A DNA stretch of 64,000 bases from Acidimicrobiales bacterium. Lineage in GTDB: Bacteria; Actinomycetota; Acidimicrobiia; Acidimicrobiales; Bin134. Location of the stretch: positions 1,092,514 to 1,156,513 of the forward strand of contig OZ246892.1 in the NCBI GenBank assembly GCA_965231915.1. Direction: 5' to 3'. The notes beneath the pieces are model-generated. The model had not been told where the DNA came from. It was given only the letters and a program-made list of their open reading frames with translations, and made no database searches. Below, one piece after another: positions 1-64,000 of this stretch. Positions within the stretch are counted from its first letter, which is position 1. Each line of letters starts with the position of its first letter. A program made the translations under genes and the position numbers.

Positions 1-2
1 AC

Positions 3-590
3 GTGGTCCGACGGGAGGTGGCCTTTTACATGCTGGCCGGGATGCACTCCACGGGGGCAGCCACCACCCACGCCGTGCACGGCGCATTCGGATGGTTCGA
101 CGACCATCCCGAGGATAGGAATCGCATGGTTGAGGATTCCGTGTTCCTCCAGGAGTGCGTCCACGAGTCCATGCGCCTGCATCCGGCCAGTCCGGTGGCC
201 CGCCGGGAGGCAGTAGAGCCGGTCACGCTGCGCGACGGCACCGAGATGGCGGTGGGCGACACCGTGGTGATGGACCTGTGGTCGGCCAATCGGGACGTCG
301 ATGTGTTCGGGGCCGACGCCGACAGCTTCAACCCGCTGCGCTCGATTCGAGAGGACGTGCCTCGGTGGGGCCACACCTTCGGCGGGGGGCGCCACGCCTG
401 CATAGGCATGGAGCTCGACGGCGGGGTGCCGGCCGACGAGAACACCGGGGCGCCCATCTTGTTGGGCACGGTGGCGCTGATTCTCCGGGGCCTACTGGTC
501 CGCGGTGCCGAACGCGACCCCGACAATCCCCCTCAGCAAGATCCCAACATCGCCCGGGTCTGGTGGGGTGAGTACCCCGTGGTGTTCTGA
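3..590 (+). CDS. cytochrome P450, C-terminal portion (5' end outside window)
   Basis: ESMRLHP (ExxR, helix K) and FGGGRHACIGMEL (FxxGxxxCxG heme-thiolate loop); ORF open to window edge. Confidence 0.85.
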   Translation: MVRREVAFYMLAGMHSTGAATTHAVHGAFGWFDDHPEDRNRMVEDSVFLQECVHESMRLHPASPVARREAVEPVTLRDGTEMAVGDTVVMDLWSANRDVDVFGADADSFNPLRSIREDVPRWGHTFGGGRHACIGMELDGGVPADENTGAPILLGTVALILRGLLVRGAERDPDNPPQQDPNIARVWWGEYPVVF

Positions 591-604
591 TCGGCAGATC
601 ACTG

Positions 605-1024
605 ATGGACGGGCCGACTGACGAGGTTGAGGACCGGAGCCTTCGCCCGCTGACCGGGGAATTCTGGGCCGCGGTCGACCGGGGGGATTTGGTCCGCCCG
701 GTGTGCGGGGATTGCGGCCACAACTTCTTCGTCCCCCAGTTCGCCTGCCCGCAATGTCAGAGCACCAACTGGACCTATGAGCCCAGCAGCGGGAGGGGAC
801 GGGTGTACAGCCACACCACCGTCCACCGGCCGCCGACCCCGGCGTTTGACGCCCCCTATGTGCTGGCCGACGTGGATGTGGACGAAGACTGGCACATGCT
901 CACCTGGATCGTGGACTGCGAGCCCGATCACGTGGCCATCGACATGGCGGTCACCGTGCGATTCGTGACCGGCCCCGACGGCCACCGGCTTCCCGCCTTC
1001 GCCCCCGACGAGACGGCCCGATGA
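605..1024 (+). CDS. DUF35-type Zn-ribbon/OB-fold protein (thiolase/acyl-CoA partner)
   Basis: CGDCGHNFFVPQFACPQC rubredoxin-like Zn ribbon followed by OB-fold-length C-terminus; ATGA-coupled to the next gene. Confidence 0.75.
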   Translation: MDGPTDEVEDRSLRPLTGEFWAAVDRGDLVRPVCGDCGHNFFVPQFACPQCQSTNWTYEPSSGRGRVYSHTTVHRPPTPAFDAPYVLADVDVDEDWHMLTWIVDCEPDHVAIDMAVTVRFVTGPDGHRLPAFAPDETAR

Positions 1025-2547
1025 ACGTCGGGCTGGCCTTTGCCCGCAACGCGGCCCGTCATCCTGGCGATCCCGCCATTTTCGGCGAGCGGGAGCTGAC
1101 CAACCGCCAGCTCGACGAGCGGACCAACCGCATTGCCAACGCCCTGCTGGGTGCTCATGGCTTGGGCAAGGGCGACCGGGTGGCGCTGCTGGTGGCCAAC
1201 CGCCCCGAGGTGGTGGAGGTCATGGGCGGCATCACCAAGGCCGGCGGCTGCTATGTGGGGCTCAACTTCCGGCTCGGCCCGGTGGAGCTGGAGCAGGTGT
1301 TCGACAACGCCGACCCAACCCTCGCCATCACCGACGCCGAGCACCGCGACCAGCTCGACGGTTTCGACCTTCCGGTGATCGACATCGACCGCGACCTCGA
1401 CGCCCTGGCCGATGCCGCCTCGGCCACACCCCCCGACACCCTGCATGAAGTGCGACCCGACGACGACTTCTGCATCGTCTACACCAGCGGCACCACCGGG
1501 CGGCCCAAGGGGGTTCACTTCGACCACGCCCGGGTGCTCCAGCACGCCACCGTGGCCTGCCTGGAATACGAGATCGACCGCCACAGCCGGTACCTCATCC
1601 AGATTCCCCACAATTCCAGCGTGAACATCACCATCCTTCCATGCCTGCTCATCGGCGCGGCCCAGGGGTTTGTGGACAGCCGCAATTTCGATCCCGTGCG
1701 CTACGCCCGCCTGGTGGAGGACCACGGGGTGAGCCACTCGTTTCTGGTGCCCACCCAGCTCATGCGCCTGCTCGACCGTCTCGAACGGGCCGACGACTAC
1801 AAGCTGGGTTCGCTGCGCACGCTGGGCTATGGCTCGTCGCCCATATCCCCCGACCGCCTGGCCGAGTTGGTGGAGCGATTCGGCCCGGTGTTCAACCAGC
1901 TCTACGGCATGGCCGAGATCGCCTCTATCGGCACCATCCTGCGCAAAGAGGATCATGTGCGGGGCTTGGAGGAGCGGCCTGAGCTGCTGTCGTCGTGCGG
2001 GCAACCGTCGTACGCGGTTGACGTGAGGGTGGTAGACCCAGACGGCCAAGACGTGGCCGTGGCCGAGCGGGGCGAGGTCATCTTCGGCGGCCCCCACGTG
2101 ATGAAGGGCTACTTCCGGGATCCGGAGCGCACCGCCGAGTCGCTGCGGGACGGGTGGATGCACAGCGGAGATGTGGCCGAGGTCGACGAGCAGGGTTTTA
2201 TCTACATCGTCGACCGCATGAAGAACCTCATCATCCGGGGCGGGCTGAACATCGCCCCCACCGAGATCGAGAACGTTCTCTATCGCCATCCCGCAGTGCT
2301 GGAGGCATCGGTGATCGGCGTGCGCGACCCCGAGTGGGGCGAGGCCATCGTGGCCGTGGTGGCCCTCAAGCAGGGGGCAGCGGCCGACGATCAGCAGCTG
2401 CGGCTGTGGTGCCGCCAATCGGAGCTCACCTCCATCAAGATCCCCGAGCGAGTGGAGTTCGCCGACTCGCTGCCCAAGAACGCGGTGGGCAAGATCGCCA
2501 AGGAAGAACTGCGCTCCCGCTACTGGGGTGAGGGCAGGAAGGTATGA
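1021..2547 (+). CDS. AMP-dependent acyl-CoA synthetase/ligase
   Basis: YTSGTTGRPKGV AMP-binding motif, GYGSSP, GDVAEVDEQGFIYIVDRMKNLI, C-terminal GKIAK. Confidence 0.9.
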   Translation: MNVGLAFARNAARHPGDPAIFGERELTNRQLDERTNRIANALLGAHGLGKGDRVALLVANRPEVVEVMGGITKAGGCYVGLNFRLGPVELEQVFDNADPTLAITDAEHRDQLDGFDLPVIDIDRDLDALADAASATPPDTLHEVRPDDDFCIVYTSGTTGRPKGVHFDHARVLQHATVACLEYEIDRHSRYLIQIPHNSSVNITILPCLLIGAAQGFVDSRNFDPVRYARLVEDHGVSHSFLVPTQLMRLLDRLERADDYKLGSLRTLGYGSSPISPDRLAELVERFGPVFNQLYGMAEIASIGTILRKEDHVRGLEERPELLSSCGQPSYAVDVRVVDPDGQDVAVAERGEVIFGGPHVMKGYFRDPERTAESLRDGWMHSGDVAEVDEQGFIYIVDRMKNLIIRGGLNIAPTEIENVLYRHPAVLEASVIGVRDPEWGEAIVAVVALKQGAAADDQQLRLWCRQSELTSIKIPERVEFADSLPKNAVGKIAKEELRSRYWGEGRKV

Positions 2548-3710
2548 GCGGCGCCCATCCGCTGCGCCGGGTGGCCATTGCCGGAGTGGCCGCCACCGAG
2601 ATGGCCCGCCAGCTCGACACCACCTCAGCAGAGATCTCCCTTCGGGCCGCACGGGCCGCGCTCGACGACGCGGGGCTGACGGTGGCCGATGTTGACGGGG
2701 TGGCCGCTCGCTGGCCGGGACCGGGAGGCACCGTGTTCCAGCCCGGTTCTGCCGATTGGGCCGAGGTGTTCGGCCAACCGCTGCGATGGGTGTGCGACAC
2801 CTATCCCCAAGGTGTTCCCGGTGCCCTGGATGCAGCCGCCGCCATCGCCGCCGGGCTGTGCGAGACAGCGGTGGTGTTCGGCGGCCAGGCCGGAGTCATG
2901 GGCGGGGCCAACGTGGCCGACTACACCCGGCCCGACAATGAGTTCATTGCCTGCTGGGGATCGCTCACCGCGGCCCAATTCGCCCTGGTGGCCCAAGTGT
3001 ACCGCCACCGCTTCACCCCCGACCCTGAACGTGTGGCGGCCATTGCTGCCGCTATCCGCAACGCGGGCTCGGCCAATCCCGCTGCGGTGATGACCGTCCG
3101 GGGTCCCTACACCGCGGCTGATGTGCTGGCTTCCCCGATGGTGGCCGAGCCGTTCCGGCTGTTGGATCTGTGCCTGGCCACCGAGGGCGCCGCAGCCATG
3201 GTGATCACCACCGTCGAGCGGGCTCGGGATCTGCCCCAGCCGCCGGTGGCCATCTTGGGCGGAGGATCGGAATGGCATCGCCAGCAATACGTGAACCCGC
3301 CCCGCTATGACGAGGTGTGGAGCCTGGGGGCTGACGCCGCTCTGCGGGCGTTCGAGCTAGCTGAACTCGGACCCCACGATGTGGATGTGTTCGAGCTCTA
3401 CGACATCAACACCTACGAGGTGGTGCGCCAATTCGAGATGCTGGGCCTGTGCGCCGAGGGCGAAGGGTCCGACTACCTGGCCGATGCGGGCATCGGTATG
3501 GACGGCCGCCACCCGCTCAACACCGACGGCGGTCTGCTCAGCTACAGCCACATCGGTTGGGGCGGCCCCACCCTCAAGATCGTCGAGGCTGTTCGGCAGC
3601 TGCGAGGCACCGCCGGCCCCGGCCAAGTCCCCGACGCCGAAGTCGCCCTGGTAACCGGCGCCGGCTCCGGCGCCCAGTACCACAACGTGATGGTCTTGGG
3701 TCGGAGCTAG
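2544..3710 (+). CDS. thiolase-like / SCP-x-type lipid-transfer protein
   Basis: Thiolase-fold length and C-terminal NTDGGLLSYSHIGWGG / VTGAGSGAQ; ATGA overlap with the ligase; typical DUF35+thiolase pairing. Confidence 0.75.
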   Translation: MSGAHPLRRVAIAGVAATEMARQLDTTSAEISLRAARAALDDAGLTVADVDGVAARWPGPGGTVFQPGSADWAEVFGQPLRWVCDTYPQGVPGALDAAAAIAAGLCETAVVFGGQAGVMGGANVADYTRPDNEFIACWGSLTAAQFALVAQVYRHRFTPDPERVAAIAAAIRNAGSANPAAVMTVRGPYTAADVLASPMVAEPFRLLDLCLATEGAAAMVITTVERARDLPQPPVAILGGGSEWHRQQYVNPPRYDEVWSLGADAALRAFELAELGPHDVDVFELYDINTYEVVRQFEMLGLCAEGEGSDYLADAGIGMDGRHPLNTDGGLLSYSHIGWGGPTLKIVEAVRQLRGTAGPGQVPDAEVALVTGAGSGAQYHNVMVLGRS

Positions 3711-4601
3711 CTACCCGGCTGCCCAACCCAGCTCAGCCTTCATGGCCTGCTCTCCCCGACGGCCAATGGTGAGGAGTCGGTGGTCGTTGGAGCGGCCGTC
3801 CAACCAGGCCCGAATGGCCCGCATCGACGCGGTGAAGGAGCGGATCCGCTCGAAGCGGGTGGCATAGGCCAGCCGCTCTTGGTCGATCGGGTGACCGTAG
3901 TCAGCTGAGTCCTCCACAGTGCACCAGCCGGAGAAACGATGGGTGAAGGCCACATCGCACATGGGGTCGCCGGCCCAGGCCCGCTCCCAGTCCAAGATGC
4001 CGCCCAGCTCCCCGGGCCCCGTCCAGCTCATGTTGGCGAACCGGTAGTCGCCGTGGCACCAAACCGCGGGCTCGTCGCAGTCGGGCCGGTGGGCTCGCAG
4101 CCATCTCAGGGCAGCCTCGAATTCTGGGTGGCGGTCAGGGGCGGCCCGTCGGTAGACGGCCTCAGTTCGGTCGAGCTCGGTGTCGTAGGCCTCGGCCACC
4201 GACATTGGGGCTTCCAGGCGGTGCATCTGACCCAACGCCTGAGCCGCGGCAGTGTTGTACTCCGAACGATGCTCGGTCACGTCTGTGAGCCGCAGCACCC
4301 GCCCCGGCACCCGGGTGTGGACGCCGAACGGCCGCCCGATGGGGTTGTCGGCCTCCGCCTGCACGGCTAGCACCCGGGGAGCGGGCACAACCCCCTCCAC
4401 CCGCCGCAGGTTGGCCGCCTCAGCCTGGGGGTCGTAGGGGTCCAGCGATCCGCCCAGAGGCGCCACCCGCACGATCACGTCGTCCACCCCTAGCGTCACC
4501 CAGGAAAATCCCCGGTCCAAGCGCTCTACTCGGGGCAGGGCGCCTACTCCATCGAACAATTCAGTTACCGCTCGTCCCACCGCGGCGGGCGACAAGTCCA
4601 C
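3711..4601 (-). CDS. APH/choline-kinase-family phosphotransferase
   Basis: WCHGDYRFANM catalytic loop and ILDWERAWAGDP (DxD-type Mg site). Confidence 0.75.
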   Translation of the reverse strand: MDLSPAAVGRAVTELFDGVGALPRVERLDRGFSWVTLGVDDVIVRVAPLGGSLDPYDPQAEAANLRRVEGVVPAPRVLAVQAEADNPIGRPFGVHTRVPGRVLRLTDVTEHRSEYNTAAAQALGQMHRLEAPMSVAEAYDTELDRTEAVYRRAAPDRHPEFEAALRWLRAHRPDCDEPAVWCHGDYRFANMSWTGPGELGGILDWERAWAGDPMCDVAFTHRFSGWCTVEDSADYGHPIDQERLAYATRFERIRSFTASMRAIRAWLDGRSNDHRLLTIGRRGEQAMKAELGWAAG

Positions 4602-4703
4602 CAGTGGAGCGTACCGGGCTAATCGACCGCCAAGGGTCGCCCAACCGTTGGGCTAGCTCTGGTGCCCGATAACGTCGCCTGAAGTGTTGGTTGGGGGAAA
4701 CGC

Positions 4704-5888
4704 GTGAACACTCGGTCGGCAGCTGGCCGGGGTCCGGCGGTGGTTGCGGCCAGCATGCTGGCACTGGGCGTCGGCTCCAGTCTGGGCTTCTTCCCCGGAT
4801 ATTTCGTCGCCGCGGTGCGCGAAGACCTCGGGATATCCCGCGCCCAGGTCGGGCTGTTGGTGAGCCTGCACTTTGGCTGCACCGGCTTGGGTTCGATCAT
4901 TGGGGCCCGGATCACCGAGAAGATCGGAACCCGTGCCGCGGTGGTTGCCGATCAATTGATCGTGGCGGTGGCCGCATGGTCGGCCGCCCTCCTCGACAGC
5001 TACCCCGCCTTGATCGGGGCCGCGGTATTTGCCGGTTTCGGCTACTCCCTGACCAACGCGGCCACCAACGAAGCGGTGGCCGCCGCTGTGCCAGAAAGCC
5101 GTCGCACGCTGGCATTGTCGGCCAAGACGTCCGGGGTGCCGACAATGGCGCTGATAAGCGCAGTCTTGGTGCCCTGGGCTTCCGACCGCTGGAGTTGGAA
5201 CCTCATCTTGATGATTGCCGGGACCATTGCGGCAGTCAGTGCGCTCAATGCAGCTGCGGTCATACCCGACATCCGCTCCTCCCGAACACGGGCGCAGCGC
5301 CAAGAATCGGTCCTTCCCCGTGGGTTCTGGTGGTTCGCGGTGTCTGCTTTCTTCTTGGTCGGCTCCTCGCAGCCGCTGTTTTCTTGGGCAGTGCCGTATT
5401 TTGACGAAGGGCTGGGCACCTCCAAACCAGTGGCGGGCGCTATCGCCGGAATAGCCGCTGGACTGGGAGCGGTCTGCATGTCGCTGACCGCGTTGCGGGC
5501 CGACTATCTCGGTCGAACCAAGCGGGTGCCGCTCATTGTCGGGCTGTGCGTGGTGTTGACCGCGTCGATTCTCGTGACCATGAGCGGTCTGACGTTTGGC
5601 CTGGCTGTGGCCACCATCGGTCTGTTCGCCGGCTTTATCGTCCAGCTGGCCGCCATCGGCATCATGCACGCCGCGGTGGTCGATCGGGCCCCGCAAGCCG
5701 TGGCCCGGGCCACCGGCGTCACCATGACCGGCTACTACATGGGTGCGCTGGCCACCCCGGTGAGCTTCGGCGCGCTGGTGGACTGGCTCGGCACCTACAC
5801 CTGGGCCTGGTTGGTCATGGCCCTAGGCAGCGCCGCCGCGGCCGCCTGCTTCGCCCGCGCCAACCGGGTCGGTGAGATGCGGTCTTGA
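4704..5888 (+). CDS. MFS transporter
   Basis: ~12 predicted hydrophobic spans, GTG start, 394 aa, loop motif GARITEKIGTR. Confidence 0.7.
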   Translation: MNTRSAAGRGPAVVAASMLALGVGSSLGFFPGYFVAAVREDLGISRAQVGLLVSLHFGCTGLGSIIGARITEKIGTRAAVVADQLIVAVAAWSAALLDSYPALIGAAVFAGFGYSLTNAATNEAVAAAVPESRRTLALSAKTSGVPTMALISAVLVPWASDRWSWNLILMIAGTIAAVSALNAAAVIPDIRSSRTRAQRQESVLPRGFWWFAVSAFFLVGSSQPLFSWAVPYFDEGLGTSKPVAGAIAGIAAGLGAVCMSLTALRADYLGRTKRVPLIVGLCVVLTASILVTMSGLTFGLAVATIGLFAGFIVQLAAIGIMHAAVVDRAPQAVARATGVTMTGYYMGALATPVSFGALVDWLGTYTWAWLVMALGSAAAAACFARANRVGEMRS

Positions 5889-5931
5889 CCAGAGATGACC
5901 CGACGACCAAGCTCGCTGACGGGTTTATGCC

Positions 5932-7746
5932 ATGAGCTACGAGCATGTGTTGGCGCCGATTGAGATCAATGGGCTGGAGATCAAGAACCGGGTGGTGCGC
6001 ACTGCCCATGGCACCAACATCGGCCAGGGGCGGATCACCGACGAGCTGATCGCCTACCACGAGGCTCGGGCTGCCGGTGGCTGCGGGTTGACCATCTTGG
6101 AGGCCGCGTCGGTTCATCCCACCGACATGGGCACGCTGTGGCTACACGAGGCTTCGGTGGTCGACGACTACCGCCGGCTGATGGATCGGTTGGCCCCCTA
6201 CGACATGGCGGTATTCCAGCAGCTCGGTCATCTGGGCTATGAAGGAGTGACCGCCGATGGCGGGCCCCCGTGGTCAGCGTCGGAGGTGGCCGGCCCCAGC
6301 GTCCGCCGCCCGGCCAAGGCCATGGCTCAAGACGACATTGATGAGCTGATCGATGCCTTTGCCCAGGCCGCCCGGTGGTGCGTCGAAGGCGACCTCAGTG
6401 GCGTAGAGGTGCACATCGCCCATGGTTACCTGCTCCAGCAGTTCATGTCGCCGGCCACCAACCAGCGCACCGACCACTACGGCGGCTCGTGGGAGAACCG
6501 CATCCGGCTGGCCCGCGAGATCGTTGGCGGGGTGCGAGAGGCCATCGGCTCTGATGTCGTGTTGGGGGTGCGGGTCGGATCAGAAGCAGTGGGCGACGGG
6601 GGAGTGACCGAGCACGATTGTGCCGAACTGGTGAAGGTGCTGGCCGACGACGGCCTCATCGACTACGTGAACCTCACCTACGGCAGCTGCCTGCGGCCGC
6701 ACAAGATCATGGGCGGGATGCACGAGCCTCCTGGCTATGAGCTGGAGGCGGCCGCTCCCGTGGTGGACGCCGTCGATCTCCCCGCCATCGTGACCGGCCG
6801 GTTCCGCACTCTGTCCGAGGCCGACGTTCTCATTGCCGACGGAGTGGCCGACATGGTGGGCCTCACCCGGGCCCATATCGCCGATCCCGAGTTAGTGATC
6901 AAGAGCATCGAGGGCCGTGAGGCCGGGGTCCGCCCCTGCATCGCTGGCAATGACGGCTGCGTCGGTGGCCTCAACCGGGGCCGCTTGTCGTGCGCGGTCA
7001 ATCCGGCGGTGGGCAACGAACTGGACCTGCCCCCGCTCCAGCCCAGCGCCCAGCCCCGGCGGGTGGTGGTGGTTGGAGGCGGCCCTGGCGGCATGGAGGC
7101 GGCCCGCTTGGCCGCCATTCAGGGTCACGATGTGGTGCTGTTCGAGGCCCAGCCCCGCTTGGGAGGCGCAGTGAGGGAAGCCCAGCAGTTGCCCACTCGG
7201 GGGTTGCTGGGTGACATTTGCGACTGGCAGGAGCGGGAGCTCACCCGGCTCGGAGTGGATATTCGCCTCGGCCTGCTGGCCAATGCTGAGGCAATCGTGT
7301 CCGTCCAGCCCGACGTTGTCATTGTGGCCACCGGAGCCACCGGCGCCGAGATCCCCGACACCAGCGCGCTGCCCGAGGGGGCCACCGCCGTGGTCGACGA
7401 CCGCTTTGGCGGATATGAGGCTCTTGGCCTAGCCGAGTGGCTGGCCACCCAAGGACTAGCGGTGACCGTGACCACCCCCGGCCGCCGGGTAGCCGCCAAT
7501 GCCCTTCTCGATTTGGTGGTCCAGCCCGCTCTGGAGCGTTTGCAGGTCCTCGATGTTCAGATCGAGACCAGGGTGGACACGCCTCCCCAAGCCGATCTAA
7601 TCCTCCCAGTGGCCAAGAACCCCTACGATCCGCTGTCCGCCGACCTAATTGCCGCCGGACTCGCCGTTCAAGTCATTGGCGACGCCCGAGAGCCCGGCCG
7701 CGTCCTCACCGCCATCGCCGACGCCCATGGGATTGACTTCGGCTAG
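5932..7746 (+). CDS. Old-yellow-enzyme/2,4-dienoyl-CoA-reductase-like flavoprotein (OYE TIM barrel + FAD/NAD(P) domain)
   Basis: N-terminal IKNRVVRTAHGTN, HIAHGYLLQQFMSP, RTDHYGGS; C-terminal Rossmann VVVVGGGPGGMEAA. Confidence 0.85.
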   Translation: MSYEHVLAPIEINGLEIKNRVVRTAHGTNIGQGRITDELIAYHEARAAGGCGLTILEAASVHPTDMGTLWLHEASVVDDYRRLMDRLAPYDMAVFQQLGHLGYEGVTADGGPPWSASEVAGPSVRRPAKAMAQDDIDELIDAFAQAARWCVEGDLSGVEVHIAHGYLLQQFMSPATNQRTDHYGGSWENRIRLAREIVGGVREAIGSDVVLGVRVGSEAVGDGGVTEHDCAELVKVLADDGLIDYVNLTYGSCLRPHKIMGGMHEPPGYELEAAAPVVDAVDLPAIVTGRFRTLSEADVLIADGVADMVGLTRAHIADPELVIKSIEGREAGVRPCIAGNDGCVGGLNRGRLSCAVNPAVGNELDLPPLQPSAQPRRVVVVGGGPGGMEAARLAAIQGHDVVLFEAQPRLGGAVREAQQLPTRGLLGDICDWQERELTRLGVDIRLGLLANAEAIVSVQPDVVIVATGATGAEIPDTSALPEGATAVVDDRFGGYEALGLAEWLATQGLAVTVTTPGRRVAANALLDLVVQPALERLQVLDVQIETRVDTPPQADLILPVAKNPYDPLSADLIAAGLAVQVIGDAREPGRVLTAIADAHGIDFG

Positions 7747-7751
7747 AGCCC

Positions 7752-9089
7752 CTACTGGAAGGAGACGAACACCGGGTTGGGGGCCAGTTCTATTACTTGC
7801 TGCGGAGTGGCCATAGGGGCGTCTTCGTCGTAGAAGTTCTTCCAGCCCCAATGGAACTGATCGGCGTCGGGTTGGCCGGTCAAGGCGTTCCAAGTGCCGT
7901 ACTTGACATTCAGAGGACCTTGTCCGTCCATGTGGATCAGCACCGCCAGCTCAGGGGGCGTGTCGATGAGTTCGCGGTTGGTGATCATGGAGTGGCGGAA
8001 TTGGTGGAGCACCAGCAGCTTCTGGGGGAGGGCGTTTTCGCGCACCAAGCCGGCCAACCACTCCACGACCTGGTTGATCTCAGCCGCGTCCACCGTGCCG
8101 ATCTGCTGTAGATGCACCTGGTGTGGCTTGAGCCTCCACTCGGGATCGAGGGCCAGCCCGACGTGGGGAAGCAGCAGGAACTCCTCGTACATCATCGCCT
8201 GCGTCAAAAAGTCGGTTCTGCCCGGCTGGAGGTCCAGCACTACGTACATGTCGTTGGCGGCCGCGGTCTCGATCCAGGGCCGGATTACATCCCGTAGCGT
8301 CCCAGTCGAATAATCCCCATCCGAACCGGCACTGGCTGAGGCAACGGTGGCGATGATCTCGAAGGTGGGGAGCACCACTGCACCGTCTGCCTCGTAGCCC
8401 TGGGCGATGGATCGAAGCCGTTCGACACCCTCATCGTGGCCCTGTTCTCCCAGCACCCCAAGGCTCGATGCCGCCGGGTGGCCGTACATGGCCACCAAGC
8501 GGCGATCGAAGCCTTCATCGAACATGAGCAGGCCACCCCCGGGGATCTCGTGGCCTCGGCGGATTACCTCCAATTGCCAGAGCGCATCCTCGTCGAGGCC
8601 CGTGGCCAATTCCACCGTGGGGGCGTTGAAGATCTTGTCCTTTGTCTGCTGGGGTAGGGCTCGGAGGTCTCCGGTGGCCACGATCACCGTGTCGCCGATT
8701 CGGTGGCCGTGAGCCGCCAGCGTTGCGGCCTGCTCGTCATCTGCCACCACCCACACGCGACCAGGCACCGCCGAAGGAGTCGGGGTCGGGGTCGCTACGG
8801 ACAGGTCGATTGCGGCGGGCCTGAGGCTGAGATCGGCCAGGGCGTCGCGGACGTCCGGGCGGTCTAGTCCGGCAGGTGCGAGCTCAATCCCGGACGCAGA
8901 GGAGGTGCCTCGCGTTGTCGCCGCTACACCGACAATGGACGAATTTGCACCGGGACTGCTCCCGAGTCCGTCTCCGACGGCGACGGCCGCGTCGGTGCTC
9001 GTCGATGCGCTGCCAACCGGCAAGCACGACGATGCGACCGCGGCCAGGGCAACAACACCAACGAACCGGGCTGCCCGACAGCCTGTCAT
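7752..9089 (-). CDS. secreted/lipoprotein of unknown function
   Basis: Signal peptide with lipobox-like VASSC when started at Met 9089 (ORF extends to 9164). Conserved-looking C-terminal half (LDPEWRLKP, VLHQFRHSMI, IHMDGQG). Family not recognised with confidence. Confidence 0.5.
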   Translation of the reverse strand: MTGCRAARFVGVVALAAVASSCLPVGSASTSTDAAVAVGDGLGSSPGANSSIVGVAATTRGTSSASGIELAPAGLDRPDVRDALADLSLRPAAIDLSVATPTPTPSAVPGRVWVVADDEQAATLAAHGHRIGDTVIVATGDLRALPQQTKDKIFNAPTVELATGLDEDALWQLEVIRRGHEIPGGGLLMFDEGFDRRLVAMYGHPAASSLGVLGEQGHDEGVERLRSIAQGYEADGAVVLPTFEIIATVASASAGSDGDYSTGTLRDVIRPWIETAAANDMYVVLDLQPGRTDFLTQAMMYEEFLLLPHVGLALDPEWRLKPHQVHLQQIGTVDAAEINQVVEWLAGLVRENALPQKLLVLHQFRHSMITNRELIDTPPELAVLIHMDGQGPLNVKYGTWNALTGQPDADQFHWGWKNFYDEDAPMATPQQVIELAPNPVFVSFQ

Positions 9090-9388
9090 GCGCCTGGATT
9101 TGGGGGCTCGTGCACTCCTTGGTTGGCCCAACCCGCCTGGATTGGGCCGAGGGCGATTTCGCACCTATGGCTCCTTCAGATTTCACCAGGCCTTGGCGCC
9201 GAATCGGCGCATAGCCCATCTTGAAATCCGCATGCCCTGGTCCGAACCCGAATTATCGGATAAACACCCCCTACAAAGCGGCAAGCCCAATGCTAGCGCA
9301 ACAACCCGTCTCTTTTAAGGTATATCGACATTTTCCGCATCGACGGAATCAATGCCGTGCGAGTTGTGCGTGCTCTTGGAGCAGGCGC

Positions 9389-9460
9389 CTACTGCTCGGC
9401 GGCGCCCAGGTAGGAGGTCTGGAGGTCGGGGTGGGCCAGCAGGTTCTCGGCGGTGTCGTC
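9389..9460 (-). pseudogene. orphan 3' end of a LivG/LivF-type ABC ATPase gene
   Basis: Translates DDTAENLLAHPDLQTSYLGAAEQ*, the stereotyped C-terminus of branched-chain amino acid ABC ATPases. Sits directly after, and in frame with, the TAG stop of the upstream oxidase gene. Confidence 0.4.
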
Positions 9461-10648
9461 CTATTCGGCAGCCACTTCGGGGCCGATGTCGTCGAAGCGC
9501 CGCCGGCCCACCAGGGCCAGCGTGCGGTCGATGTCGGTGCGGTAGATGTCGAGCATCCGAGCCACTCCGGCCTCGCCGCCTACGGCCAGGCCCCAGAACC
9601 AGCTTCGCCCGCCCATTGCCGCCTGCGCTCCCAGGGCTCGAGCCTTCACCACGTCCGCGCCTCGCTGGCAACCGCCGTCAACCAGCACCTCAGCTTGGTC
9701 GCCAACTGCCTCGGCAATCCGGGGAAGCATGTCGAAGGTTCCCGGCACCGAATCGAGCTGGCGTCCGCCGTGGTTGGACACGATCACCCCGTCGGCCCCC
9801 CAGCGCACGGCGGCCTCGGCATCGGCCACAGTGATCACCCCTTTGACCAGCAGCGGGCCGTCCCATTCCCGCCGCAGCCACCCCACGTCGTCCCAGGTTC
9901 GGGAAGGGTCGGCCAGCTCTCGGTCGACATATGCCCCAATGGCGCTGGCGTCATCGCCGATGCCCAACTCCACCAGGCTGCCGAAGGTGATGTCGGGGCC
10001 CGTCACCAACTGGCGCAGCCACCGCAGACGCCGGGCGGTGTCCAGTGCGCTGTTCCACCGGATTCGAGGAGGCAGCGACATGCCATTGCGCAGGTCGCGC
10101 TCCCGCTTGCCCACAACCGGCACGTCCACTGTTAGCACCAGGGCCTCATAGCCGGCGTCTCGGGCCCGGTGTACCAGGGAGCGAACCACTTCAGGGCTTT
10201 TCCACAAATAGAGCTGGAACCACCGCCGGCCCTCGGGGGCCGCGGCCGCGATGTCTTCCAGCGAGTAGCCCGACCCAGTGCTCACTGCGAACACGGTGCC
10301 CGCCGCGGCGGCGGCTCGGGCCGCGGCCAGCTCGCCCTCGCGATGTACCAGCGTGGCCAGCCCGGCGGGGGCCAGCAGGAATGGGAGTGAAACCGGCTGG
10401 CCCAGCACGGTGGTGGACACCTCCCTGTCGGCCACATCCACCAGATAGCTCGGGGCGAGTTCCACTGCATCGATGGCGGTCCGATTGGCGGCTATGGACA
10501 GTTCGCCTTCCGCGCCGCCTTCCACGAAATCGAACACCATCTTGGGGAGCCGGCGCCGAGCGGCCTCTTTCAAGTCGGCGTAGGTGTGCCAACGGCTGGC
10601 CCCCTTGGGGGCTCGGGCCAGCATTCCGGGCAGTCTGCGGAGCTTCAT
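9461..10648 (-). CDS. FMN-dependent alpha-hydroxy-acid oxidase/dehydrogenase (LldD/glycolate-oxidase family)
   Basis: VSNHGGRQLD, LVDGGCQRGADVVKA, PFLLAPAG motifs. Confidence 0.85.
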   Translation of the reverse strand: MKLRRLPGMLARAPKGASRWHTYADLKEAARRRLPKMVFDFVEGGAEGELSIAANRTAIDAVELAPSYLVDVADREVSTTVLGQPVSLPFLLAPAGLATLVHREGELAAARAAAAAGTVFAVSTGSGYSLEDIAAAAPEGRRWFQLYLWKSPEVVRSLVHRARDAGYEALVLTVDVPVVGKRERDLRNGMSLPPRIRWNSALDTARRLRWLRQLVTGPDITFGSLVELGIGDDASAIGAYVDRELADPSRTWDDVGWLRREWDGPLLVKGVITVADAEAAVRWGADGVIVSNHGGRQLDSVPGTFDMLPRIAEAVGDQAEVLVDGGCQRGADVVKARALGAQAAMGGRSWFWGLAVGGEAGVARMLDIYRTDIDRTLALVGRRRFDDIGPEVAAE

Positions 10649-10655
10649 CGTCTTG

Positions 10656-11603
10656 TCATCCCCCTGGCATGGACGCGGTCAACAGCCGGGTGACGGCTCG
10701 TAGCGTTGGCACTTCCAGCCCGTGGCCATCGGCAATCTCCACCAAGTCGGCGAATACCACTTGGACCTCAAACGGTCGCCCCCGGTCGATGCTCTGCAGT
10801 ATGGACACCCGTACCTGGGTTTCTCCGGCTGCTTCCATTCGCTGGCCCACGGATAGGAGTCGCTGGTGGGCCTCCGCCCGGCTCTCTCGGGTGAGCGCCC
10901 GGATCTGGAACGGGCCGTGGCCGTCGATCAGTTCCACTCCCTCTGCTGCGGCGATGGCTGCCCCTTCGCAGGCCAGGTCGTAGAAGACGTCCCGGGTTTC
11001 GGGCATGAGGAAGATGCGGTGGTACACCAGCCGGGTCAGCCCCACTACTCCCATGGCGGCCGCGGCCAGCACCCCCTTGGACCACAGTGCGGGGGCGATG
11101 TTGTCTTGAACCTCTAACTTGTGCTCCGGCAGGGTTGCGGCAATGGCCGCCGCCGTGCCCGGCGAGGTGGTGGTGAGGTCGCCCAGCAGGGTGGGTCCGT
11201 CAAAGGAGTGCGAGGCGTGGCCAGGCTCGCCTAGCGTGCCGCCCACCAGAGATACGCAGCCCACCGCGGCAGAACCGAACCGGTCCACCATCGGCTCAGC
11301 TTGCCGCACGCCGTTCTGAACCGAGAAGGCGGCTTGGGTGGTTCCCCGGTAGTTGCCCAGCAACTCGGCGTTGTCGAACGCCTTGCTGGCCAACAAGACA
11401 ATGTCGCAGTCCCCGGCTTTGGCGGGGTCGGTTATAGCCCGCACCGCCACCGGAGGTTGATCGTCAATGCGCAGTCCAGCCCGATTCACCGCTTCGGCGT
11501 GGGCCGGACGGGCCACCAGGGTGACCTCGGCACCGGCCTGGGCAAACCACGCCCCGTACACCGATCCCAGCGCTCCTGCGCCGAGCACAACCACCTTCGT
11601 CAT
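10656..11603 (-). CDS. 2-dehydropantoate 2-reductase family (ApbA/PanE) oxidoreductase
   Basis: N-terminal VVLGAGALGSVYGAW Rossmann, ~315 aa, family-typical length. Confidence 0.75.
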   Translation of the reverse strand: MTKVVVLGAGALGSVYGAWFAQAGAEVTLVARPAHAEAVNRAGLRIDDQPPVAVRAITDPAKAGDCDIVLLASKAFDNAELLGNYRGTTQAAFSVQNGVRQAEPMVDRFGSAAVGCVSLVGGTLGEPGHASHSFDGPTLLGDLTTTSPGTAAAIAATLPEHKLEVQDNIAPALWSKGVLAAAAMGVVGLTRLVYHRIFLMPETRDVFYDLACEGAAIAAAEGVELIDGHGPFQIRALTRESRAEAHQRLLSVGQRMEAAGETQVRVSILQSIDRGRPFEVQVVFADLVEIADGHGLEVPTLRAVTRLLTASMPGG

Positions 11604-11624
11604 TGATGCCGTACTCTAGGGGGC

Positions 11625-12335
11625 ATGAGCACATCTGAAGCTGTCGGCGGCGGGTCCAAGGAGATCGTGAATGACATCGTGTTGGCTTGCCGGGCCTTGA
11701 CCGTTCGGGGTTGCGACACCGGCATCGGCGGCCACGTGAGCGTTCGGGCCGCCGGCGAGGACGCCTTCTGGATTAACGCATTCGACCGCACCCTGGGCGA
11801 AGTCACCGCCGACGACGTGATGAAGCTGGACTACGAAGGCAATCTGCTGGAGGGGAACCGGGAAGTGAGCCTTGGGTTCGAGTTCCACGCCGGGGTGTAC
11901 CAGCACCGCGGCGACGTGAACGCCATCGTCCACAGCCACGGCCGGTGGATCACCGCGCTGGCCTCGCTGGCCCGCCCGCTGAAGATGCGCCACAACCTGT
12001 GCTGCATCTTCCACGACGACCAGGTGCTCAGCCCCGACGACCGCTTTGAGTCCATCGGGCCGGCCATCGAGACCAACCACACCGTGATTATCCCCTGGCA
12101 CGGGGCCATCACCGTGGGTGCCAGCCTGGCCCGGGCCGCCGCCCTCCACGCCACCTTGGAAGACCAAGCCCAGCTCGACGTCACCCTGGAACCCACCGAC
12201 GCCCCCGAGATCCCCGAGCATCTGCGGCTGGGGCTGAAGAAGCTGGTGGACGACCAGGCCGGCTACTTGGAGCAGACCTGGACCCTCATGCGCCGCCAAG
12301 GCCAGCGTCACCTCGAAGCTCACCCCAACGGATAG
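11625..12335 (+). CDS. class II aldolase/adducin-family protein
   Basis: GGHVSVR, FHAGVYQHRGDVNAIVHSHG His-cluster motif. Confidence 0.75.
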   Translation: MSTSEAVGGGSKEIVNDIVLACRALTVRGCDTGIGGHVSVRAAGEDAFWINAFDRTLGEVTADDVMKLDYEGNLLEGNREVSLGFEFHAGVYQHRGDVNAIVHSHGRWITALASLARPLKMRHNLCCIFHDDQVLSPDDRFESIGPAIETNHTVIIPWHGAITVGASLARAAALHATLEDQAQLDVTLEPTDAPEIPEHLRLGLKKLVDDQAGYLEQTWTLMRRQGQRHLEAHPNG

Positions 12336-13183
12336 GCCAAATCCTCCATGGAGGCCAGCTCATAGGGCTGGTCTGTTAGCCAGTTCTTCCAGGTGCCGGT
12401 GCCGAACAGCTCGTACTCGTCAGTGCGGACGTGGAAGGTTTCGGGCTCGATCACCTCGATCTCGCCCCCGCCTGGGGCATTGGGGTGGAAGGCGCAGAAC
12501 ACCAAATCGGCGTCCAGTTTGCCGAGCATTGCCTCGTAGTCGGCCGGCTGGTGCGGCGGCCGGGAGAAATCGGTCTCCAAAACCACGTCGAACACCGGCA
12601 TTCCTGCCTCCCGAGCGGTAGCTGCGGCTGCTTTGATGGCGTCGTCGGCAGCGTGAGCTTCAGTTGAGCTTGCCACATGGCGATTGGGGCCGTAGGCGGC
12701 TAGCGAGTCAGTGATGAGCACTGGCACGCCGTAGTCCATGCCCACCGCCACGTAGCGGTCGCACCACTCCGGGGCCAAGGCTGAGCCCATATGGGCATCG
12801 AGATGGGTCACGTTGATACCTGTGGCCAGTGCCCGATCGATCTGGGCCCGCCATTCCTGCTCTACGGCGTCGGGATTGGCGTTGCGTCGAACCGAAACAA
12901 CGTCCCGCCACAAGTAGCCATGCTCATCCACCAGTCCCGATGACGGACCGGCCGAGCTCACCGGTCCCCAGCGGTAGTGGGCCTTCTCGGCATTGAGCGT
13001 GAGATGAATGCCGCAGTCGAGGGCGTCGTCGTTGGCTGCCATTTCGGCAATCTCACTGAACCATGGGCAAGGCACCATCACCGAGCCTGACGTGATGGTG
13101 CCGAAGTGCGACAACTCCACGAAGGCCCGATTGGCGCCGTGGCACATCCCCACATCGTCGGCGTGGATCACCAGTCGAGTCAC
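12320..13183 (-). CDS. ChbG/YdjC-family deacetylase
   Basis: N-terminal VIHADDVGM, LDAHMG motif. Confidence 0.75.
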   Translation of the reverse strand: MTRLVIHADDVGMCHGANRAFVELSHFGTITSGSVMVPCPWFSEIAEMAANDDALDCGIHLTLNAEKAHYRWGPVSSAGPSSGLVDEHGYLWRDVVSVRRNANPDAVEQEWRAQIDRALATGINVTHLDAHMGSALAPEWCDRYVAVGMDYGVPVLITDSLAAYGPNRHVASSTEAHAADDAIKAAAATAREAGMPVFDVVLETDFSRPPHQPADYEAMLGKLDADLVFCAFHPNAPGGGEIEVIEPETFHVRTDEYELFGTGTWKNWLTDQPYELASMEDLAYPLG

Positions 13184-13215
13184 TGTTTCGAAACTAGTCC
13201 GCTTACCATCTTGTC

Positions 13216-14100
13216 GTGGCTCTGAGTCATTTCGCGCCCACCGCCGATCCAGTCGAGGTAAGCGACCACCTGCGCCGCTTCGGATACGCCATCGTCGACG
13301 ACGTGGCCGACTCGGCCGCCATGGACCGCCTCGAAGCCGAGGCCATGCCCTTCATCGAAGCCTCCGATGCGGGACGAGACGAGTACGACGGGCGCTACAC
13401 CCGCCGCACCGGGGCCTTGGTGGCCCGCTGTCCCACTGCTCGGGAGCTTGTCATGCACCCGGTGGCCGTAGGCGTGGTCAGCCAATTCCTCAGCCATGTC
13501 AGCGCGGTGCAACTTCACCTGACCCAGATCATCTCAGTGGAGCCGGGGGAGACCCGCCAAAAGCTCCATCGCGACGAGATGGCTTTCGACTTCTTCCCCT
13601 TCGGGACCGACTACCACGTGCAGTGCAACACCATGTGGGCGCTCACCGACTTCACCCCCGAAAACGGGGCCACCCACATCCTGGCCGGCACCTCCGGGAT
13701 CGACGACGAACAATCCCTAAGCATGCCCGACGCCCAGGCGGAGATGCGCCGGGGGAGCGTCCTGTTCTACGACGGCAAGGTGCTGCACGGTGCCGGGGCC
13801 AACACCAGCGATGGCGTGCGCCGGGGGGTGAACATCACCTATGCCGTGGGCTGGGTGCGCCAAGAAGAGAACCAATACCTGGCTTGTCCCCCCGAGATCG
13901 CCCGCACCCTCGACGACGACCTGCTGCGAATGATGGGCTACACCCAAGGCGCCTTCGCCCTCGGCTACGTGGGCGATCAGACCGATCCGCTGGCCGCGCT
14001 GCGGGGCGGCGCTGACAAGGCCAAGACCATCGGCGCGGTGGCCGAATTCAACGAGAATGCCCGCGAGTTCGTCACCGACATCGACGACCTGGGCCACTAG
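13216..14100 (+). CDS. phytanoyl-CoA dioxygenase (PhyH)-family Fe(II)/2OG oxygenase
   Basis: KLHRDEM (HxD), VLHGAGANTS distal His; GTG start. Confidence 0.7.
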   Translation: MALSHFAPTADPVEVSDHLRRFGYAIVDDVADSAAMDRLEAEAMPFIEASDAGRDEYDGRYTRRTGALVARCPTARELVMHPVAVGVVSQFLSHVSAVQLHLTQIISVEPGETRQKLHRDEMAFDFFPFGTDYHVQCNTMWALTDFTPENGATHILAGTSGIDDEQSLSMPDAQAEMRRGSVLFYDGKVLHGAGANTSDGVRRGVNITYAVGWVRQEENQYLACPPEIARTLDDDLLRMMGYTQGAFALGYVGDQTDPLAALRGGADKAKTIGAVAEFNENAREFVTDIDDLGH

Positions 14101-14134
14101 CCGCATCTCACCGGCCATCGGCTACCGTGCCGCC

Positions 14135-14602
14135 ATGGCACTTATCACCGACCCGTTCCATGCCGGCATCGTCGTCGCCGATGTCGAGGAGGCCATGGCC
14201 GAGATTTCGGCTGCTACCGGGGCGACATGGCACTCCTTGCAGTCGCTCGACCTCGACTTGTTGGTGGACGGCGAAGTGGTTTCCACCAGCGTGCGCTTCT
14301 CCTACACGGTGGAGGGCCCAGTGCAGCTCGAGTTGGCCGACGGTCCTAAGGGCTCGTTCTGGGACGCCGACCTCTACGGGGGTCTCAACCATCTCGGCTA
14401 TTGGACCGACGACCTCCACGCCGACATTGAGTCGCTGATGGCCGGGGGGTGCGAGCTGACCTACGGCGGGGCCGGCGCCGACGGCGGTATAGAGGGGTTC
14501 GCCTTCTTGGTTCCGCCCAGCACGGGCCAGAGGATCGAGCTGATCGACGTGGCCATGCGGCCCGCGTTCGACCGCTGGTTCGCGGGCGGAGAGTTCGGCT
14601 GA
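14135..14602 (+). CDS. VOC (glyoxalase/bleomycin-resistance fold) protein
   Basis: FHAGIVVADVEEAM, NHLGYWTDD, IELIDV. Start placed at the internal Met, since the upstream part of ORF 14057 overlaps the PhyH gene. Confidence 0.65.
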   Translation: MALITDPFHAGIVVADVEEAMAEISAATGATWHSLQSLDLDLLVDGEVVSTSVRFSYTVEGPVQLELADGPKGSFWDADLYGGLNHLGYWTDDLHADIESLMAGGCELTYGGAGADGGIEGFAFLVPPSTGQRIELIDVAMRPAFDRWFAGGEFG

Positions 14603-14624
14603 TGGCTTTCCGGGGGCCGAGGCC

Positions 14625-15698
14625 ATGACCACTACGCTTGACAACGTGACCGCTTCCGCCGCGTTCGATCAGATTCCGGTGGTTGACCTCAGCCCGCTGT
14701 CGGGGTCGCTCGACCAGCGCAGGGAACTGGCCGAGGAGCTGTGCCGGATCTGCCACGAGGTCGGCTTTTTGCTGGTGGTGAACCACGGGGTGTCCGACCA
14801 CCTGAGCGACAACATCTTCGCCATGCTGCGGAAGTTCTTCGCCTTCCCCGACGAGCAGAAGGCCCTCATCGACAAGCGGCGCTCCCGCCATTTCCGGGGC
14901 TGGGAGCCGGAGGGGGCCGAGTACACCAACAACCGCCCCGACATCCGAGAGCAGATCGACTGGTGGACCGAGTGGCCCGCCTATCCCAAAGACGTCGAGC
15001 CCTACTATCTGCGCCTGCTGGGCCCCAACCAGTGGCTGCCCGACGAGCTCTTACCCGGACACCGGGAGCTCGCCAACCAGTGGTTCGACGAACTGGGGGG
15101 TTTGGCCAACCGCCTCTTGGGAGCACTCTCGCTGGGGCTGGGACTGGCCGAGGACCACTTGGAGCAGTTCTTCGGAGCCCGAACCATGTCGCTGGCCAAG
15201 TTCATCCACTATCCCCCCACCCCCGAGGGGGAAGCCGGGGTCAATGCCCACCGCGACACCGGGTTTTTGACCGTGCTGGATCACGGTCCCACCGCGGGGC
15301 TGCAAGTGCAGAACCAGGAGGGCGAGTGGATCGACGTCCCCGCCGTAGAGGGGTCGTACGTCATCAACCTGGGCGAAACCCTCCAAGCCATGACCGGCAA
15401 CTACCTGGTGGCCACCGCCCACCGGGTGATCACTCCTGAAGAGCGCTACTCAGCCGGCTATTTCCACGGCCCGTCTTTAGACGTCTGCCTGTCCCCGCTG
15501 CCCCTTGACGAGAAATTCGCCGCCGCCGTGGCCGCCAGCCCCCACCACAACAGCGCCGGATTCATGGCCAGCATCGCCGAGACCACCGCCGGAGTGGCCG
15601 AGATGTCCAGCTCCTACCGCCCCTCCACCTACGGCGAGCAGCTCTGGAACTACTTCTCCCGCAGCTACCCCGAAAACGTCGCCACCCACTACGGCTGA
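14625..15698 (+). CDS. isopenicillin-N-synthase-like 2OG-Fe(II) oxygenase
   Basis: NAHRDTGFLTVL (HxD), ATAHRV distal His, RYSAGYF. Confidence 0.8.
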   Translation: MTTTLDNVTASAAFDQIPVVDLSPLSGSLDQRRELAEELCRICHEVGFLLVVNHGVSDHLSDNIFAMLRKFFAFPDEQKALIDKRRSRHFRGWEPEGAEYTNNRPDIREQIDWWTEWPAYPKDVEPYYLRLLGPNQWLPDELLPGHRELANQWFDELGGLANRLLGALSLGLGLAEDHLEQFFGARTMSLAKFIHYPPTPEGEAGVNAHRDTGFLTVLDHGPTAGLQVQNQEGEWIDVPAVEGSYVINLGETLQAMTGNYLVATAHRVITPEERYSAGYFHGPSLDVCLSPLPLDEKFAAAVAASPHHNSAGFMASIAETTAGVAEMSSSYRPSTYGEQLWNYFSRSYPENVATHYG

Positions 15699-15723
15699 CG
15701 AGCGGGCTCCGCACAAAGGGTAC

Positions 15724-15756
15724 GGCCCGGAGCGGGGTTGGGCTTCGCTCCGGGCC
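15724..15756. terminator. GC-rich hairpin between convergent oxygenase gene and tRNA-Phe
   Basis: GGCCCGGAGCG-N11-CGCTCCGGGCC, perfect 11-bp stem; no U-tract. Confidence 0.45.
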
Positions 15757-15768
15757 GTGGGGGGTGGG

Positions 15769-15844
15769 TGGTGGTCGGGACCGGCGTCGATCCGGTGACC
15801 TTCCGCTTTTCAGGCGGACGCTCTGCCAACTGAGCTACCCGACC
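15769..15844 (-). tRNA. tRNA-Phe (GAA), CCA encoded
   Basis: Cloverleaf folded by hand: acceptor GGTCGGG/CCCGACC, anticodon loop CUGAAAA, T-arm ACCGG-AUCGACG-CCGGU (unusual A at position 54). Confidence 0.9.
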
Positions 15845-15857
15845 GTGTTCTGTTGTG

Positions 15858-15932
15858 CGGTCCCGACGGGATTTGAACCCGCGACCTCCGGCTTGACAGG
15901 CCGGCGTGCACTCCAAACTGCACCACGGGACC
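15858..15932 (-). tRNA. tRNA-Asp (GTC)
   Basis: Acceptor GGTCCCG/CGGGACC, anticodon stem CCGGC/GCCGG with loop CUGUCAA, T-loop UUCAAAU. Confidence 0.9.
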
Positions 15933-15942
15933 CTGATATTTC

Positions 15943-15962
15943 TACCCCCAACGGGACTCGAA
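15943..15962 (-). repeat. orphan tRNA-Glu 3' end (att-like direct repeat, copy 1)
   Basis: TTCGAGTCCCGTTGGGGGTA matches the last 20 nt of the intact tRNA-Glu at 30417-30436 at 19/20 positions. No D or anticodon arm lies upstream of it. Confidence 0.7.
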
Positions 15963-16196
15963 GGCTATCGTTTCCCCAGGTCAATGACCAAGGAAAATTG
16001 ACCTTGGTTTCGTTGTCCCACAATCTGTCCAACACAGGAGTCGGCATACTGGGCCGGTCCACGCATCGGTCGCAACGATGAAGGTCCTAGTACTCTATCC
16101 GCGCGTTGTATGGCCTGTTCTACTCATATACCCAGATGGTCACCGCCCGGCTTCGAAGGGCCGTCGATCGAGGCGCACGAGAGCGCCCTGTAGCCG

Positions 16197-16892
16197 CTAC
16201 TCCGCGCCGGACAGGTACGCGGCTTCGATCTCGTCGAGCTGGCCGCGGACCTCGTCTGCTGCCCCCGAGAGCGCGATCCGGCCGCGTTCCATCAGGTAGA
16301 CCCGGTCGGCGACCTTCAGCGCCTGACGCACGTGCTGTTCGACGAGGAGCACCCCGATCCCCTGTTCGTCGGCGGCGCTGCGAACCGCCTTCAAAAGACC
16401 GGCAACAATGAGCGGGGCAAGGCCGAGCGACAGCTCGTCGGCCAGCAGGACCTTGGGATTGCTTCCGAGGGCGCGAGCCAAGGACAACATCTGCTGTTCG
16501 CCACCCGAGCAGAGCCCGGCACTGCGAGCCAGGATCGGCTCGAGCGCGGGGAACAGCTCTGTTGCCGTCTCCGGCGGGACGTCGGCGAGGCGCAGGTTGT
16601 CGGCCACCGACATGTTCATGATGACCGATCGCTCTTCGGTGAGGTAGCTGAGCCCATTGCGGCATCGGATGTGCATGGGCGCTCGGCTCGGTTGGCCCAG
16701 GAACTGCACCTCGCCCTCGATGGGGGTCAGGTCGCCGGCCAAGGTGAGCAGCGTGGTGGACTTGCCGGCACCGTTGGCGCCGATGAGGGCCACCACCTCG
16801 CCGGCGTCGACACGGATGTCGACGTTGCGCACAACCGCCATCTCTCCGTACCCAGTGGACAGGTTGGTGCATCCGATCAACGGGGTCGTCAT
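16197..16892 (-). CDS. branched-chain amino acid ABC transporter ATP-binding protein (LivF-like)
   Basis: Walker A GANGAGKST, signature CSGGEQQML, Walker B LLADELSLGLAP; ATGA-coupled to upstream gene. Confidence 0.85.
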   Translation of the reverse strand: MTTPLIGCTNLSTGYGEMAVVRNVDIRVDAGEVVALIGANGAGKSTTLLTLAGDLTPIEGEVQFLGQPSRAPMHIRCRNGLSYLTEERSVIMNMSVADNLRLADVPPETATELFPALEPILARSAGLCSGGEQQMLSLARALGSNPKVLLADELSLGLAPLIVAGLLKAVRSAADEQGIGVLLVEQHVRQALKVADRVYLMERGRIALSGAADEVRGQLDEIEAAYLSGAE

Positions 16893-19648
16893 GGCTCCAC
16901 CGTTTCGTTGGTCGCGGGCATGTGCGGTTCCTCGGGGTCGTCGGCGTGGCCCAGGTACGCCTCCTTGACCGCCTGGTCGTCGCGGATCTCGGCAGGAATG
17001 CCGGTAGCGATGACCCTGCCGAAATCGATCACCACGATGCGGTCGCAGGTTGACATCACCAGGCCGACGTCGTGTTCCACGAGCAGAACGGCCATGTTCC
17101 GTTCGTCGGCGAGCCGACGGATCAACGTGGCCAGCTCGCGGCTCTCGCTTTCGTCAAGGCCTGCGGCCGGTTCGTCGAGCATCAGCACCGAAGGCCCTGA
17201 CGCAACGGTGCGGGCGATGCCCGCCAGGCGCCGCTGGCCGTAGGGGAGCTCACCCGGGAGTTGTCCGAGATGCGGCTCGAGCTTGAACTCGTGTACGGCC
17301 GAGACCGCAGTCGACGGCAGATCGTGTCGTCCCGGCCAGAACAGGTCGGTGAGCCACGAGAGCTTCGTGGCGCCTCGGTCGGACCCTGCCCGGATGTTGT
17401 CCTCAACGCTTAGATCCTCGAACAGCTCGAGGGACTGGAACGATCGCCGAAGCCCGAGGCGGGCGCGTCGGCTGGCGCCGAGGTGCCCGATGTCGGTGTC
17501 GTCGAGCGACAGCGAACCCTCAGCAGGACGGACGAACCCGGTGACGGCATCGATGATCGTGGTCTTGCCCGCGCCGTTCGGGCCGATCAATCCCACCACC
17601 TCGCCGGGTCGAACCTGGAATGACACCTTTTCGACGGCGGTCACGCCGCCGAATCGAACGGTCAGATTCTCGATGCTCAGGGTGGCCGGCGTGACCTGCT
17701 CGACGAGCGCCGGGGGGAGCGGTTGGCGCGGCGCAGGGCGCGACGCCAGCCTCAGCTTCTCCCAGAGGTGCCGTGTATGCCTGGCCGCGATGTCGGCCAC
17801 GCCGTTCTGGTGAGTGATCAGGATCACCAGAACGATGATGCTGCCGAGGATCAGATCCCACTTGTCGCCGAGGTGGAGCCAGTCCTCCACGACGCGGGTG
17901 CTGAGACCGCCGACGGCGTTCAGCGTGGCGAACGCACCGCCGAGGACGTAGCCCAATCCGCCGACCACGGCGATGCCGACGGAGTTGATCGACTCGAAGA
18001 CGTTGAATCCGCCGTACTGGATTACCTGGCTCCGGAAGCCGATCAAGATGCCGGCCGCAGCAGCCAGCCCGGCGGCGATGGCGAAGGCGTAGAGCTTCAC
18101 CCCGAAGACGCTGATCCCCAGAGATGCCGCCGCTCGTTCGTTGGTCCGCACCGCGATCAGGCGCCGCCCAGTTCTCGATCGTCTGAGGTTGGCCACGACC
18201 AACGCCAAGAGCACGAAGACGACAAGGTTGACGATGGCCCAGGCCTTCGGATGGTTGAACGCATCGACCTTGATGCCGAATATCTCCACCAGGCCGATCT
18301 TGGTGCCGCCGTCGAGGAAGTCGCCGAGGTAGTTCGGGTTGGCGAACACCATCTCGGACACGGTGAAGCCGAGCCCGAGGGTGACGACGGCGAGGTTCAC
18401 TCCCCGGGTGCGAAGGGCGGGCAGAGCGAACAGCAGCCCGACCGGAATGGTGAGCAGCACCCCCAGAAGCATCGCGAGCTCGACCGGCACGTCGGCGCGC
18501 ACCAGCCGGCCGGCTATGAGCGCTCCGATTCCGGCGAGGGCCCACTGGGCAAGCGAGATCTGGCCGGCGTATCCCGTCAACACCACGATCGACAGGATCA
18601 TGACGCCGGCTGCCAGCGAGACGTAGGTTGCCTGCGCCCACGAGTCGTTCATGACCGTGAACAACAGGACCAGCACGACTCCCGACGCGATGAGCACGCC
18701 CTTTATGTTGACCTCGCCGGTCCCGAGTCGGGGCAGGCGCTCGGCGACATGCGACCGCAACGGGAGACCGCGCCCCCCGGCGACAACCACCAAGAAGATC
18801 ACCAGGAAGGCCGACGCCCGGTTGAGGCCCGTGATCAGGTCCTGGCCGAAGAAGCTCTCGATGTCGCCCTTGTAGAGGGTGGCGAGCGTCTCGCCCACGC
18901 CTACCACGAGCCCGCCGACCAATGTCAGCGGAAACGAGTGGAAGCCGCCCAGCAGTGCGGCGGCGAGCCCTGCGACCGTCACCACGATGGTGAACGTCGA
19001 GACCGACAAGCCGGTGAGGGGTGCGGCCAGCACCGCGGCGAGTCCTGCCAGGCCGCCGCCGACCCCCCATGTGAGGGCGGCAAGGCGGTCAGTGGACCAG
19101 CCGAGGGTGCGGACGGCTCGTTCGTTCTGCGCGCTCGCGTTTATGGCGAGACCGACTCGGGTGTAGCGGGTCCAGGCCCAGAGCACGAGCGTCACGAAAA
19201 GGGTGATCCCGACGATGTAGATCCGCTCCTCTTGGACCCTCACGCCGCCCCAGTTGAAGACGTCGTTGGGGAGGTAGGAGTCGACGGGGACGTTTGCACC
19301 GCCGTATCGCTTCTCGACGATCGCCTGGAGCAGGCCCAAAAGCCCGATGGTCGCGATGACGCGCACGATCGCGGCGGCGTTTTTGAGGCGGCGGAGGACG
19401 ACCTGCTGGAACAACAGGGCGACGGCCGCCGCCGCAGCCACGCCGACGACCAGGGCCGGGAAGGTCGACCAATCTCGCCGGCCCACGAGCTCGACGAAGG
19501 TGAGGTAGGCGGTCATCGTGCCGATGGCGCCCTGACTGAAGTTGACCAGGCCCGAGCCCCGGTAAATCAGCACGGTCCCTTGCGCGAACAGCGCATAGGT
19601 GGCCCCCGCGCCGAGCCCCAAGACCACGAATTGTAGGAAGGACTGCAC
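16889..19648 (-). CDS. fused LivH-LivM permeases + LivG ATPase (919 aa)
   Basis: N-terminal LivH-like (LGAGATYALFAQGTVLIYRGSGLVNFSQG), central LivM-like (LTGYAGQISLAQWALAGIGA), C-terminal NBD (GPNGAGKTT, LPYGQRRL, LMLDEPAAGL). Confidence 0.85.
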   Translation of the reverse strand: MQSFLQFVVLGLGAGATYALFAQGTVLIYRGSGLVNFSQGAIGTMTAYLTFVELVGRRDWSTFPALVVGVAAAAAVALLFQQVVLRRLKNAAAIVRVIATIGLLGLLQAIVEKRYGGANVPVDSYLPNDVFNWGGVRVQEERIYIVGITLFVTLVLWAWTRYTRVGLAINASAQNERAVRTLGWSTDRLAALTWGVGGGLAGLAAVLAAPLTGLSVSTFTIVVTVAGLAAALLGGFHSFPLTLVGGLVVGVGETLATLYKGDIESFFGQDLITGLNRASAFLVIFLVVVAGGRGLPLRSHVAERLPRLGTGEVNIKGVLIASGVVLVLLFTVMNDSWAQATYVSLAAGVMILSIVVLTGYAGQISLAQWALAGIGALIAGRLVRADVPVELAMLLGVLLTIPVGLLFALPALRTRGVNLAVVTLGLGFTVSEMVFANPNYLGDFLDGGTKIGLVEIFGIKVDAFNHPKAWAIVNLVVFVLLALVVANLRRSRTGRRLIAVRTNERAAASLGISVFGVKLYAFAIAAGLAAAAGILIGFRSQVIQYGGFNVFESINSVGIAVVGGLGYVLGGAFATLNAVGGLSTRVVEDWLHLGDKWDLILGSIIVLVILITHQNGVADIAARHTRHLWEKLRLASRPAPRQPLPPALVEQVTPATLSIENLTVRFGGVTAVEKVSFQVRPGEVVGLIGPNGAGKTTIIDAVTGFVRPAEGSLSLDDTDIGHLGASRRARLGLRRSFQSLELFEDLSVEDNIRAGSDRGATKLSWLTDLFWPGRHDLPSTAVSAVHEFKLEPHLGQLPGELPYGQRRLAGIARTVASGPSVLMLDEPAAGLDESESRELATLIRRLADERNMAVLLVEHDVGLVMSTCDRIVVIDFGRVIATGIPAEIRDDQAVKEAYLGHADDPEEPHMPATNETVEP

Positions 19649-19752
19649 TTTCCTCCCCCTATTGGGTTCTTTCTGGTTCCGACGATAGGCCGGGTCATGA
19701 ACGGTGGTGGCGCCGGCTGGGCCGGCCCCACCACCAGAGGTCTACCGGATTG

Positions 19753-21303
19753 CTACGAGCACGGCACGCCGAACGGCGAATCGCAGATCGTATCGCCGAA
19801 GACGGCTTCGCTCAGCAACACGAAATTCCCGGGATTGCCGTCGAACTCAGCGGTCGGATCCCAGGCGTAGAAGCTGTAGTCGCCGGTTCCCGTGCGGGTG
19901 AAAATTCCCTGGTGGTTGAATGACGGTGTCCAGTCGCTGTTCATCAGGCCGAGCATGGGGACGTCCTCGGCCGCGTCGATCAACGCCTTGATGTTCTCAC
20001 GGCTGAAGTCTGTGGTCCCAGCATCGCGCAGGATGTGCAAAAGTGCATAGAGCCCCACCCACGACCGCATCGGGCTCGACTTGAGGTTCTCGCGCTGGAG
20101 CTCTTCGATCCCCGACGCCGCCAGGTCCGCCGCTATCACATCGACGACCGGGTCGTCGAATGTCGCAGGTGGGATTGCGGCGTTCAGGATGATCTGGCTG
20201 GCGAAGTCGCCGAGGTCGGCGATGTCGGAGTAGGGGAACGTGCCCAGGCTGCCCGAGATCACGAGCTCGGAGCCGAGATCTCGAGCAGCGTTCATCAGCT
20301 GGATTGCCTCCTGGCCACCCAGCGCCACGACCACACCTTCAGCTCCCGCATTCTCGGCGGCCAGCACGAACTGGCTGTAGTCCGTCGTTCCGGCAGGAAC
20401 CGGGGAGTCGGTCACGAACTCGGCGCCGTTGTCGCCGAATACGGGCACGAACAACGCGGATACGATCGCCGCGGTTGCTGGGAGGTCGACCCGGACCATG
20501 GCCATCTTGGTGATTCCCTCGTCCAGGAGAACCTGGGGCATCATGATTGTAGTGCCGAGCCCGCCCGCGTCAAAGGGGTAGGCATTGGTGTCGGGGTAGT
20601 CGGTCTGGGTGGGGCTGATGGCGAAGCGGGGAATGCCCGCAGCAGCGAACCCGGCTGCGACGTCGGCCTGCGCGGCGGTTGACGAGTCATTCACGGTGAC
20701 GGCGACGCCGGCCTGGTCCATCGTGCGGACACACTCGAGGGCCTGGTTCGGATCGGCATTGTCGTCACAGTTCGTGACTTCAATGCAGTGACCGTTCGCA
20801 CCGCCGCGGGCATTGAAAGCCTCGGCCGATGCCTCGAGCGCCTGCGCCTGGTCCACGAGGGTCAGCACGCCGGTCGCGAAGACGGTCGTGAGTCCGATGT
20901 GGAGCGTATCGAGCGACTCGTCGCATGGGCCGTCGTCCCAGAGGCCGAGAGCGACCAGGTCGATGCCGCCGTCTCCACTGTCGTCAGCGGTTTCGGCCCC
21001 GTCGTCTTCGGGCTCTGCGGCCCCGTCGTCTTCGGGCTCTGCGCCGTCGTCTTCGGGCTCTGCGGCGCCGTCGTCTGGCTCTGCCCCGTCGTCAGCGGTT
21101 TCGGCCCCGCCGTCGTCTGGCTCTGCCCCGTCGTCGTCTGGCTCTGCGGCGTCGGCAGTGGGCTCCGGGGCGTCGCCACCAGACGGTTCCTCAGTCCTGT
21201 CGTCACCTCCGGCGCCGGTGTCGTCGTCATTGCCGCAGGCGGCCGCCACCAGCGCGAATACGAGCAACAAGCTCGTCAATCTCAGCAAGAGTCTTTTAGG
21301 CAT
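19753..21303 (-). CDS. Liv-type ABC substrate-binding lipoprotein with acidic repeat linker
   Basis: Lipobox LVAAAC; about 65 aa of (A)EP(E/D)DDGA repeats; then a type-I periplasmic-binding-fold-length domain. Confidence 0.8.
   Translation of the reverse strand: MPKRLLLRLTSLLLVFALVAAACGNDDDTGAGGDDRTEEPSGGDAPEPTADAAEPDDDGAEPDDGGAETADDGAEPDDGAAEPEDDGAEPEDDGAAEPEDDGAETADDSGDGGIDLVALGLWDDGPCDESLDTLHIGLTTVFATGVLTLVDQAQALEASAEAFNARGGANGHCIEVTNCDDNADPNQALECVRTMDQAGVAVTVNDSSTAAQADVAAGFAAAGIPRFAISPTQTDYPDTNAYPFDAGGLGTTIMMPQVLLDEGITKMAMVRVDLPATAAIVSALFVPVFGDNGAEFVTDSPVPAGTTDYSQFVLAAENAGAEGVVVALGGQEAIQLMNAARDLGSELVISGSLGTFPYSDIADLGDFASQIILNAAIPPATFDDPVVDVIAADLAASGIEELQRENLKSSPMRSWVGLYALLHILRDAGTTDFSRENIKALIDAAEDVPMLGLMNSDWTPSFNHQGIFTRTGTGDYSFYAWDPTAEFDGNPGNFVLLSEAVFGDTICDSPFGVPCS
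20974..21171 (-). repeat. in-frame tandem repeats encoding AEPEDDGA-type acidic linker
   Basis: Recurrent GCCCCGTCGTCTTCGGGCTCTGCG-like units on the + strand. Confidence 0.75.
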
Positions 21304-21325
21304 CTGTTCACAGATCCTTTCCTCG

Positions 21326-21348
21326 GACGACCCGCAGCGCGGGTCGTC
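21326..21348. promoter_or_regulatory. perfect 10-bp stem / 3-nt loop hairpin in the 5' leader of the SBP gene
   Basis: GACGACCCGC-AGC-GCGGGTCGTC, 22 nt upstream of the SBP start and abutting its GAGGAAAGGA RBS. Confidence 0.35.
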
Positions 21349-21379
21349 GGTTCGCTAGTCGCCCGGGTCCTTCCAGCCC

Positions 21380-21454
21380 CGACCGAACTCAACCAGGTTT
21401 GACAGATGCGCCAGTTTAGGCGTGTGTCCGCGGTCGCTTCCAGTCTCATCTGAC
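21380..21454. repeat. imperfect ~75-bp direct repeat, copy A
   Basis: GACCGAAC...TTAGG..GTGTGTCCGCGGTCGCTTCC....CTGAC resembles 21550-21612. Confidence 0.4.
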
Positions 21455-21462
21455 ACTTATGT

Positions 21463-21526
21463 CAATCACAGCATTCAGCAATCACAGCATTCAGCAATCA
21501 CAGCATTCAGCAATCACAGCATTCAG
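21463..21526. repeat. 4 perfect tandem copies of a 16-bp unit CAATCACAGCATTCAG
   Basis: Read directly; relatively AT-rich; lies in the 413-bp divergent intergenic region between the SBP operon and the ACAD gene. Confidence 0.95.
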
Positions 21527-21549
21527 GTAGTTGGCCGACCCCCTCGGAG

Positions 21550-21612
21550 CCGACCGAACCCAATTGCTGCGTTAGGTCAGGCATGTGTCGACGGTCGCTG
21601 CCGGCTACCTGA
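21550..21612. repeat. imperfect direct repeat, copy B
   Basis: CGACCGAAC...TTAGG...ATGTGTCGACGGTCGCTGCC....CTGAC; offset ~170 bp from copy A. Confidence 0.4.
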
Positions 21613-21716
21613 CGGTCGCGTCAACCGTTCGGTAACGTAGGCGAGGAGTTTCAGCAGTCTATGCCTGAGCCGGTTCGGGTTGGTCGAAGCAGCACAGGGA
21701 GCGAAAGAAGGAGATC

Positions 21717-22817
21717 TTGGAACCTCATTTGGAGCTGCGCGCCGATCTGGCCGAGATCATGCCGGTGCATCAGGAGCGGTGGGGCGATTCGACGGAGTGG
21801 GAGGCCAACGTCGATTTTCAACGCCGGCTGTCGTCTAGGGGATGGACGGTGCCGGCGTGGCCGGTCGAAGCGGGGGGCCGCGGCCTGGGCATCGAGCAGC
21901 AGATCGCGTGCGACAAAGAATTCAACCGGGCCGGCTGCCCTACCCGGGTCGCGGTCTACGGCGTGAACAACGTCGGTCCTACGATCCTCGCGGTCGGGAA
22001 CGAGGACCAGCAGCGCCACGCCCGAGCCATCGCCGAGGCGACCGAGTTCTGGTGCCAGGGGTTCAGCGAGCCCGACAGCGGCTCCGATCTCGCCGGTCTT
22101 CGGTGCCGGGCAGAGATCGACGGCGACGACTTCGTCATCAACGGTTCGAAGATCTGGACATCGATCGGGTTGTGGGCCAGCCACTGCATGTTGCTCGCCC
22201 GGACCGATCCAGAGGCGCCGAAGCATAAGGGGATCTCGGCACTGCTTGTTCCCCTCGACCTCTCGGGTATCGAGCGCCGTCCGATCAAGCAGCTCAACGG
22301 CGAGGCCGAATTCGCAGAGCTCCACTTCACCGATGTGAGGGTCCCAACAACCTCGTTGCTCGGCCCCCTGAACGGAGGGTGGGGAGTGACGATGGCTACC
22401 CTTGGCTTCGAGCGTGCCGGGGTCATCGGCAGGGCGGGTCAGCTGGCAGACGATGCCGACCGCGTGATTCGCGAGGTCGCTTCGCAGGGTACGCTTGATC
22501 CGGTCGGACGAGACCTCGGCATGAAGCTGTGGGCCAAGGGTCAAGTCGTGGGCTGGATGAGTCAGCGGGCATTAGCGGAGACGACGTCCGACGGCGTTAG
22601 CGGCTCGATCATCAAGCTGATGTTCTCGATCATCTCCCAGGAGCTCGGAGAGTTCGAGTCCTCGGTGATCGGCCCAAAGGCCATGCTCGACGGGCCGCAC
22701 AACGCCGAGCTGCTTCGCAGCAGGGCAGCCACCATCGCCGGAGGCACCACCGAGGTCATGAAGAACATCCTCGGCGAACGGGCCCTTGGGCTGCCCCGAG
22801 AGCCCAGGGTCGGCTAG
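21717..22817 (+). CDS. acyl-CoA dehydrogenase family protein
   Basis: FWCQGFSEPDSGSDLAGL, INGSKIWTS, C-terminal IAGGTTEVMKNILGE; TTG start preceded by GAAGGAG. Confidence 0.85.
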   Translation: MEPHLELRADLAEIMPVHQERWGDSTEWEANVDFQRRLSSRGWTVPAWPVEAGGRGLGIEQQIACDKEFNRAGCPTRVAVYGVNNVGPTILAVGNEDQQRHARAIAEATEFWCQGFSEPDSGSDLAGLRCRAEIDGDDFVINGSKIWTSIGLWASHCMLLARTDPEAPKHKGISALLVPLDLSGIERRPIKQLNGEAEFAELHFTDVRVPTTSLLGPLNGGWGVTMATLGFERAGVIGRAGQLADDADRVIREVASQGTLDPVGRDLGMKLWAKGQVVGWMSQRALAETTSDGVSGSIIKLMFSIISQELGEFESSVIGPKAMLDGPHNAELLRSRAATIAGGTTEVMKNILGERALGLPREPRVG

Positions 22818-22914
22818 AAGGCCGCCGGCCCCAGCGGCCGCGCATAACCCGGGTGCAAGGGATCGTCGCAACACCTCAGAGGGGGAGGTTTGCGATGGGT
22901 GATTTCGAGGAGCG

Positions 22915-23550
22915 TCAGGAGGTCAGCAGCGAGCAGATGACCCGGGCGCCCGCTTTGACGATATCGTTGCGGGTCACTGTGGGGTTGTAGAGATTCTGAT
23001 GCGTCCATGTGCGCTCCAGCATGCTGAGGATGAGGAGACCGAGATGCTCGTCTTCGGCGAGCGGTTCCTCTCGGAGCGAGTTGAGCTTTGCCCCCAAGAT
23101 CGCGCAAGTGTGAAGGTGGGTCTTCATGCTGGCCAAGTGCAGCTCTTCGTCTTCATAAGCGGCCTGGTTCCACGCCAAGCCGAAGCTGCCGTACTTGTCG
23201 AAGAAGCCCATGCTCTCGCGCAGCCAGTCCTCAATGTCGGTGACCGACCAGTTGGGTGGCAAGCGATCGAGATTGTCAAAGGCGTCGCGGGCGGCCGTTA
23301 TATTGCCGGCCCCGAGCGCGAGCAGCGCGTCCCGCTTGGTCGGGAAGTAGGTGTAGAAGGACGCTCTTGAAACTCCGGCCTTTTCCGTGATGTCCTCGAT
23401 CGTCGTTCCCCCGTATCCCCGGGTGATGAAGACCTCGCGGGTGGCGTCGAGGATTTTCTCGATTGTGCGTTGTGCCCGTGGACCGAGGGAGGTTGCGGGT
23501 TGCCGGATTGTTGGGGCAAGAACAGCTTCGGTCGCGAACTTCTTTGACAC
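22915..23550 (-). CDS. TetR-family transcriptional regulator
   Basis: N-terminal HTH GYGGTTIEDITEKAGVSRASFYTYFPTKRD. Confidence 0.85.
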   Translation of the reverse strand: MSKKFATEAVLAPTIRQPATSLGPRAQRTIEKILDATREVFITRGYGGTTIEDITEKAGVSRASFYTYFPTKRDALLALGAGNITAARDAFDNLDRLPPNWSVTDIEDWLRESMGFFDKYGSFGLAWNQAAYEDEELHLASMKTHLHTCAILGAKLNSLREEPLAEDEHLGLLILSMLERTWTHQNLYNPTVTRNDIVKAGARVICSLLTS

Positions 23551-23656
23551 AGCACGCCTCTCCGTTGTAGCTAATTCCTCGGCACCGAGCGTGCCAACTG
23601 AAATGCGCCGTCACCAAACTACCGGCCACGGTGCGTCTCATGTGCAACAGAGTCGG

Positions 23657-23863
23657 ATGCCTAGCGGGCGGTCTGATCTACTTGCATTTCCATGTCTTGT
23701 CGGCTGCGGGCTGTCCACCAGTTCGATCTACCGGTTTATGCGAGATGGCCTGTTCCCCGAGCCGGTCCGCATCGGCAGGCGCGCTGTGCGCTGGCATGCG
23801 TCGGAGACCGACGCATGGCTCTCATCGCGTCCCCGCGCCGCCGGCGATCGCCCCGCCGTATAG
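23657..23863 (+). CDS. AlpA/Xis-like MerR-type DNA-binding protein (copy 1)
   Basis: GLSTSSIYRFMRDGLFPEPVRIGRRAVRWHASETDAWL; paralog of 30037-30315. Confidence 0.7.
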   Translation: MPSGRSDLLAFPCLVGCGLSTSSIYRFMRDGLFPEPVRIGRRAVRWHASETDAWLSSRPRAAGDRPAV

Positions 23864-23973
23864 GCAGCCGATTATCCGTGTCGAATCCCAGCGCTAGTGC
23901 CGCAAGAGGCGGCCGAGGGCTGGGCTGTGGGGTGAGCAGGCAGCGGCAGCCGCCAACAGGGAGACAGTCGGAT

Positions 23974-24411
23974 ATGGGCGTGAGGCACTCATCGGCGCAG
24001 CGGAAGCGCTTGGCGTTGAAGGCAAAAGAGCGCGGCGTTGAAGCCGTGGCCAAGCAGGCTGGCGTCAAGCCCGGCACTGTGCGGGACTGGTGCGCCGAGT
24101 TCGGCGTGGGCATTGGAACCAGCGGCAGCAGCCAGGCTGCGACCGCTCCTTTTCACGAGGTTGACTTGCTTGAGGCAGCGACTTGCGGCCTCGACGACTT
24201 CGCGGATTCCAATAACATCCAAGAAATGGACGGTTTGGTCAAAAAGGCGGGGGACGCGCTGTCTTGTGAGCTGTCGGCTTGGCTTGCCGATGCCGACAGC
24301 AGGGAGCTTGCCTCAAAGAGGCTGGGAGATGTGATCTCCGACTGGGAGGCTGAGCACGGCACGATTACCGCCGAAGAGCTTGACGAGGCGCGTGCCCAAC
24401 TCTTTGGATGA
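23974..24411 (+). CDS. HTH protein, putative antitoxin of the downstream PIN toxin
   Basis: GVEAVAKQAGVKPGTVRDWC HTH-like segment, acidic C-terminus, GGGAG RBS, ATGA overlap with the PIN gene. Confidence 0.55.
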   Translation: MGVRHSSAQRKRLALKAKERGVEAVAKQAGVKPGTVRDWCAEFGVGIGTSGSSQAATAPFHEVDLLEAATCGLDDFADSNNIQEMDGLVKKAGDALSCELSAWLADADSRELASKRLGDVISDWEAEHGTITAEELDEARAQLFG

Positions 24412-24803
24412 CGGTCTTCGTATTGGACGCCGGTGAGCTGATCGGACTCGACAGCGACAGCCGGGCTGCTTGGGCGAGGCTCCATGCGGCGCGCAGGAAT
24501 TCCGATGGTCTCATTGTCCCGACCGGGGTGATCGGGCAAGTGTGGCGCGGCACTCCTCAGCAGGCGCGGCTCAATCAGGCACTCAAGCAATGCAGGCCGA
24601 TACCGCTGGACGAGGACACGGCACGCCTGGCCGTCTATCTGTGCGGGCGTACCGGTACCTCCGATGTGATAGACGCAGTCGTCGCGGTTGTTGCGCACAG
24701 TGCTGTGAGACACGGCGAGGCTTCGGTCCTAACCTCAGATCCCGAAGACATCAGCGCGCTGCTCGCGATTCTGAACTCAACGGAGAAAGTCGTGCCAGTC
24801 TGA
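24408..24803 (+). CDS. vapC: PIN-domain toxin (VapC-like)
   Basis: VFVLDAG (first acidic residue), SDVIDAVVAVVA, VLTSDPEDI. Confidence 0.75.
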   Translation: MTVFVLDAGELIGLDSDSRAAWARLHAARRNSDGLIVPTGVIGQVWRGTPQQARLNQALKQCRPIPLDEDTARLAVYLCGRTGTSDVIDAVVAVVAHSAVRHGEASVLTSDPEDISALLAILNSTEKVVPV

Positions 24804-24903
24804 CGCGAAAGCGGACGGCCTACCAGACACGGGCGCTCAAGACGAGTCACAAGGGCCATCCAAGAACCTTGCCCCTGGCGATTCCATCTCATAGGAGTTC
24901 AAC

Positions 24904-24954
24904 ATGAACGCTGATCCCAGCAAGGCCGACGACAGAAGGGGTCTCCAAAGTTGA
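24904..24954 (+). CDS. possible 16-codon leader ORF coupled (TTGA) to the HNH gene
   Basis: AGGAG 6-7 nt upstream of ATG 24904; its TGA overlaps the TTG start at 24951. Confidence 0.25.
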   Translation: MNADPSKADDRRGLQS

Positions 24955-25892
24955 GGGCTTGGGTTGTGCGCGCTGGCAAGAAGGGAGAACAGGTTGCTCA
25001 CAACCTCCAACACGGTGTGGCGAGTATCGGTTGGAACGAGTGTGCTGCCCCAGACCTCTTATCATTTGCGGGCAGGAAAGCCTATGGGGAGTACATCGAG
25101 CGGGACTTCCAGCACGAAAAACCCAGCGAAAGAGAAAGCTCCCGTGATCAAATTTGGTGCTTCTACCACGAAATCAGCGTGGGCGACCTCGTGGTCCTGC
25201 CATTGAAGAACCACGGCACCGCCGAGGACTGGATCGCTATCGGCCGAGTGGCCAGCGCAGCAGCCTTCGACCCATCCCGACCCCAAGGTGGCCTTCACCA
25301 CCGATCTGTCCGGTGGCTGGCATCAAGTGTTCCCAAGTCTGCTGCGCCCAAAGACCTGCAAAACTCAATCGTGTACTCGCGTAGGACCGTCTCCGAGCCG
25401 AAGGCTAGGGAAGCATCCCGCATAATCCAGGACTTGGCCGACGAGCATTTCGACGCTGCACCAGATGATGCCCAAGACATTGAACATGACCCAGGCAACC
25501 ATCAGTTTTTCGCCCTATCCGGCGACGAGGCTGGTGCATTCGACGAGGACGGCAGATTCGTAGAAGGGGCCACTAAGAAGGTCCCAGTTGTCGTGTACGA
25601 GAGGGACCCGGAAGCCCGCCGGATTTGCGTCAAGCATCATGGCGCGAAGTGCCAAGTCTGCGGCATCGACTTAGGAGAAGAATACGGGGACTTCGCAAAC
25701 GGCTTCATCCATGTCCACCACAAGACCCCGGTGGCCCGAGCAGCCAAAGACGGCGAATACAGGTTGGACCCGGCAAGAGACCTCGTTCCGGTGTGCCCGA
25801 ACTGCCACGCGATGCTCCACCGCCACGACGACAAACCCTGCACCGTGGAAACGCTGAAAGCCATTAGGGAGTCTCGGCAACAGACCGGCTAG
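24951..25892 (+). CDS. HNH endonuclease with uncharacterised ~170-aa N-terminal domain
   Basis: C-terminal CQVCG...HVHHKTP...CPNCHAMLH (HNH/ββα-Me with Cys4). N-terminal RAWVVRAGKKGE...IGW...GDLVVLP...IAIGRV module. Visibly lower GC. Confidence 0.75.
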   Translation: MRAWVVRAGKKGEQVAHNLQHGVASIGWNECAAPDLLSFAGRKAYGEYIERDFQHEKPSERESSRDQIWCFYHEISVGDLVVLPLKNHGTAEDWIAIGRVASAAAFDPSRPQGGLHHRSVRWLASSVPKSAAPKDLQNSIVYSRRTVSEPKAREASRIIQDLADEHFDAAPDDAQDIEHDPGNHQFFALSGDEAGAFDEDGRFVEGATKKVPVVVYERDPEARRICVKHHGAKCQVCGIDLGEEYGDFANGFIHVHHKTPVARAAKDGEYRLDPARDLVPVCPNCHAMLHRHDDKPCTVETLKAIRESRQQTG

Positions 25893-26851
25893 AGACAACG
25901 ACCGCCCGATGAAGACCGGCGCTCTACTCGTGCCGGTGGGACCATGCTATGCGGCAGGTCCGACCCGGACGGCTGCCAGCACGCCTTTCCCGGCCATGCC
26001 GAACGGCTAGCCGGGGATGTGGCCACATGGTGCCACAGGGGGTTGGCGGGTTGGACAGACACAACTAGCGGCGCTGCTGCTCCCGCTCCTCCCACTCAGC
26101 GCCTTCGGTGTCGATCCACCAGCGGGCGTAACCGACAATCCAATCACTCATCGCCGCCGCCTTCTCCATCGGACCCGACAACCTCCACACAATCGCGCTC
26201 GCTGTGGCGGCGATCACAAGGCCGAGCACACAGCCGCCGACCACTCTCCAGCCACCCCGCCCACTAATCCCGCGAGTGCCGCATCCGCCAGCGCAGCCGC
26301 TACCAGCGAATCAGCCAGCCTTTGGCCGATAAGGAGGATGGGGACCACCAACAAGTCCCCGGCGGACAAGCATGGCGGTTGAGCTTCCCCCTAATCGTGG
26401 AGATGTTGTTTTTGAGGATCGGGGGTGTTGGCTTGGGCCTGCCTGTACGTTGCCATCACTCTCCTGCTCGGACTATGGAAAGTCGGCGAGTACATCGCGA
26501 TGGCCCGTCCCCGCGATTGCCCTATTGCTAGCGGTCCCAAGGACGCGGAGATGGCTCTCGGACGGACCGCAACGCTGGCAACCGATGAGGTGAGAGAGCG
26601 ATCCTCAAAGGCCCCGACTGCTCCGAAGCGTTGAGAACTCTTATTCCGTCGGGGTCTGGGCTGGGGGGTCTGAGCGGAGCTTGGAGATGGTGACGTGGGA
26701 GATGCCGGTGAGCTGGGGCTAGTTGGCGGCCGTTGGCTCCTGCGGCCAGTGCGGCGGCTAGTGCGGCGGTGAGGGCGTCGGTCTGGCGCTGGGCCGAGGT
26801 GCCCAACTGCCCCTGGTGCCACCGGGTGGATGCGGCGCGGGAGGGGCTGGC

Positions 26852-27280
26852 ATGACTGACGCCGAGCATGTGCTCTTGGGCCACTGGAAGTGCCCGGTCT
26901 GCGAAGCCTGGATCGCACAGGAGCGCGAGACAGTGAGGTGTGGGGCCTGCGAAACGCTGATCTGGGTCAGGGGCGACGCGATGAGGCTCACCCTTTCCTG
27001 GTCCGACAGCGGGGCCTGGCGCGAGGCACAGCGGGCGTGGGTCTTCGAACACCGCTGGCCCTGCGAGTGCCTGCCCCGCGAAGTCGGAGGGAGCCTTATC
27101 CGGAGATGCGTGTGCAGCGACCCTGAAGCCCACCTGGAAGGCCCTGCCAGCGTGCGACTTGCTCACCCGCCGCTTTCGGGCGGAGATGCTGTATGGTGTG
27201 ATCGTCGCAACCCGGCGTGGGCTGCGGCTGCGATGGTGACTCCTTGTCGCTGGCGTTGTCGTAGCGGGTCGGTGCCTTGA
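26852..27280 (+). CDS. hypothetical Zn-ribbon protein
   Basis: CPVCEAW-N11-CGACETL CxxC pair; no family recognised; may be spurious. Confidence 0.3.
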   Translation: MTDAEHVLLGHWKCPVCEAWIAQERETVRCGACETLIWVRGDAMRLTLSWSDSGAWREAQRAWVFEHRWPCECLPREVGGSLIRRCVCSDPEAHLEGPASVRLAHPPLSGGDAVWCDRRNPAWAAAAMVTPCRWRCRSGSVP

Positions 27281-27454
27281 GGGCGGGTCGGTGAGGATCC
27301 GGGGGGTTTCTCGAGCGATGTGGTGATTGAGGCAGCGGGTGATCTCTTTGGCGGATTTCCCCTCGGCTCGTCTGCGTTGTGTGTAGGCGATGGTTTGGGG
27401 GTCGGTGCGCCGCCTTGTGATGGCGGTGCGCCGCTGGGCGTTGGCGAGCTCTAT
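27281..27454 (-). pseudogene. C-terminal remnant of an IS110-family transposase
   Basis: ...RRTAITRRRTDPQTIAYTQRRRAEGKSAKEITRCLNHHIARE resembles the conserved IS110 C-terminal tail (..YY.R..AEGKS.KEALRCLKR.LAR). No N-terminal DEDD domain. Confidence 0.45.
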
Positions 27455-28083
27455 TGGTGACCGCCTAGTTCTTCGAGCCTTGTACGGGCTAGGTGTTCGA
27501 GGCGGCGGGCTTGTATCCACATTGTCCGTCGGATGCCGTGGCTGACCTGTCGCTCGCTGATGACGCGGGCTAGGTCGGCGATGGTGCGCGCCCGGCGGGC
27601 TAGCCGCAGATCGGGGTGCTCGCGGCTTTCGCGGGCCTCGTTGGGCAGGACCGCTCCGCGCACCGACTGGGGCAGGTCGATCAGGTCGGTCTCGGCGATC
27701 TCGCCCTCGTTGAGCACCGCGTCGAACTTTGAGGCGGACAGCGCGTACTCGTACACGGTGTATTCCGCTCGGTCGAGGGTGTCGCCTGCGTCTTTGGGGT
27801 CCAGGTCCCAGAACGGCCACATCTCGATTTCTGCGACCTCGAACGGGTCGAGCACCCGCATGGCCACGGCGTCGGTTCGCTGGTTGGTGAGGTGGCGGCG
27901 GATTCGGGTGCGGAGCTTCTCTTTGGTTTGGCCGACGTAGATTGGCTCGCCGTCGTAGTCGATGAACAGGTACACGCCGCAGGTGCAGTCGCCCGCCTTT
28001 CGGCCCGCCGGGTCGACGGTGTCGAGCAGGCGTGTCACTCCCTCGTAGAGAGCGTCGACATCCGGCGGCGAGTCAGAGGTCAA
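27451..28083 (-). CDS. GIY-YIG nuclease-domain protein (210 aa)
   Basis: GVYLFIDYDGEPIYVGQT, LRTRIRRH, EVAEIEMW. TTG start overlaps the methyltransferase TGA (TTGA). The Arg-rich upstream part of ORF 27451-28479 is out-of-frame MTase sequence. Confidence 0.7.
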   Translation of the reverse strand: MTSDSPPDVDALYEGVTRLLDTVDPAGRKAGDCTCGVYLFIDYDGEPIYVGQTKEKLRTRIRRHLTNQRTDAVAMRVLDPFEVAEIEMWPFWDLDPKDAGDTLDRAEYTVYEYALSASKFDAVLNEGEIAETDLIDLPQSVRGAVLPNEARESREHPDLRLARRARTIADLARVISERQVSHGIRRTMWIQARRLEHLARTRLEELGGHQ

Positions 28084-29054
28084 GCCGCCAGCCTCAACAG
28101 CCAGTTGTGGCCGAGCCACTCGATGACCGGCACGCACACCGCGTCGCCGAGCGCGAACATGGCTTGGCGCTCCGACACGGCACCGTACGCGAGGTCTTCG
28201 GCTCCTTGCAGGCGGGCGTAGTCGTCGACGCCCATCCAGCGCACATCGAACCCGCCGCGTCCCACGCGCACCAGGGCTTGTCGCGACGATCCTCCTCTGG
28301 TGGTGCGCAGCGCTCCGGCGATCTCGTCGCTGCGGACCTCCCACACGGCCCGGCCGTTGCGGGTGCGCCGGTACGCGCCGAGGAACCTCAGCCGGTCGTC
28401 GCCGCGCCATGTCTCGACGCGCTCGCGCTGCAACGGCGACAGGGACTCCAAAAAGGCGTCGCACCGGTCGGGCGGCCACCAGTCGCCGTCGGCACCGGCC
28501 ACATCGGCCAGCCGCAGCGAAGTGGCGCCGGGGACTTCTGGCAGCAGAGGCTGCTGGCCGAGCGCGCCGAGCAGGAACACGCGGGCCCTGCTCTGGGGCA
28601 GAAACGTCGAAGCGTTCACGACGGTGGAATTCACCGTGTAGCCGAGGGATTCGAGCATCTCTACCACCAAAGCGAAGTCCCGGCCGTCGTTGACGGTGGC
28701 AAAGCCCGGCACGTTCTCGACGATCACAGCCCTGGGTCGCCGTTCGCCCATCTCAAAGAGGATGCGGCAGAACTCGGTGATCAGACTGGAATGCTCCCCG
28801 GCGAGGCCCGCGAGGTTACCGGCCAAAGACATGTCCACACACGGGAACGAGGCGGTGGCGATCTCAGCGTCGGGGACATCTTCCCCGCGCAGCCTGCGGA
28901 TGTCCTCCACCACCAGCTCGCCGCCGCCCCAGTTGGCACGGTACAAAGCGGCCTTGGTCGCGTCGATGTCGTTCGCGAACACCGTCGTCACCCCTACCCG
29001 CTCCAAGCCCGCCCGCATCAGGCCCATACCGGCGAAGAACTCAGCGGCCCTCAT
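28080..29054 (-). CDS. DNA (cytosine-5) methyltransferase
   Basis: Motif I FFAGMGLM, IV SFPCVDMS, VI VIVENVPGF, VIII QSRARVFL, X GDAVCVPV. Confidence 0.85.
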   Translation of the reverse strand: MRAAEFFAGMGLMRAGLERVGVTTVFANDIDATKAALYRANWGGGELVVEDIRRLRGEDVPDAEIATASFPCVDMSLAGNLAGLAGEHSSLITEFCRILFEMGERRPRAVIVENVPGFATVNDGRDFALVVEMLESLGYTVNSTVVNASTFLPQSRARVFLLGALGQQPLLPEVPGATSLRLADVAGADGDWWPPDRCDAFLESLSPLQRERVETWRGDDRLRFLGAYRRTRNGRAVWEVRSDEIAGALRTTRGGSSRQALVRVGRGGFDVRWMGVDDYARLQGAEDLAYGAVSERQAMFALGDAVCVPVIEWLGHNWLLRLAA

Positions 29055-29251
29055 CGCGCAACCAAGTCTCGCCACCAGAGCCGCCCGCCGGCCATCTGGG
29101 CTGCTGTCGCGCGGACCCCGCCGCCGCGCAACCAGCACCGTCTGGCGAACTGGGCCTCAGCGGTGTCGTCGTTGGAGAACATCATGGGCTGTAGGGCGAA
29201 AAACGAGTCTCCACGGCTGTGTCTGTCGAAGGCGTGCTTCATCACGAACAT
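29051..29251 (-). CDS. small hypothetical ORF ATGA-coupled to the methyltransferase
   Basis: 66 codons, stop overlaps MTase ATG; weak RBS; no recognisable motif. Confidence 0.25.
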   Translation of the reverse strand: MFVMKHAFDRHSRGDSFFALQPMMFSNDDTAEAQFARRCWLRGGGVRATAAQMAGGRLWWRDLVAR

Positions 29252-29411
29252 ACCGTACAAAAGGGGTGTGACATGGTGATGGCCACCCCCAGCCCGGCAC
29301 CGGCGGCCACCGCACCCGAACAGGGCTGGGGGTCCCGCGCGGTCGCCGGGGCACGCGGACACAGGGGATATTCGCTGGCGCGCTGTTTGTCGGAGGTGCG
29401 ACGGTGGTCCG

Positions 29412-29722
29412 GTGGGCCGGTGGTACACGTCCGACCAGCATTTCGGGCACGACAACATCATCGGATACTGCGGGCGCCCGTTCGCCGATGCCGATGCCAT
29501 GGACAAAGAGATGGTCGCCACGACATGAAGTACGACCAATGGCACCCCCGAGACGACGGGGACTGGCTGCTTCACGGCCACGTCCACGAGAAATGGTGCC
29601 AACAACACCGGCAGATCAACGTCGGCGTCGACGCCTGGCGCTTCGCCCCCGTCCCCGAGGACACCATCGCCGACCTCATCACAAAAGGCCCATCGAACAC
29701 CCCCATCCCCGACTACGCGTGA
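29412..29722 (+). pseudogene. metallophosphoesterase remnant (internal deletion + frameshift)
   Basis: N-terminal WYTSDQHFGHDNIIGYCGRPF...MDKEMVA ends at TGA 29526. The C-terminal WLLHGHVHEKW...INVGVDAWRFAPV continues in another frame. The GNHD-containing middle is absent. Confidence 0.5.
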
Positions 29723-29963
29723 GTTCGTCGCCGTCAGCGGCTTGCCGATTGCGTCTGAGCCGCCGACCGGCCGAACTCTAACCGCCCCGCGAGATCGACG
29801 GTACAAGAGCCCCGGTCTGGCCGGCCACAGCGTCCCACAGCCCGCGATGGCATTGACGGGAAAGCAGACCGCCCGGCGGGCCTAGACGGACTGCCCTTCT
29901 CGGTCGAAGACGCGGTGGCCACCTGATCATCGCAGCCGCCCAAACAGGGGACACAAAGAGGCT

Positions 29964-30012
29964 GCGACCGCTAGCGACCGGTGTGGGGTTGGCTTGCGAC
30001 CGGTTGCGACCG
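29964..30012 (+). promoter_or_regulatory. four GCGACCG heptamers in two 10-bp-spaced pairs upstream of AlpA copy 2
   Basis: GCGACCGctaGCGACCGGTGTGGGGT ... GCGACCGgttGCGACCGGTGGGGTGT, ending 25 nt before ATG 30037. Confidence 0.4.
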
Positions 30013-30036
30013 GTGGGGTGTCGCATAGTGGCGGGC

Positions 30037-30315
30037 ATGGAAACCAACATTCGAGAACAGCACGACACCTTGTTGACCCGACCGCAGGTCGAGGCCCGCT
30101 GCGGGCTGTCCAGGAGCTCGGTTTACCGGCTGATGCGCGAGGGCCTGTTCCCCGAGCCGATCCGCGTCGGCCGGCGCGCCGTGCGCTGGCCCGCATCGGA
30201 GATCGACGAATGGCTCGCCACCCGGCCCCGGGCCACCGCCCCGCCGCTTAGACCGCCGGTCGAACACACAAGGTCTCGCTTCCGACCGACGGGCACCTCC
30301 AAGACCATGGCATGA
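30037..30315 (+). CDS. AlpA/Xis-like MerR-type DNA-binding protein (copy 2)
   Basis: LLTRPQVEARCGLSRSSVYRLMREGLFPEPIRVGRRAVRWPASEIDEWL. Confidence 0.75.
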   Translation: METNIREQHDTLLTRPQVEARCGLSRSSVYRLMREGLFPEPIRVGRRAVRWPASEIDEWLATRPRATAPPLRPPVEHTRSRFRPTGTSKTMA

Positions 30316-30416
30316 CTAGGCACAGTATAACAGCCTGAAGTGACAGAAACCCTCGTTACGCTGGGGATTTAGGGCACACTTGGGAACATCCGGCAAGGGC
30401 GAAGAACCGTGATTAG

Positions 30417-30489
30417 TACCCCCAACGGGATTCGAACCCGTGTTACCGCCTTGAAAGGGCGGCGTCCTAGGCCGCTGGACGATGGGGGC
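30417..30489 (-). tRNA. tRNA-Glu (TTC)
   Basis: Acceptor GCCCCCA/TGGGGGT (G1-U72), anticodon stem CCGCC/GGCGG with loop CUUUCAA, T-arm ACGGG-UUCGAAU-CCCGU. The last 20 nt form att-like repeat copy 2. Confidence 0.9.
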
Positions 30490-30586
30490 TCTCGACCCGC
30501 AAGGGACGAATCACGATAGCAGCCCTCTTTGGAGGAACCGCATCGAAAAACAGATACCATGATCCCAACCGCGAAAGGAGCATGAG

Positions 30587-31051
30587 GTGGAGAACGAAGT
30601 CTGGCGCTGGCTTTGGACGTGCTCCGCGGTGGTCTTTTCGCTGGCCGAGGTGTTCACCGCCGGGTTCTTCCTGCTTCCCTTCGCCATCGGCGCGGCCGCG
30701 GCGGCGGTTTTGGCCTGGGTGGACGCCCACATCCTGTTGCAGTGGTTGGTCTTTTTTGTGGGCAGCGCCGTCAGCTTTGTCTACTTGCGCCGGTTCGTCC
30801 GTCGCCTCGACGACGATGAGCAGCCCCGGGTAGGGGCCAACCGGCTCATTGACGCCCATGGCAAGATCATCGAGCGGGTGGACGACGACGCGCAGACCGG
30901 CATGGTGCGCATCGGGGGCGAGGAATGGCGGGCCTCTTCGGCTGAACCTATTGAAGTCGACACCAGGGTCATGGTCACCGAAATCGACGGCACTCGCCTG
31001 GTGGTGGTTCCAATTCCCCAAGAGCAAACAACTGAGAACGCAGAAAGCTAG
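30587..31051 (+). CDS. NfeD-family membrane protein
   Basis: Two or three N-terminal TM spans plus a C-terminal OB-like domain (MVRIGGEEWRA...VMVTEIDGTRLVV); GTG start after AGGAG. Confidence 0.75.
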   Translation: MENEVWRWLWTCSAVVFSLAEVFTAGFFLLPFAIGAAAAAVLAWVDAHILLQWLVFFVGSAVSFVYLRRFVRRLDDDEQPRVGANRLIDAHGKIIERVDDDAQTGMVRIGGEEWRASSAEPIEVDTRVMVTEIDGTRLVVVPIPQEQTTENAES

Positions 31052-31060
31052 GAAATAGTT

Positions 31061-32005
31061 ATGGAACCAGTCGTCGCCCTATTCATCATCATCGCGCTGG
31101 TGCTCATCCTCATCGCCGCGCTGGGAATCCGGATCATCCGCCCCTTTGAGCGGGGTCTTATCGAGATGCTGGGCCGCTACCAGCGCACGGTGGACTCGGG
31201 CCTGAGGTGGATCCTCCCGTTCGTGCAACGCATCAGCAAGGTCGACATGCGGGAGCGGGTCATCGACGTGCCCCCCCAAGAGGTCATCACCAAAGACAAC
31301 GTGGTGGTCACTGTCGACGCGGTGATCTTCTTCGAGGCCACCGACCCGGTGAAGCTCAAGTACAACGTGGGCAATTTCCAGTTGGCGGTCACCAAGCTGG
31401 CCCAAACCAACCTGCGTAACGTGATCGGCGACCTCGATCTCGACGCCGCCCTCACCTCCCGGGAGCTGATCAACGGCAAGCTGCGCCAGATCCTCGACGA
31501 CGCCACCGACAAGTGGGGGACCCGAGTGGTGCGAGTAGAGATCCAGCGCATCGAGCCGCCGCCCGACGTCACCGAAGCCATGCACCGTCAGATGAAGGCC
31601 GAGCGCGACCGCCGGGCCATCGTCACCGAGGCCGAGGGCGACAAGCGGTCGGCCATCTTGCGCTCCGAGGGCCTCAAGCAGAGCCAGATCTTGGAGGCCG
31701 AGGGCGAGGCTGAGGCCATCAAGCGGGTGGCTGACGCCGACCGCTATCAGAAGGAGACCGTGGCCCAAGGCGAGGCCAACGCCATCGAGTCGGTGTTCGG
31801 CGCCATCCACAACGGCGACCCCACCCCCGACCTGATTGCCATCCGCTATCTCGAAGCCCTCCAAGAGGTGGCCGACGGCCAAGCCACCAAGATCTTCCTG
31901 CCCCTCGACACCAGCGGCTTCACCAACGCGGTGGCCTCTTTATCGGAAATCGCTCGAGCCGGCCAGGGCGAACCGACCTCTCGACCAGCTGAGGATGGCG
32001 AATAG
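31061..32005 (+). CDS. SPFH/band-7 (stomatin-like) protein
   Basis: N-terminal [18 protein letters not shown], coiled [11 protein letters not shown] region; classic NfeD-SPFH pair. Confidence 0.85.
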
Positions 32006-32485
32006 TCAGAGCTCGGAGGCCGATGCCTCCACCAAGTGCTCCAGCAGCCAGCCCAGGTACCAGTAGGCCGATCGAGCCACTGATTCGGGGTCGTCGCTAT
32101 CCATGTCGTCATCTAGTTCGTCGTCTTCAGTGACCTCTAGTCGAGTGCCCAGCACCAGCCGGAGGTCGTTTACAGCACCCATCCACGCGGCCAACTGGTC
32201 TTGATCCAAGACCGTCGCCTCGGCCAAGTCGGCGACGGCGTCCAATCGAGCCAGGCGCTTCGACACCAGCTCGTCCCGCACCATCTCCCGGAACTCGGCC
32301 TCGGCCTCGGGATCGTCGGGCCGAGCGGTGGGGAACAACCGCGTCAGGATCTCGTCGCCCGGGTCTTCAGCCAGCAGTGACCGCAGGTCAGGGACGATGG
32401 CGGCGATCAGCGCCCGCTCCTCGTCCCGCAGATTCAGGCTGAATGTCCCGTCCCCATTGGGCTCCACCGGTCGTTGCGGCGCCAT
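32006..32485 (-). CDS. DUF2017-family protein
   Basis: LFPTARPDDPEAEAEFREM, acidic C-terminus; TAATG junction with clpS, the usual actinobacterial ClpS-DUF2017 pair. Confidence 0.65.
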   Translation of the reverse strand: MAPQRPVEPNGDGTFSLNLRDEERALIAAIVPDLRSLLAEDPGDEILTRLFPTARPDDPEAEAEFREMVRDELVSKRLARLDAVADLAEATVLDQDQLAAWMGAVNDLRLVLGTRLEVTEDDELDDDMDSDDPESVARSAYWYLGWLLEHLVEASASEL

Positions 32486-32793
32486 TAGCTGTCGTGCTCC
32501 ATGGTGGCCCACAGGCCGTGCTCGTGCAGGCGAAATACGTCCATCTCCGCCTTCTCCAAGGGGCCGTCCGACACCACCGCCCGTCCCTTGTAGTGGACGT
32601 CCAGCATGAGCTGCGTGGCCTTCTCCTTGCTGTAGCCGAACAGCTTCTGGAACACGAAGGTCACATACGACATCAAATTGATGGGGTCATTCCACACGAT
32701 CACCTTCCACGGCCGGTCGGGCCGCACATCGGTGTCATCGTCGGGCTGTTTCACCTCGGCTGGGGCGATCTCAACGGGGGCAGGGGGGGTCAT
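32485..32793 (-). CDS. clpS: ATP-dependent Clp protease adaptor ClpS
   Basis: [46 protein letters not shown]; ATGA overlap with ctaA stop. Confidence 0.85.
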
Positions 32794-33701
32794 GCCGGAA
32801 CCGCCTGAGCGACTTCCGCCTCGGCCCGTACCAGCGGGCCTCTCACGTTGAGCCAGAAGAACACGGTGACAATCCACAGTAGGGCGGCCCCCGCGATGTG
32901 AGCGCCCACCAAGAGAACTGGAACCCCGGTGAAGTACTGCACGTACCCGATGAGCCCTTGGGCCAGGGCCACGCCCAGCACGGTGCGGCCCCACAACTGG
33001 GCTTGCTCGGGAGCGCCTCTCTGCCGCAGCCACCACACCATTGCTGCCAGCACCACCAGCAATGCCACAACCGTGGTCCCGTGGATCTGGGCCACGTCCC
33101 GCACGGCCACGTCGATGCGCTCAGCATCCTCGTCGCCGCTGTGCGGCCCTGCGCCGGTGACAATGGTGCCGGTCACGATCACCACCGAGGTGAGTGCCAC
33201 CATGGCGTTTCCCATCCAGTGGGGGCGCGGTCTCGGATGGCTTTGGCGCTCGTAGGCCTCTGAGGCCCGCCACAGCAGAACCACCGCATTCCACAGGAGC
33301 ACCATCGACAGCAAGAAGTGGCCGATCACCAGTGCCGGGGGCAGTTCGTACAGCACAACCAGACCCCCCAAAACGATTTGGGCCAGCACCCCAGCCACCA
33401 ATCCCCACGACAGCCACACCAAGTCGGCTCGGCGCGGCTTGCGCCAATGGGATCCCAGTACCGCGGCTATAACGATGGCCGATACCAGCCCGGTTATGAG
33501 CCGGTTAATGAACTCGATCATGGCGTGGGTCTCCAGCGGGGCGACCAGCTGGTCGTTGTCGCACGCTGGCCAGTCAGGGCAGCCCAGCCCTGAGCCGGTG
33601 AGTCGGACCGCGCCGCCGCTGACGATGATCAACGCCAAAAGGGCCAGCGCCCAGACGGTGATCTTGCGATAGGCAGCGGGGGAAACCCGGGGTTGGATCA
33701 C
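32790..33701 (-). CDS. ctaA: heme A synthase (COX15/CtaA)
   Basis: [20 protein letters not shown]-terminal Cys pair, paired His-containing helices (HAMIEF, HGTTV), 8-TM length. Confidence 0.85.
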
Positions 33702-33833
33702 GCTCCGAATTGTACGGGTCGCCTATGACAGACCGTCATCGCGAACTGGTGATTTCGCAGTCCGAAAAGAAGGCATCCGCACCCCTTCGATACCTTGGCC
33801 TGCTTGTAGCTGAAACCGTACTCTGGGCAGGTC

Positions 33834-34736
33834 ATGGGTCTTACCCAACTGTCTCCTCGCAGCCGCACGCGCACGGCACGGGCATACGTAGCTCTCACCA
33901 AGCCCCGCATCATCGAGCTATTGCTGGTGACCACGGTGCCCACCATGGTGGTGGCCGATCGGGGCATCCCCTCGGTGTGGCTGATGGTGGCCACCGTTAT
34001 CGGCGGCACGCTGGCTGCCGGCGGGGCTAACGCCATCAACATGTACGTAGACCGCGACATCGACCGGCTCATGGAGCGCACCAAGAACCGCCCCTTGGTG
34101 ACCGGGGAGGTATCCCCCCTCGGCGCTCTGGTGTTCGCCATCGTCTTGGAAGCAGGGGCCTTCGCCTGGCTGTGGGGATTCGTGAACCTCCTCAGCGCGG
34201 TGCTGGCGGTTTCGGCCACCGCGTTCTACGTGTTTGTGTACACGCTGTGGCTCAAGCGCACGTCCACCCGCAACATCGTCATCGGTGGGGCGGCCGGCGC
34301 CGTTCCGGTCTTGGTGGGCTGGTCGGCGGTGACCAACAGCCTGGGCTGGGCCCCGCTGGTCCTGTTCGGCGTCATCTTCTACTGGACCCCGCCCCACTTC
34401 TGGGCCCTGGCCATCCGCTACCGGGATGACTACCGGGCGGCCAATGTGCCCATGTTGCCGGCGGTGGCCAGCACCCGCACCACCGCGGTACGAATGCTGG
34501 GCTATACCGGGGTTCTGTGGGGGCTGTCGTTACTGTTCAGCGCGGTGGGCGACATGGGACTGGTGTATCTGATTAGCGCCGTGGTGCTGGGCGCCGTTTT
34601 CTTGTATTTCGCCATCGATGTGCTGCGCACCCAGGCAACCGCTTCGGCGATGCGAATGTTCTCCTATTCCATCACTTACATCACCCTGCTGTTCGCCGCT
34701 ATGGCAGTCGACCAGGTGGTTCGCACCGGTGTTTGA
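33834..34736 (+). CDS. ctaB: protoheme IX farnesyltransferase (heme O synthase)
   Basis: ANAINMYVDRDIDRLMERTKNRPL, YWTPPHFWALA UbiA-family motifs. Confidence 0.9.
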   Translation: MGLTQLSPRSRTRTARAYVALTKPRIIELLLVTTVPTMVVADRGIPSVWLMVATVIGGTLAAGGANAINMYVDRDIDRLMERTKNRPLVTGEVSPLGALVFAIVLEAGAFAWLWGFVNLLSAVLAVSATAFYVFVYTLWLKRTSTRNIVIGGAAGAVPVLVGWSAVTNSLGWAPLVLFGVIFYWTPPHFWALAIRYRDDYRAANVPMLPAVASTRTTAVRMLGYTGVLWGLSLLFSAVGDMGLVYLISAVVLGAVFLYFAIDVLRTQATASAMRMFSYSITYITLLFAAMAVDQVVRTGV

Positions 34737-34844
34737 CGCAGATTTCCGCCGATCCCAGGTGCCCATTGGGCAGAGTTGTCTGATGCGAGAAACGACATGG
34801 GCGATGTGTAAAGTTCCGACCCACACCCGCCTTCGTGGAGCACG

Positions 34845-36488
34845 ATGACCCTCACCGAAACGAGGCCAGAAGCAGAAGCGGTCGCGGCAGGCGACGACGC
34901 GAGGCCGGCGACCGAGTCGTCGGCCCCCCAGTGGACCCCGCCCACTGGATTGGCCCGGTTCCTGAGCACCGGCGACCACATCACGATCGGCCAGATGTAC
35001 GTGGTCTTCTCGCTGCTCCTCTCAGGGCTGGCGCTGGCCCTCGGAGTGTTGATCGGGATCGAGCAGGCCGACATCGACGGCGGCTTCGGCATCTTCAACA
35101 ACGCCAACGAGCTCTTCCAGGTTTTCGGCCTGTACCGGACCACGCTGATCCTGTGCGGGCTGGTGCCCTTATTCCTTGGCTTGGCCATTGCTGTGATTCC
35201 CCGCCAGATCGGCGCCTCTTCGGTGGCCTTCCCCCGGGCGGCCGCGGCGGCGTTTTGGACCTGGCTCGTGGGGTCTATAGCCCACATCGCGGCCACCTTC
35301 TCCTACGGGGGCTTGGGCTCGGTCGAAGCCGGTGCGGCCCGCGAGCAGTCGGTGGAGCTGACCGTGCTGTCTTTGAGCATGATCGGACTGGGCCTTTTGG
35401 TCGGGTCCGGCGTGGTCTTCACCACGCTCATCACCCAGCGCCCGGCAGCGATGGACCTTCTTCAGATGCCCGCCTTCTCTTGGTCGATGCTGGTAGCCAC
35501 CGGAGTGTGGCTGTTCTCACTGCCTGTGCTGTTGGCCAACCTCGTCGTCTCCTGGGTTGACATGCGGGGGGCCGACGCCCTGCGCTTTGGCGGCGGAGAT
35601 GCCCCATTGGAATTGGTCGCCTGGGCCTTCGACGCACCTCAGGTTTACGCCTGGACCATTCCGCTCCTCGGCATCGTGGCCGAGGTCTTCACTGCCGCCC
35701 ACCGCAGCAGCCCGAAGATGTTCGAACCTATGGCCTTCATCGTGGGTGCCTTCGGGCTGTTGTCCTTTGGCGCTTGGGCCCAGAGCTTCTTCGACAGCCC
35801 CGATCCGCTGGCCGACGACGCCCACATCGTGACCAACGAGGTGCTGTTCACCGCATTCGCCTTGGCTATCGCCCTGATGGTGGCGGCTTACGGCGGTTGG
35901 CTGGCGTTCAATGCCTATTCCGCCGGGCAACGCCCCCAGATCACCCCTCAGTTCGCCTTGGTCGTGGTCTCCGGCTCTCTATTGACCGCGGCGGCGGTAA
36001 CCGGCGTGCTGCGGGTAGCCGAACCCGCACTTGGTGTGCTGCGGGAGGCCGATGGGGACATCTGGCGGGGTTTCTTCGACGCCATGGACGACTTGGAGAC
36101 CTCCAGCCTGGTCACCGGGTTGATGAATTTCGCGGTGTTGGGCGGAATATTGGCCGCGGTGGCCGGCCTCTTCCACTGGGCGCCGCGCCTGCTGGGACGC
36201 CCCCTCAATGCCCCGTTGGGCTTCTTGTCGGTGTTGCCGTTGACCGGGGGCGCCATCCTCATCGGGGCCACCGACGCACTGGGCGGATTCTTCGACCAGC
36301 CGGCCCGTCCCTACGAGACCGGCAGCATTGGAGACATCGACGCACTGGGCTTCGTCGAAGCCCTGAACGTGATCGGGTTGATCGGCTACATCGCCGTGCT
36401 GGGCGGTTTGGCCCTGGTGGCGCTGAACGTGGCCCGCAGCCTCTCCCTGCCCGCCGAGGCCGGGGCCGACGGAGAAGGGGAGGCCTGA
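34845..36488 (+). CDS. heme-copper oxidase subunit I-like protein lacking the canonical metal ligands
   Basis: Collinear with the CtaD in this window (FLSTGDHITIGQMY; SSVAFPRAAAAAFW; WAFDAPQVYAWTIPLLGIVAEVF; LFHWAPR). All six ligand His columns are substituted. Confidence 0.75.
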   Translation: MTLTETRPEAEAVAAGDDARPATESSAPQWTPPTGLARFLSTGDHITIGQMYVVFSLLLSGLALALGVLIGIEQADIDGGFGIFNNANELFQVFGLYRTTLILCGLVPLFLGLAIAVIPRQIGASSVAFPRAAAAAFWTWLVGSIAHIAATFSYGGLGSVEAGAAREQSVELTVLSLSMIGLGLLVGSGVVFTTLITQRPAAMDLLQMPAFSWSMLVATGVWLFSLPVLLANLVVSWVDMRGADALRFGGGDAPLELVAWAFDAPQVYAWTIPLLGIVAEVFTAAHRSSPKMFEPMAFIVGAFGLLSFGAWAQSFFDSPDPLADDAHIVTNEVLFTAFALAIALMVAAYGGWLAFNAYSAGQRPQITPQFALVVVSGSLLTAAAVTGVLRVAEPALGVLREADGDIWRGFFDAMDDLETSSLVTGLMNFAVLGGILAAVAGLFHWAPRLLGRPLNAPLGFLSVLPLTGGAILIGATDALGGFFDQPARPYETGSIGDIDALGFVEALNVIGLIGYIAVLGGLALVALNVARSLSLPAEAGADGEGEA

Positions 36489-37084
36489 TGGCCGATATCC
36501 CCGTCGGGACGCCCCTCGCCGCTCCGCTGCCCCGCCAGCGCACCCTTTTGGTGGGCACTGTCTTCGGCACCGCCGCCTCTCTCATGTTCTTTGCCGCCCT
36601 GTTTGGGGTGTACCTGCGGGAGCGGTCCGACGCCCTCTCCGGTGGCGGTGAATGGATCCCGTCCGGTGCCAACATCCAACTGGCCCCGCCCACGGTGGCG
36701 GCCTGGACCTTGCTCATGTCGGTGGTCACCATGCAGTGGGCGGTGTACTCCATCGCCCGCGATGACCGCACCCACGCCATCATGGCCACTGCGCTGACCA
36801 CGTTGTTCGGCCTCTCGGTGGTGGTCACAACCTCGTTCCAGTACACCGAGATGGGTTTGGTGGCCGACGAGTCCATCGCGGCCATGTTGATCTACACCAT
36901 CTCGGGTTCGCACCTGGCCATGATCGCCATCGGATTGGTGTTCCTGCTCCTGATGGCCTTCCGGGCCCTGGCCGGCCAGTACAGCAGCCGCCAGACCGAC
37001 GGGTTTGTGGCCGCGGCCATCTATTGGTACGCCGTTGTATTCGTCTATGTCGTCATCTGGACGGCGATCTTCGTGCTGAAGTAG
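36488..37084 (+). CDS. cytochrome oxidase subunit III-like protein (short, 5-TM type)
   Basis: ATG overlaps the upstream TGA. 198 aa; MFFAALFGVYLRER, IYWYAVVFVYVVIW resemble actinobacterial CtaE. Confidence 0.65.
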   Translation: MADIPVGTPLAAPLPRQRTLLVGTVFGTAASLMFFAALFGVYLRERSDALSGGGEWIPSGANIQLAPPTVAAWTLLMSVVTMQWAVYSIARDDRTHAIMATALTTLFGLSVVVTTSFQYTEMGLVADESIAAMLIYTISGSHLAMIAIGLVFLLLMAFRALAGQYSSRQTDGFVAAAIYWYAVVFVYVVIWTAIFVLK

Positions 37085-37091
37085 GCCCCTG

Positions 37092-37925
37092 GTGTTCACC
37101 CCCGGCTTCCGTTTGTTCTTCGGCTTCACCCTCGCCGCGGTGGCCGCGGCCGCCGTCTACGGCGTGGCCAGCGGGAGCGCGGGCGATACCGAGTACTTCG
37201 CGGTGCTCAATGTGGAGACCTGGGTAGGCGTCCTCAGCCTCGGCTACAAGGGCGGCGTTGGCGATCACGTGGGCTATGTGGTGCTCATGGGCTTTGCCGT
37301 GCTGTCGGCATTGGTGGCCCTGTTCTTGGTGGCTTTCCGCGACGCCGACGCCGAGTCGGTGGGCGAGTTGATGGAAGACGGCCAGACCCCCGAGCCGCAA
37401 GCCGACTTGGAGGCCAACTACTGGCCGGCTGTGGCCGCCTTCGGGGTGGGGGCGATGATCTTGGGTCTGGTTACCCACGCCACCATCTTCGTGGTCGGCC
37501 TGGTGATCGTGGGAGCAGCCATCTTCGAGTGGATGCTGGCGGCGTGGGCCGACCGGGCCACCGCCGACCCGGTGGTCAACCGCAACCTGCGCAATCGCAT
37601 CATGCGCCCCATCGAATATCCGGTGACCGCCGCGCTCGGCGTGGCGGTGCTGGTTCTGGCCCTGTCCCGAGTGCTGTTGACGGTCTCCCAGTTCAGCGCG
37701 GTCATGGTGGCCGGAGTGGTGTCCACTGTGATCTTCTTGATCGCGGTGGTGTTCGCCGTCGGCCCCAATATCAGCCGGTCGGTGATCGCCGGCACAGTGG
37801 CAGTTGTATGTGTCGGCGTCTTGGTGGCCGGGGTGATTACCGCGGCAATGGGATCGCGCGACTTCCACCACAAGGTGCCGGCCTCTGAGCACGGTGTTCC
37901 AGCGGCCGAGAATGGAGGACACTAG
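37092..37925 (+). CDS. polytopic membrane protein with a subunit-IV-like segment
   Basis: NYWPAVAAFGVGAMILGL...VGAAIFEWMLAAW parallels SYWPIILGGGILLVGYGL...VGAIYGWILEP at the C-terminus of CtaD. Confidence 0.55.
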   Translation: MFTPGFRLFFGFTLAAVAAAAVYGVASGSAGDTEYFAVLNVETWVGVLSLGYKGGVGDHVGYVVLMGFAVLSALVALFLVAFRDADAESVGELMEDGQTPEPQADLEANYWPAVAAFGVGAMILGLVTHATIFVVGLVIVGAAIFEWMLAAWADRATADPVVNRNLRNRIMRPIEYPVTAALGVAVLVLALSRVLLTVSQFSAVMVAGVVSTVIFLIAVVFAVGPNISRSVIAGTVAVVCVGVLVAGVITAAMGSRDFHHKVPASEHGVPAAENGGH

Positions 37926-37959
37926 TGGGGGTGCGGAGGTTGACGAGGGGCGGTGCCCG

Positions 37960-39249
37960 ATGAGCAGGCGGCTCAAGGCGCTTGTCTGGCTGTCGAGCCT
38001 GCTGGTGATCGCCGGCACCATCGCCCTCATAGTGGTCGGCATTGTGGTCACCGACGACCACCCGCTGTCCACCCTGTCTCCGGTGGGCCGCCAGGGCCGC
38101 GACATCGCCCGGCTCATCAACCCCATCTTCATCGTGGCCGGTGTGGTGTTCTTCCTGGTGCAGGGGGCGGTGCTGGCGCTGTGGTGGCGCTACCGGGTGG
38201 GCGGCTCCGAAACCGGCGACGGCGAGCACGGCTTCTACGAAGACGACGAGTTCCCCGACCAGATCCATGGCAACGACCGCCTCGAGATCGCCTGGACCAT
38301 CGTGCCGACCATTCTGCTGGCGGTCATCTCGGTGTTCACCCTGGTGGCTCTGTTTGCCCTCGACGACGTGGAGGCCTCCGAAGAGGACATGGTGGTCACC
38401 GTGATCGGCCAGCAGTGGTGGTGGGAGTACCACTACCACCTGGACGGCGACACCACGACTGCGCCCGACTTCGTGACCGCCAACGAACTGGTCATACCTG
38501 CTGGAGTCGATATAGCCCTCGACATCAAATCGCGCGACGTGATCCACTCCTTTTGGATCCCCAAGCTGAACGGCAAGCGCGACGCCGTGCCCGGCCGCAG
38601 CCACGATTGGGTGATCCAAGCCGACAACCCCGGCCGCTATCGGGGGCAGTGCACCGAGTTCTGCGGTCTCTCCCACGGCTACATGAAGATGGTGGCCGTA
38701 TCCCTCACCCCCTCAGAATTCGCCCAGTGGAGAGACAACCAGATGACGGAGGCGGTCAAGCCCGAGGGCCACTCTGACGATCCTGATGATGATAAATCGC
38801 GGGAATTCAAGGGCTATGAGATTTTCAGCCAGCAGTGCGCTAGTTGCCACGTGGTCAACGGGCTCACCTCCGCGGCCGACCGAGGCGGCGACCCCGACTC
38901 ACCGCCCGACGGCTGGGACATCTACGGCGAGTTCAACGGCGACAGCGCCGGCCCGGCCATCACCGACGACCTAATCGCCGGCGCCGCCCCCAACCTGACC
39001 CACTTGATGACCCGGGGCACGTTCGCCGGATCGATCTTCGACCTCTATTTGGGGGCCGGCGACCACATCCCGTACCTGGAACTGGCCAACCAGGGCACCC
39101 TCAACCGAGGCGACCTGGAGGCCTGGATCTACAACGCCCCCGAGCGAAAGCCCGCCGATGCCGACGGCCTCCGGGGAATGCCCGCCCGCACCGGTTTGAG
39201 CCCCGACGACATCGACAACGTCGTTGCCTTCCTGTCCACCCTCGACTGA
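37960..39249 (+). CDS. ctaC: cytochrome c oxidase subunit II fused to cytochrome c (caa3 type)
   Basis: DVIHSFWIPKLNGKRD, CuA site CTEFCGLSHGYM, C-terminal heme-c motif CASCH. Confidence 0.9.
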   Translation: MSRRLKALVWLSSLLVIAGTIALIVVGIVVTDDHPLSTLSPVGRQGRDIARLINPIFIVAGVVFFLVQGAVLALWWRYRVGGSETGDGEHGFYEDDEFPDQIHGNDRLEIAWTIVPTILLAVISVFTLVALFALDDVEASEEDMVVTVIGQQWWWEYHYHLDGDTTTAPDFVTANELVIPAGVDIALDIKSRDVIHSFWIPKLNGKRDAVPGRSHDWVIQADNPGRYRGQCTEFCGLSHGYMKMVAVSLTPSEFAQWRDNQMTEAVKPEGHSDDPDDDKSREFKGYEIFSQQCASCHVVNGLTSAADRGGDPDSPPDGWDIYGEFNGDSAGPAITDDLIAGAAPNLTHLMTRGTFAGSIFDLYLGAGDHIPYLELANQGTLNRGDLEAWIYNAPERKPADADGLRGMPARTGLSPDDIDNVVAFLSTLD

Positions 39250-39259
39250 TTGTGATGAA

Positions 39260-41380
39260 ATGACCATCACCGACCGCACGATCACCGCCCCAGAGGAGAC
39301 CTTGGCGCTGCCTGCGGGCCCTGCTGTTGCCCACCGCCCCCTGGGCGTGTTCACCCGGCCTCAAGGCAGCGAGGGCTGGAGGAGCTGGCTGTTCACCGTC
39401 GACCACAAGCGCATCGGCATCATGTACGGCGCGGCGGCCATGTTCTTCTTCCTGGTGGGCGGCGCCGAAGCCCTGTTCATCCGCCTCCAACTAGCCACCC
39501 CCAACGGCTCGGTAATCGGCGCCGGCACCTACAACGGCGTGTTCACCATGCACGGCGTGACCATGGTGTTCCTGGTGATCATGCCCATGGCCGCGGCCTT
39601 CGCCAACTACCTGCTCCCCTTGCAAGTGGGGGCCCGAGACGTGGCCTTCCCCCGTCTCAACGCCTTCAGCTTCTGGTGCTTCTTGGCCGGCGGCCTTTTG
39701 CTCGTCTCCTCGATCTTCATCGGCGGCTGGTTCCAGAACGCCCCCGACGGCGGCTGGTTCAACTACGCCCCCAACAGCGGGCTGCCGTTCTCACCGTCCA
39801 AGGGGATCGACTTCTACGCGGTCGGCTTGCAGATAACCGGTATCGCGTCGCTGGTCAGCTCCATCAACCTGATCGTCACCGTGTTGAACATGCGTACCAA
39901 GGGCATGAGCTTCTTCCGAATGCCCGTGCTCACCTGGATGCTGCTCATCACCCAGTTCCTGCTGCTGTTCGCCATCCCGGTCATCACCGTGGCCCTGTTC
40001 TTGTTGATGTTCGACCGGCTGTGGGACGCCAACTTCTTCAACGTGGAGGCCGGGGCCGACCCGCTGCTGTGGCAGCACCTGTTCTGGATATTCGGCCATC
40101 CCGAGGTGTACATCTTGATCCTGCCCGCCTTCGGGATCGTGTCGGAGATCATCCCCACGTTCTCCCGCAAGCCCCTGTTCGGCTACCACTTCATGGTCGC
40201 CTCCGGGATCGCCATCGGCTTCATGGGCTGGGGGGTGTGGGCCCACCACATGTTCACCTCGGGCATCGGGCCGCTGGCGGTGGCCGCGTTCTCGGTGTCC
40301 ACCATGTTCATCGCCGTGCCCACCGGGGTGAAGATCCTCAACTGGTTGGCCACCATGTACCGGGGCCGACTGCGATTTACCACCCCCATGCTCTATGCCG
40401 TGGGCGTGGTGTCGATGTTCACCATCGGCGGGCTGTCGGGGGTGACCCACGCCATCGCTCCGTCCGACACCCAGCAGACCGACACCTATTACATCGTGGC
40501 CCACTTCCACTACGTGATCTTTGGCGGGGCGCTGCTCGGTTTGTTCGGCGGCTTCCACTTCTGGTGGCCCAAGGCGTTCGGCTACAAGCTGAATGAGGCG
40601 TGGGGCAAGGCCGCCTTCTGGATATTGCTCATCGGCTTCAACTTCACCTTCGGACCCATGCACATATTGGGTTTGCAGGGCATGTCCCGGCGCATTGCCA
40701 CCTACCGGGCCGACGAGGGCTTCGCGCTGTGGAACATGGTGGCCACCGTCGGAGCGTTCGTGATCGCCGTCGGGGTGGCCATGTTCTTGTGGAACATCTA
40801 CGCCAGCACCCGCAAATGGAAGCGGGACGGCCGACCCGACGTGGGCCCCGATCCGTGGGACGCCCGCGGCCTGGAATGGATGACCGCCTCTCCGGTGCCC
40901 GAGCACAACTTTGACTCGGAGATAGAGGTGGAGCGCCTCGACGACTTCTGGCACCGCAAGTACGGCGTCGACGAGAACCACCGGGTGGTGAAAACCGCCA
41001 CCGCCGAAGAAGTGGCCCACGACGGCAGCAACACCAAAGTACACCTGCCGTCGCCGTCGTACTGGCCCATCATTTTGGGTGGAGGCATCCTGCTGGTGGG
41101 CTACGGCCTCATCTACAACCTGTGGCTGGCCGCCGCCGGGCTCGTGCTTTTGGTGGGGGCCATCTACGGCTGGATCCTGGAGCCGGCCGACGATCCCGAT
41201 GCCGCCGGCCACCACGACGATCATCACGACGACGGCGATGACCACGGCGACCCCTCCGGCAACGGCGGACCGGGCGGTAACGGTGAGTCTGCCTCGGCCT
41301 CCGCGCCGGCTGATACCGAGGAGGCTGGAGGATCAGTGGATGCTTCTGCTGAGACCGAGGAGGTCCAGACCGTTGGCTGA
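39260..41380 (+). CDS. ctaD: cytochrome c oxidase subunit I with C-terminal 2-TM extension and His/Asp-rich tail
   Basis: WLFTVDHKRIGIMY, FTMHG, WIFGHPEVYILILP, WAHHMF, AHFHYV all present; extension from about residue 560. Confidence 0.9.
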   Translation: MTITDRTITAPEETLALPAGPAVAHRPLGVFTRPQGSEGWRSWLFTVDHKRIGIMYGAAAMFFFLVGGAEALFIRLQLATPNGSVIGAGTYNGVFTMHGVTMVFLVIMPMAAAFANYLLPLQVGARDVAFPRLNAFSFWCFLAGGLLLVSSIFIGGWFQNAPDGGWFNYAPNSGLPFSPSKGIDFYAVGLQITGIASLVSSINLIVTVLNMRTKGMSFFRMPVLTWMLLITQFLLLFAIPVITVALFLLMFDRLWDANFFNVEAGADPLLWQHLFWIFGHPEVYILILPAFGIVSEIIPTFSRKPLFGYHFMVASGIAIGFMGWGVWAHHMFTSGIGPLAVAAFSVSTMFIAVPTGVKILNWLATMYRGRLRFTTPMLYAVGVVSMFTIGGLSGVTHAIAPSDTQQTDTYYIVAHFHYVIFGGALLGLFGGFHFWWPKAFGYKLNEAWGKAAFWILLIGFNFTFGPMHILGLQGMSRRIATYRADEGFALWNMVATVGAFVIAVGVAMFLWNIYASTRKWKRDGRPDVGPDPWDARGLEWMTASPVPEHNFDSEIEVERLDDFWHRKYGVDENHRVVKTATAEEVAHDGSNTKVHLPSPSYWPIILGGGILLVGYGLIYNLWLAAAGLVLLVGAIYGWILEPADDPDAAGHHDDHHDDGDDHGDPSGNGGPGGNGESASASAPADTEEAGGSVDASAETEEVQTVG

Positions 41381-41384
41381 CACT

Positions 41385-42017
41385 ATGGCTGCCGAGACGA
41401 CGGCCTCTGAGGCTGCTGCTCACACTGAGGAGCATCACGACGGGGGGCACCACACCAACACCGGCATCTCCAACGAGAAACTGGCCATGTGGGTGTTCCT
41501 GGGTTCGGAGTGCCTGCTGTTCGGCGGGCTTATCTCCACCTACATGTTCAACAAGGGCCGCATCGGCCCCAACGACATCGGCCCCAACGACGTGTTCGAC
41601 ATCCCGTTCACGTCGGTCAGCTCATTCGTGCTGCTGATGAGCTCGCTGACCATGGTGTTCGCGGTGTCGGCCATCGCCAAGGGCGATCTCCGGGGCAACC
41701 GCATCTGGCTGGCCACCACCGCCGCGCTGGGGGCCACCTTCGTGGCTGGGCAGGTGTACGAGTTCACCGCGTTCTACAGCGAGGGCCTGGGTTTCACCAC
41801 CAACCTTTTCGGCTCCGCCTTCTATGCCCTAACCGGCTTCCACGGCGCTCACGTCACCATCGGCATCATCATGCTGATGTCTCTGTTCGTGATGTCGATG
41901 CGGGGCAACCTCGGGCCGGAGCGGGCCGAGACCGTGGAGATCATCGGGCTGTACTGGCACTTCGTCGACGTCGTCTGGATCGTGATCTTCACGATCGTCT
42001 ACCTCTTCCCGCAATAG
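41385..42017 (+). CDS. ctaE: cytochrome c oxidase subunit III
   Basis: FYALTGFHGAHVTIG, LYWHFVDVVWIVIF. Confidence 0.9.
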   Translation: MAAETTASEAAAHTEEHHDGGHHTNTGISNEKLAMWVFLGSECLLFGGLISTYMFNKGRIGPNDIGPNDVFDIPFTSVSSFVLLMSSLTMVFAVSAIAKGDLRGNRIWLATTAALGATFVAGQVYEFTAFYSEGLGFTTNLFGSAFYALTGFHGAHVTIGIIMLMSLFVMSMRGNLGPERAETVEIIGLYWHFVDVVWIVIFTIVYLFPQ

Positions 42018-42025
42018 GAAACGCC

Positions 42026-42418
42026 ATGGCCACCGTCACCCCTGAATCTCCCGACATTTCCCCTGATCCTGCTGAATCCGCGCCCGGATTGCCAGGAGCA
42101 ATGCACTCTCCCGACACGGCCCACGCTCCGGACGAGCACGCCCATCCCACCAACTGGCTCTATGTCAAGGTGGCCATTGCCCTCGCGCTGCTCACCGCGT
42201 TCGAGGTGTTCACCTACTTCGAGTCGGTTCACGGGTGGGGCGACACCGCCATCATCATCATGCTGGTTTTGATGATGCTGGTGAAGTTCTTCTTGGTGGT
42301 GGCCTTCTTCATGCACCTGAAGTTCGACGCCCCGATCTTCTGGCGCTTATTCGTGTTCGGGCTGATATTGGCCATGGCGGTGTACATGGTCATGTTGACC
42401 GCATTCCGGTTTTGGTAG
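42026..42418 (+). CDS. ctaF: prokaryotic cytochrome oxidase subunit IV (CtaF/COX4_pro-like)
   Basis: 3 TM, KFFLVVAFFMHLKFD motif. Confidence 0.75.
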   Translation: MATVTPESPDISPDPAESAPGLPGAMHSPDTAHAPDEHAHPTNWLYVKVAIALALLTAFEVFTYFESVHGWGDTAIIIMLVLMMLVKFFLVVAFFMHLKFDAPIFWRLFVFGLILAMAVYMVMLTAFRFW

Positions 42419-42491
42419 GCCATGTTTATTGGGCAATGCGGTTTGGCCCCCCGGCTTGGGCTAACCGCGTTCCGCTTCTGGTAGGCGGCCA

Positions 42492-43403
42492 ATGGCCCTT
42501 GCCGCCGAAACCGACATCTGGCGGTTCCAGCCTCACGCCGAGGTCTGGCTGATCCTGCTGGCCGCCATCGCCATGGCCTGGTACGCGGCCCGGATCATCG
42601 CTCCCAAGGCCGCTCCGGCGGGCGAAGCCCCGTTTGCCCGCTACCACAAGCTGGCCTTCGTCGGGGCCATGGTGTTGCTGTGGGTGGCCAGCGACTGGCC
42701 GATGCACGACATCTCCGAGGAGTACCTGTACTCGGTACACATGATCCAGCACCTGCTCATCACCTTTGTGGTGCCCCCGCTGCTGTGGGCGGCCATGCCC
42801 GAGTGGCTGGCCCGGCTGGTGCTCAGCGGCGACGGCAGCGCCGGGGTGTGGGTGCGGCGGCTGGCCCGGCCGGTGGTGGCCGGGGTTCTGTTCAACTTCA
42901 TGGTGGCGGTGAGCCACATCCCCTGGGTGGTCAACACCTCGGTGGAGAGCGGTGCCCTGCACTATTTCGTACACCTGCTGCTGTTCGGCTCCGCGATGGT
43001 GATGTGGCTGCCGGTGTGCGGCCCGATCCCCGAGCTGCGAATGGGCGCTCCCGGCAAGATGATCTACCTGTTCTTGATGTCGGTCGTGCCCACCGTGCCC
43101 GGCGCGTTCTTGACCTTTGCCCAGGGCGCGGTCTACAGCGTCTACGACCACGACGTCCGCATGTGGGGCATAGGCGTGCGGGCCGACCAGCAAGCGGCCG
43201 GGCTCATCATGAAGCTGGTGGGCGGCATGTACCTGTGGGCATGGATCGGGGTGCTGTTCTTCCGCTGGGCCGGCGTCCAGCAGCGGGCCAACACCCAGAT
43301 GCGGGTGGTGACCACAGTCCCGTCGGGGCCCATTGCCGCCGATACTCGGGTTCCGGCCACGTCGGGTTCCAACGGCTCCCGCACCACCAACGGTTCTCGA
43401 TGA
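42492..43403 (+). CDS. ctaG: cytochrome c oxidase assembly factor CtaG (caa3_CtaG family)
   Basis: Polytopic; MIQHLLITFVVPPLLW, MWLPVCGP. Confidence 0.8.
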   Translation: MALAAETDIWRFQPHAEVWLILLAAIAMAWYAARIIAPKAAPAGEAPFARYHKLAFVGAMVLLWVASDWPMHDISEEYLYSVHMIQHLLITFVVPPLLWAAMPEWLARLVLSGDGSAGVWVRRLARPVVAGVLFNFMVAVSHIPWVVNTSVESGALHYFVHLLLFGSAMVMWLPVCGPIPELRMGAPGKMIYLFLMSVVPTVPGAFLTFAQGAVYSVYDHDVRMWGIGVRADQQAAGLIMKLVGGMYLWAWIGVLFFRWAGVQQRANTQMRVVTTVPSGPIAADTRVPATSGSNGSRTTNGSR

Positions 43404-44674
43404 TCGATCTGCGCTTGGTGCGCTCCGACTACGACGCGGCACGGGCTGCGCTGGCCCGACGGGGGATCGACCTGTCAGAACTGGAGCAGGTGGCGGCCCT
43501 TGATGAGCGGCACCGCAACCTCACCACCGAGCGGGATGCCCTGCGCCATGAGGTAAAGGAGCTGTCTCAGCAGGTCGGCCAGCTCAAGCGCGACGGCTGC
43601 GATGTTGAGGCAGATGCCGCGGCTGGCGAGAGCCGCCAGCGGGGCGAGCAGGCAAAGGCCCTGGCCGCCGAGGCCGATGCAGTTGCCGACGAAATCCACC
43701 AGCTGTTGCTGCACATCCCCAACCTGCCCGCCGCCGACGCCCCCGACGGCGCGGACGCCGCCGACAATCCGGTTCTGCGGGTGGAGAACTTCGATCCCGA
43801 TTCCTACGGCGAGCACCAGCGGGTTCCCCACTGGGAGTTTGCCCTTGAGGCTGGCTGGTTGGATATGGAGCGGGCCGCCAAGCTGTCGGGGTCCATGTTC
43901 GCCATGCTCCGTGGACCGGGGGCTTCCCTGGCCCGGGCTATGGTCCAGTTCGGGCTCGACCGCAACGCCGACCGCTACGAGGAGATCCGCCCGCCCACCC
44001 TGGTCCACAGCCAGGTCATGGTGAGCACCGGCCAGCTCCCCAAGTTCGCCGACGACGCCTACTGGCTGGAGCGAGACGACCTGTGGGCCATCCCCACCGC
44101 CGAGGTGCCGCTCACCTCGCTGGCCTCCGGGGAGATACTCGACGAGGCCGACCTGCCCATGAGGATGATGGCCCACACCTCCTGCTATCGCCGGGAGGCC
44201 GGTGCCGCGGGCCGCGACACCCGGGGTCTGTTGCGAGTTCACGAGTTCGACAAGGTTGAGATCTTGGCCTATGCCACTCCGGACCAAGCGCCCGCGGTTC
44301 ACGCTGAGATCCTGGAGCGGGCCGAGGCCGCAGTAGCCGAGTTGGGTTTGGCCTACCGCATCGTGGACATCAGCACCGGCGATCTGGGCCAGTCCCACCA
44401 CCGGTCGTGGGATGTGGAGGTTTACGCCCCCGGCGCCGATCAATGGCTTGAGGTGTCGTCGTGCTCGTGGTACTCCGACTACCAGGCCCGCCGAGCCAAC
44501 CTCCGCTACCGGCCCACCGGCGAAAAGGGCACCCGCATCCTCCACACCCTCAACGGCTCCGCCCTCGCCGTCCCCCGGGTATGGGCCGCCATAGTCGAGA
44601 CCTACCGCCAACCCGACGGCTCCGTGGTGATCCCCGAAGTCCTGCGCCCCTATATGGGCCGCGACGTGCTCTGA
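43400..44674 (+). CDS. serS: seryl-tRNA synthetase
   Basis: N-terminal coiled coil MIDLRLVRSD..., class II motifs FRVHEFDKVE, TLNGSALAVPRVWAAIVE; ATGA overlap with ctaG. Confidence 0.9.
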   Translation: MIDLRLVRSDYDAARAALARRGIDLSELEQVAALDERHRNLTTERDALRHEVKELSQQVGQLKRDGCDVEADAAAGESRQRGEQAKALAAEADAVADEIHQLLLHIPNLPAADAPDGADAADNPVLRVENFDPDSYGEHQRVPHWEFALEAGWLDMERAAKLSGSMFAMLRGPGASLARAMVQFGLDRNADRYEEIRPPTLVHSQVMVSTGQLPKFADDAYWLERDDLWAIPTAEVPLTSLASGEILDEADLPMRMMAHTSCYRREAGAAGRDTRGLLRVHEFDKVEILAYATPDQAPAVHAEILERAEAAVAELGLAYRIVDISTGDLGQSHHRSWDVEVYAPGADQWLEVSSCSWYSDYQARRANLRYRPTGEKGTRILHTLNGSALAVPRVWAAIVETYRQPDGSVVIPEVLRPYMGRDVL

Positions 44675-44741
44675 GCGGCCTTCGAGGAGAAGTCTCCTTT
44701 ACCGGACCCGCGGGCGATGCTCGAAGCCCGTGTTCTGGCAA

Positions 44742-46703
44742 TCAGTGCAGTCGAGTTCGCTCTTGGGTGGGGGTGTGGAAGACGACTAGGACTTGTCCGG
44801 TGCCGACCTGGTCGCCCACGCTGACCTGCACCTCGGCGATTTCGAGGTCGGCTGGAGCGGCCAGGGTGTGGAACATCTTCATTGCTTCGAGCACGACGAT
44901 GGTGTCCCCGGCAGACACCCTGTCTCCGGGCTTGGCGTTCAGTTCGGTGATTGCCGCAGGGAATGGGGCCACGAGCGTGTGAGCGCCGCTTCCGGATGTG
45001 GCGGGGTCGTTCGACCACAGTTCTGATGTGTCGAGGAGGGTGAATGTGTGGGTGTGGCCCGCGACGTTGACGGCCACCACATCGCAGAGCATGTCGACCG
45101 CGACGGGATACCGGTTGTCTCCCAACGAGAAGTAGTTGCCCGGCGATGACTGATCCCGCTCCGAGCGGCCGTCGCCATGTTCCTCGGGCTCGATCTCAAT
45201 TCGGTGGATTTCCCCGTGGGAGTCGCGCAGTGCAAGTTGGCGGGGGCTTCGGTGGGGTGTGATGCGGAACGGGCCTTTTGCATGCCATGGATCTGGTTGG
45301 CGGGCTTCTCGCCCTGCGGCGAGCCAGGCTCGGGCTGCTATGTCGAGGGGTGGCGCAGGTTGCTCGGGCAGGGCGGTTTCGTCGAGGAATCGGGTGGTGA
45401 CCCGCCCGGCGACGATTGGGGGTTGGTCGATGAGCCAGCGGTGGAATCCTGCGGTGGTGATGAGGCCGGTGATGATGGTTTCGTCGAGCGCGTCTCGCAG
45501 CTGTTGTCGGGCGGTGTCGCGGTCGGGGCCGGCGCTGATGAGCTTGGCGATCATCGAGTCGTAGTGGGGGGTGATTTCGCTGCCCGGTTCGACGGCGCTG
45601 TCCCATCGGACCCAGTCCGGCACTCGAATGGTCCCGATGGTCCCGATTTGGGGTTGGAATCCGATGGCAGGGTTCTCGGCGTTGATCCTTGCTTCGAACG
45701 CGTGGCCGTCGAAGCGCACGTCGTTTTGGCCGATGGGCAGTTCCTTGCCGGCGGCGATGCGTATCTGGAGTTCGACGAGGTCGAGGCCGGTGATCAGCTC
45801 GGTGACGGGGTGTTCAACCTGTAGTCGGGTGTTGACCTCCAAGAAGAAGTAGTCGCCGGTCTGGTCGTCGACCACGAATTCCACTGTCCCGACCGAGTCG
45901 TAGCCTGCTGCACGGGCGAGGTCCACCGCGGCGGTTTGGAGGCCCGACCGTGTGGCGTCGGGCAGGTTGGGTGCGGGGGCCTCTTCGAGGAGCTTCTGAT
46001 AGCGGCGCTGAACCGAGCATTCCCGGGTCCCGAGGTGGATGACACCGCCGTGGTGGTCGGCGGCGATCTGGACTTCGATGTGGCGAGGCTGTTGGATGTA
46101 GCGCTCGACGATCACCGCGCTGTCGCCGAATGCCCGCTGGGCTTCGGCTTGGGCCTGGTCGAGCGCGGCATCGAATTGGCTGGCATCGTCGACGATGCGG
46201 ATCCCTCGGCCGCCCCCGCCGGCTGAGGCTTTGATCAGCACCGGGTAGCCGATTTGCTCAGCAGCCTGGACGAGGTCGTGGGGGTCCTGGGACTGGTCGT
46301 AGCCGGGGATGACCGGGATGTCGGCCGCGCAAGCGAGTCGGCGGGCTTCGATCTTGGATCCCAGCGAGGCCATGGTTGCGGGTCGGGGGCCGACCCAGAC
46401 GCGCCCGGAGGCGATCACCGCGGCTGCGAAGTCGGCGTTCTCCGACAAGAACCCGTAGCCGGGATGGATGGCGGTGGCGCCGCTTTCGTCGGCGGCGGCC
46501 ATGACCGCGTCGATCGACAAGTATGAGCGGGCGGGGTCAGCGGGCCCCAGGCGGCACTTGGAGGTGGCCTCGGAAACGAAGGGCGCTTGCCAGTCGGCGT
46601 CGGAGTGCACGGCGACGGTCTCCAAGCCCATGCGGCAGGCGGTGCGGATGACGCGCCGGGCGATCTCGCCCCGGTTGGCGATCAGGATCCGCAAGGGCCT
46701 CAC
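44742..46703 (-). CDS. acyl-CoA carboxylase alpha subunit (biotin carboxylase + BCCP)
   Basis: RILIANRGEIARRV, ATP-grasp core, C-terminal EAMKMF biotinyl-Lys motif. GTG start overlaps upstream TGA (GTGA). The 110-aa Arg-rich N-extension of the ORF is rejected. Confidence 0.85.
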   Translation of the reverse strand: MRPLRILIANRGEIARRVIRTACRMGLETVAVHSDADWQAPFVSEATSKCRLGPADPARSYLSIDAVMAAADESGATAIHPGYGFLSENADFAAAVIASGRVWVGPRPATMASLGSKIEARRLACAADIPVIPGYDQSQDPHDLVQAAEQIGYPVLIKASAGGGGRGIRIVDDASQFDAALDQAQAEAQRAFGDSAVIVERYIQQPRHIEVQIAADHHGGVIHLGTRECSVQRRYQKLLEEAPAPNLPDATRSGLQTAAVDLARAAGYDSVGTVEFVVDDQTGDYFFLEVNTRLQVEHPVTELITGLDLVELQIRIAAGKELPIGQNDVRFDGHAFEARINAENPAIGFQPQIGTIGTIRVPDWVRWDSAVEPGSEITPHYDSMIAKLISAGPDRDTARQQLRDALDETIITGLITTAGFHRWLIDQPPIVAGRVTTRFLDETALPEQPAPPLDIAARAWLAAGREARQPDPWHAKGPFRITPHRSPRQLALRDSHGEIHRIEIEPEEHGDGRSERDQSSPGNYFSLGDNRYPVAVDMLCDVVAVNVAGHTHTFTLLDTSELWSNDPATSGSGAHTLVAPFPAAITELNAKPGDRVSAGDTIVVLEAMKMFHTLAAPADLEIAEVQVSVGDQVGTGQVLVVFHTPTQERTRLH

Positions 46704-48322
46704 ATCCGATATACGAGGGGCCGCGATGGCGGGGCGTCGTCTTGGCGGCTGGCCAGGGCCAGACACAGGCCGAGCGCGTCGCGGGTGTCGACGGGGTCGA
46801 TCAGCCCGTCGTCCCACAGCCGCGACGTGGCGTAGTAGGGGTCGGACTGCGTCTCGTATTGGTCGCGGACCTCGGCTCGCAGAGCGGCGAACTCCTCCTC
46901 GCTGGTGTCGTCGGAGTCGAGGCCGCCGAGGCGTATGTCGACGAGCACGGTCTCGGCGGTGGCTGCGGCCATCGTGGCGATCCGCGAGTTGGGCCACGCG
47001 AACAAAAACCTCGGATTGAAACCGCGGCCGCACATGCCGTAGTTCCCCGCTCCGTACGACCCGCCGATGAGCACGGTGTAGCGGGGCACGGTGGCGTTGG
47101 CCACCGCGGCCACCATCTTGGCCCCGTGCTTGGCGATGCCGGCGGCCTCGGAGTCACGCCCCACCATGTAGCCCGACGTGTTCTGCAAGAAAACCAGCGG
47201 GATCCGGCGCTGCTCGCACAGCTCGATGAAGTGTGTGGCCTTGAGCGCTGACTCGCTGAAGATGATGCCGTTGTTGGCCACGATGCCGATGAGGTGGCCC
47301 CAGATGCGGGCGAAGCCGCACACGATGGACGACCCCCATTCCGGCTTGAACGCGGCAAAGCGCGAGCCGTCTACCACGCGGGCGATGATCTCGGTGGCGT
47401 CGAACGGGACCCGGTCGTCGGCGTTGACGATGCCGTAGATCTCGGCTGGGTCATAGGCCGGCGGTTCCGGCGTCTGCCAGTTAGACCACGGCTGGCGGTC
47501 GCCGATCAGACGCTGGTTGGTGGACTCGCAGATCTCGCGCAATAGGCCGTAGGCCTCGTGCTCGCTTGCCGCCATGTGGTCGCTGACCCCTGACGTGCGG
47601 GTGTGGACATCGGCGCCGCCTAGCTCGTCGGGATCGACGATCTCGCCCAGGGCGGCCTTGACGATGGGCGGGCCGCCCAAGAAGATCCGCCCGATCCCCT
47701 CCACCATGATCACCTCGTCGCTCAGCGCCGGAACATAGGCGCCCCCAGCAGTGCAGCCCCCCAGCACCACCGAGAGCTGGGGCAGCCCTTGGGCCGACAG
47801 CCTGGCCTGGCGGTAGAACGAGCCTCCGAAATGGTCCTTGTCGGGAAAAATCTCATCTTGGAGCGGCAAGAACGCGCCGCCGGAGTCCACCAGGTAGATG
47901 ACCCCGAGCTCGTTCTCCTCGGCGATCTGCTGCGCCCTCACATGCTTTTTGATCGACACCGGCAGCAGCGAACCCCCCTTGACGGTGGCGTCGTTGGCAA
48001 TGAACACATAAGGCGCATCGTGCACCAGCCCGATCCCGGTGACGATCCCAGCGCCGGGCGCGGTGTCACCGTATTGGCCCCACCCCGACAAAGTGGACAG
48101 CTCCAAGAACGGGCTCCCGCCGTCGATGACCAAATCAATGCGGTCCCTCACCAACAGCTTGTTGCGGGCCAAGTGGCGCTCTATCGACCGCTCCCGCCGG
48201 GGACCACCCGAGATGGCCACTTGCTGACACTCTTTCAGAGTGGCCACCATCCCCTGGTACCACTCGGAGTTGGCCGCGAAGACCTCCGAACGCGTGTCGA
48301 TGCGCGACTCGATTTTTCTCAT
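46700..48322 (-). CDS. acyl-CoA carboxylase carboxyltransferase (beta) subunit, MCCase/PCCase-like
   Basis: Two crotonase-like halves; GGAFLPLQDE, VLGGCTAGGAYVP, SYGAGNYGM. Confidence 0.85.
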   Translation of the reverse strand: MRKIESRIDTRSEVFAANSEWYQGMVATLKECQQVAISGGPRRERSIERHLARNKLLVRDRIDLVIDGGSPFLELSTLSGWGQYGDTAPGAGIVTGIGLVHDAPYVFIANDATVKGGSLLPVSIKKHVRAQQIAEENELGVIYLVDSGGAFLPLQDEIFPDKDHFGGSFYRQARLSAQGLPQLSVVLGGCTAGGAYVPALSDEVIMVEGIGRIFLGGPPIVKAALGEIVDPDELGGADVHTRTSGVSDHMAASEHEAYGLLREICESTNQRLIGDRQPWSNWQTPEPPAYDPAEIYGIVNADDRVPFDATEIIARVVDGSRFAAFKPEWGSSIVCGFARIWGHLIGIVANNGIIFSESALKATHFIELCEQRRIPLVFLQNTSGYMVGRDSEAAGIAKHGAKMVAAVANATVPRYTVLIGGSYGAGNYGMCGRGFNPRFLFAWPNSRIATMAAATAETVLVDIRLGGLDSDDTSEEEFAALRAEVRDQYETQSDPYYATSRLWDDGLIDPVDTRDALGLCLALASRQDDAPPSRPLVYRM

Positions 48323-48532
48323 CTGCCGTCCGGTTCTACTGGTCCGCAAACGGGTCTGGCGCCGAGCCCTGCGAGATAGTCGCTGGCCCAGTCGACTAGG
48401 GCATGGCCGTTGCGGCGGAATGCTTCGGGGTCGAGCGGGTCGGTCTCGGAGGGCGCTTGATTCGGCATTCCACCGTTCCTTACGAGGTGCTATGGGCCAT
48501 TGCGACGTTCAGGCTCACAGGCAGTCGGTAAC

Positions 48533-49243
48533 TCAGCTTTTGGGCGGTGGGGGCATGTAGGTCTTGCGGCTGGGTTTGAGGCCCATCGACTGAAGTGTGA
48601 GCAGCAGGCCCAGTGAGGCCCCGGTGGGGTCGACTACCGGAACTCGGGTGTGCTCTGCTTCGAGCTTTTCCTGGAGGGTGGCTGCGACTCCCAGCATGCC
48701 GGTGCAGCCCAAGACCAGGACATCGGCGCCGCTGGTTTCGATAGCCCGGCATGACGCCTCGAACAGGCTCTTTAGGAGCGCGTCGCCGTCGTGGAGTTCG
48801 AGCACCGGGGTGTCGATAACTTCGATGGAGGCCATGCGGTTTCTGATGCCCATACGGGTGGCGAGGCCGGAGATCATCGGGACAACGTTGTCCAGCACAG
48901 TCACGACCGAGAAGCGGTCGCCGAGAGTCAGCGCGGTGGCAATGGCGGGTTCGAACCCGCCGACGACGGGGATGTCGACGATCTCTCGGGATGCGGGAAC
49001 GGCGGGGTCGCCAAAGCAGGTGATGAACACGGCGTCTGCTCCGCGGTCTGCTGCGTTGGCCACTTCGGCGACGATGGGCGGTCCGGCGAGGACTTCGTCG
49101 TAGAACGACTCGATCGATGCCGGTCCGGATTGCAGGTGGGATATCTCCAGGTCGATTTCGGGTCCGAGGAATCCCCGGGCCTCTTTCTCGACTTGCTCGT
49201 TGAATTGGTCCGATGTGATCGGGACGACGATGTGGATTTTCAC
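48533..49243 (-). CDS. Asp/Glu/hydantoin racemase-family protein
   Basis: ITCFGDP and LGCTGM (two catalytic Cys motifs). Confidence 0.75.
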   Translation of the reverse strand: MKIHIVVPITSDQFNEQVEKEARGFLGPEIDLEISHLQSGPASIESFYDEVLAGPPIVAEVANAADRGADAVFITCFGDPAVPASREIVDIPVVGGFEPAIATALTLGDRFSVVTVLDNVVPMISGLATRMGIRNRMASIEVIDTPVLELHDGDALLKSLFEASCRAIETSGADVLVLGCTGMLGVAATLQEKLEAEHTRVPVVDPTGASLGLLLTLQSMGLKPSRKTYMPPPPKS

Positions 49244-49265
49244 GGAGTGCCTTTCTCTGTGTTGG

Positions 49266-50207
49266 TTACGTTCGGCGGGATCGGGACCAGGCGTCTGCGG
49301 CGACAGCGACCAGGATCACGACGCCTTGGATTATCCGCTGCCAGATGGGATCGATCTGGTGGAGGTTAAATCCGTTGACCATGAACGCGATGAACAACGC
49401 GCCCAGAAGCGTTCTCCACACCGCCCCCGTGCCGCCGGCAATGGAGGTGCCGCCGACGACGATGGCCGCTATGACGCCGAAGACAAAGCTGAAGTCGTCC
49501 GACGGTGTGGCACTGATGGCCCTTGACGATGCCACGACCCCCGCAAGGCCGGCGGCCAATCCCGACAGGGCGAACACCAGCACGATGATCCGGCCGGTTC
49601 GGATACCGGCCAGCTTGGCCGCCTCGATGTTGCCGCCGGTGGCGTAGACGTGGCGGCCGAATCGGGTGGCGGACAAAGTGACCCAGGCGATGGCCACCAC
49701 CCCCAGCGAGATCCACGTCGCGGTTGTCAGATCGGCGACCCGGGTCCTTGCGATGTCGCGGTAGTTCTCGCTCTCTGGGCGCAAAATGCTCCGGTCGCTA
49801 ACCAGGAAGCCGATTCCGAACACGATGAAAGACGTCGCCAGTGTCGTGATGAAGGAGTTGATCTTGGCGAACGACACGACCGACCCGTTCACCGTGCCGA
49901 CAACCAGGCCGAATGCGCATCCCGCCAACAGCGCCAGCGCCACCGACCCGGTGGCGTTCTCGACCCGCAGGGCGACGAGTGGTGCGGCCACGGCCACCGC
50001 GGAGATCGACACGTCGAAGCCGCCTGCGATCATGGTGAGCGTTGCCACCGATGCGGCGATCAGCAGCGTGGCTTGCTGATCCAGAACGTTGCGGAGGTTG
50101 GGCCCGGTCAAGAACCCGTCGGTGGTGATGGCCAGCACCACAAACAGCGCCAGGGTCACCCAGACGATCCCGTATCGGGCCAGGGCTGCGAACGGGCTGG
50201 TGTTCAC
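49266..50207 (-). CDS. sugar-type (RbsC-like) ABC transporter permease
   Basis: About 9 TM; ATGGNIEAAKLAGI conserved loop. Confidence 0.8.
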   Translation of the reverse strand: MNTSPFAALARYGIVWVTLALFVVLAITTDGFLTGPNLRNVLDQQATLLIAASVATLTMIAGGFDVSISAVAVAAPLVALRVENATGSVALALLAGCAFGLVVGTVNGSVVSFAKINSFITTLATSFIVFGIGFLVSDRSILRPESENYRDIARTRVADLTTATWISLGVVAIAWVTLSATRFGRHVYATGGNIEAAKLAGIRTGRIIVLVFALSGLAAGLAGVVASSRAISATPSDDFSFVFGVIAAIVVGGTSIAGGTGAVWRTLLGALFIAFMVNGFNLHQIDPIWQRIIQGVVILVAVAADAWSRSRRT

Positions 50208-51808
50208 TGTTGATCCGCAGTCTGCCGGTCGGAGGGCTGGGTGGGTTCGCCGCCGAAGGCCTGGCGCAGTATTTCGGCTTCGTCGAGGTCGGGATGGGAG
50301 AACTCGGCCACGAATTGGCCTGCTCTCATCACGACGATGCGGTGGCAGAGTCCGATCAGCTCCTCCAGTTCGGAGGAGACGATAAGCACGGCCAGCCCGT
50401 TGCCGGACGCTGAGGCGATCAGGTCGTAGATTGATCGTTTGGACCCCACGTCGACGCCCCTTGTCGGCTCGTCCGCGATCAGGACTTTGAGGCCGGGGAC
50501 CATCCAGCGGGCGAAGAGGCTTTTCTGCTGGTTGCCGCCCGAGAGCAGGTGGATGGGTGTCTCCAAGCCGCCGCCGCGCACCTCGGCACCGGCCGCTGCG
50601 GCGACGACGAGGTTGCGCTCGGCGCGCCGGGAGACGATGCCGGCTCTTGTGGTCCGGCTCAGGTGGGGAAGGCTGATGTTCTCCCGCAGGCTCCTGTCGG
50701 GGAGCAGGCCCTGGTCGCGGCGCGACTCGGGGATGAGGCCCAGACCGCGCCGGATTGCGCGCGTCGGCCTTAGCCGGCTCTACAACAGCGGTCGGCGGAG
50801 GGCCCGGGCAGGGGGTCGGGCCAGGGGCTCCCCTGCGATTTGGATCTCTCCTTCTGTGATCGTGTCTGCCCCGTAGACCGCTCTCGCGAACTCGGTACGG
50901 CCTGCTCCGACGAGTCCGGCGAGGCCGACGATCTCACCGCTGTACACGTCGAGGTCGAGGCCGCGCTGTGCTCCCAGCCCCGGGCGGCGAAGCCCCCTGA
51001 CTCGCAGCGCCGGCGGTTCGCCCTGCCGGGGCTGCCCGGGTTGGGTGGGCACCGCTTTGGGCGGGTAGTTGCCGGCCAGTTGCCGGCCGATCATGGCCTC
51101 AATGAGGGTGTCGGTAGTCTCGGCGTCAGCTTCGGCGGTTCGCACGATGCGGCCGTCGCGCACCACCGTGACGGCGTCGGACAAGTCGAGCACTTCTTGG
51201 AGGAAGTGGGAGATCAACAACACGGTTGTCCCGCGTTCTCGCATCTCCCGCAGAAGCCGGTGGAGCTGGTCTCTCTCGGTGCCTGAGAGGCGAGCTGAGG
51301 GCTCGTCCATGATCACGAACTCGGCTCCCCGGGCCGCTGCCCGCAGAATCTCCACCAACTGCTGTTCGGCCACCGAGAGGCTCCCCGCTGTCGGGGCGGG
51401 ATCCAGCTGGATTCCGGTGCTCGAGGTCAATGAGGCGAACCGGCGCTGGGTGCCGCGGCGGGACATGAACCCGAATCGAGCGGCCTCCACGCCGCAGAAC
51501 ACGTTGTCGGCCACGCTGCGGTCCTTGAAGAGCGAAAGCTCTTGGGCGATCGTCGTGATGCCCGCCGCAAAAGCCTGCCGTGGAGTGCGGAACGACTCCA
51601 GCCGCCCGTTCACCAGCAGCGAGCCCCTGTCGGCGGTGTAGACGCCGGAGATGATCTTGCCGATGGTGGACTTCCCGGCGCCGTTCTCGCCGACGAGGCC
51701 GTGGATCGATCCCCGTTCAACGGCCAGGCTGGCATCGTCGACTGCCTGGGTGGTTCCGAACCGCTTGGAGATGCCCCTTAGCTCGACATGGTTTGCGTTG
51801 TCAGCCAT
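50204..51808 (-). pseudogene. double-NBD (RbsA-like) ABC ATPase interrupted by one in-frame TAG
   Basis: NBD1 GENGAGKST ... MDEPSARL; NBD2 GLVGAGRTE ... LSGGNQQKS ... LIADEPTRGVD. TAG at 50782-50780 is in the same frame as both halves. Confidence 0.7.
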
Positions 51809-52934
51809 CCCATTCGGCGGTGAACTGGTCCACATTGGCCGCAGTCACCATCCCATCGTCGACGAAATCGGCATTGGGATCAACACCACCGGTGTATGCG
51901 CCGTCTTCGAGAGCTGCGATCATAGCTTCCATCGCCAGGCGCCCCTCGCTAGCCGGCGCGTAGAACACGGTGGCGAACCAGCGGCCGTCTCTGACACCCT
52001 CGATCGCCGGCGACGATCCGCCGAGGCCGATAAGGGCCACATTGTCGAGGTTGCCCTCGTCGGTCAGCACGAGCTCGACGCCTTGCAGCGACTGGTCCGC
52101 TCCTACGACAACGTCGAATTCGGGCTCGGCCTGGAGGATGTCCTGGATGGCGTTGATGCCTCCTTCGGGGCCGAGGTACTGGCCCTCCCCTTCGGCGACG
52201 ACCTTGATGTTGGACTGTCCTGCGGTGGCGTTGTCGAATCCCTGGCGGAGCGCCACATCGAGGGGGAAGCCCTTGATGCCGTAGAGGTACACCACCCGGC
52301 ACGGGTCCAAATCAGCGCATGCGGCGATGGTGAGCTGCCCAGCCCGCTCACCGGTGACGACCGGAGGGGCCATGATCGAGGCGGCTACCCCGTCGACTTG
52401 GGGCTCGTTGGTGGAGAGGTCGTCGCCGACGATTTGGTTGAACAGCACGACCTCGAGCCCTGCGTCCAGAGCGGCTTCGACGTCGGGAACCAGTCCGGGG
52501 CCGTTCAACGCGACCAGGATGATGCCGTCGTACTGTCCGCTAGTAACCGCATCTTGGAGCTGGGTGGTCTGAAGGTCGGCGTTGAATTGGGCGTCGAACT
52601 CCACCATATCGATGTTGTTCTCATCGGCGAGCCGCTGCATCTCGCCCACCGACGCTAACAAGAACGTGTTCGCCGAGCTGGCCGACAAATAGGCGATCTT
52701 CCACGGCTCGGGCGCTGCGGTGGGCTCCGCCGTCGCCTCGGGTGTGGGATCGGGCGCGGCGGTCGCCTGTGTCTCCGCGGTGGGCTCAGGTGCGGCCGTC
52801 GCCTGCGACACGGCCTCTGTCGGCGCAGGCGCCGTGTCGGAGTCGTCGTCATTGCCGCAAGCAGCGGCGATCAGTGACAGTGCGACCAGCGCACCGAGAA
52901 TTCGGGTTGCGCATTTTGCAGTTATCGCCTTCAT
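51801..52934 (-). CDS. sugar-type ABC substrate-binding lipoprotein
   Basis: Lipobox LIAAAC, Pro/Thr/Ala/Glu-rich linker, RbsB-like periplasmic binding fold length. Confidence 0.8.
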   Translation of the reverse strand: MKAITAKCATRILGALVALSLIAAACGNDDDSDTAPAPTEAVSQATAAPEPTAETQATAAPDPTPEATAEPTAAPEPWKIAYLSASSANTFLLASVGEMQRLADENNIDMVEFDAQFNADLQTTQLQDAVTSGQYDGIILVALNGPGLVPDVEAALDAGLEVVLFNQIVGDDLSTNEPQVDGVAASIMAPPVVTGERAGQLTIAACADLDPCRVVYLYGIKGFPLDVALRQGFDNATAGQSNIKVVAEGEGQYLGPEGGINAIQDILQAEPEFDVVVGADQSLQGVELVLTDEGNLDNVALIGLGGSSPAIEGVRDGRWFATVFYAPASEGRLAMEAMIAALEDGAYTGGVDPNADFVDDGMVTAANVDQFTAEWDG

Positions 52935-53119
52935 CGGATCTCCCCTAAATCTGGGCGTAGTAGCTCAAGCAAGCACCGTAAAGAGCCGCCTCAACGCCGC
53001 TCAATGGGCAGACCGCTGAGATATGGGCCTCAGACAGTGCAGATCATGCACAGCGGGTTGGGGTAGCAGACGATTTCGGAGAGGCTGTCGCCCGTTCCTT
53101 GCCTGAGTCGCGTTCGGAG

Positions 53120-54265
53120 CTAGGGCGCTGCTGTGAATCGCTTGGGGCTGAGCCTCGGAGCGAGGGAGCCGACATCAGCTTGCTCGAAAATGGCGGATGA
53201 ACCGTTTCCGATCAGCCAAGCTGTCAATGCGGCAATGGCTGGAGATGTCTGGATGCCCGTGCCTCCTTGGCCTGCGCACCAGAAGAAGCCCTCGATGTCC
53301 CGGTCGAAGCCCACGACCGGGTCGCGGTCCGGCGAGAATGTGCGCAGCCCGGCCCAAGCGGATCGGATGGAGCGGATGTCGAGAATGGTCGCCTGGTTGA
53401 TCGCCTCGATGCCCGCGGCGACGTCGAGCTCTCGGGGCTTCGCGTCACAGGGCTCATCGGGGTGCTCGTCGGCAGGGGAGCCCAGGAGCTGGCCTGCCCC
53501 CTCGGGCTTGAAATAAAAGCTCTCGTTTGCGCCGATCACAAGCGGCCAGTGCTCGCTGGGATAGCGGCTCGTGAACGTGAAGATCGTCCGCCTGTAAGGG
53601 GTCAGGCACAGTGGGGCTGCTCCGGCCATCTCCGCTATCTCGTCGGCCCATGCCCCCGCGGCGTTCACCACGATGTCGGCTCGGATGGCGGGACCGTCGG
53701 TGTCCAGCTGCCAGCCGGAGCCCCGGCGGGCCATGCGCCGCACACCGCTGTGGCGCTTCACCGTTGCGCCGGCGCCGCGGGCGGCGCGCACGTACGCCTG
53801 GTGTAGTTCGGCTACGTCAATGTCGAACCCGCCGTGCTCGACGACTCCTGCGTGTACCCATGACGGGTCCAGGACCGGGCACAGGGCTCGGGAGCCGTCG
53901 ACGCCGATTGAATCGCAGTCCGCGCCGATCGCCTCGTTGGCCGCGGCGATCGCCCCAAGGCGCTGCTCGCCGCCCTCGGGCGCGACCCAAAGCACAGCCC
54001 GGGGAGCCAGGAGGCTGTGTTCGGCCCAGCCGTCGGCATCGCCCTCCAGAAACGGCAGGGAAGCCGCGCTCAACGCACGGTTGACCGGTCCGCTGTAGGA
54101 CGACAGGAACTGGGCGGCCGAACGGCCTGTGCTGTGCGCGGCCAGCGAGGCCTCGCGCTCGACCACCGCGACTTCATGGCCGTTCTTGGCCAGAGCCCAG
54201 GCTGTGGACGCCCCCGCTATGCCCCCGCCCACAATGGCAATTTCAAAGTGCTCGACTGTGGTCAT
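53120..54265 (-). CDS. FAD-dependent (DAO-family) oxidoreductase
   Basis: IAIVGGGIAGAS dinucleotide fold; C-terminal GQGGTGIQTSPA. Confidence 0.8.
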   Translation of the reverse strand: MTTVEHFEIAIVGGGIAGASTAWALAKNGHEVAVVEREASLAAHSTGRSAAQFLSSYSGPVNRALSAASLPFLEGDADGWAEHSLLAPRAVLWVAPEGGEQRLGAIAAANEAIGADCDSIGVDGSRALCPVLDPSWVHAGVVEHGGFDIDVAELHQAYVRAARGAGATVKRHSGVRRMARRGSGWQLDTDGPAIRADIVVNAAGAWADEIAEMAGAAPLCLTPYRRTIFTFTSRYPSEHWPLVIGANESFYFKPEGAGQLLGSPADEHPDEPCDAKPRELDVAAGIEAINQATILDIRSIRSAWAGLRTFSPDRDPVVGFDRDIEGFFWCAGQGGTGIQTSPAIAALTAWLIGNGSSAIFEQADVGSLAPRLSPKRFTAAP

Positions 54266-55850
54266 TGCTGTCGAGTTTGTGCATGCGGACAACAAGCTGG
54301 AGGGCGAGGCGCTGTTCAGGATCGAAGAGGTTCACCTCGAGTGTGCTGGCGACCCGGTCGATTCTGTTCATGACCGTGTTCCGGTGGACGCCTAGCAGGG
54401 CGGCCGCGTTCGTGGACGAAGACTGGCAATCCAGATACACCTCCAATGTGCGCAGGAGCGTGCCGTCGGCGTCTATGGCGCGGAGGGGCTCCAAGAAGGC
54501 GGCAGCCACCCGGCTGAAGTCGGCCGACCCGTACCAGCCCAGCATTATTCGCTGGATTCCGAGCTCGTCGATATGGCGGACGACCGCGCCGCGGGTCGCC
54601 GCGCCCGCGCCGGCGAGCGCCGCGGCCTGGCGGGATTCGGCGAGGCTCGAGCGAAGGCCGGGGAGCCCCTGCGCGGGGCGTCCCACTCCTGCGTGCGCGG
54701 CAATGGTCACCGGGCTGGCGATCAGCTCGTCGAGCGCGGAACGCAGTCGGCGCGCCATCTTCGGATAGCTCGTCACATCGGGCTCCTCAGGCAGGCAGAC
54801 CCAGCCCGACCAGCCGTCTGTCCTCTCGATCAGCGGTCCTTCCAGCCCGGCCGAGTACAGCAGTTCGGAGAAGGCGTCAGTGTTGACCAAGACCCAGGCG
54901 GCGTCCACCTGCCCTGACAGCTGCACATGGAAAGCGGTGACCCAGCCTGCGGCCGACCAGCCGAACGTGGCCATCTGCGCCAGGATCGTCTCATCCGGCA
55001 GCTCGCCGCCACCGACCACTTCGTTCAAAAGGGCGAGCCGGTGCCGGGCGTCGCGCTCGCCGGCCAGGCGATCGCGCACCAGATGGGCACCCACCGCCCA
55101 GGAGGCCACTCCCAAAAGGTCCAGTCCATAGCTTGAGATGGCCTCATCGCCGTTGGAGAGTAGGCACACGAGCCAGAACCTGGCCGGTTCGCCCGGCACG
55201 ACGCTCACGGGGCAAGCCATTCCTGGCTGGCCTGCTGCTCCCAGGTCGGGATGAATGAGAGTGGATTGGCTCAGCACGCTGGGATTCACGGCCATTTCCG
55301 GACCAGCTACCGCTGCCCCGCTGGCCTCCACCAAGGAGCATGGCCTTCCAAGAATCTGGCTGACGAGCGCTAGCGCTTCGTCCGCCGTGGCCACCCGGGA
55401 GAGTCCCCGCAGCAGTTTCTGCATCATGGTCGCCTGGCGCAGGGCGGGTTGGAAAAGGAGTTCCCTGGCCGCGGCAGCCATTGCAAGCAGATCAGGGGCT
55501 TGCGCTTCGACTAAAGCTGTTTGGAAGCGGTCTGCAAGCCGTCGAGTGGCCAGCCCCGCCGACGAGCCAGTGTTGACGACTACGAGCCCAGCCCCGTCGC
55601 CGTCGCGCACTGCTCTCAGGCCAATGTCAAGGGCGTAGGAATTGGGGGAGAGCGAGCTGCCGTCCATGATGACTAGCTGATGCTGCGCTACTGGGATCCT
55701 CTCGTCGCAGCGGTCGGTGACCGCGATGTCAGAAACGGCCCGGTTGAGTCCCTGCTCTCCTGCTACGACCTCGTAATTGCCGAGCACACCGGCTGCAAGC
55801 AGCTGTTTCAATGTCAAGGGAATGTATGGGGCCGACACCGCCTCGATCAT
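54243..55850 (-). CDS. PucR/CdaR-family transcriptional regulator
   Basis: C-terminal HTH NAAALLGVHRNTVMNRIDRV; N-terminal PucR-like sensor region. Confidence 0.8.
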   Translation of the reverse strand: MIEAVSAPYIPLTLKQLLAAGVLGNYEVVAGEQGLNRAVSDIAVTDRCDERIPVAQHQLVIMDGSSLSPNSYALDIGLRAVRDGDGAGLVVVNTGSSAGLATRRLADRFQTALVEAQAPDLLAMAAAARELLFQPALRQATMMQKLLRGLSRVATADEALALVSQILGRPCSLVEASGAAVAGPEMAVNPSVLSQSTLIHPDLGAAGQPGMACPVSVVPGEPARFWLVCLLSNGDEAISSYGLDLLGVASWAVGAHLVRDRLAGERDARHRLALLNEVVGGGELPDETILAQMATFGWSAAGWVTAFHVQLSGQVDAAWVLVNTDAFSELLYSAGLEGPLIERTDGWSGWVCLPEEPDVTSYPKMARRLRSALDELIASPVTIAAHAGVGRPAQGLPGLRSSLAESRQAAALAGAGAATRGAVVRHIDELGIQRIMLGWYGSADFSRVAAAFLEPLRAIDADGTLLRTLEVYLDCQSSSTNAAALLGVHRNTVMNRIDRVASTLEVNLFDPEQRLALQLVVRMHKLDSNDHSRAL

Positions 55851-55851
55851 C

Positions 55852-56859
55852 TCACTGATTCGACCTCGTCTGAGGCAGAACCCGTGCCAAGAAGTCGATC
55901 CAGTTCTGGCCAGCGACAAGGCGGGCAGACTCCTCGCCCAACCTGCTTGCCATCAATTCTGTAAAAGGCCTGAGGTCCGATGGGCCGCGCATTCCGTCGA
56001 TCATCGGTAGATTGTCGATGTCAACCAGGCCGTCGCCCAGAATCGGGTCAATGATGCGCAGCAGGTCGTCCATAAAATCGCATCCGAGGCCGACTGATTC
56101 TGGCCCGGCAATTCCGACTGCATACTGAATGTGGGTCGCGTAGTCGCTGAGATTGGGCTGATCGGCGGCCAGGAACGCGCCAAAGGAATTGATCCCAACC
56201 ACGCCCCCGGAGTCCCCGATGGCGCGTAGATGCGCATCCGTGAGGTTGCGCGGATGGGGATGCAGCGCCAAGCACGAGGAATGGGTCGCCACAAACGGGC
56301 GGGACGCAATCCGGCAGATGTGGTCGACGCCTGCCTGAGACAAATGGCTGACGTCGACAATCATACCCAGCCGCTCCATCTCGGCAACCGCCTCAACTCC
56401 CAGATCCGTCAATCCTGAGCCGGTGGCTGCTTCTCCCACACCGTCGGCCATCATCGTCCGCCGGTTCCAGGTCAATGACATGCACCTCACTCCAAGGCGC
56501 CACAGTGTGTCCAGCACTCCGAGGCTGTGGCCAATGGGCTCAGCGCCCTCTACGGCCAACAAGAGCGCGATCTTGTCCGCGGCCAGCGCGTCTTCCAAGT
56601 GCTGAGCGGTCTCAACGATGACCACGTCTCCGGAGTGGACATCAGCTATGTTCCTGGCCTCCTCCAGCATGAGCAGGGCTCTCCTTAGTGCGCCCTCTCC
56701 GAGGTGCTGGTCTTCGGTGAACACGGGCAAGAACTGCAAGGCGACACCCCCGGCGCGCAGCAGGGGAAGCCAGAAGTCTCCGAACGGGTCGCTCAAGCCC
56801 CGCTCTCGCTGGTACAGGACTGCGCAGAGCAGATCGTTGTGGGCATCGGCAACCCTCAT
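55852..56859 (-). CDS. membrane dipeptidase (peptidase M19)
   Basis: VADAHNDLL, VDVSHLS, ATHSSC, GCDFMDD metal-ligand motifs. Confidence 0.8.
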   Translation of the reverse strand: MRVADAHNDLLCAVLYQRERGLSDPFGDFWLPLLRAGGVALQFLPVFTEDQHLGEGALRRALLMLEEARNIADVHSGDVVIVETAQHLEDALAADKIALLLAVEGAEPIGHSLGVLDTLWRLGVRCMSLTWNRRTMMADGVGEAATGSGLTDLGVEAVAEMERLGMIVDVSHLSQAGVDHICRIASRPFVATHSSCLALHPHPRNLTDAHLRAIGDSGGVVGINSFGAFLAADQPNLSDYATHIQYAVGIAGPESVGLGCDFMDDLLRIIDPILGDGLVDIDNLPMIDGMRGPSDLRPFTELMASRLGEESARLVAGQNWIDFLARVLPQTRSNQ

Positions 56860-56918
56860 GTGCTCACTCACCGCCGCCGTCCTCGCGCTCTCGTCGTCGT
56901 TCCCTCTTGCAACAGCAC

Positions 56919-58487
56919 CTATTCGGCCAGCGGACCGACCGCCTTGACCATGACCCGGCAACCGCCTCCGGGCACATAAGTCATCGGGATCTCGGCCACG
57001 CTGGTGATCCTCACACTCGCCTCCTCAGCACCGGCCCGTACGGCCGCGTCCTTGGCCTCCTCTTGGGCGCTAACCAGACATGCCTCTCGGCTCGACGCGT
57101 CATAGCTGTATACCTTGTCAACAGAGCCAGCGGCTTCGGCGATGGCAGCTCCGAATGCGTTGGCAACTGAGTGATGAGGGGGCCACAGCACCTCGCTTAC
57201 CCCTGCGATCTGTTCCGGCACCAAATGGGCGCCGCCACCTACAGCCATCAGCGGAAGTGGGGTGCTCGACGCCTTCATCCTCTCGCAGAGCATTGCGATC
57301 CGGTCGTCAACCCAGTCGATGGCCGCGGAGACCGTATCTCGGTCAACTCCTTCAATCAGCGACAAGTCCCCGAATCCGCGCAATCGTCCTGCAGCCAGCG
57401 AAACGTCAGAGAGGGTTAGGGTGACGCCACCCATGCAAATTGAATCGGTGATGACGTCGTAGCCCACGGAATCTGGGCCCACTTTGATATTCCCGTTGGC
57501 GTCATGGCCATCGGCGTGAACGACTGTGCCACCCCCTAGACCCATGGAGATCAGATCCGGCATCCTGAAATTTGTGCGTACACCTCCCACCTCTACTGCG
57601 GCTGTGGAGACGCGGGGAAACCCGTCGACCAGGATTCCCACATCTGTCGAAGTGCCGCCGACATCGATAACGAGCGCATCGGCTAGCCCGGCTAAAGCGC
57701 ACGCGCCCCGCATAGAATTAGTGGGGCCTGAGCCCACGGTCAACACCGGGTACCGGTCGGCCTCTTCGACTGTCATCAGCGTCCCGTCGTTCTGGGTGAG
57801 GTAACTGTCAACGTCGAGCCCGGCCTCTGCCATGGTGCTGCGGAATCCGTCCACCACCCGTTTGGCCACTGTGAGAAGCGAGGCATTGAGGATTGTGGCG
57901 TTCTCCCGCTCAAGCAAGCCCAGCGATCCGACCGTGTGGCTTAACGAGACCGACATTTCCGGGCCGCATTCCTCAGCCAACAGCTCTGCAGCGCGCAGCT
58001 CATGGTTTGCTGCGGCGGGGCTGAACGCACAGGACACGGCAATCGTAGTCACGCTTCCGGCACATTCCGCCCCGAATCGCCGCACGGCGTCCTCGTCCAG
58101 CGGCGCGATCGGTGATCCGTCGTACTCGAACCCGCCTCCCGCGATCATGCTGGGGCCGATGACGATCCGGCGCAGATCCTCGGGCCACGCGGCGCTAGGC
58201 CGCACACCCAGCGACGACGGCGCCGCCAGCCGCAACACCCCTACCTTGTCGAGGTCTCGGCGGCGGATAATGGCATTGGCCGGATGCGTCGTGCCGAGCA
58301 TCGCCTTGCCCAACGACTCCGGGCTTTCTACCTGGCCCATGACTGCGTCCACGGCGGCCTTGATGCCGTCGATGGGGTCGAGAGTCGAGGCGGACTTGGC
58401 CTCGGCTATGACAGCTCCGCCAGGTCCGACCACCACCGCATCAGTGTTGGTGCCGCCCACGTCCACCCCGATTCTGAGGTTCTTCAT
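56919..58487 (-). CDS. hydantoinase/oxoprolinase-family (HyuA-like) protein
   Basis: IGVDVGGTNTDAVVV, IDVGGTSTDVG ASKHA-fold phosphate motifs. Confidence 0.8.
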   Translation of the reverse strand: MKNLRIGVDVGGTNTDAVVVGPGGAVIAEAKSASTLDPIDGIKAAVDAVMGQVESPESLGKAMLGTTHPANAIIRRRDLDKVGVLRLAAPSSLGVRPSAAWPEDLRRIVIGPSMIAGGGFEYDGSPIAPLDEDAVRRFGAECAGSVTTIAVSCAFSPAAANHELRAAELLAEECGPEMSVSLSHTVGSLGLLERENATILNASLLTVAKRVVDGFRSTMAEAGLDVDSYLTQNDGTLMTVEEADRYPVLTVGSGPTNSMRGACALAGLADALVIDVGGTSTDVGILVDGFPRVSTAAVEVGGVRTNFRMPDLISMGLGGGTVVHADGHDANGNIKVGPDSVGYDVITDSICMGGVTLTLSDVSLAAGRLRGFGDLSLIEGVDRDTVSAAIDWVDDRIAMLCERMKASSTPLPLMAVGGGAHLVPEQIAGVSEVLWPPHHSVANAFGAAIAEAAGSVDKVYSYDASSREACLVSAQEEAKDAAVRAGAEEASVRITSVAEIPMTYVPGGGCRVMVKAVGPLAE

Positions 58488-58554
58488 CGCTCTCCCTCCG
58501 CTGGTGAGGTAACTGTCCCGAGGAAACCAAGAATCGGTTTCGCACTACCGAAGC

Positions 58555-59712
58555 TCATCTGCGGTCCTTCCAACTGTCCACGTAGTCGATGTCGTAGCCG
58601 AAGGCGCGGGGGCCCACGAGGTCGAGCATTCCGTCGCGGTGCCACTCAGGAGCGCAAGGCATGGCCAGCACATCTAGGCGCTGGCCGAAGGCCAAGCCCT
58701 CGGTTGTGATCGGGTCAGCCGATTCGTGGTCGAGCAGACACAGCAGGTCTGGCACAGTCACTACCGCCTCGCCGTCCTCGAACGCGATCAGGTTCTCGTT
58801 TTGTATCTCCACTCGAAGCGTGCGGGAGGGTTCGTCGAGATGCTCGAGAACCACCGTGCCCCGGGCGAAGCCATCGGTGGTACGCCGGTCGATGTCGATC
58901 ACCTTTCCGCTGAACACCAGGGCGGCCTCTGTATAAGCCAGTAGGTCGTCCCAGGCTCCGGAAGACCCTCTTTGCACCTGGGCAAGGCGCCGGCCGACCT
59001 CGGTGCAATAGGTCATCGAACCATGAATGCCGCTACGGCGGACATCGGCAACTGTCATGGGATAGCAGCTGAGAGCGTTGGCCAATCCGAGCTGCACCAC
59101 AGCGGCGCGGGCCAATGACTCGGCGACCTGATTTGTGTTGGCCTCGAACACGCACATGTTTCCCTTCTCGTCAGCGATAGATAGCGGTGCAGCCTTCAGG
59201 CCGTGCAGCGTGAAAACCGTCATCTCGATCTGTGGGAATGCGCGACGCATCCCGTCTGCATCCACGATCGGCAGTCCCATCTCAACTGCGGTGGCAATCG
59301 GGACCAGAGTGTTGACGCCTCCCACCTCAATGGGCATCATTGCCACCGGCTCCAAGCCCAAGAAGGCGGAAAGTGCCCGGATGCCAGATCGGAACTCAGT
59401 GCCAGCGGGGATTTTCTCCAGAATCACCGTGGGCGCTCCGATGATAGCGGTGTTCATGATCAGGCCCTCATCGGGCAGCTCATCTATCGCCACGACCTTG
59501 GCTGGCCCGTAATCAGCAATGGCCTGCTTGACCAGAAGTTTCCCCACGTATGGGTCGCCGCCGCCGCCGGTGCCCAACAGCGTTGCCCCCATGGCCAGAT
59601 CATCAATGTCGTCGATCGTGAGTTCTCTCACTGCGTACCTTGTTTCCAGAGTCGTAAGGGGATTCGAGCGCAGGAGAGTATACGAATGCCCACTCCCAAG
59701 ATCGATATGCAC
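58555..59712 (-). CDS. DUF917-family protein
   Basis: GATLLGTGGGGDPY signature; usual partner of HyuA-like genes. Alternative GTG start at 59631. Confidence 0.7.
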   Translation of the reverse strand: MHIDLGSGHSYTLLRSNPLTTLETRYAVRELTIDDIDDLAMGATLLGTGGGGDPYVGKLLVKQAIADYGPAKVVAIDELPDEGLIMNTAIIGAPTVILEKIPAGTEFRSGIRALSAFLGLEPVAMMPIEVGGVNTLVPIATAVEMGLPIVDADGMRRAFPQIEMTVFTLHGLKAAPLSIADEKGNMCVFEANTNQVAESLARAAVVQLGLANALSCYPMTVADVRRSGIHGSMTYCTEVGRRLAQVQRGSSGAWDDLLAYTEAALVFSGKVIDIDRRTTDGFARGTVVLEHLDEPSRTLRVEIQNENLIAFEDGEAVVTVPDLLCLLDHESADPITTEGLAFGQRLDVLAMPCAPEWHRDGMLDLVGPRAFGYDIDYVDSWKDRR

Positions 59713-59865
59713 TTAGCTGCAAACAAAGCAGCGAAGTAAGCAGTGTGCCCTGGGAATTCAGACACCTGCGAGCACAGCGACGACGCGCTGCGACCGGTGA
59801 GGTGGGGTTAGGACCAGTGGCAAATGCTGCACCCGACAATTCAGAAACCGCCAGGATGCCGATTT

Positions 59866-61017
59866 CTACTGAAAGGCCAGGCCCAATTCGCGGGAGATGA
59901 CCAGCCGCTGGATCTCGCTTGTTCCCTCGCCGATCTCCAAAGCCTTGGCGTCCCGGTAGTACCGCGACACTGGTGTTTCGTCCATGAACCCGTATCCGCC
60001 GAAGATCTGGGTGGCCTCCCGGGCGGCGGACACAGCTGCCTCAGTGGCATAGAGCTTGGCGATGGCCGCCTGCTTCTTGAAGGGAAGCCCGGCGTCTTTT
60101 CGGGCCGCGGCAGCATAGGTCGCTTGCCGAGCAGTCTCTGCTGCCACCGCCAGATCGGCGCATTTGAATGCGATGGCTTGGTAACTGGCGATCGGCCTGC
60201 CGAAAGCCTGGCGTTGGTTCGCATACTCTGTGCATTCGTCCAAACAAGCTTGGATGAGTCCAACAGCGAGGGCGGCGATCGCGATGCGGCCGTCGTCGAG
60301 AGCGGCCAAGAACTGGTGGAATCCCCGCCCTGGCCTTCCCAGCAAGTTGGCCTCGGGCACCCGGCATTCTTGAAGCACCAATCCGTGGGTGTCTGAGGCA
60401 TGCCATCCCATCTTCCGATAGGCAGGCTCCACCACAAAGCCCGGCGTTCCAGCCGGGACGATGATCGATGAAACACCGTCCTCGGTCTGGGCCGTCACAG
60501 TCACCAGACTTGTTATGTCGGTTCCCGAGTTGGTGATGAACGCCTTCGTCCCGTTGATCACCCACTCCGACATCCCTCCACTGCGGTCTAGAACGGCTCG
60601 GGTCTCAGTTGCCCCGGCATCGGAGCCTCCGCCGGGCTCTGTAAGCCCGAATCCGGCCAGCGCCCTCCCCGCGACCAAGTCGGGAAGATACAACTGTCTC
60701 TGTTCTTCGGTTCCGAATTCGAAGATCGGCTTGGCCCCAACGGTCACTCCGGCTTCCAAGGTGATGCCCATCGACTGGTCGGCTCGGCCGATCTCTTCAA
60801 TGGCTATGCACAGCGTGGTGAAGTCGGCGCCCGCCCCTCCGTACTCCTCAGGAAATACCAAACCGAACAAGCCCAAGTCGCCCATTGCCAAGACCGTGCG
60901 AGAGGGAAAAACGCGGTCTCGATCCCACTTGGCCGCATGCGGGGCAATCTCAGCGGCCGCAAACTCGCGCACCACATTTCGAAACGCCTCCTGTTCCTCG
61001 CTGAAAAAAAGAGTCAT
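59866..61017 (-). CDS. acyl-CoA dehydrogenase
   Basis: GLTEPGGGSDAG, INGTKAFITNS, IGEGTSEIQRLVI. Confidence 0.9.
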   Translation of the reverse strand: MTLFFSEEQEAFRNVVREFAAAEIAPHAAKWDRDRVFPSRTVLAMGDLGLFGLVFPEEYGGAGADFTTLCIAIEEIGRADQSMGITLEAGVTVGAKPIFEFGTEEQRQLYLPDLVAGRALAGFGLTEPGGGSDAGATETRAVLDRSGGMSEWVINGTKAFITNSGTDITSLVTVTAQTEDGVSSIIVPAGTPGFVVEPAYRKMGWHASDTHGLVLQECRVPEANLLGRPGRGFHQFLAALDDGRIAIAALAVGLIQACLDECTEYANQRQAFGRPIASYQAIAFKCADLAVAAETARQATYAAAARKDAGLPFKKQAAIAKLYATEAAVSAAREATQIFGGYGFMDETPVSRYYRDAKALEIGEGTSEIQRLVISRELGLAFQ

Positions 61018-61134
61018 GCGTGATTTCTTCGGTAAGCCACTTCCAGCCCGAGTCTCCCAATGGAAATCCCCTGCGCCCCTGAAACTGGAAATTGCCGGCG
61101 ATGGTCATCGGGAACTCGTCGGTGAACCTAACTT

Positions 61135-61408
61135 GCAGGCTGGATTACTGAAATGGGCGACCTGGCCAAAGTTGCCCACTCTATTGTCCAATGCGCCCAG
61201 CCTGATGCAGTGGGGGGACCAATATCTTGGCTACATGAGTGGCAATGTCTCCGCGGGTGTGCCGGTAACCTGCTCGGCGAGCCACAGGTACTCCGCCAAG
61301 CTGATGTACCGGTTCAACGGGTCATGCAGGCTGTGGTGTTCCCTGGGGAGGTTCACAGCGGTCGTCCCCGAGGTGCTACGCCCCTATCTAGGCCGCGACG
61401 TGTTATGA
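61135..61408 (+). pseudogene. frameshifted C-terminal remnant of a second serS
   Basis: ..TEMGDLAKVAHS.. / ..VTCSASHRYSAKLMYR..NGS.. / AVVPEVLRPYLGRDVL* parallels ..STGDLGQSHHRS.. / ..VSSCSWYSDYQARRANLRYR..NGS.. / SVVIPEVLRPYMGRDVL* of the intact serS. Confidence 0.55.
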
Positions 61409-61418
61409 GCCTGCTCAG

Positions 61419-62570
61419 CTAGGCAAGTTCGCCCTGCCACAGGCGGTGCGCAAAGTCGGTGGCTGGCAAGATGTCGATTCCGTCGTCGGTGCGGCGCGGC
61501 CGGGGTTCGAGGCATACCACGAATCTTTGGACACCGGGTTGCTCTTCGGCCAGGGTGCGGAGGCCCTTGAGGTGCTTGCGGGTAACCGTTGAGGTGGCTT
61601 TCGCCTCAATGGCCAGCCGCATGTCTCCGATCACGAAGTCGACCTCAATGCCGCTGGGGAGACGCCAGTAGGTCAGTTGCTCATCGAGGCCGTGGTAGGA
61701 GACGAAGGCGGAGAGTTCATGGAAGACCCAGTTCTCGAACGCCTTGCCGTACCGATCCGAACCGCGTTCGAGTTCGCCCCGGCGGGCCAGACGATTCACA
61801 ACCCCAACATCTTCGAAATAGAGCTTTGGTGCCCCGGCGAGACGGCGCTTGGCCCGCCGCTGCCAGCGCGGTAGCCATCGTGCGAGCAGCGTGTCGGTAA
61901 GGATGCCGAAGTACGCCTTGACGGTGGGACCTGACACACCGCACTCCCGGGCGATGTTCGAGTAGTTGACGGGGTCGCCATCGCTTAGCGCAGCCGCGTC
62001 CAAGAAATCCGAGAAGGCAGGCAGGTTGCGTACGAGTCCCTCGGCGGCTACCTCGTCTCTCAAGTAGTCGGCGATGTAGGCGTCGAGCAGCTGCTGGGGT
62101 CGTGGCGACTCATATATTCTGGGTAAGTAGCCGTGGTTCAGGGCACGGTCGAGGTCGAAGGCATCTCCGGTCTCTCCGGCGGTCAGGCCTCGCATCTCAT
62201 AGCGGACGGCGCGACCGCCGAGCAGGTTTGCTGCGCCTCGCCGCACCTTCCTCGCGCTCGATCCGCAGAGCGCAAAGTGCAGTCCGCGGTTCTCCATCAA
62301 CCAGTGGACTTCGTCGAGCAGTGCAGGAACCTTTTGAACCTCGTCAATAACCACCTGCCGGGACAGATCAGGTCCTGATGCCTCGAGTTCCTCTCGCAGC
62401 AACTCAGGACGCACCACATAGCGACGAAACTCATCTGCCTTCAGCAGATCGACCCACACGCCATCGGGATAAAGCTGCTTTAGTAGGGTGCTCTTGCCCG
62501 CTTGCCGTGGCCCCCATAGAAAGAACGTCTCTGTCCCAGCCGTGGGCAGCGCCAACAGTCGTTCAAACAT
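61419..62570 (-). CDS. AAA ATPase with DUF4143-like C-terminus
   Basis: Walker A GPRQAGKST, Walker B VVIDEVQ; C-terminal EVDFVI nuclease-like tail typical of AAA_14/DUF4143 proteins. Confidence 0.7.
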   Translation of the reverse strand: MFERLLALPTAGTETFFLWGPRQAGKSTLLKQLYPDGVWVDLLKADEFRRYVVRPELLREELEASGPDLSRQVVIDEVQKVPALLDEVHWLMENRGLHFALCGSSARKVRRGAANLLGGRAVRYEMRGLTAGETGDAFDLDRALNHGYLPRIYESPRPQQLLDAYIADYLRDEVAAEGLVRNLPAFSDFLDAAALSDGDPVNYSNIARECGVSGPTVKAYFGILTDTLLARWLPRWQRRAKRRLAGAPKLYFEDVGVVNRLARRGELERGSDRYGKAFENWVFHELSAFVSYHGLDEQLTYWRLPSGIEVDFVIGDMRLAIEAKATSTVTRKHLKGLRTLAEEQPGVQRFVVCLEPRPRRTDDGIDILPATDFAHRLWQGELA

Positions 62571-62574
62571 CAAT

Positions 62575-62598
62575 TTTAGAATATCATGACATTCTAAA
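62575..62598. promoter_or_regulatory. AT-rich inverted repeat TTTAGAAT-N8-ATTCTAAA in a divergent promoter
   Basis: Perfect 8-bp arms, immediately upstream of the ATPase start and 30 nt upstream of the methyltransferase start. Confidence 0.4.
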
Positions 62599-62627
62599 GC
62601 ACTGCTTACATAAAGGGACGTCTAGTC

Positions 62628-63326
62628 ATGAGCGAAGAGTCAATCCTGGATGAACAGCAGGCCTACTACCGGGCTCGTGCTGATGAGTACGACGAGTGGT
62701 GGGAGCGGCTCGGCAAATTTGACCAAGGTCCGGAAGCGAACAGTCACTGGAATCAGGAGATCAGCGAGCTCCTAAACATCTTCGCTTCGCTTCCCCTCGA
62801 CGGAGACGTACTCGAATTCGCGCCCGGTACTGGGTATTGGACTGAGCTGTTGGCCGATCGGGCTCGGTCGGTGACCGCAGTCGACGGCGCGCCAGAGATG
62901 ATCGCCTGCAACCGCGCCCGCTTGGGCGACAAGGCCGAAGTCGTCACCTACGTTCAACACGACATCTTCGATTGGGTACCCCCGCGTCGCTTCGATGGGA
63001 TGGTGTTTTGCTTTTGGATCTCCCATGTGCCCCGCCGAAGATTGTCCGGGTTCCTCGCCAAGTGCCGTGATGCGCTCCACGTTGGTGCGCCGATTTTCTT
63101 CGTGGACAATCTCTGTGAGCCAAAAGGCTATGCGGTTGATCAGGTCATGCCCGAAAGTGATTCTGAGCTCACCCAGCGTCTCCTCAACGACGGCCGAGAG
63201 TTCACCATTGTCAAGAATTACTACGACCCTGAGGAGTTGCAGGATGCCGCTCGAGCTGAGGGCATAGACCTTGACGTGGGCAACACGCCGACGTTTTTCC
63301 AATACGGCGTCGGGCATGCCACCTGA
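62628..63326 (+). CDS. class I SAM-dependent methyltransferase
   Basis: VLEFAPGTGYWT (motif I), FDGMVFCFWISHV. Confidence 0.75.
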   Translation: MSEESILDEQQAYYRARADEYDEWWERLGKFDQGPEANSHWNQEISELLNIFASLPLDGDVLEFAPGTGYWTELLADRARSVTAVDGAPEMIACNRARLGDKAEVVTYVQHDIFDWVPPRRFDGMVFCFWISHVPRRRLSGFLAKCRDALHVGAPIFFVDNLCEPKGYAVDQVMPESDSELTQRLLNDGREFTIVKNYYDPEELQDAARAEGIDLDVGNTPTFFQYGVGHAT

Positions 63327-63349
63327 CTGGATATGAGGTCAATTGGCAA

Positions 63350-63673
63350 CTAGCCCGAGATTGCCAGGCCGCCAGCGGCTGCGGTGAGGCCGAGGGTGAG
63401 GCTGACGGCTAGGTAGGCGGCGGCCCGCTTGCGGCCCAAGGTGGTCAGCTCCACGGCGAAGGTGCTCAGCGTGGTCAGCGATCCCAGGGCGCCCACGCCC
63501 ACCGCGGTCATCACCGGGTTGCCACTGCCAGCCAGCAAACCCAAAGCGAAGCTGCCGGCAACGTTCACTCCCAGAGTCCCCCAGGGCCAGGTTGGCGCAT
63601 TGAACCTCTGAGCAGCCTCAGCACGAACCAGCGCTCCGGCCACCGCCAGCACCACGAAACCGAGCGCCGTCAT
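63350..63673 (-). CDS. crcB: fluoride channel CrcB/FluC
   Basis: GALGSLTTLSTF, GTLGVNVAGSFALG; ATGA overlap with upstream crcB. Confidence 0.8.
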   Translation of the reverse strand: MTALGFVVLAVAGALVRAEAAQRFNAPTWPWGTLGVNVAGSFALGLLAGSGNPVMTAVGVGALGSLTTLSTFAVELTTLGRKRAAAYLAVSLTLGLTAAAGGLAISG

Positions 63674-64000
63674 GAAGTCGCCCGCCAACGAATCGTTCGC
63701 AAGGCCGCGCCAACCAACGCCAAGGCCACCCCGCCTGTCACCGATACTGCCAGATAACCGGCGGCAAAGCCCCAGTCGCCGTCTCGGGCCATCTCAGCCA
63801 CGTCCACGGTCAGCGCCGAGAACGTGGTCAGGCTGCCGCAGAAGCCGGTCCCCAGTCCGAGGCTCACCGGAAGCTGGGCCCGGGCCGACCACGCGGCCGC
63901 GGCCACATAACCGAGCAGCAGGCAGCCAGCCAGATTGACGGTCAGCACTCCCCACGGCCAAGTGTCGGAGGCGGGCAGCACCTCGACCAGCCCCCAGCGC
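63670..64000 (-). CDS. crcB: fluoride channel CrcB/FluC (5' end beyond window)
   Basis: GVLTVNLAGCLLLG, GFCGSLTTFSAL; frame stays open to the window edge. Confidence 0.75.
   Translation of the reverse strand, partial: RWGLVEVLPASDTWPWGVLTVNLAGCLLLGYVAAAAWSARAQLPVSLGLGTGFCGSLTTFSALTVDVAEMARDGDWGFAAGYLAVSVTGGVALALVGAALRTIRWRATS

Follow-up and report, generated by a model that had tools for sequence, protein, structure and literature searches.

Directly upstream of a complete caa3-type oxidase operon in an Acidimicrobiales bacterium lie three genes resembling the membrane core of a further oxidase, and the question raised by this locus is what such a set can be doing when its subunit I has lost the residues that bind haem and copper. 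A first interpretation made from the DNA alone (the sequence-only reading) had proposed that they are a non-catalytic set of subunit I-, III-, and IV-like paralogues. The window analysed here is a stretch of 64,000 nucleotides of contig OZ246892.1, and it contains the following genes, of which the three in question are called ghost I, ghost III, and P3.

32790–33701, minus strand: ctaA, haem A synthase (Pfam COX15-CtaA, 86.6 bits), divergent from the cluster
33834–34736, plus strand: ctaB, haem O synthase of the UbiA family (Pfam UbiA, 212.5 bits), first gene of the plus-strand cluster
34845–36488, plus strand: ghost I, CoxI homologue of 547 aa with a predicted 12-helix fold and replaced ligands (Pfam COX1, 115 bits)
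36488–37084, plus strand: ghost III, CoxIII-like, 198 aa, five helices (Pfam COX3, 55.7 bits)
37092–37925, plus strand: P3, 277 aa, GTG start, seven predicted helices, the N-terminal four putatively CtaF-like (no Pfam or NCBIfam match of its own)
37960–39249, plus strand: ctaC, subunit II with a fused cytochrome c domain, caa3 type (Pfam COX2, COX2_TM, and Cytochrom_C; TIGR02866, 178.9 bits, over cutoff)
39260–41380, plus strand: ctaD, bona fide subunit I with all ligands (Pfam COX1, 514 bits; TIGR02891, 681.8 bits, over cutoff)
41385–42017, plus strand: ctaE, subunit III, short five-helix form (Pfam COX3, 78.3 bits)
42026–42418, plus strand: ctaF, Bacillus-type subunit IV (Pfam COX4_pro, 36.1 bits)
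42492–43403, plus strand: ctaG, caa3-type assembly factor (Pfam Caa3_CtaG, 139.6 bits)

The Pfam and NCBIfam matches of the neighbours bear out the proposed placement of the trio between ctaA/ctaB and a complete caa3 set (CtaC, CtaD, CtaE, CtaF, and CtaG). The coordinates and frames also held: ghost I starts with an ATG, has GGAG 7 nt upstream, and is intact for 547 codons, and the proposed stop/start coupling (TGATG) to the short CoxIII-like gene is visible in the junction cctGATGgcc, where the TGA at 36486–36488 overlaps the ATG at 36488–36490. The trio is tightly packed (a 1-nt overlap, a 7-nt gap, and a 34-nt gap), the ghost genes show translational coupling and good Shine–Dalgarno sites, and no terminator-like site was found between the genes of this tightly packed cluster. 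In related loci, ctaA occupies the same position. The ctaD product ends in a two-helix subunit-IV-like hairpin and a His/Asp-rich tail (PF12270, 28.1 bits, residues 594–641), and ctaC has an alternative GTG start at 37894.

Lost catalytic residues in ghost I and ghost III

Ghost I is a full-length CoxI homologue, as had been claimed. It matches Pfam COX1 (PF00115) with an E value of 4.8e-33 (cutoff 34.8 bits) and falls far under every NCBIfam equivalog cutoff (TIGR02891, 133.7 vs 670.75 bits; NF050116, 112.6 vs 880). Its AF2 model (pLDDT 81, pTM 0.85) shows the 12-helix CoxI fold, and Foldseek superposed it on bovine, Paracoccus, and mycobacterial CoxI with TM scores of 0.74–0.80 and E values of about 1e-17. 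The ligand columns were read in three independent alignments, namely BLASTP against the CtaD of the window, phmmer against mycobacterial CtaD (6hwh/6adq), and MAFFT, and all three agreed with the sequence-only reading that every ligand motif is altered: FTMHG has become FGLYR, FGHPEVY has become FDAPQVY, WAHHMF has become WAQSFF, and VAHFHYV has become TGLMNFAV. The six His residues (two for the low-spin haem, one for the high-spin haem, and three for CuB) are replaced by Tyr, Ala, Gln, Ser, Leu, and Asn. The D-channel Asp and Asn are also gone (GARDVAFPRLNAFSFW to GASSVAFPRAAAAAFW in the MAFFT alignment; Asp to Ser and Asn to Ala), the proton-channel Glu is aligned with Gln, and neither PTGVKILNW, with the K-channel Lys, nor the haem-propionate arginines of GMSRR have a counterpart in the MAFFT alignment. 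The Mg-site residues are replaced as well. At the position of the cross-linked Tyr, the ghost I of the window keeps Tyr, and other members have Phe or Leu.

A His in the ligand columns would have refuted the loss; the window protein has none, and none was found in any ligand column of 22 aligned family members (31–95% identity), except for a relic helix-II His in P0120. The same relic His is present in the separately aligned ghost I of locus L089. The ligands are also missing from three further ghost I proteins encoded at loci where P3 carries a cupredoxin domain (see below), whether its site is intact (L089) or degenerate (L086). In the family alignment, several polar residues are invariant and a near-invariant Arg (R98) adjoins the position of the former haem a ligand, and no conserved substitute for the lost haem and Cu ligands was seen. 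The C-terminal motif DPWxGxTLEWxTxSPPPxGNF is kept by most family members and lost in the clade of the window (MAFFT), which suggests continuing reduction.

The description of the second gene as CoxIII-like is supported by a Pfam COX3 (PF00510) match over its five-helix core (residues 19–195, E = 9e-15, cutoff 23.8 bits). Its best NCBIfam model is aa3_CtaE_Actin (68 bits vs 33 for CyoC), and no NCBIfam equivalog cutoff is reached (68 vs 190). In the alignment, ghost III departs from the canonical GFHGxHV and YWHFVDVVW motifs, and MQWAVYxIxRDDR is a motif of its family.

P3 and its variable C-terminus

The P3 of the window matched no Pfam or NCBIfam family, with PF12270 silent even at an E value of 10, and neither phmmer nor a P3 profile found a match among PDB sequences. 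It has 434 homologues, all annotated as 'hypothetical', and its N-terminus MFTPGFRLFF is conserved among homologues. The invariant motifs are SLGxxGGxGxHxGY, RDAD, NYWP, and WADRATxDPxxNxxLRNRxMxPxExP, and there are strongly conserved charged motifs in the protein. A segment of P3 had been thought to mirror the YWP subunit-IV-like extension of CtaD, and hhalign agreed, aligning P3 with the PF12270-positive CtaD tail containing the YWP hairpin (probability 92.6%, E = 4.5e-7). The P3 family also aligned collinearly with CtaF (6–141 vs 5–123; 54%, E = 1.3e-4). The AF2 model of P3 is poor (pLDDT 58, pTM 0.42), and its top Foldseek matches, the CtaF chains 7q21_F, 8hcr_H, and 6hwh_S, were used only as a lead that was followed with hhalign and intermediate sequences. 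One such relative, P0280, combines a PF12270 match (31.1 bits, cutoff 26.9) and a cupredoxin domain in the same protein. Judged from these moderate profile scores and intermediate sequences, the first four helices of P3 appear to resemble actinobacterial subunit IV (CtaF).

Many P3 relatives end in a cupredoxin domain (Pfam Cupredoxin_1/Copper-bind) with the site H...CDVHPxxM. The type-1 Cu site (His, Cys, His, and Met) is intact in eight of them (P0263, P0380, P0280, P0435, P0443, P0444, P0446, and P0447), and the domain is degenerate in another eight (P0396, P0391, P0399, P0401, P0323, P0297, P0317, and P0351). The P3 of the window has no cupredoxin domain; instead, a 23-aa His-rich tail follows the last helix and takes the place of the cupredoxin of the relatives at a C-terminus that is predicted to be extracellular. 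His, Glu, and Asp abound in P3 tails. The sequence-only reading had stated that there is no subunit II paralogue, which is true for the window and has to be qualified for the relatives, whose P3 often carries an extracytoplasmic cupredoxin of the plastocyanin/azurin type. A COX2-type origin of this domain was rejected because Pfam assigns it to Cupredoxin_1 (plastocyanin/azurin) and not to COX2, although no direct profile comparison with CtaC was made. Because many relatives carry a cupredoxin in P3, sometimes with a complete type-1 Cu site, the ancestral module was probably not redox-inert. Electron transfer cannot be what the module generally does, however, because many lineages, that of the window among them, have a degenerate cupredoxin or none.

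Conservation, selection, and origin

At least 307 species-representative genomes contain a relative. The best 80 belong to Acidimicrobiia or unclassified MAGs, save one labelled Chthoniobacterales, which is probably mis-binned. Intact ORFs persist in hundreds of species-level genomes, at identities as low as 31%. Synteny in relatives, proposed as a check, proved strict: in all 11 loci inspected besides the window, two of them fragmented by errors, ctaB and ctaC flank the trio. The gene order ctaB–ghost I–ghost III–P3–ctaC–ctaD–ctaE–ctaF was found in ten (L047, L081–L084, L086, L087, L089, L090, and L091), and L088, which is broken by assembly errors, is consistent with it. Locus L089 has one extra gene, a thioredoxin-like gene of the TlpA/ResA type, directly after P3 and before ctaC. 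Compared with their counterparts in L047, ghost I of the window is 38% identical, ghost III 51%, and P3 49%, vs 71–72% for CtaD and CtaE; by this comparison of sequences, the ghost genes change at roughly double the rate of ctaD and ctaE, yet they are constrained. The ghost I DNA alignment was tallied by hand over two blocks of 100 nt, in place of dN/dS: 48 columns were variable, 32 at codon position 3, 13 at position 1, and 3 at position 2, and the indels in the alignment are in frame (30 and 21 nt). This pattern indicates purifying selection and not neutral decay, the outcome on which the proposal of a functional set depended.

Transcripts, which had also been called for, were detected in a relative only. 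Seawater metatranscriptome contigs span ghost I, ghost III, and P3 of L047, with the flanking genes at depth 0, but these contigs are of low depth, and some DNA could be included. For the organism of the window itself, neither RNA nor protein data were obtained. Five runs (X1–X4 and X25) contain 97–99% of its words, and they were treated as DNA and rejected as RNA support because their library type is unrecorded, their contigs reach 95 kb, and their depth is flat over the genes of both strands and the intergenic DNA.

The module appears to share its subunit types (I, short III, and, putatively, actinobacterial IV) with the actinobacterial aa3 core of the bcc-aa3 supercomplex (6hwh, 6adq, 8hcr, and 7q21), and the scores of its components are in line with this. 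With the ghost I profile, mycobacterial CtaD scores highest (283 bits, against 263 for B. subtilis Qox), whereas the real CtaD has its best match in Qox (560 bits, against 497 for mycobacterial CtaD); the top model of ghost III, which it favours 2:1, is actinobacterial CtaE, which the real CtaE does not favour; and the N-terminal half of P3 is the part collinear with CtaF, whose chains head its Foldseek matches. These score rankings, made without a phylogeny, make an actinobacterial aa3-type core (CtaD/CtaE/CtaF) the probable ancestor of the module. Recent tandem copying of the neighbouring ctaD and ctaE was rejected as unlikely because the ghost genes favour actinobacterial aa3 subunits more than their caa3 neighbours do. 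Unlike the aa3 core, the module lacks a dedicated CuA subunit II, both proton channels (D and K), and every ligand of haem a, haem a3, and CuB, and its P3 is longer by three helices, with a type-1 Cu cupredoxin added in relatives. It also lies inside a Bacillus-like ctaB–ctaCDEFG caa3 operon, whereas the oxidase genes are split in Mycobacterium or Corynebacterium.

Possible function of the trio

An unusual working oxidase or NO reductase was rejected because the haem ligands of ghost I are wholly absent. The set of I-like, III-like, and IV-like paralogues beside the oxidase is complete, intact, ligand-less, conserved, and syntenic, which supports the non-catalytic set of the sequence-only reading, and our tentative interpretation, to which we give a probability of roughly 45%, is that the trio is a functional, non-catalytic membrane sub-complex that acts as a lasting accessory partner of the caa3 oxidase. 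The genes for haem A synthesis and the caa3 oxidase would share their operon with the module; ghost I, as a CoxI-fold protein without haem, CuB, or proton channels, would form one complex with ghost III and P3, and this sub-complex would bind caa3 in the membrane permanently, serving as a docking or organising platform. The versions with an intact cupredoxin could hold a copper electron-entry site beside the CuA and cytochrome c domains of CtaC. The formation of one complex, its binding to caa3, and its role there are only inferred, and there is no direct evidence of association. A working analogy is provided by core 1 and core 2 of mitochondrial bc1, catalytically dead descendants of the matrix processing peptidase that selection maintains in a structural role, but those families are unrelated, and an association of the ghost module with the oxidase has not been shown.

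A functionless, decaying duplicate of the neighbouring oxidase genes would also have lost all its catalytic residues and would change at the elevated rate observed here, but this explanation is effectively refuted by ORFs that remain intact at such low identity in so many species, by strongly conserved family-specific motifs, by translational coupling and good Shine–Dalgarno sites, and by RNA contigs over the genes in a relative; a pseudogene was rejected on conservation together with the codon-position pattern and in-frame indels. The main rival, which we regard as rather unlikely, is that the trio is a transient platform for caa3 assembly, either as a CtaD stand-in holding CtaC during CuA and haem c insertion or by handing copper or haem A to the nascent oxidase, with the outward metal-binding end of P3 (cupredoxin or His-rich tail) as the copper-handling element. 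The trio does lie exactly between the haem A genes and the structural genes of an operon ending with the assembly factor ctaG, a TlpA/ResA-type gene is inserted after P3 in L089, the acidic, His-rich P3 tails are predicted to be extracellular, and either form of the P3 C-terminus is a possible copper binder, whereas just one could pass electrons. However, three stoichiometrically coupled proteins with some 24 transmembrane helices in all would make a very large chaperone, ghost I has no conserved residue able to replace the lost haem and Cu ligands, and the cupredoxins of many lineages lack metal ligands without a His-rich tail being present. Moreover, the Pfam and NCBIfam scans of the trio give COX1, COX3, or nothing, leaving Surf1, Sco, PCuAC, Cox11/CtaG, Caa3_CtaG, and CtiP unmatched.

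Reuse of the CoxI/CoxIII scaffold for ion or small-molecule transport or sensing, apart from the oxidase, appears improbable. The complete 12-helix fold, modelled with high confidence, the near-invariant R98 and invariant polar residues of ghost I, and the conserved charged motifs of P3 would be compatible with such a machine, but the residues of both proton pathways have become Ser, Ala, or Gln, few charged intramembrane residues are conserved, no transporter family was matched in Pfam or NCBIfam, and the invariable siting in the cta operon favours an oxidase-linked function. A bolder form of the accessory-partner interpretation, which is possible but doubtful, is that the trio represents the first pseudoenzyme branch of the haem-copper oxidase superfamily: an aa3 core that became cofactor-less after caa3 took over O2 reduction and was kept class-wide as an obligatory structural adaptor, originally with a tethered blue-copper relay from the bc complex to caa3.

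To our knowledge, all known families of haem-copper oxidase subunit I are redox enzymes that reduce O2 or NO. A survey of the superfamily likewise describes subunit I families as O2 or NO reductases, including eNOR, sNOR, gNOR, and nNOR, in which the Tyr or one active-site His is changed or lost (bioRxiv 10.1101/2021.10.15.464467). These share with ghost I the superfamily and active-site changes away from O2 reduction, but in ghost I none of the six His ligands is left. In Acidithiobacillus ferrooxidans, the aa3 oxidase has a membrane-anchored cupredoxin as its partner, AcoP, whose gene belongs to an oxidase operon (PMC4059628, PMC5982212). The P3 of the relatives is similarly a membrane-anchored single-domain cupredoxin encoded beside oxidase genes, with its His/Cys/His/Met ligands facing the same side as CuA; AcoP, in contrast, has one anchor helix, no CtaF-like part, and no cofactor-less CoxI and CoxIII paralogues alongside, and the P3 of the window has no cupredoxin at all. 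Literature searches found no published description of a ligand-less subunit I family and nothing relevant to a function for such a module, in agreement with the sequence-only reading, and the evidence points to an undescribed non-catalytic oxidase partner under class-wide selection. If true, a selected family with a 12-helix fold and no cofactors would be a new functional category in a membrane protein superfamily that is among the best studied and would show the recycling of a respiratory enzyme into a structural or organising part. The P3 series (intact type-1 Cu site, degenerate cupredoxin, and His-rich tail) offers natural states for probing the role of the module, and a haem-free CoxI-fold protein is attractive for folding and stability studies of the oxidase scaffold. 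Because annotation pipelines and databases label this protein 'cbb3-type cytochrome c oxidase subunit I', a non-existent second terminal oxidase may be counted when the metabolism of Acidimicrobiia, sponge symbionts and marine lineages among them, is reconstructed.

Ligand loss and descent of the oxidase-like core

The sequence-only reading had described a CoxI-like ORF without metal ligands, a CoxIII-like gene and a third membrane-protein gene as a non-catalytic module beside the caa3 operon. We judge this module to be real, and the interpretation was both supported and extended, the extension being a cupredoxin domain in relatives of the third protein (P3). No terminator-like sites were found within the intergenic gaps of the tightly packed gene row, which is arranged as follows.

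32790–33701, − strand: ctaA, divergent from the plus-strand row
33834–34736, + strand: ctaB
34845–36488, + strand: ghost I, the CoxI homologue (547 aa); GGAG 7 nt before the ATG
36488–37084, + strand: ghost III, CoxIII-like (198 aa); ATG overlapped by the ghost I TGA and preceded by GGGGAGG
37092–37925, + strand: P3 (277 aa); start 7 nt past ghost III
37960–39249, + strand: ctaC, with a fused cytochrome c domain; start 34 nt past P3
39260–41380, + strand: ctaD, above the TIGR02891 cutoff
41385–42017, + strand: ctaE
42026–42418, + strand: ctaF
42492–43403, + strand: ctaG

On sequence grounds, the genes 3′ of P3 are those of a normal caa3 oxidase. Ghost I and ghost III matched Pfam COX1 (115 bits) and COX3 (55.7 bits) above the gathering scores, and none of the curated NCBIfam equivalog cutoffs was reached, by a wide margin (e.g., 133.7 versus 670.75). 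In BLASTP, ghost I was 27% identical to the CtaD of the window over 420 residues. The ligand columns were read from this alignment, from phmmer alignments with mycobacterial CtaD structures, and from a 23-sequence MAFFT alignment; all three agreed and bore out the claimed ligand loss, with no His at any ligand site of ghost I. Specifically, the canonical FTMHG of helix II was replaced by FGLYR, GHPEVY of helix VI by DAPQVY, WAHH of helix VII by WAQS, and AHFHY of helix X by GLMNF. The MAFFT alignment also showed that the D-channel Asp and Asn (GARDVAFPRLNAFSFW replaced by GASSVAFPRAAAAAFW), the K-channel Lys, and the GMSRR haem-propionate arginines were gone. This leaves ghost I with nothing it would need to bind haem or copper or to conduct protons. 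The ligands were missing in all aligned ghost I members, and a lone helix-II His was found only in the family member P0120 and in the protein of L089, a soil relative. An AlphaFold2 model of ghost I, with the family alignment as input, was confident (pLDDT 81, pTM 0.85) and superposed on bovine, Paracoccus, Rhodobacter, and mycobacterial subunit I with TM scores of 0.74–0.80, indicating that the 12-helix scaffold has been kept, in agreement with the earlier view of a subunit I paralogue. The module fails the tests that define haem–copper oxidases (ligands, channels, and equivalog scores), and the name "cbb3-type cytochrome c oxidase subunit I", which ghost I carries in NCBI and UniRef, is misleading.

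In profile rankings, ghost I scored highest with mycobacterial CtaD (272–283 bits), followed by the aa3-600 oxidase of B. subtilis (263); for the real CtaD, aa3-600 was at the top (560) and mycobacterial CtaD below it (478–497). Ghost III scored 68 bits with the actinobacterial CtaE model versus 33 with CyoC, and the real CtaE scored 133 versus 142. These rankings and the CtaF-like part of P3 jointly favour descent of the module from an actinobacterial aa3-type core rather than a recent copying of the adjacent genes, an inference that rests on score ranking and not on a phylogeny.

Conservation, selection, and transcription in relatives

A protein search with ghost I yielded 174 relatives, the close ones named Candidatus Poriferisocius or Acidimicrobiales (sponge-associated) and the distant ones (31–45% identity) belonging to Acidimicrobiales and unclassified Actinobacteria MAGs. 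When one genome per species was scanned, a ghost I relative was present in at least 307 genomes. Among the best 80 of these, every informative label was Acidimicrobiia, including several Ca. Microthrix, except for one Chthoniobacterales genome, which was probably mis-binned. The order (DUF2017–ClpS–[ctaA]), then ctaB–COX1-like–COX3-like–unannotated protein of 245–373 aa–ctaC(+cyt c)–ctaD–ctaE–ctaF(–ctaG)–serS, recurred in every related locus opened (L047, L081, L082, L083, L084, L086, L087, L089, L090, and L091); assembly errors break L088 and part of L087.

Compared with L047, the window showed 71% identity in CtaD and 72% in CtaE; the values were lower for ghost III (51%), P3 (49%), and ghost I (approximately 38%). 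The ghost genes evolve faster than ctaD and ctaE, yet they are clearly constrained. When the ghost I DNA of the window and of two related loci (L010 and L031) was aligned and the variable columns in two 100-nt blocks were counted, codon position 3 accounted for 32 of 48, position 1 for 13, several of them Leu CTN/TTR changes, and position 2 for only 3. The two indels in this alignment were 30 and 21 nt long. The departure from an equal split (chi-square ~27) is a signature of purifying selection on ghost I. With a single gene order and a third-position bias, the relatives gave no sign of neutral decay, and the module constitutes a conserved family rather than a duplicate in decay.

Seawater metatranscriptome contigs covered ghost I (start included), ghost III, and P3 of L047 at about one-third of the depth of ctaC and ctaD, with a depth of 0 over the flanking genes. 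Because the depth was low and only contigs were available, this demonstrates the presence of RNA and nothing beyond. For the organism of the window, the only runs found look like DNA. Although the L047 record bears the name Candidatus Microthrix sp. UBA2517, seawater metatranscriptomes contain its sequence (as much as 45% of words), and its G+C content is much below that of the window; the label probably reflects old taxonomic binning and not an activated-sludge Microthrix.

The third protein and the possible role of the module

P3 had no match in Pfam, NCBIfam, or PDB sequences. Its 434 close homologues were all annotated as "hypothetical", and an exhaustive profile search gave 949 representative clusters. 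P3 was better conserved than ghost I, with the invariant motifs SLGxxGGxGxHxGY, RDAD, NYWP, and WADRATxDPxxNxxLRNRxMxPxExP. The subunit-IV-like segment proposed for the third gene was supported by hhalign, which aligned residues 105–151 to the YWP hairpin in the C-terminal extension of CtaD (92.6%, E 4.5e-7), and that extension itself matched Pfam PF12270. The N-terminal half of P3 was collinear with mycobacterial and corynebacterial CtaF (hhalign, 54%, E 1.3e-4), the same CtaF chains were the three best relevant Foldseek matches of a low-confidence P3 model, and the family member P0280 reached 31.1 bits with PF12270 (cutoff 26.9). We infer that P3 probably consists of a CtaF-like four-helix unit and three further helices. 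The sequence and the model helices (seven helices, with Arg-rich loops taken as cytoplasmic) suggest that the C-terminus points out of the cell.

The exhaustive profile search revealed a longer P3 subfamily (340–410 aa), also from Acidimicrobiales and at the same operon position, in which the seventh helix is followed by an acidic linker and a Cupredoxin_1 (plastocyanin/azurin) domain of up to 55.9 bits. The type-1 copper ligands (His in xHNx, then C-D-V-H-P-x2-3-M) were complete in eight aligned members and degenerate in eight others; the window clade and L047 have a short His/Glu/Asp-rich tail in place of the domain. In L089, ghost I is already without ligands beside an intact cupredoxin, indicating that the oxidase cofactors were lost before the cupredoxin was. 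A TlpA/ResA-type thioredoxin-like gene (L089 4358–4972; AhpC-TSA, Redoxin, and Thioredoxin matches) is inserted there between P3 and ctaC, which may point to a connection with the maturation of CuA or cytochrome c.

The three-gene set is conserved, under selection, and co-operonic, is transcribed in at least one relative, and encodes a cofactor-less oxidase-like membrane core. A pseudogene is hardly credible for such a set, and a transporter or sensor independent of the oxidase also seems improbable. Our leading but tentative reading (probability about 0.45) is that ghost I, ghost III, and P3 would assemble into a single sub-complex in the manner of their canonical homologues, and that this may be a standing partner of the caa3 oxidase serving docking or organisation; in members with an intact cupredoxin, it would also provide a copper site for electron entry next to the CuA and cytochrome c domains of CtaC. 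An assembly scaffold or copper-handling device is less likely, though still a serious candidate: the trio is placed between ctaB and ctaC, L089 has its TlpA-like neighbour, and the P3 tails look metal-binding, but the module is large, no replacement ligands are present, and some cupredoxins are ligand-free. The remaining probability is reserved for roles not considered.

Among known systems, the module probably derives from, and works like, the actinobacterial CtaD/CtaE/CtaF core. The P3 relatives that bear a cupredoxin are similar to AcoP, a cupredoxin anchored in the membrane that partners the aa3 oxidase of Acidithiobacillus (PMC4059628, PMC5982212), although the P3 anchor differs and the P3 of the window lacks the cupredoxin. 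Divergent haem–copper families such as new NO reductases have an altered active site but have not lost all six His (bioRxiv 10.1101/2021.10.15.464467), and full-text literature searches turned up no account of a subunit I family without ligands. We regard the module as a pseudoenzyme branch of the haem–copper oxidase superfamily that comes with subunit III and subunit IV/cupredoxin partners of its own.

Features of ctaD and the surroundings of the cluster

The C-terminus of the real CtaD (41000–41380) carries a two-helix hairpin matching actinobacterial subunit IV (PF12270, 28.1 bits) and then a His/Asp-rich tail, GHHDDHHDDGDDHGD. The extension is kept in L047 and other loci, where the PF12270 match is flagged as weak. 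Since this extension and a Bacillus-type CtaF occur in one operon, the caa3 oxidase mixes features of two oxidase lineages. In DNA runs holding the window, depth rose threefold over a 360-nt stretch of ctaD (39920–40280), and contigs with short sides (21–25 nt) linked far-apart points of the cluster (joints 36484>41681 and 39418>40501). These are likely cross-mapping from the ctaD of other community members and assembly-graph artefacts, not real rearrangements.

A DUF2017–ClpS pair (32006–33036, − strand) adjoins ctaA/ctaB, and its synteny with the cta cluster holds in all of the related loci inspected. Because the mechanically called ClpS ORF (183 aa, GTG start at 33036) extends over the 3′ end of ctaA, its true start is probably internal; the ClpS of a relative was called at 102 aa. 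Upstream of the cluster lies an NfeD/Band_7 (stomatin-like) gene pair (30587–32005, + strand), which the close relative L084 (95%) also has. Farther out (29983–30489), a tRNA-Glu (30416–30489, − strand) adjoins a small AlpA/excisionase-like helix-turn-helix ORF (29983–30315, + strand), a region that possibly marks the border of an integrated element. The upstream DNA of L084 holds Toprim primase-like, phospholipase A2-like, and RCC1/WD40-repeat genes.
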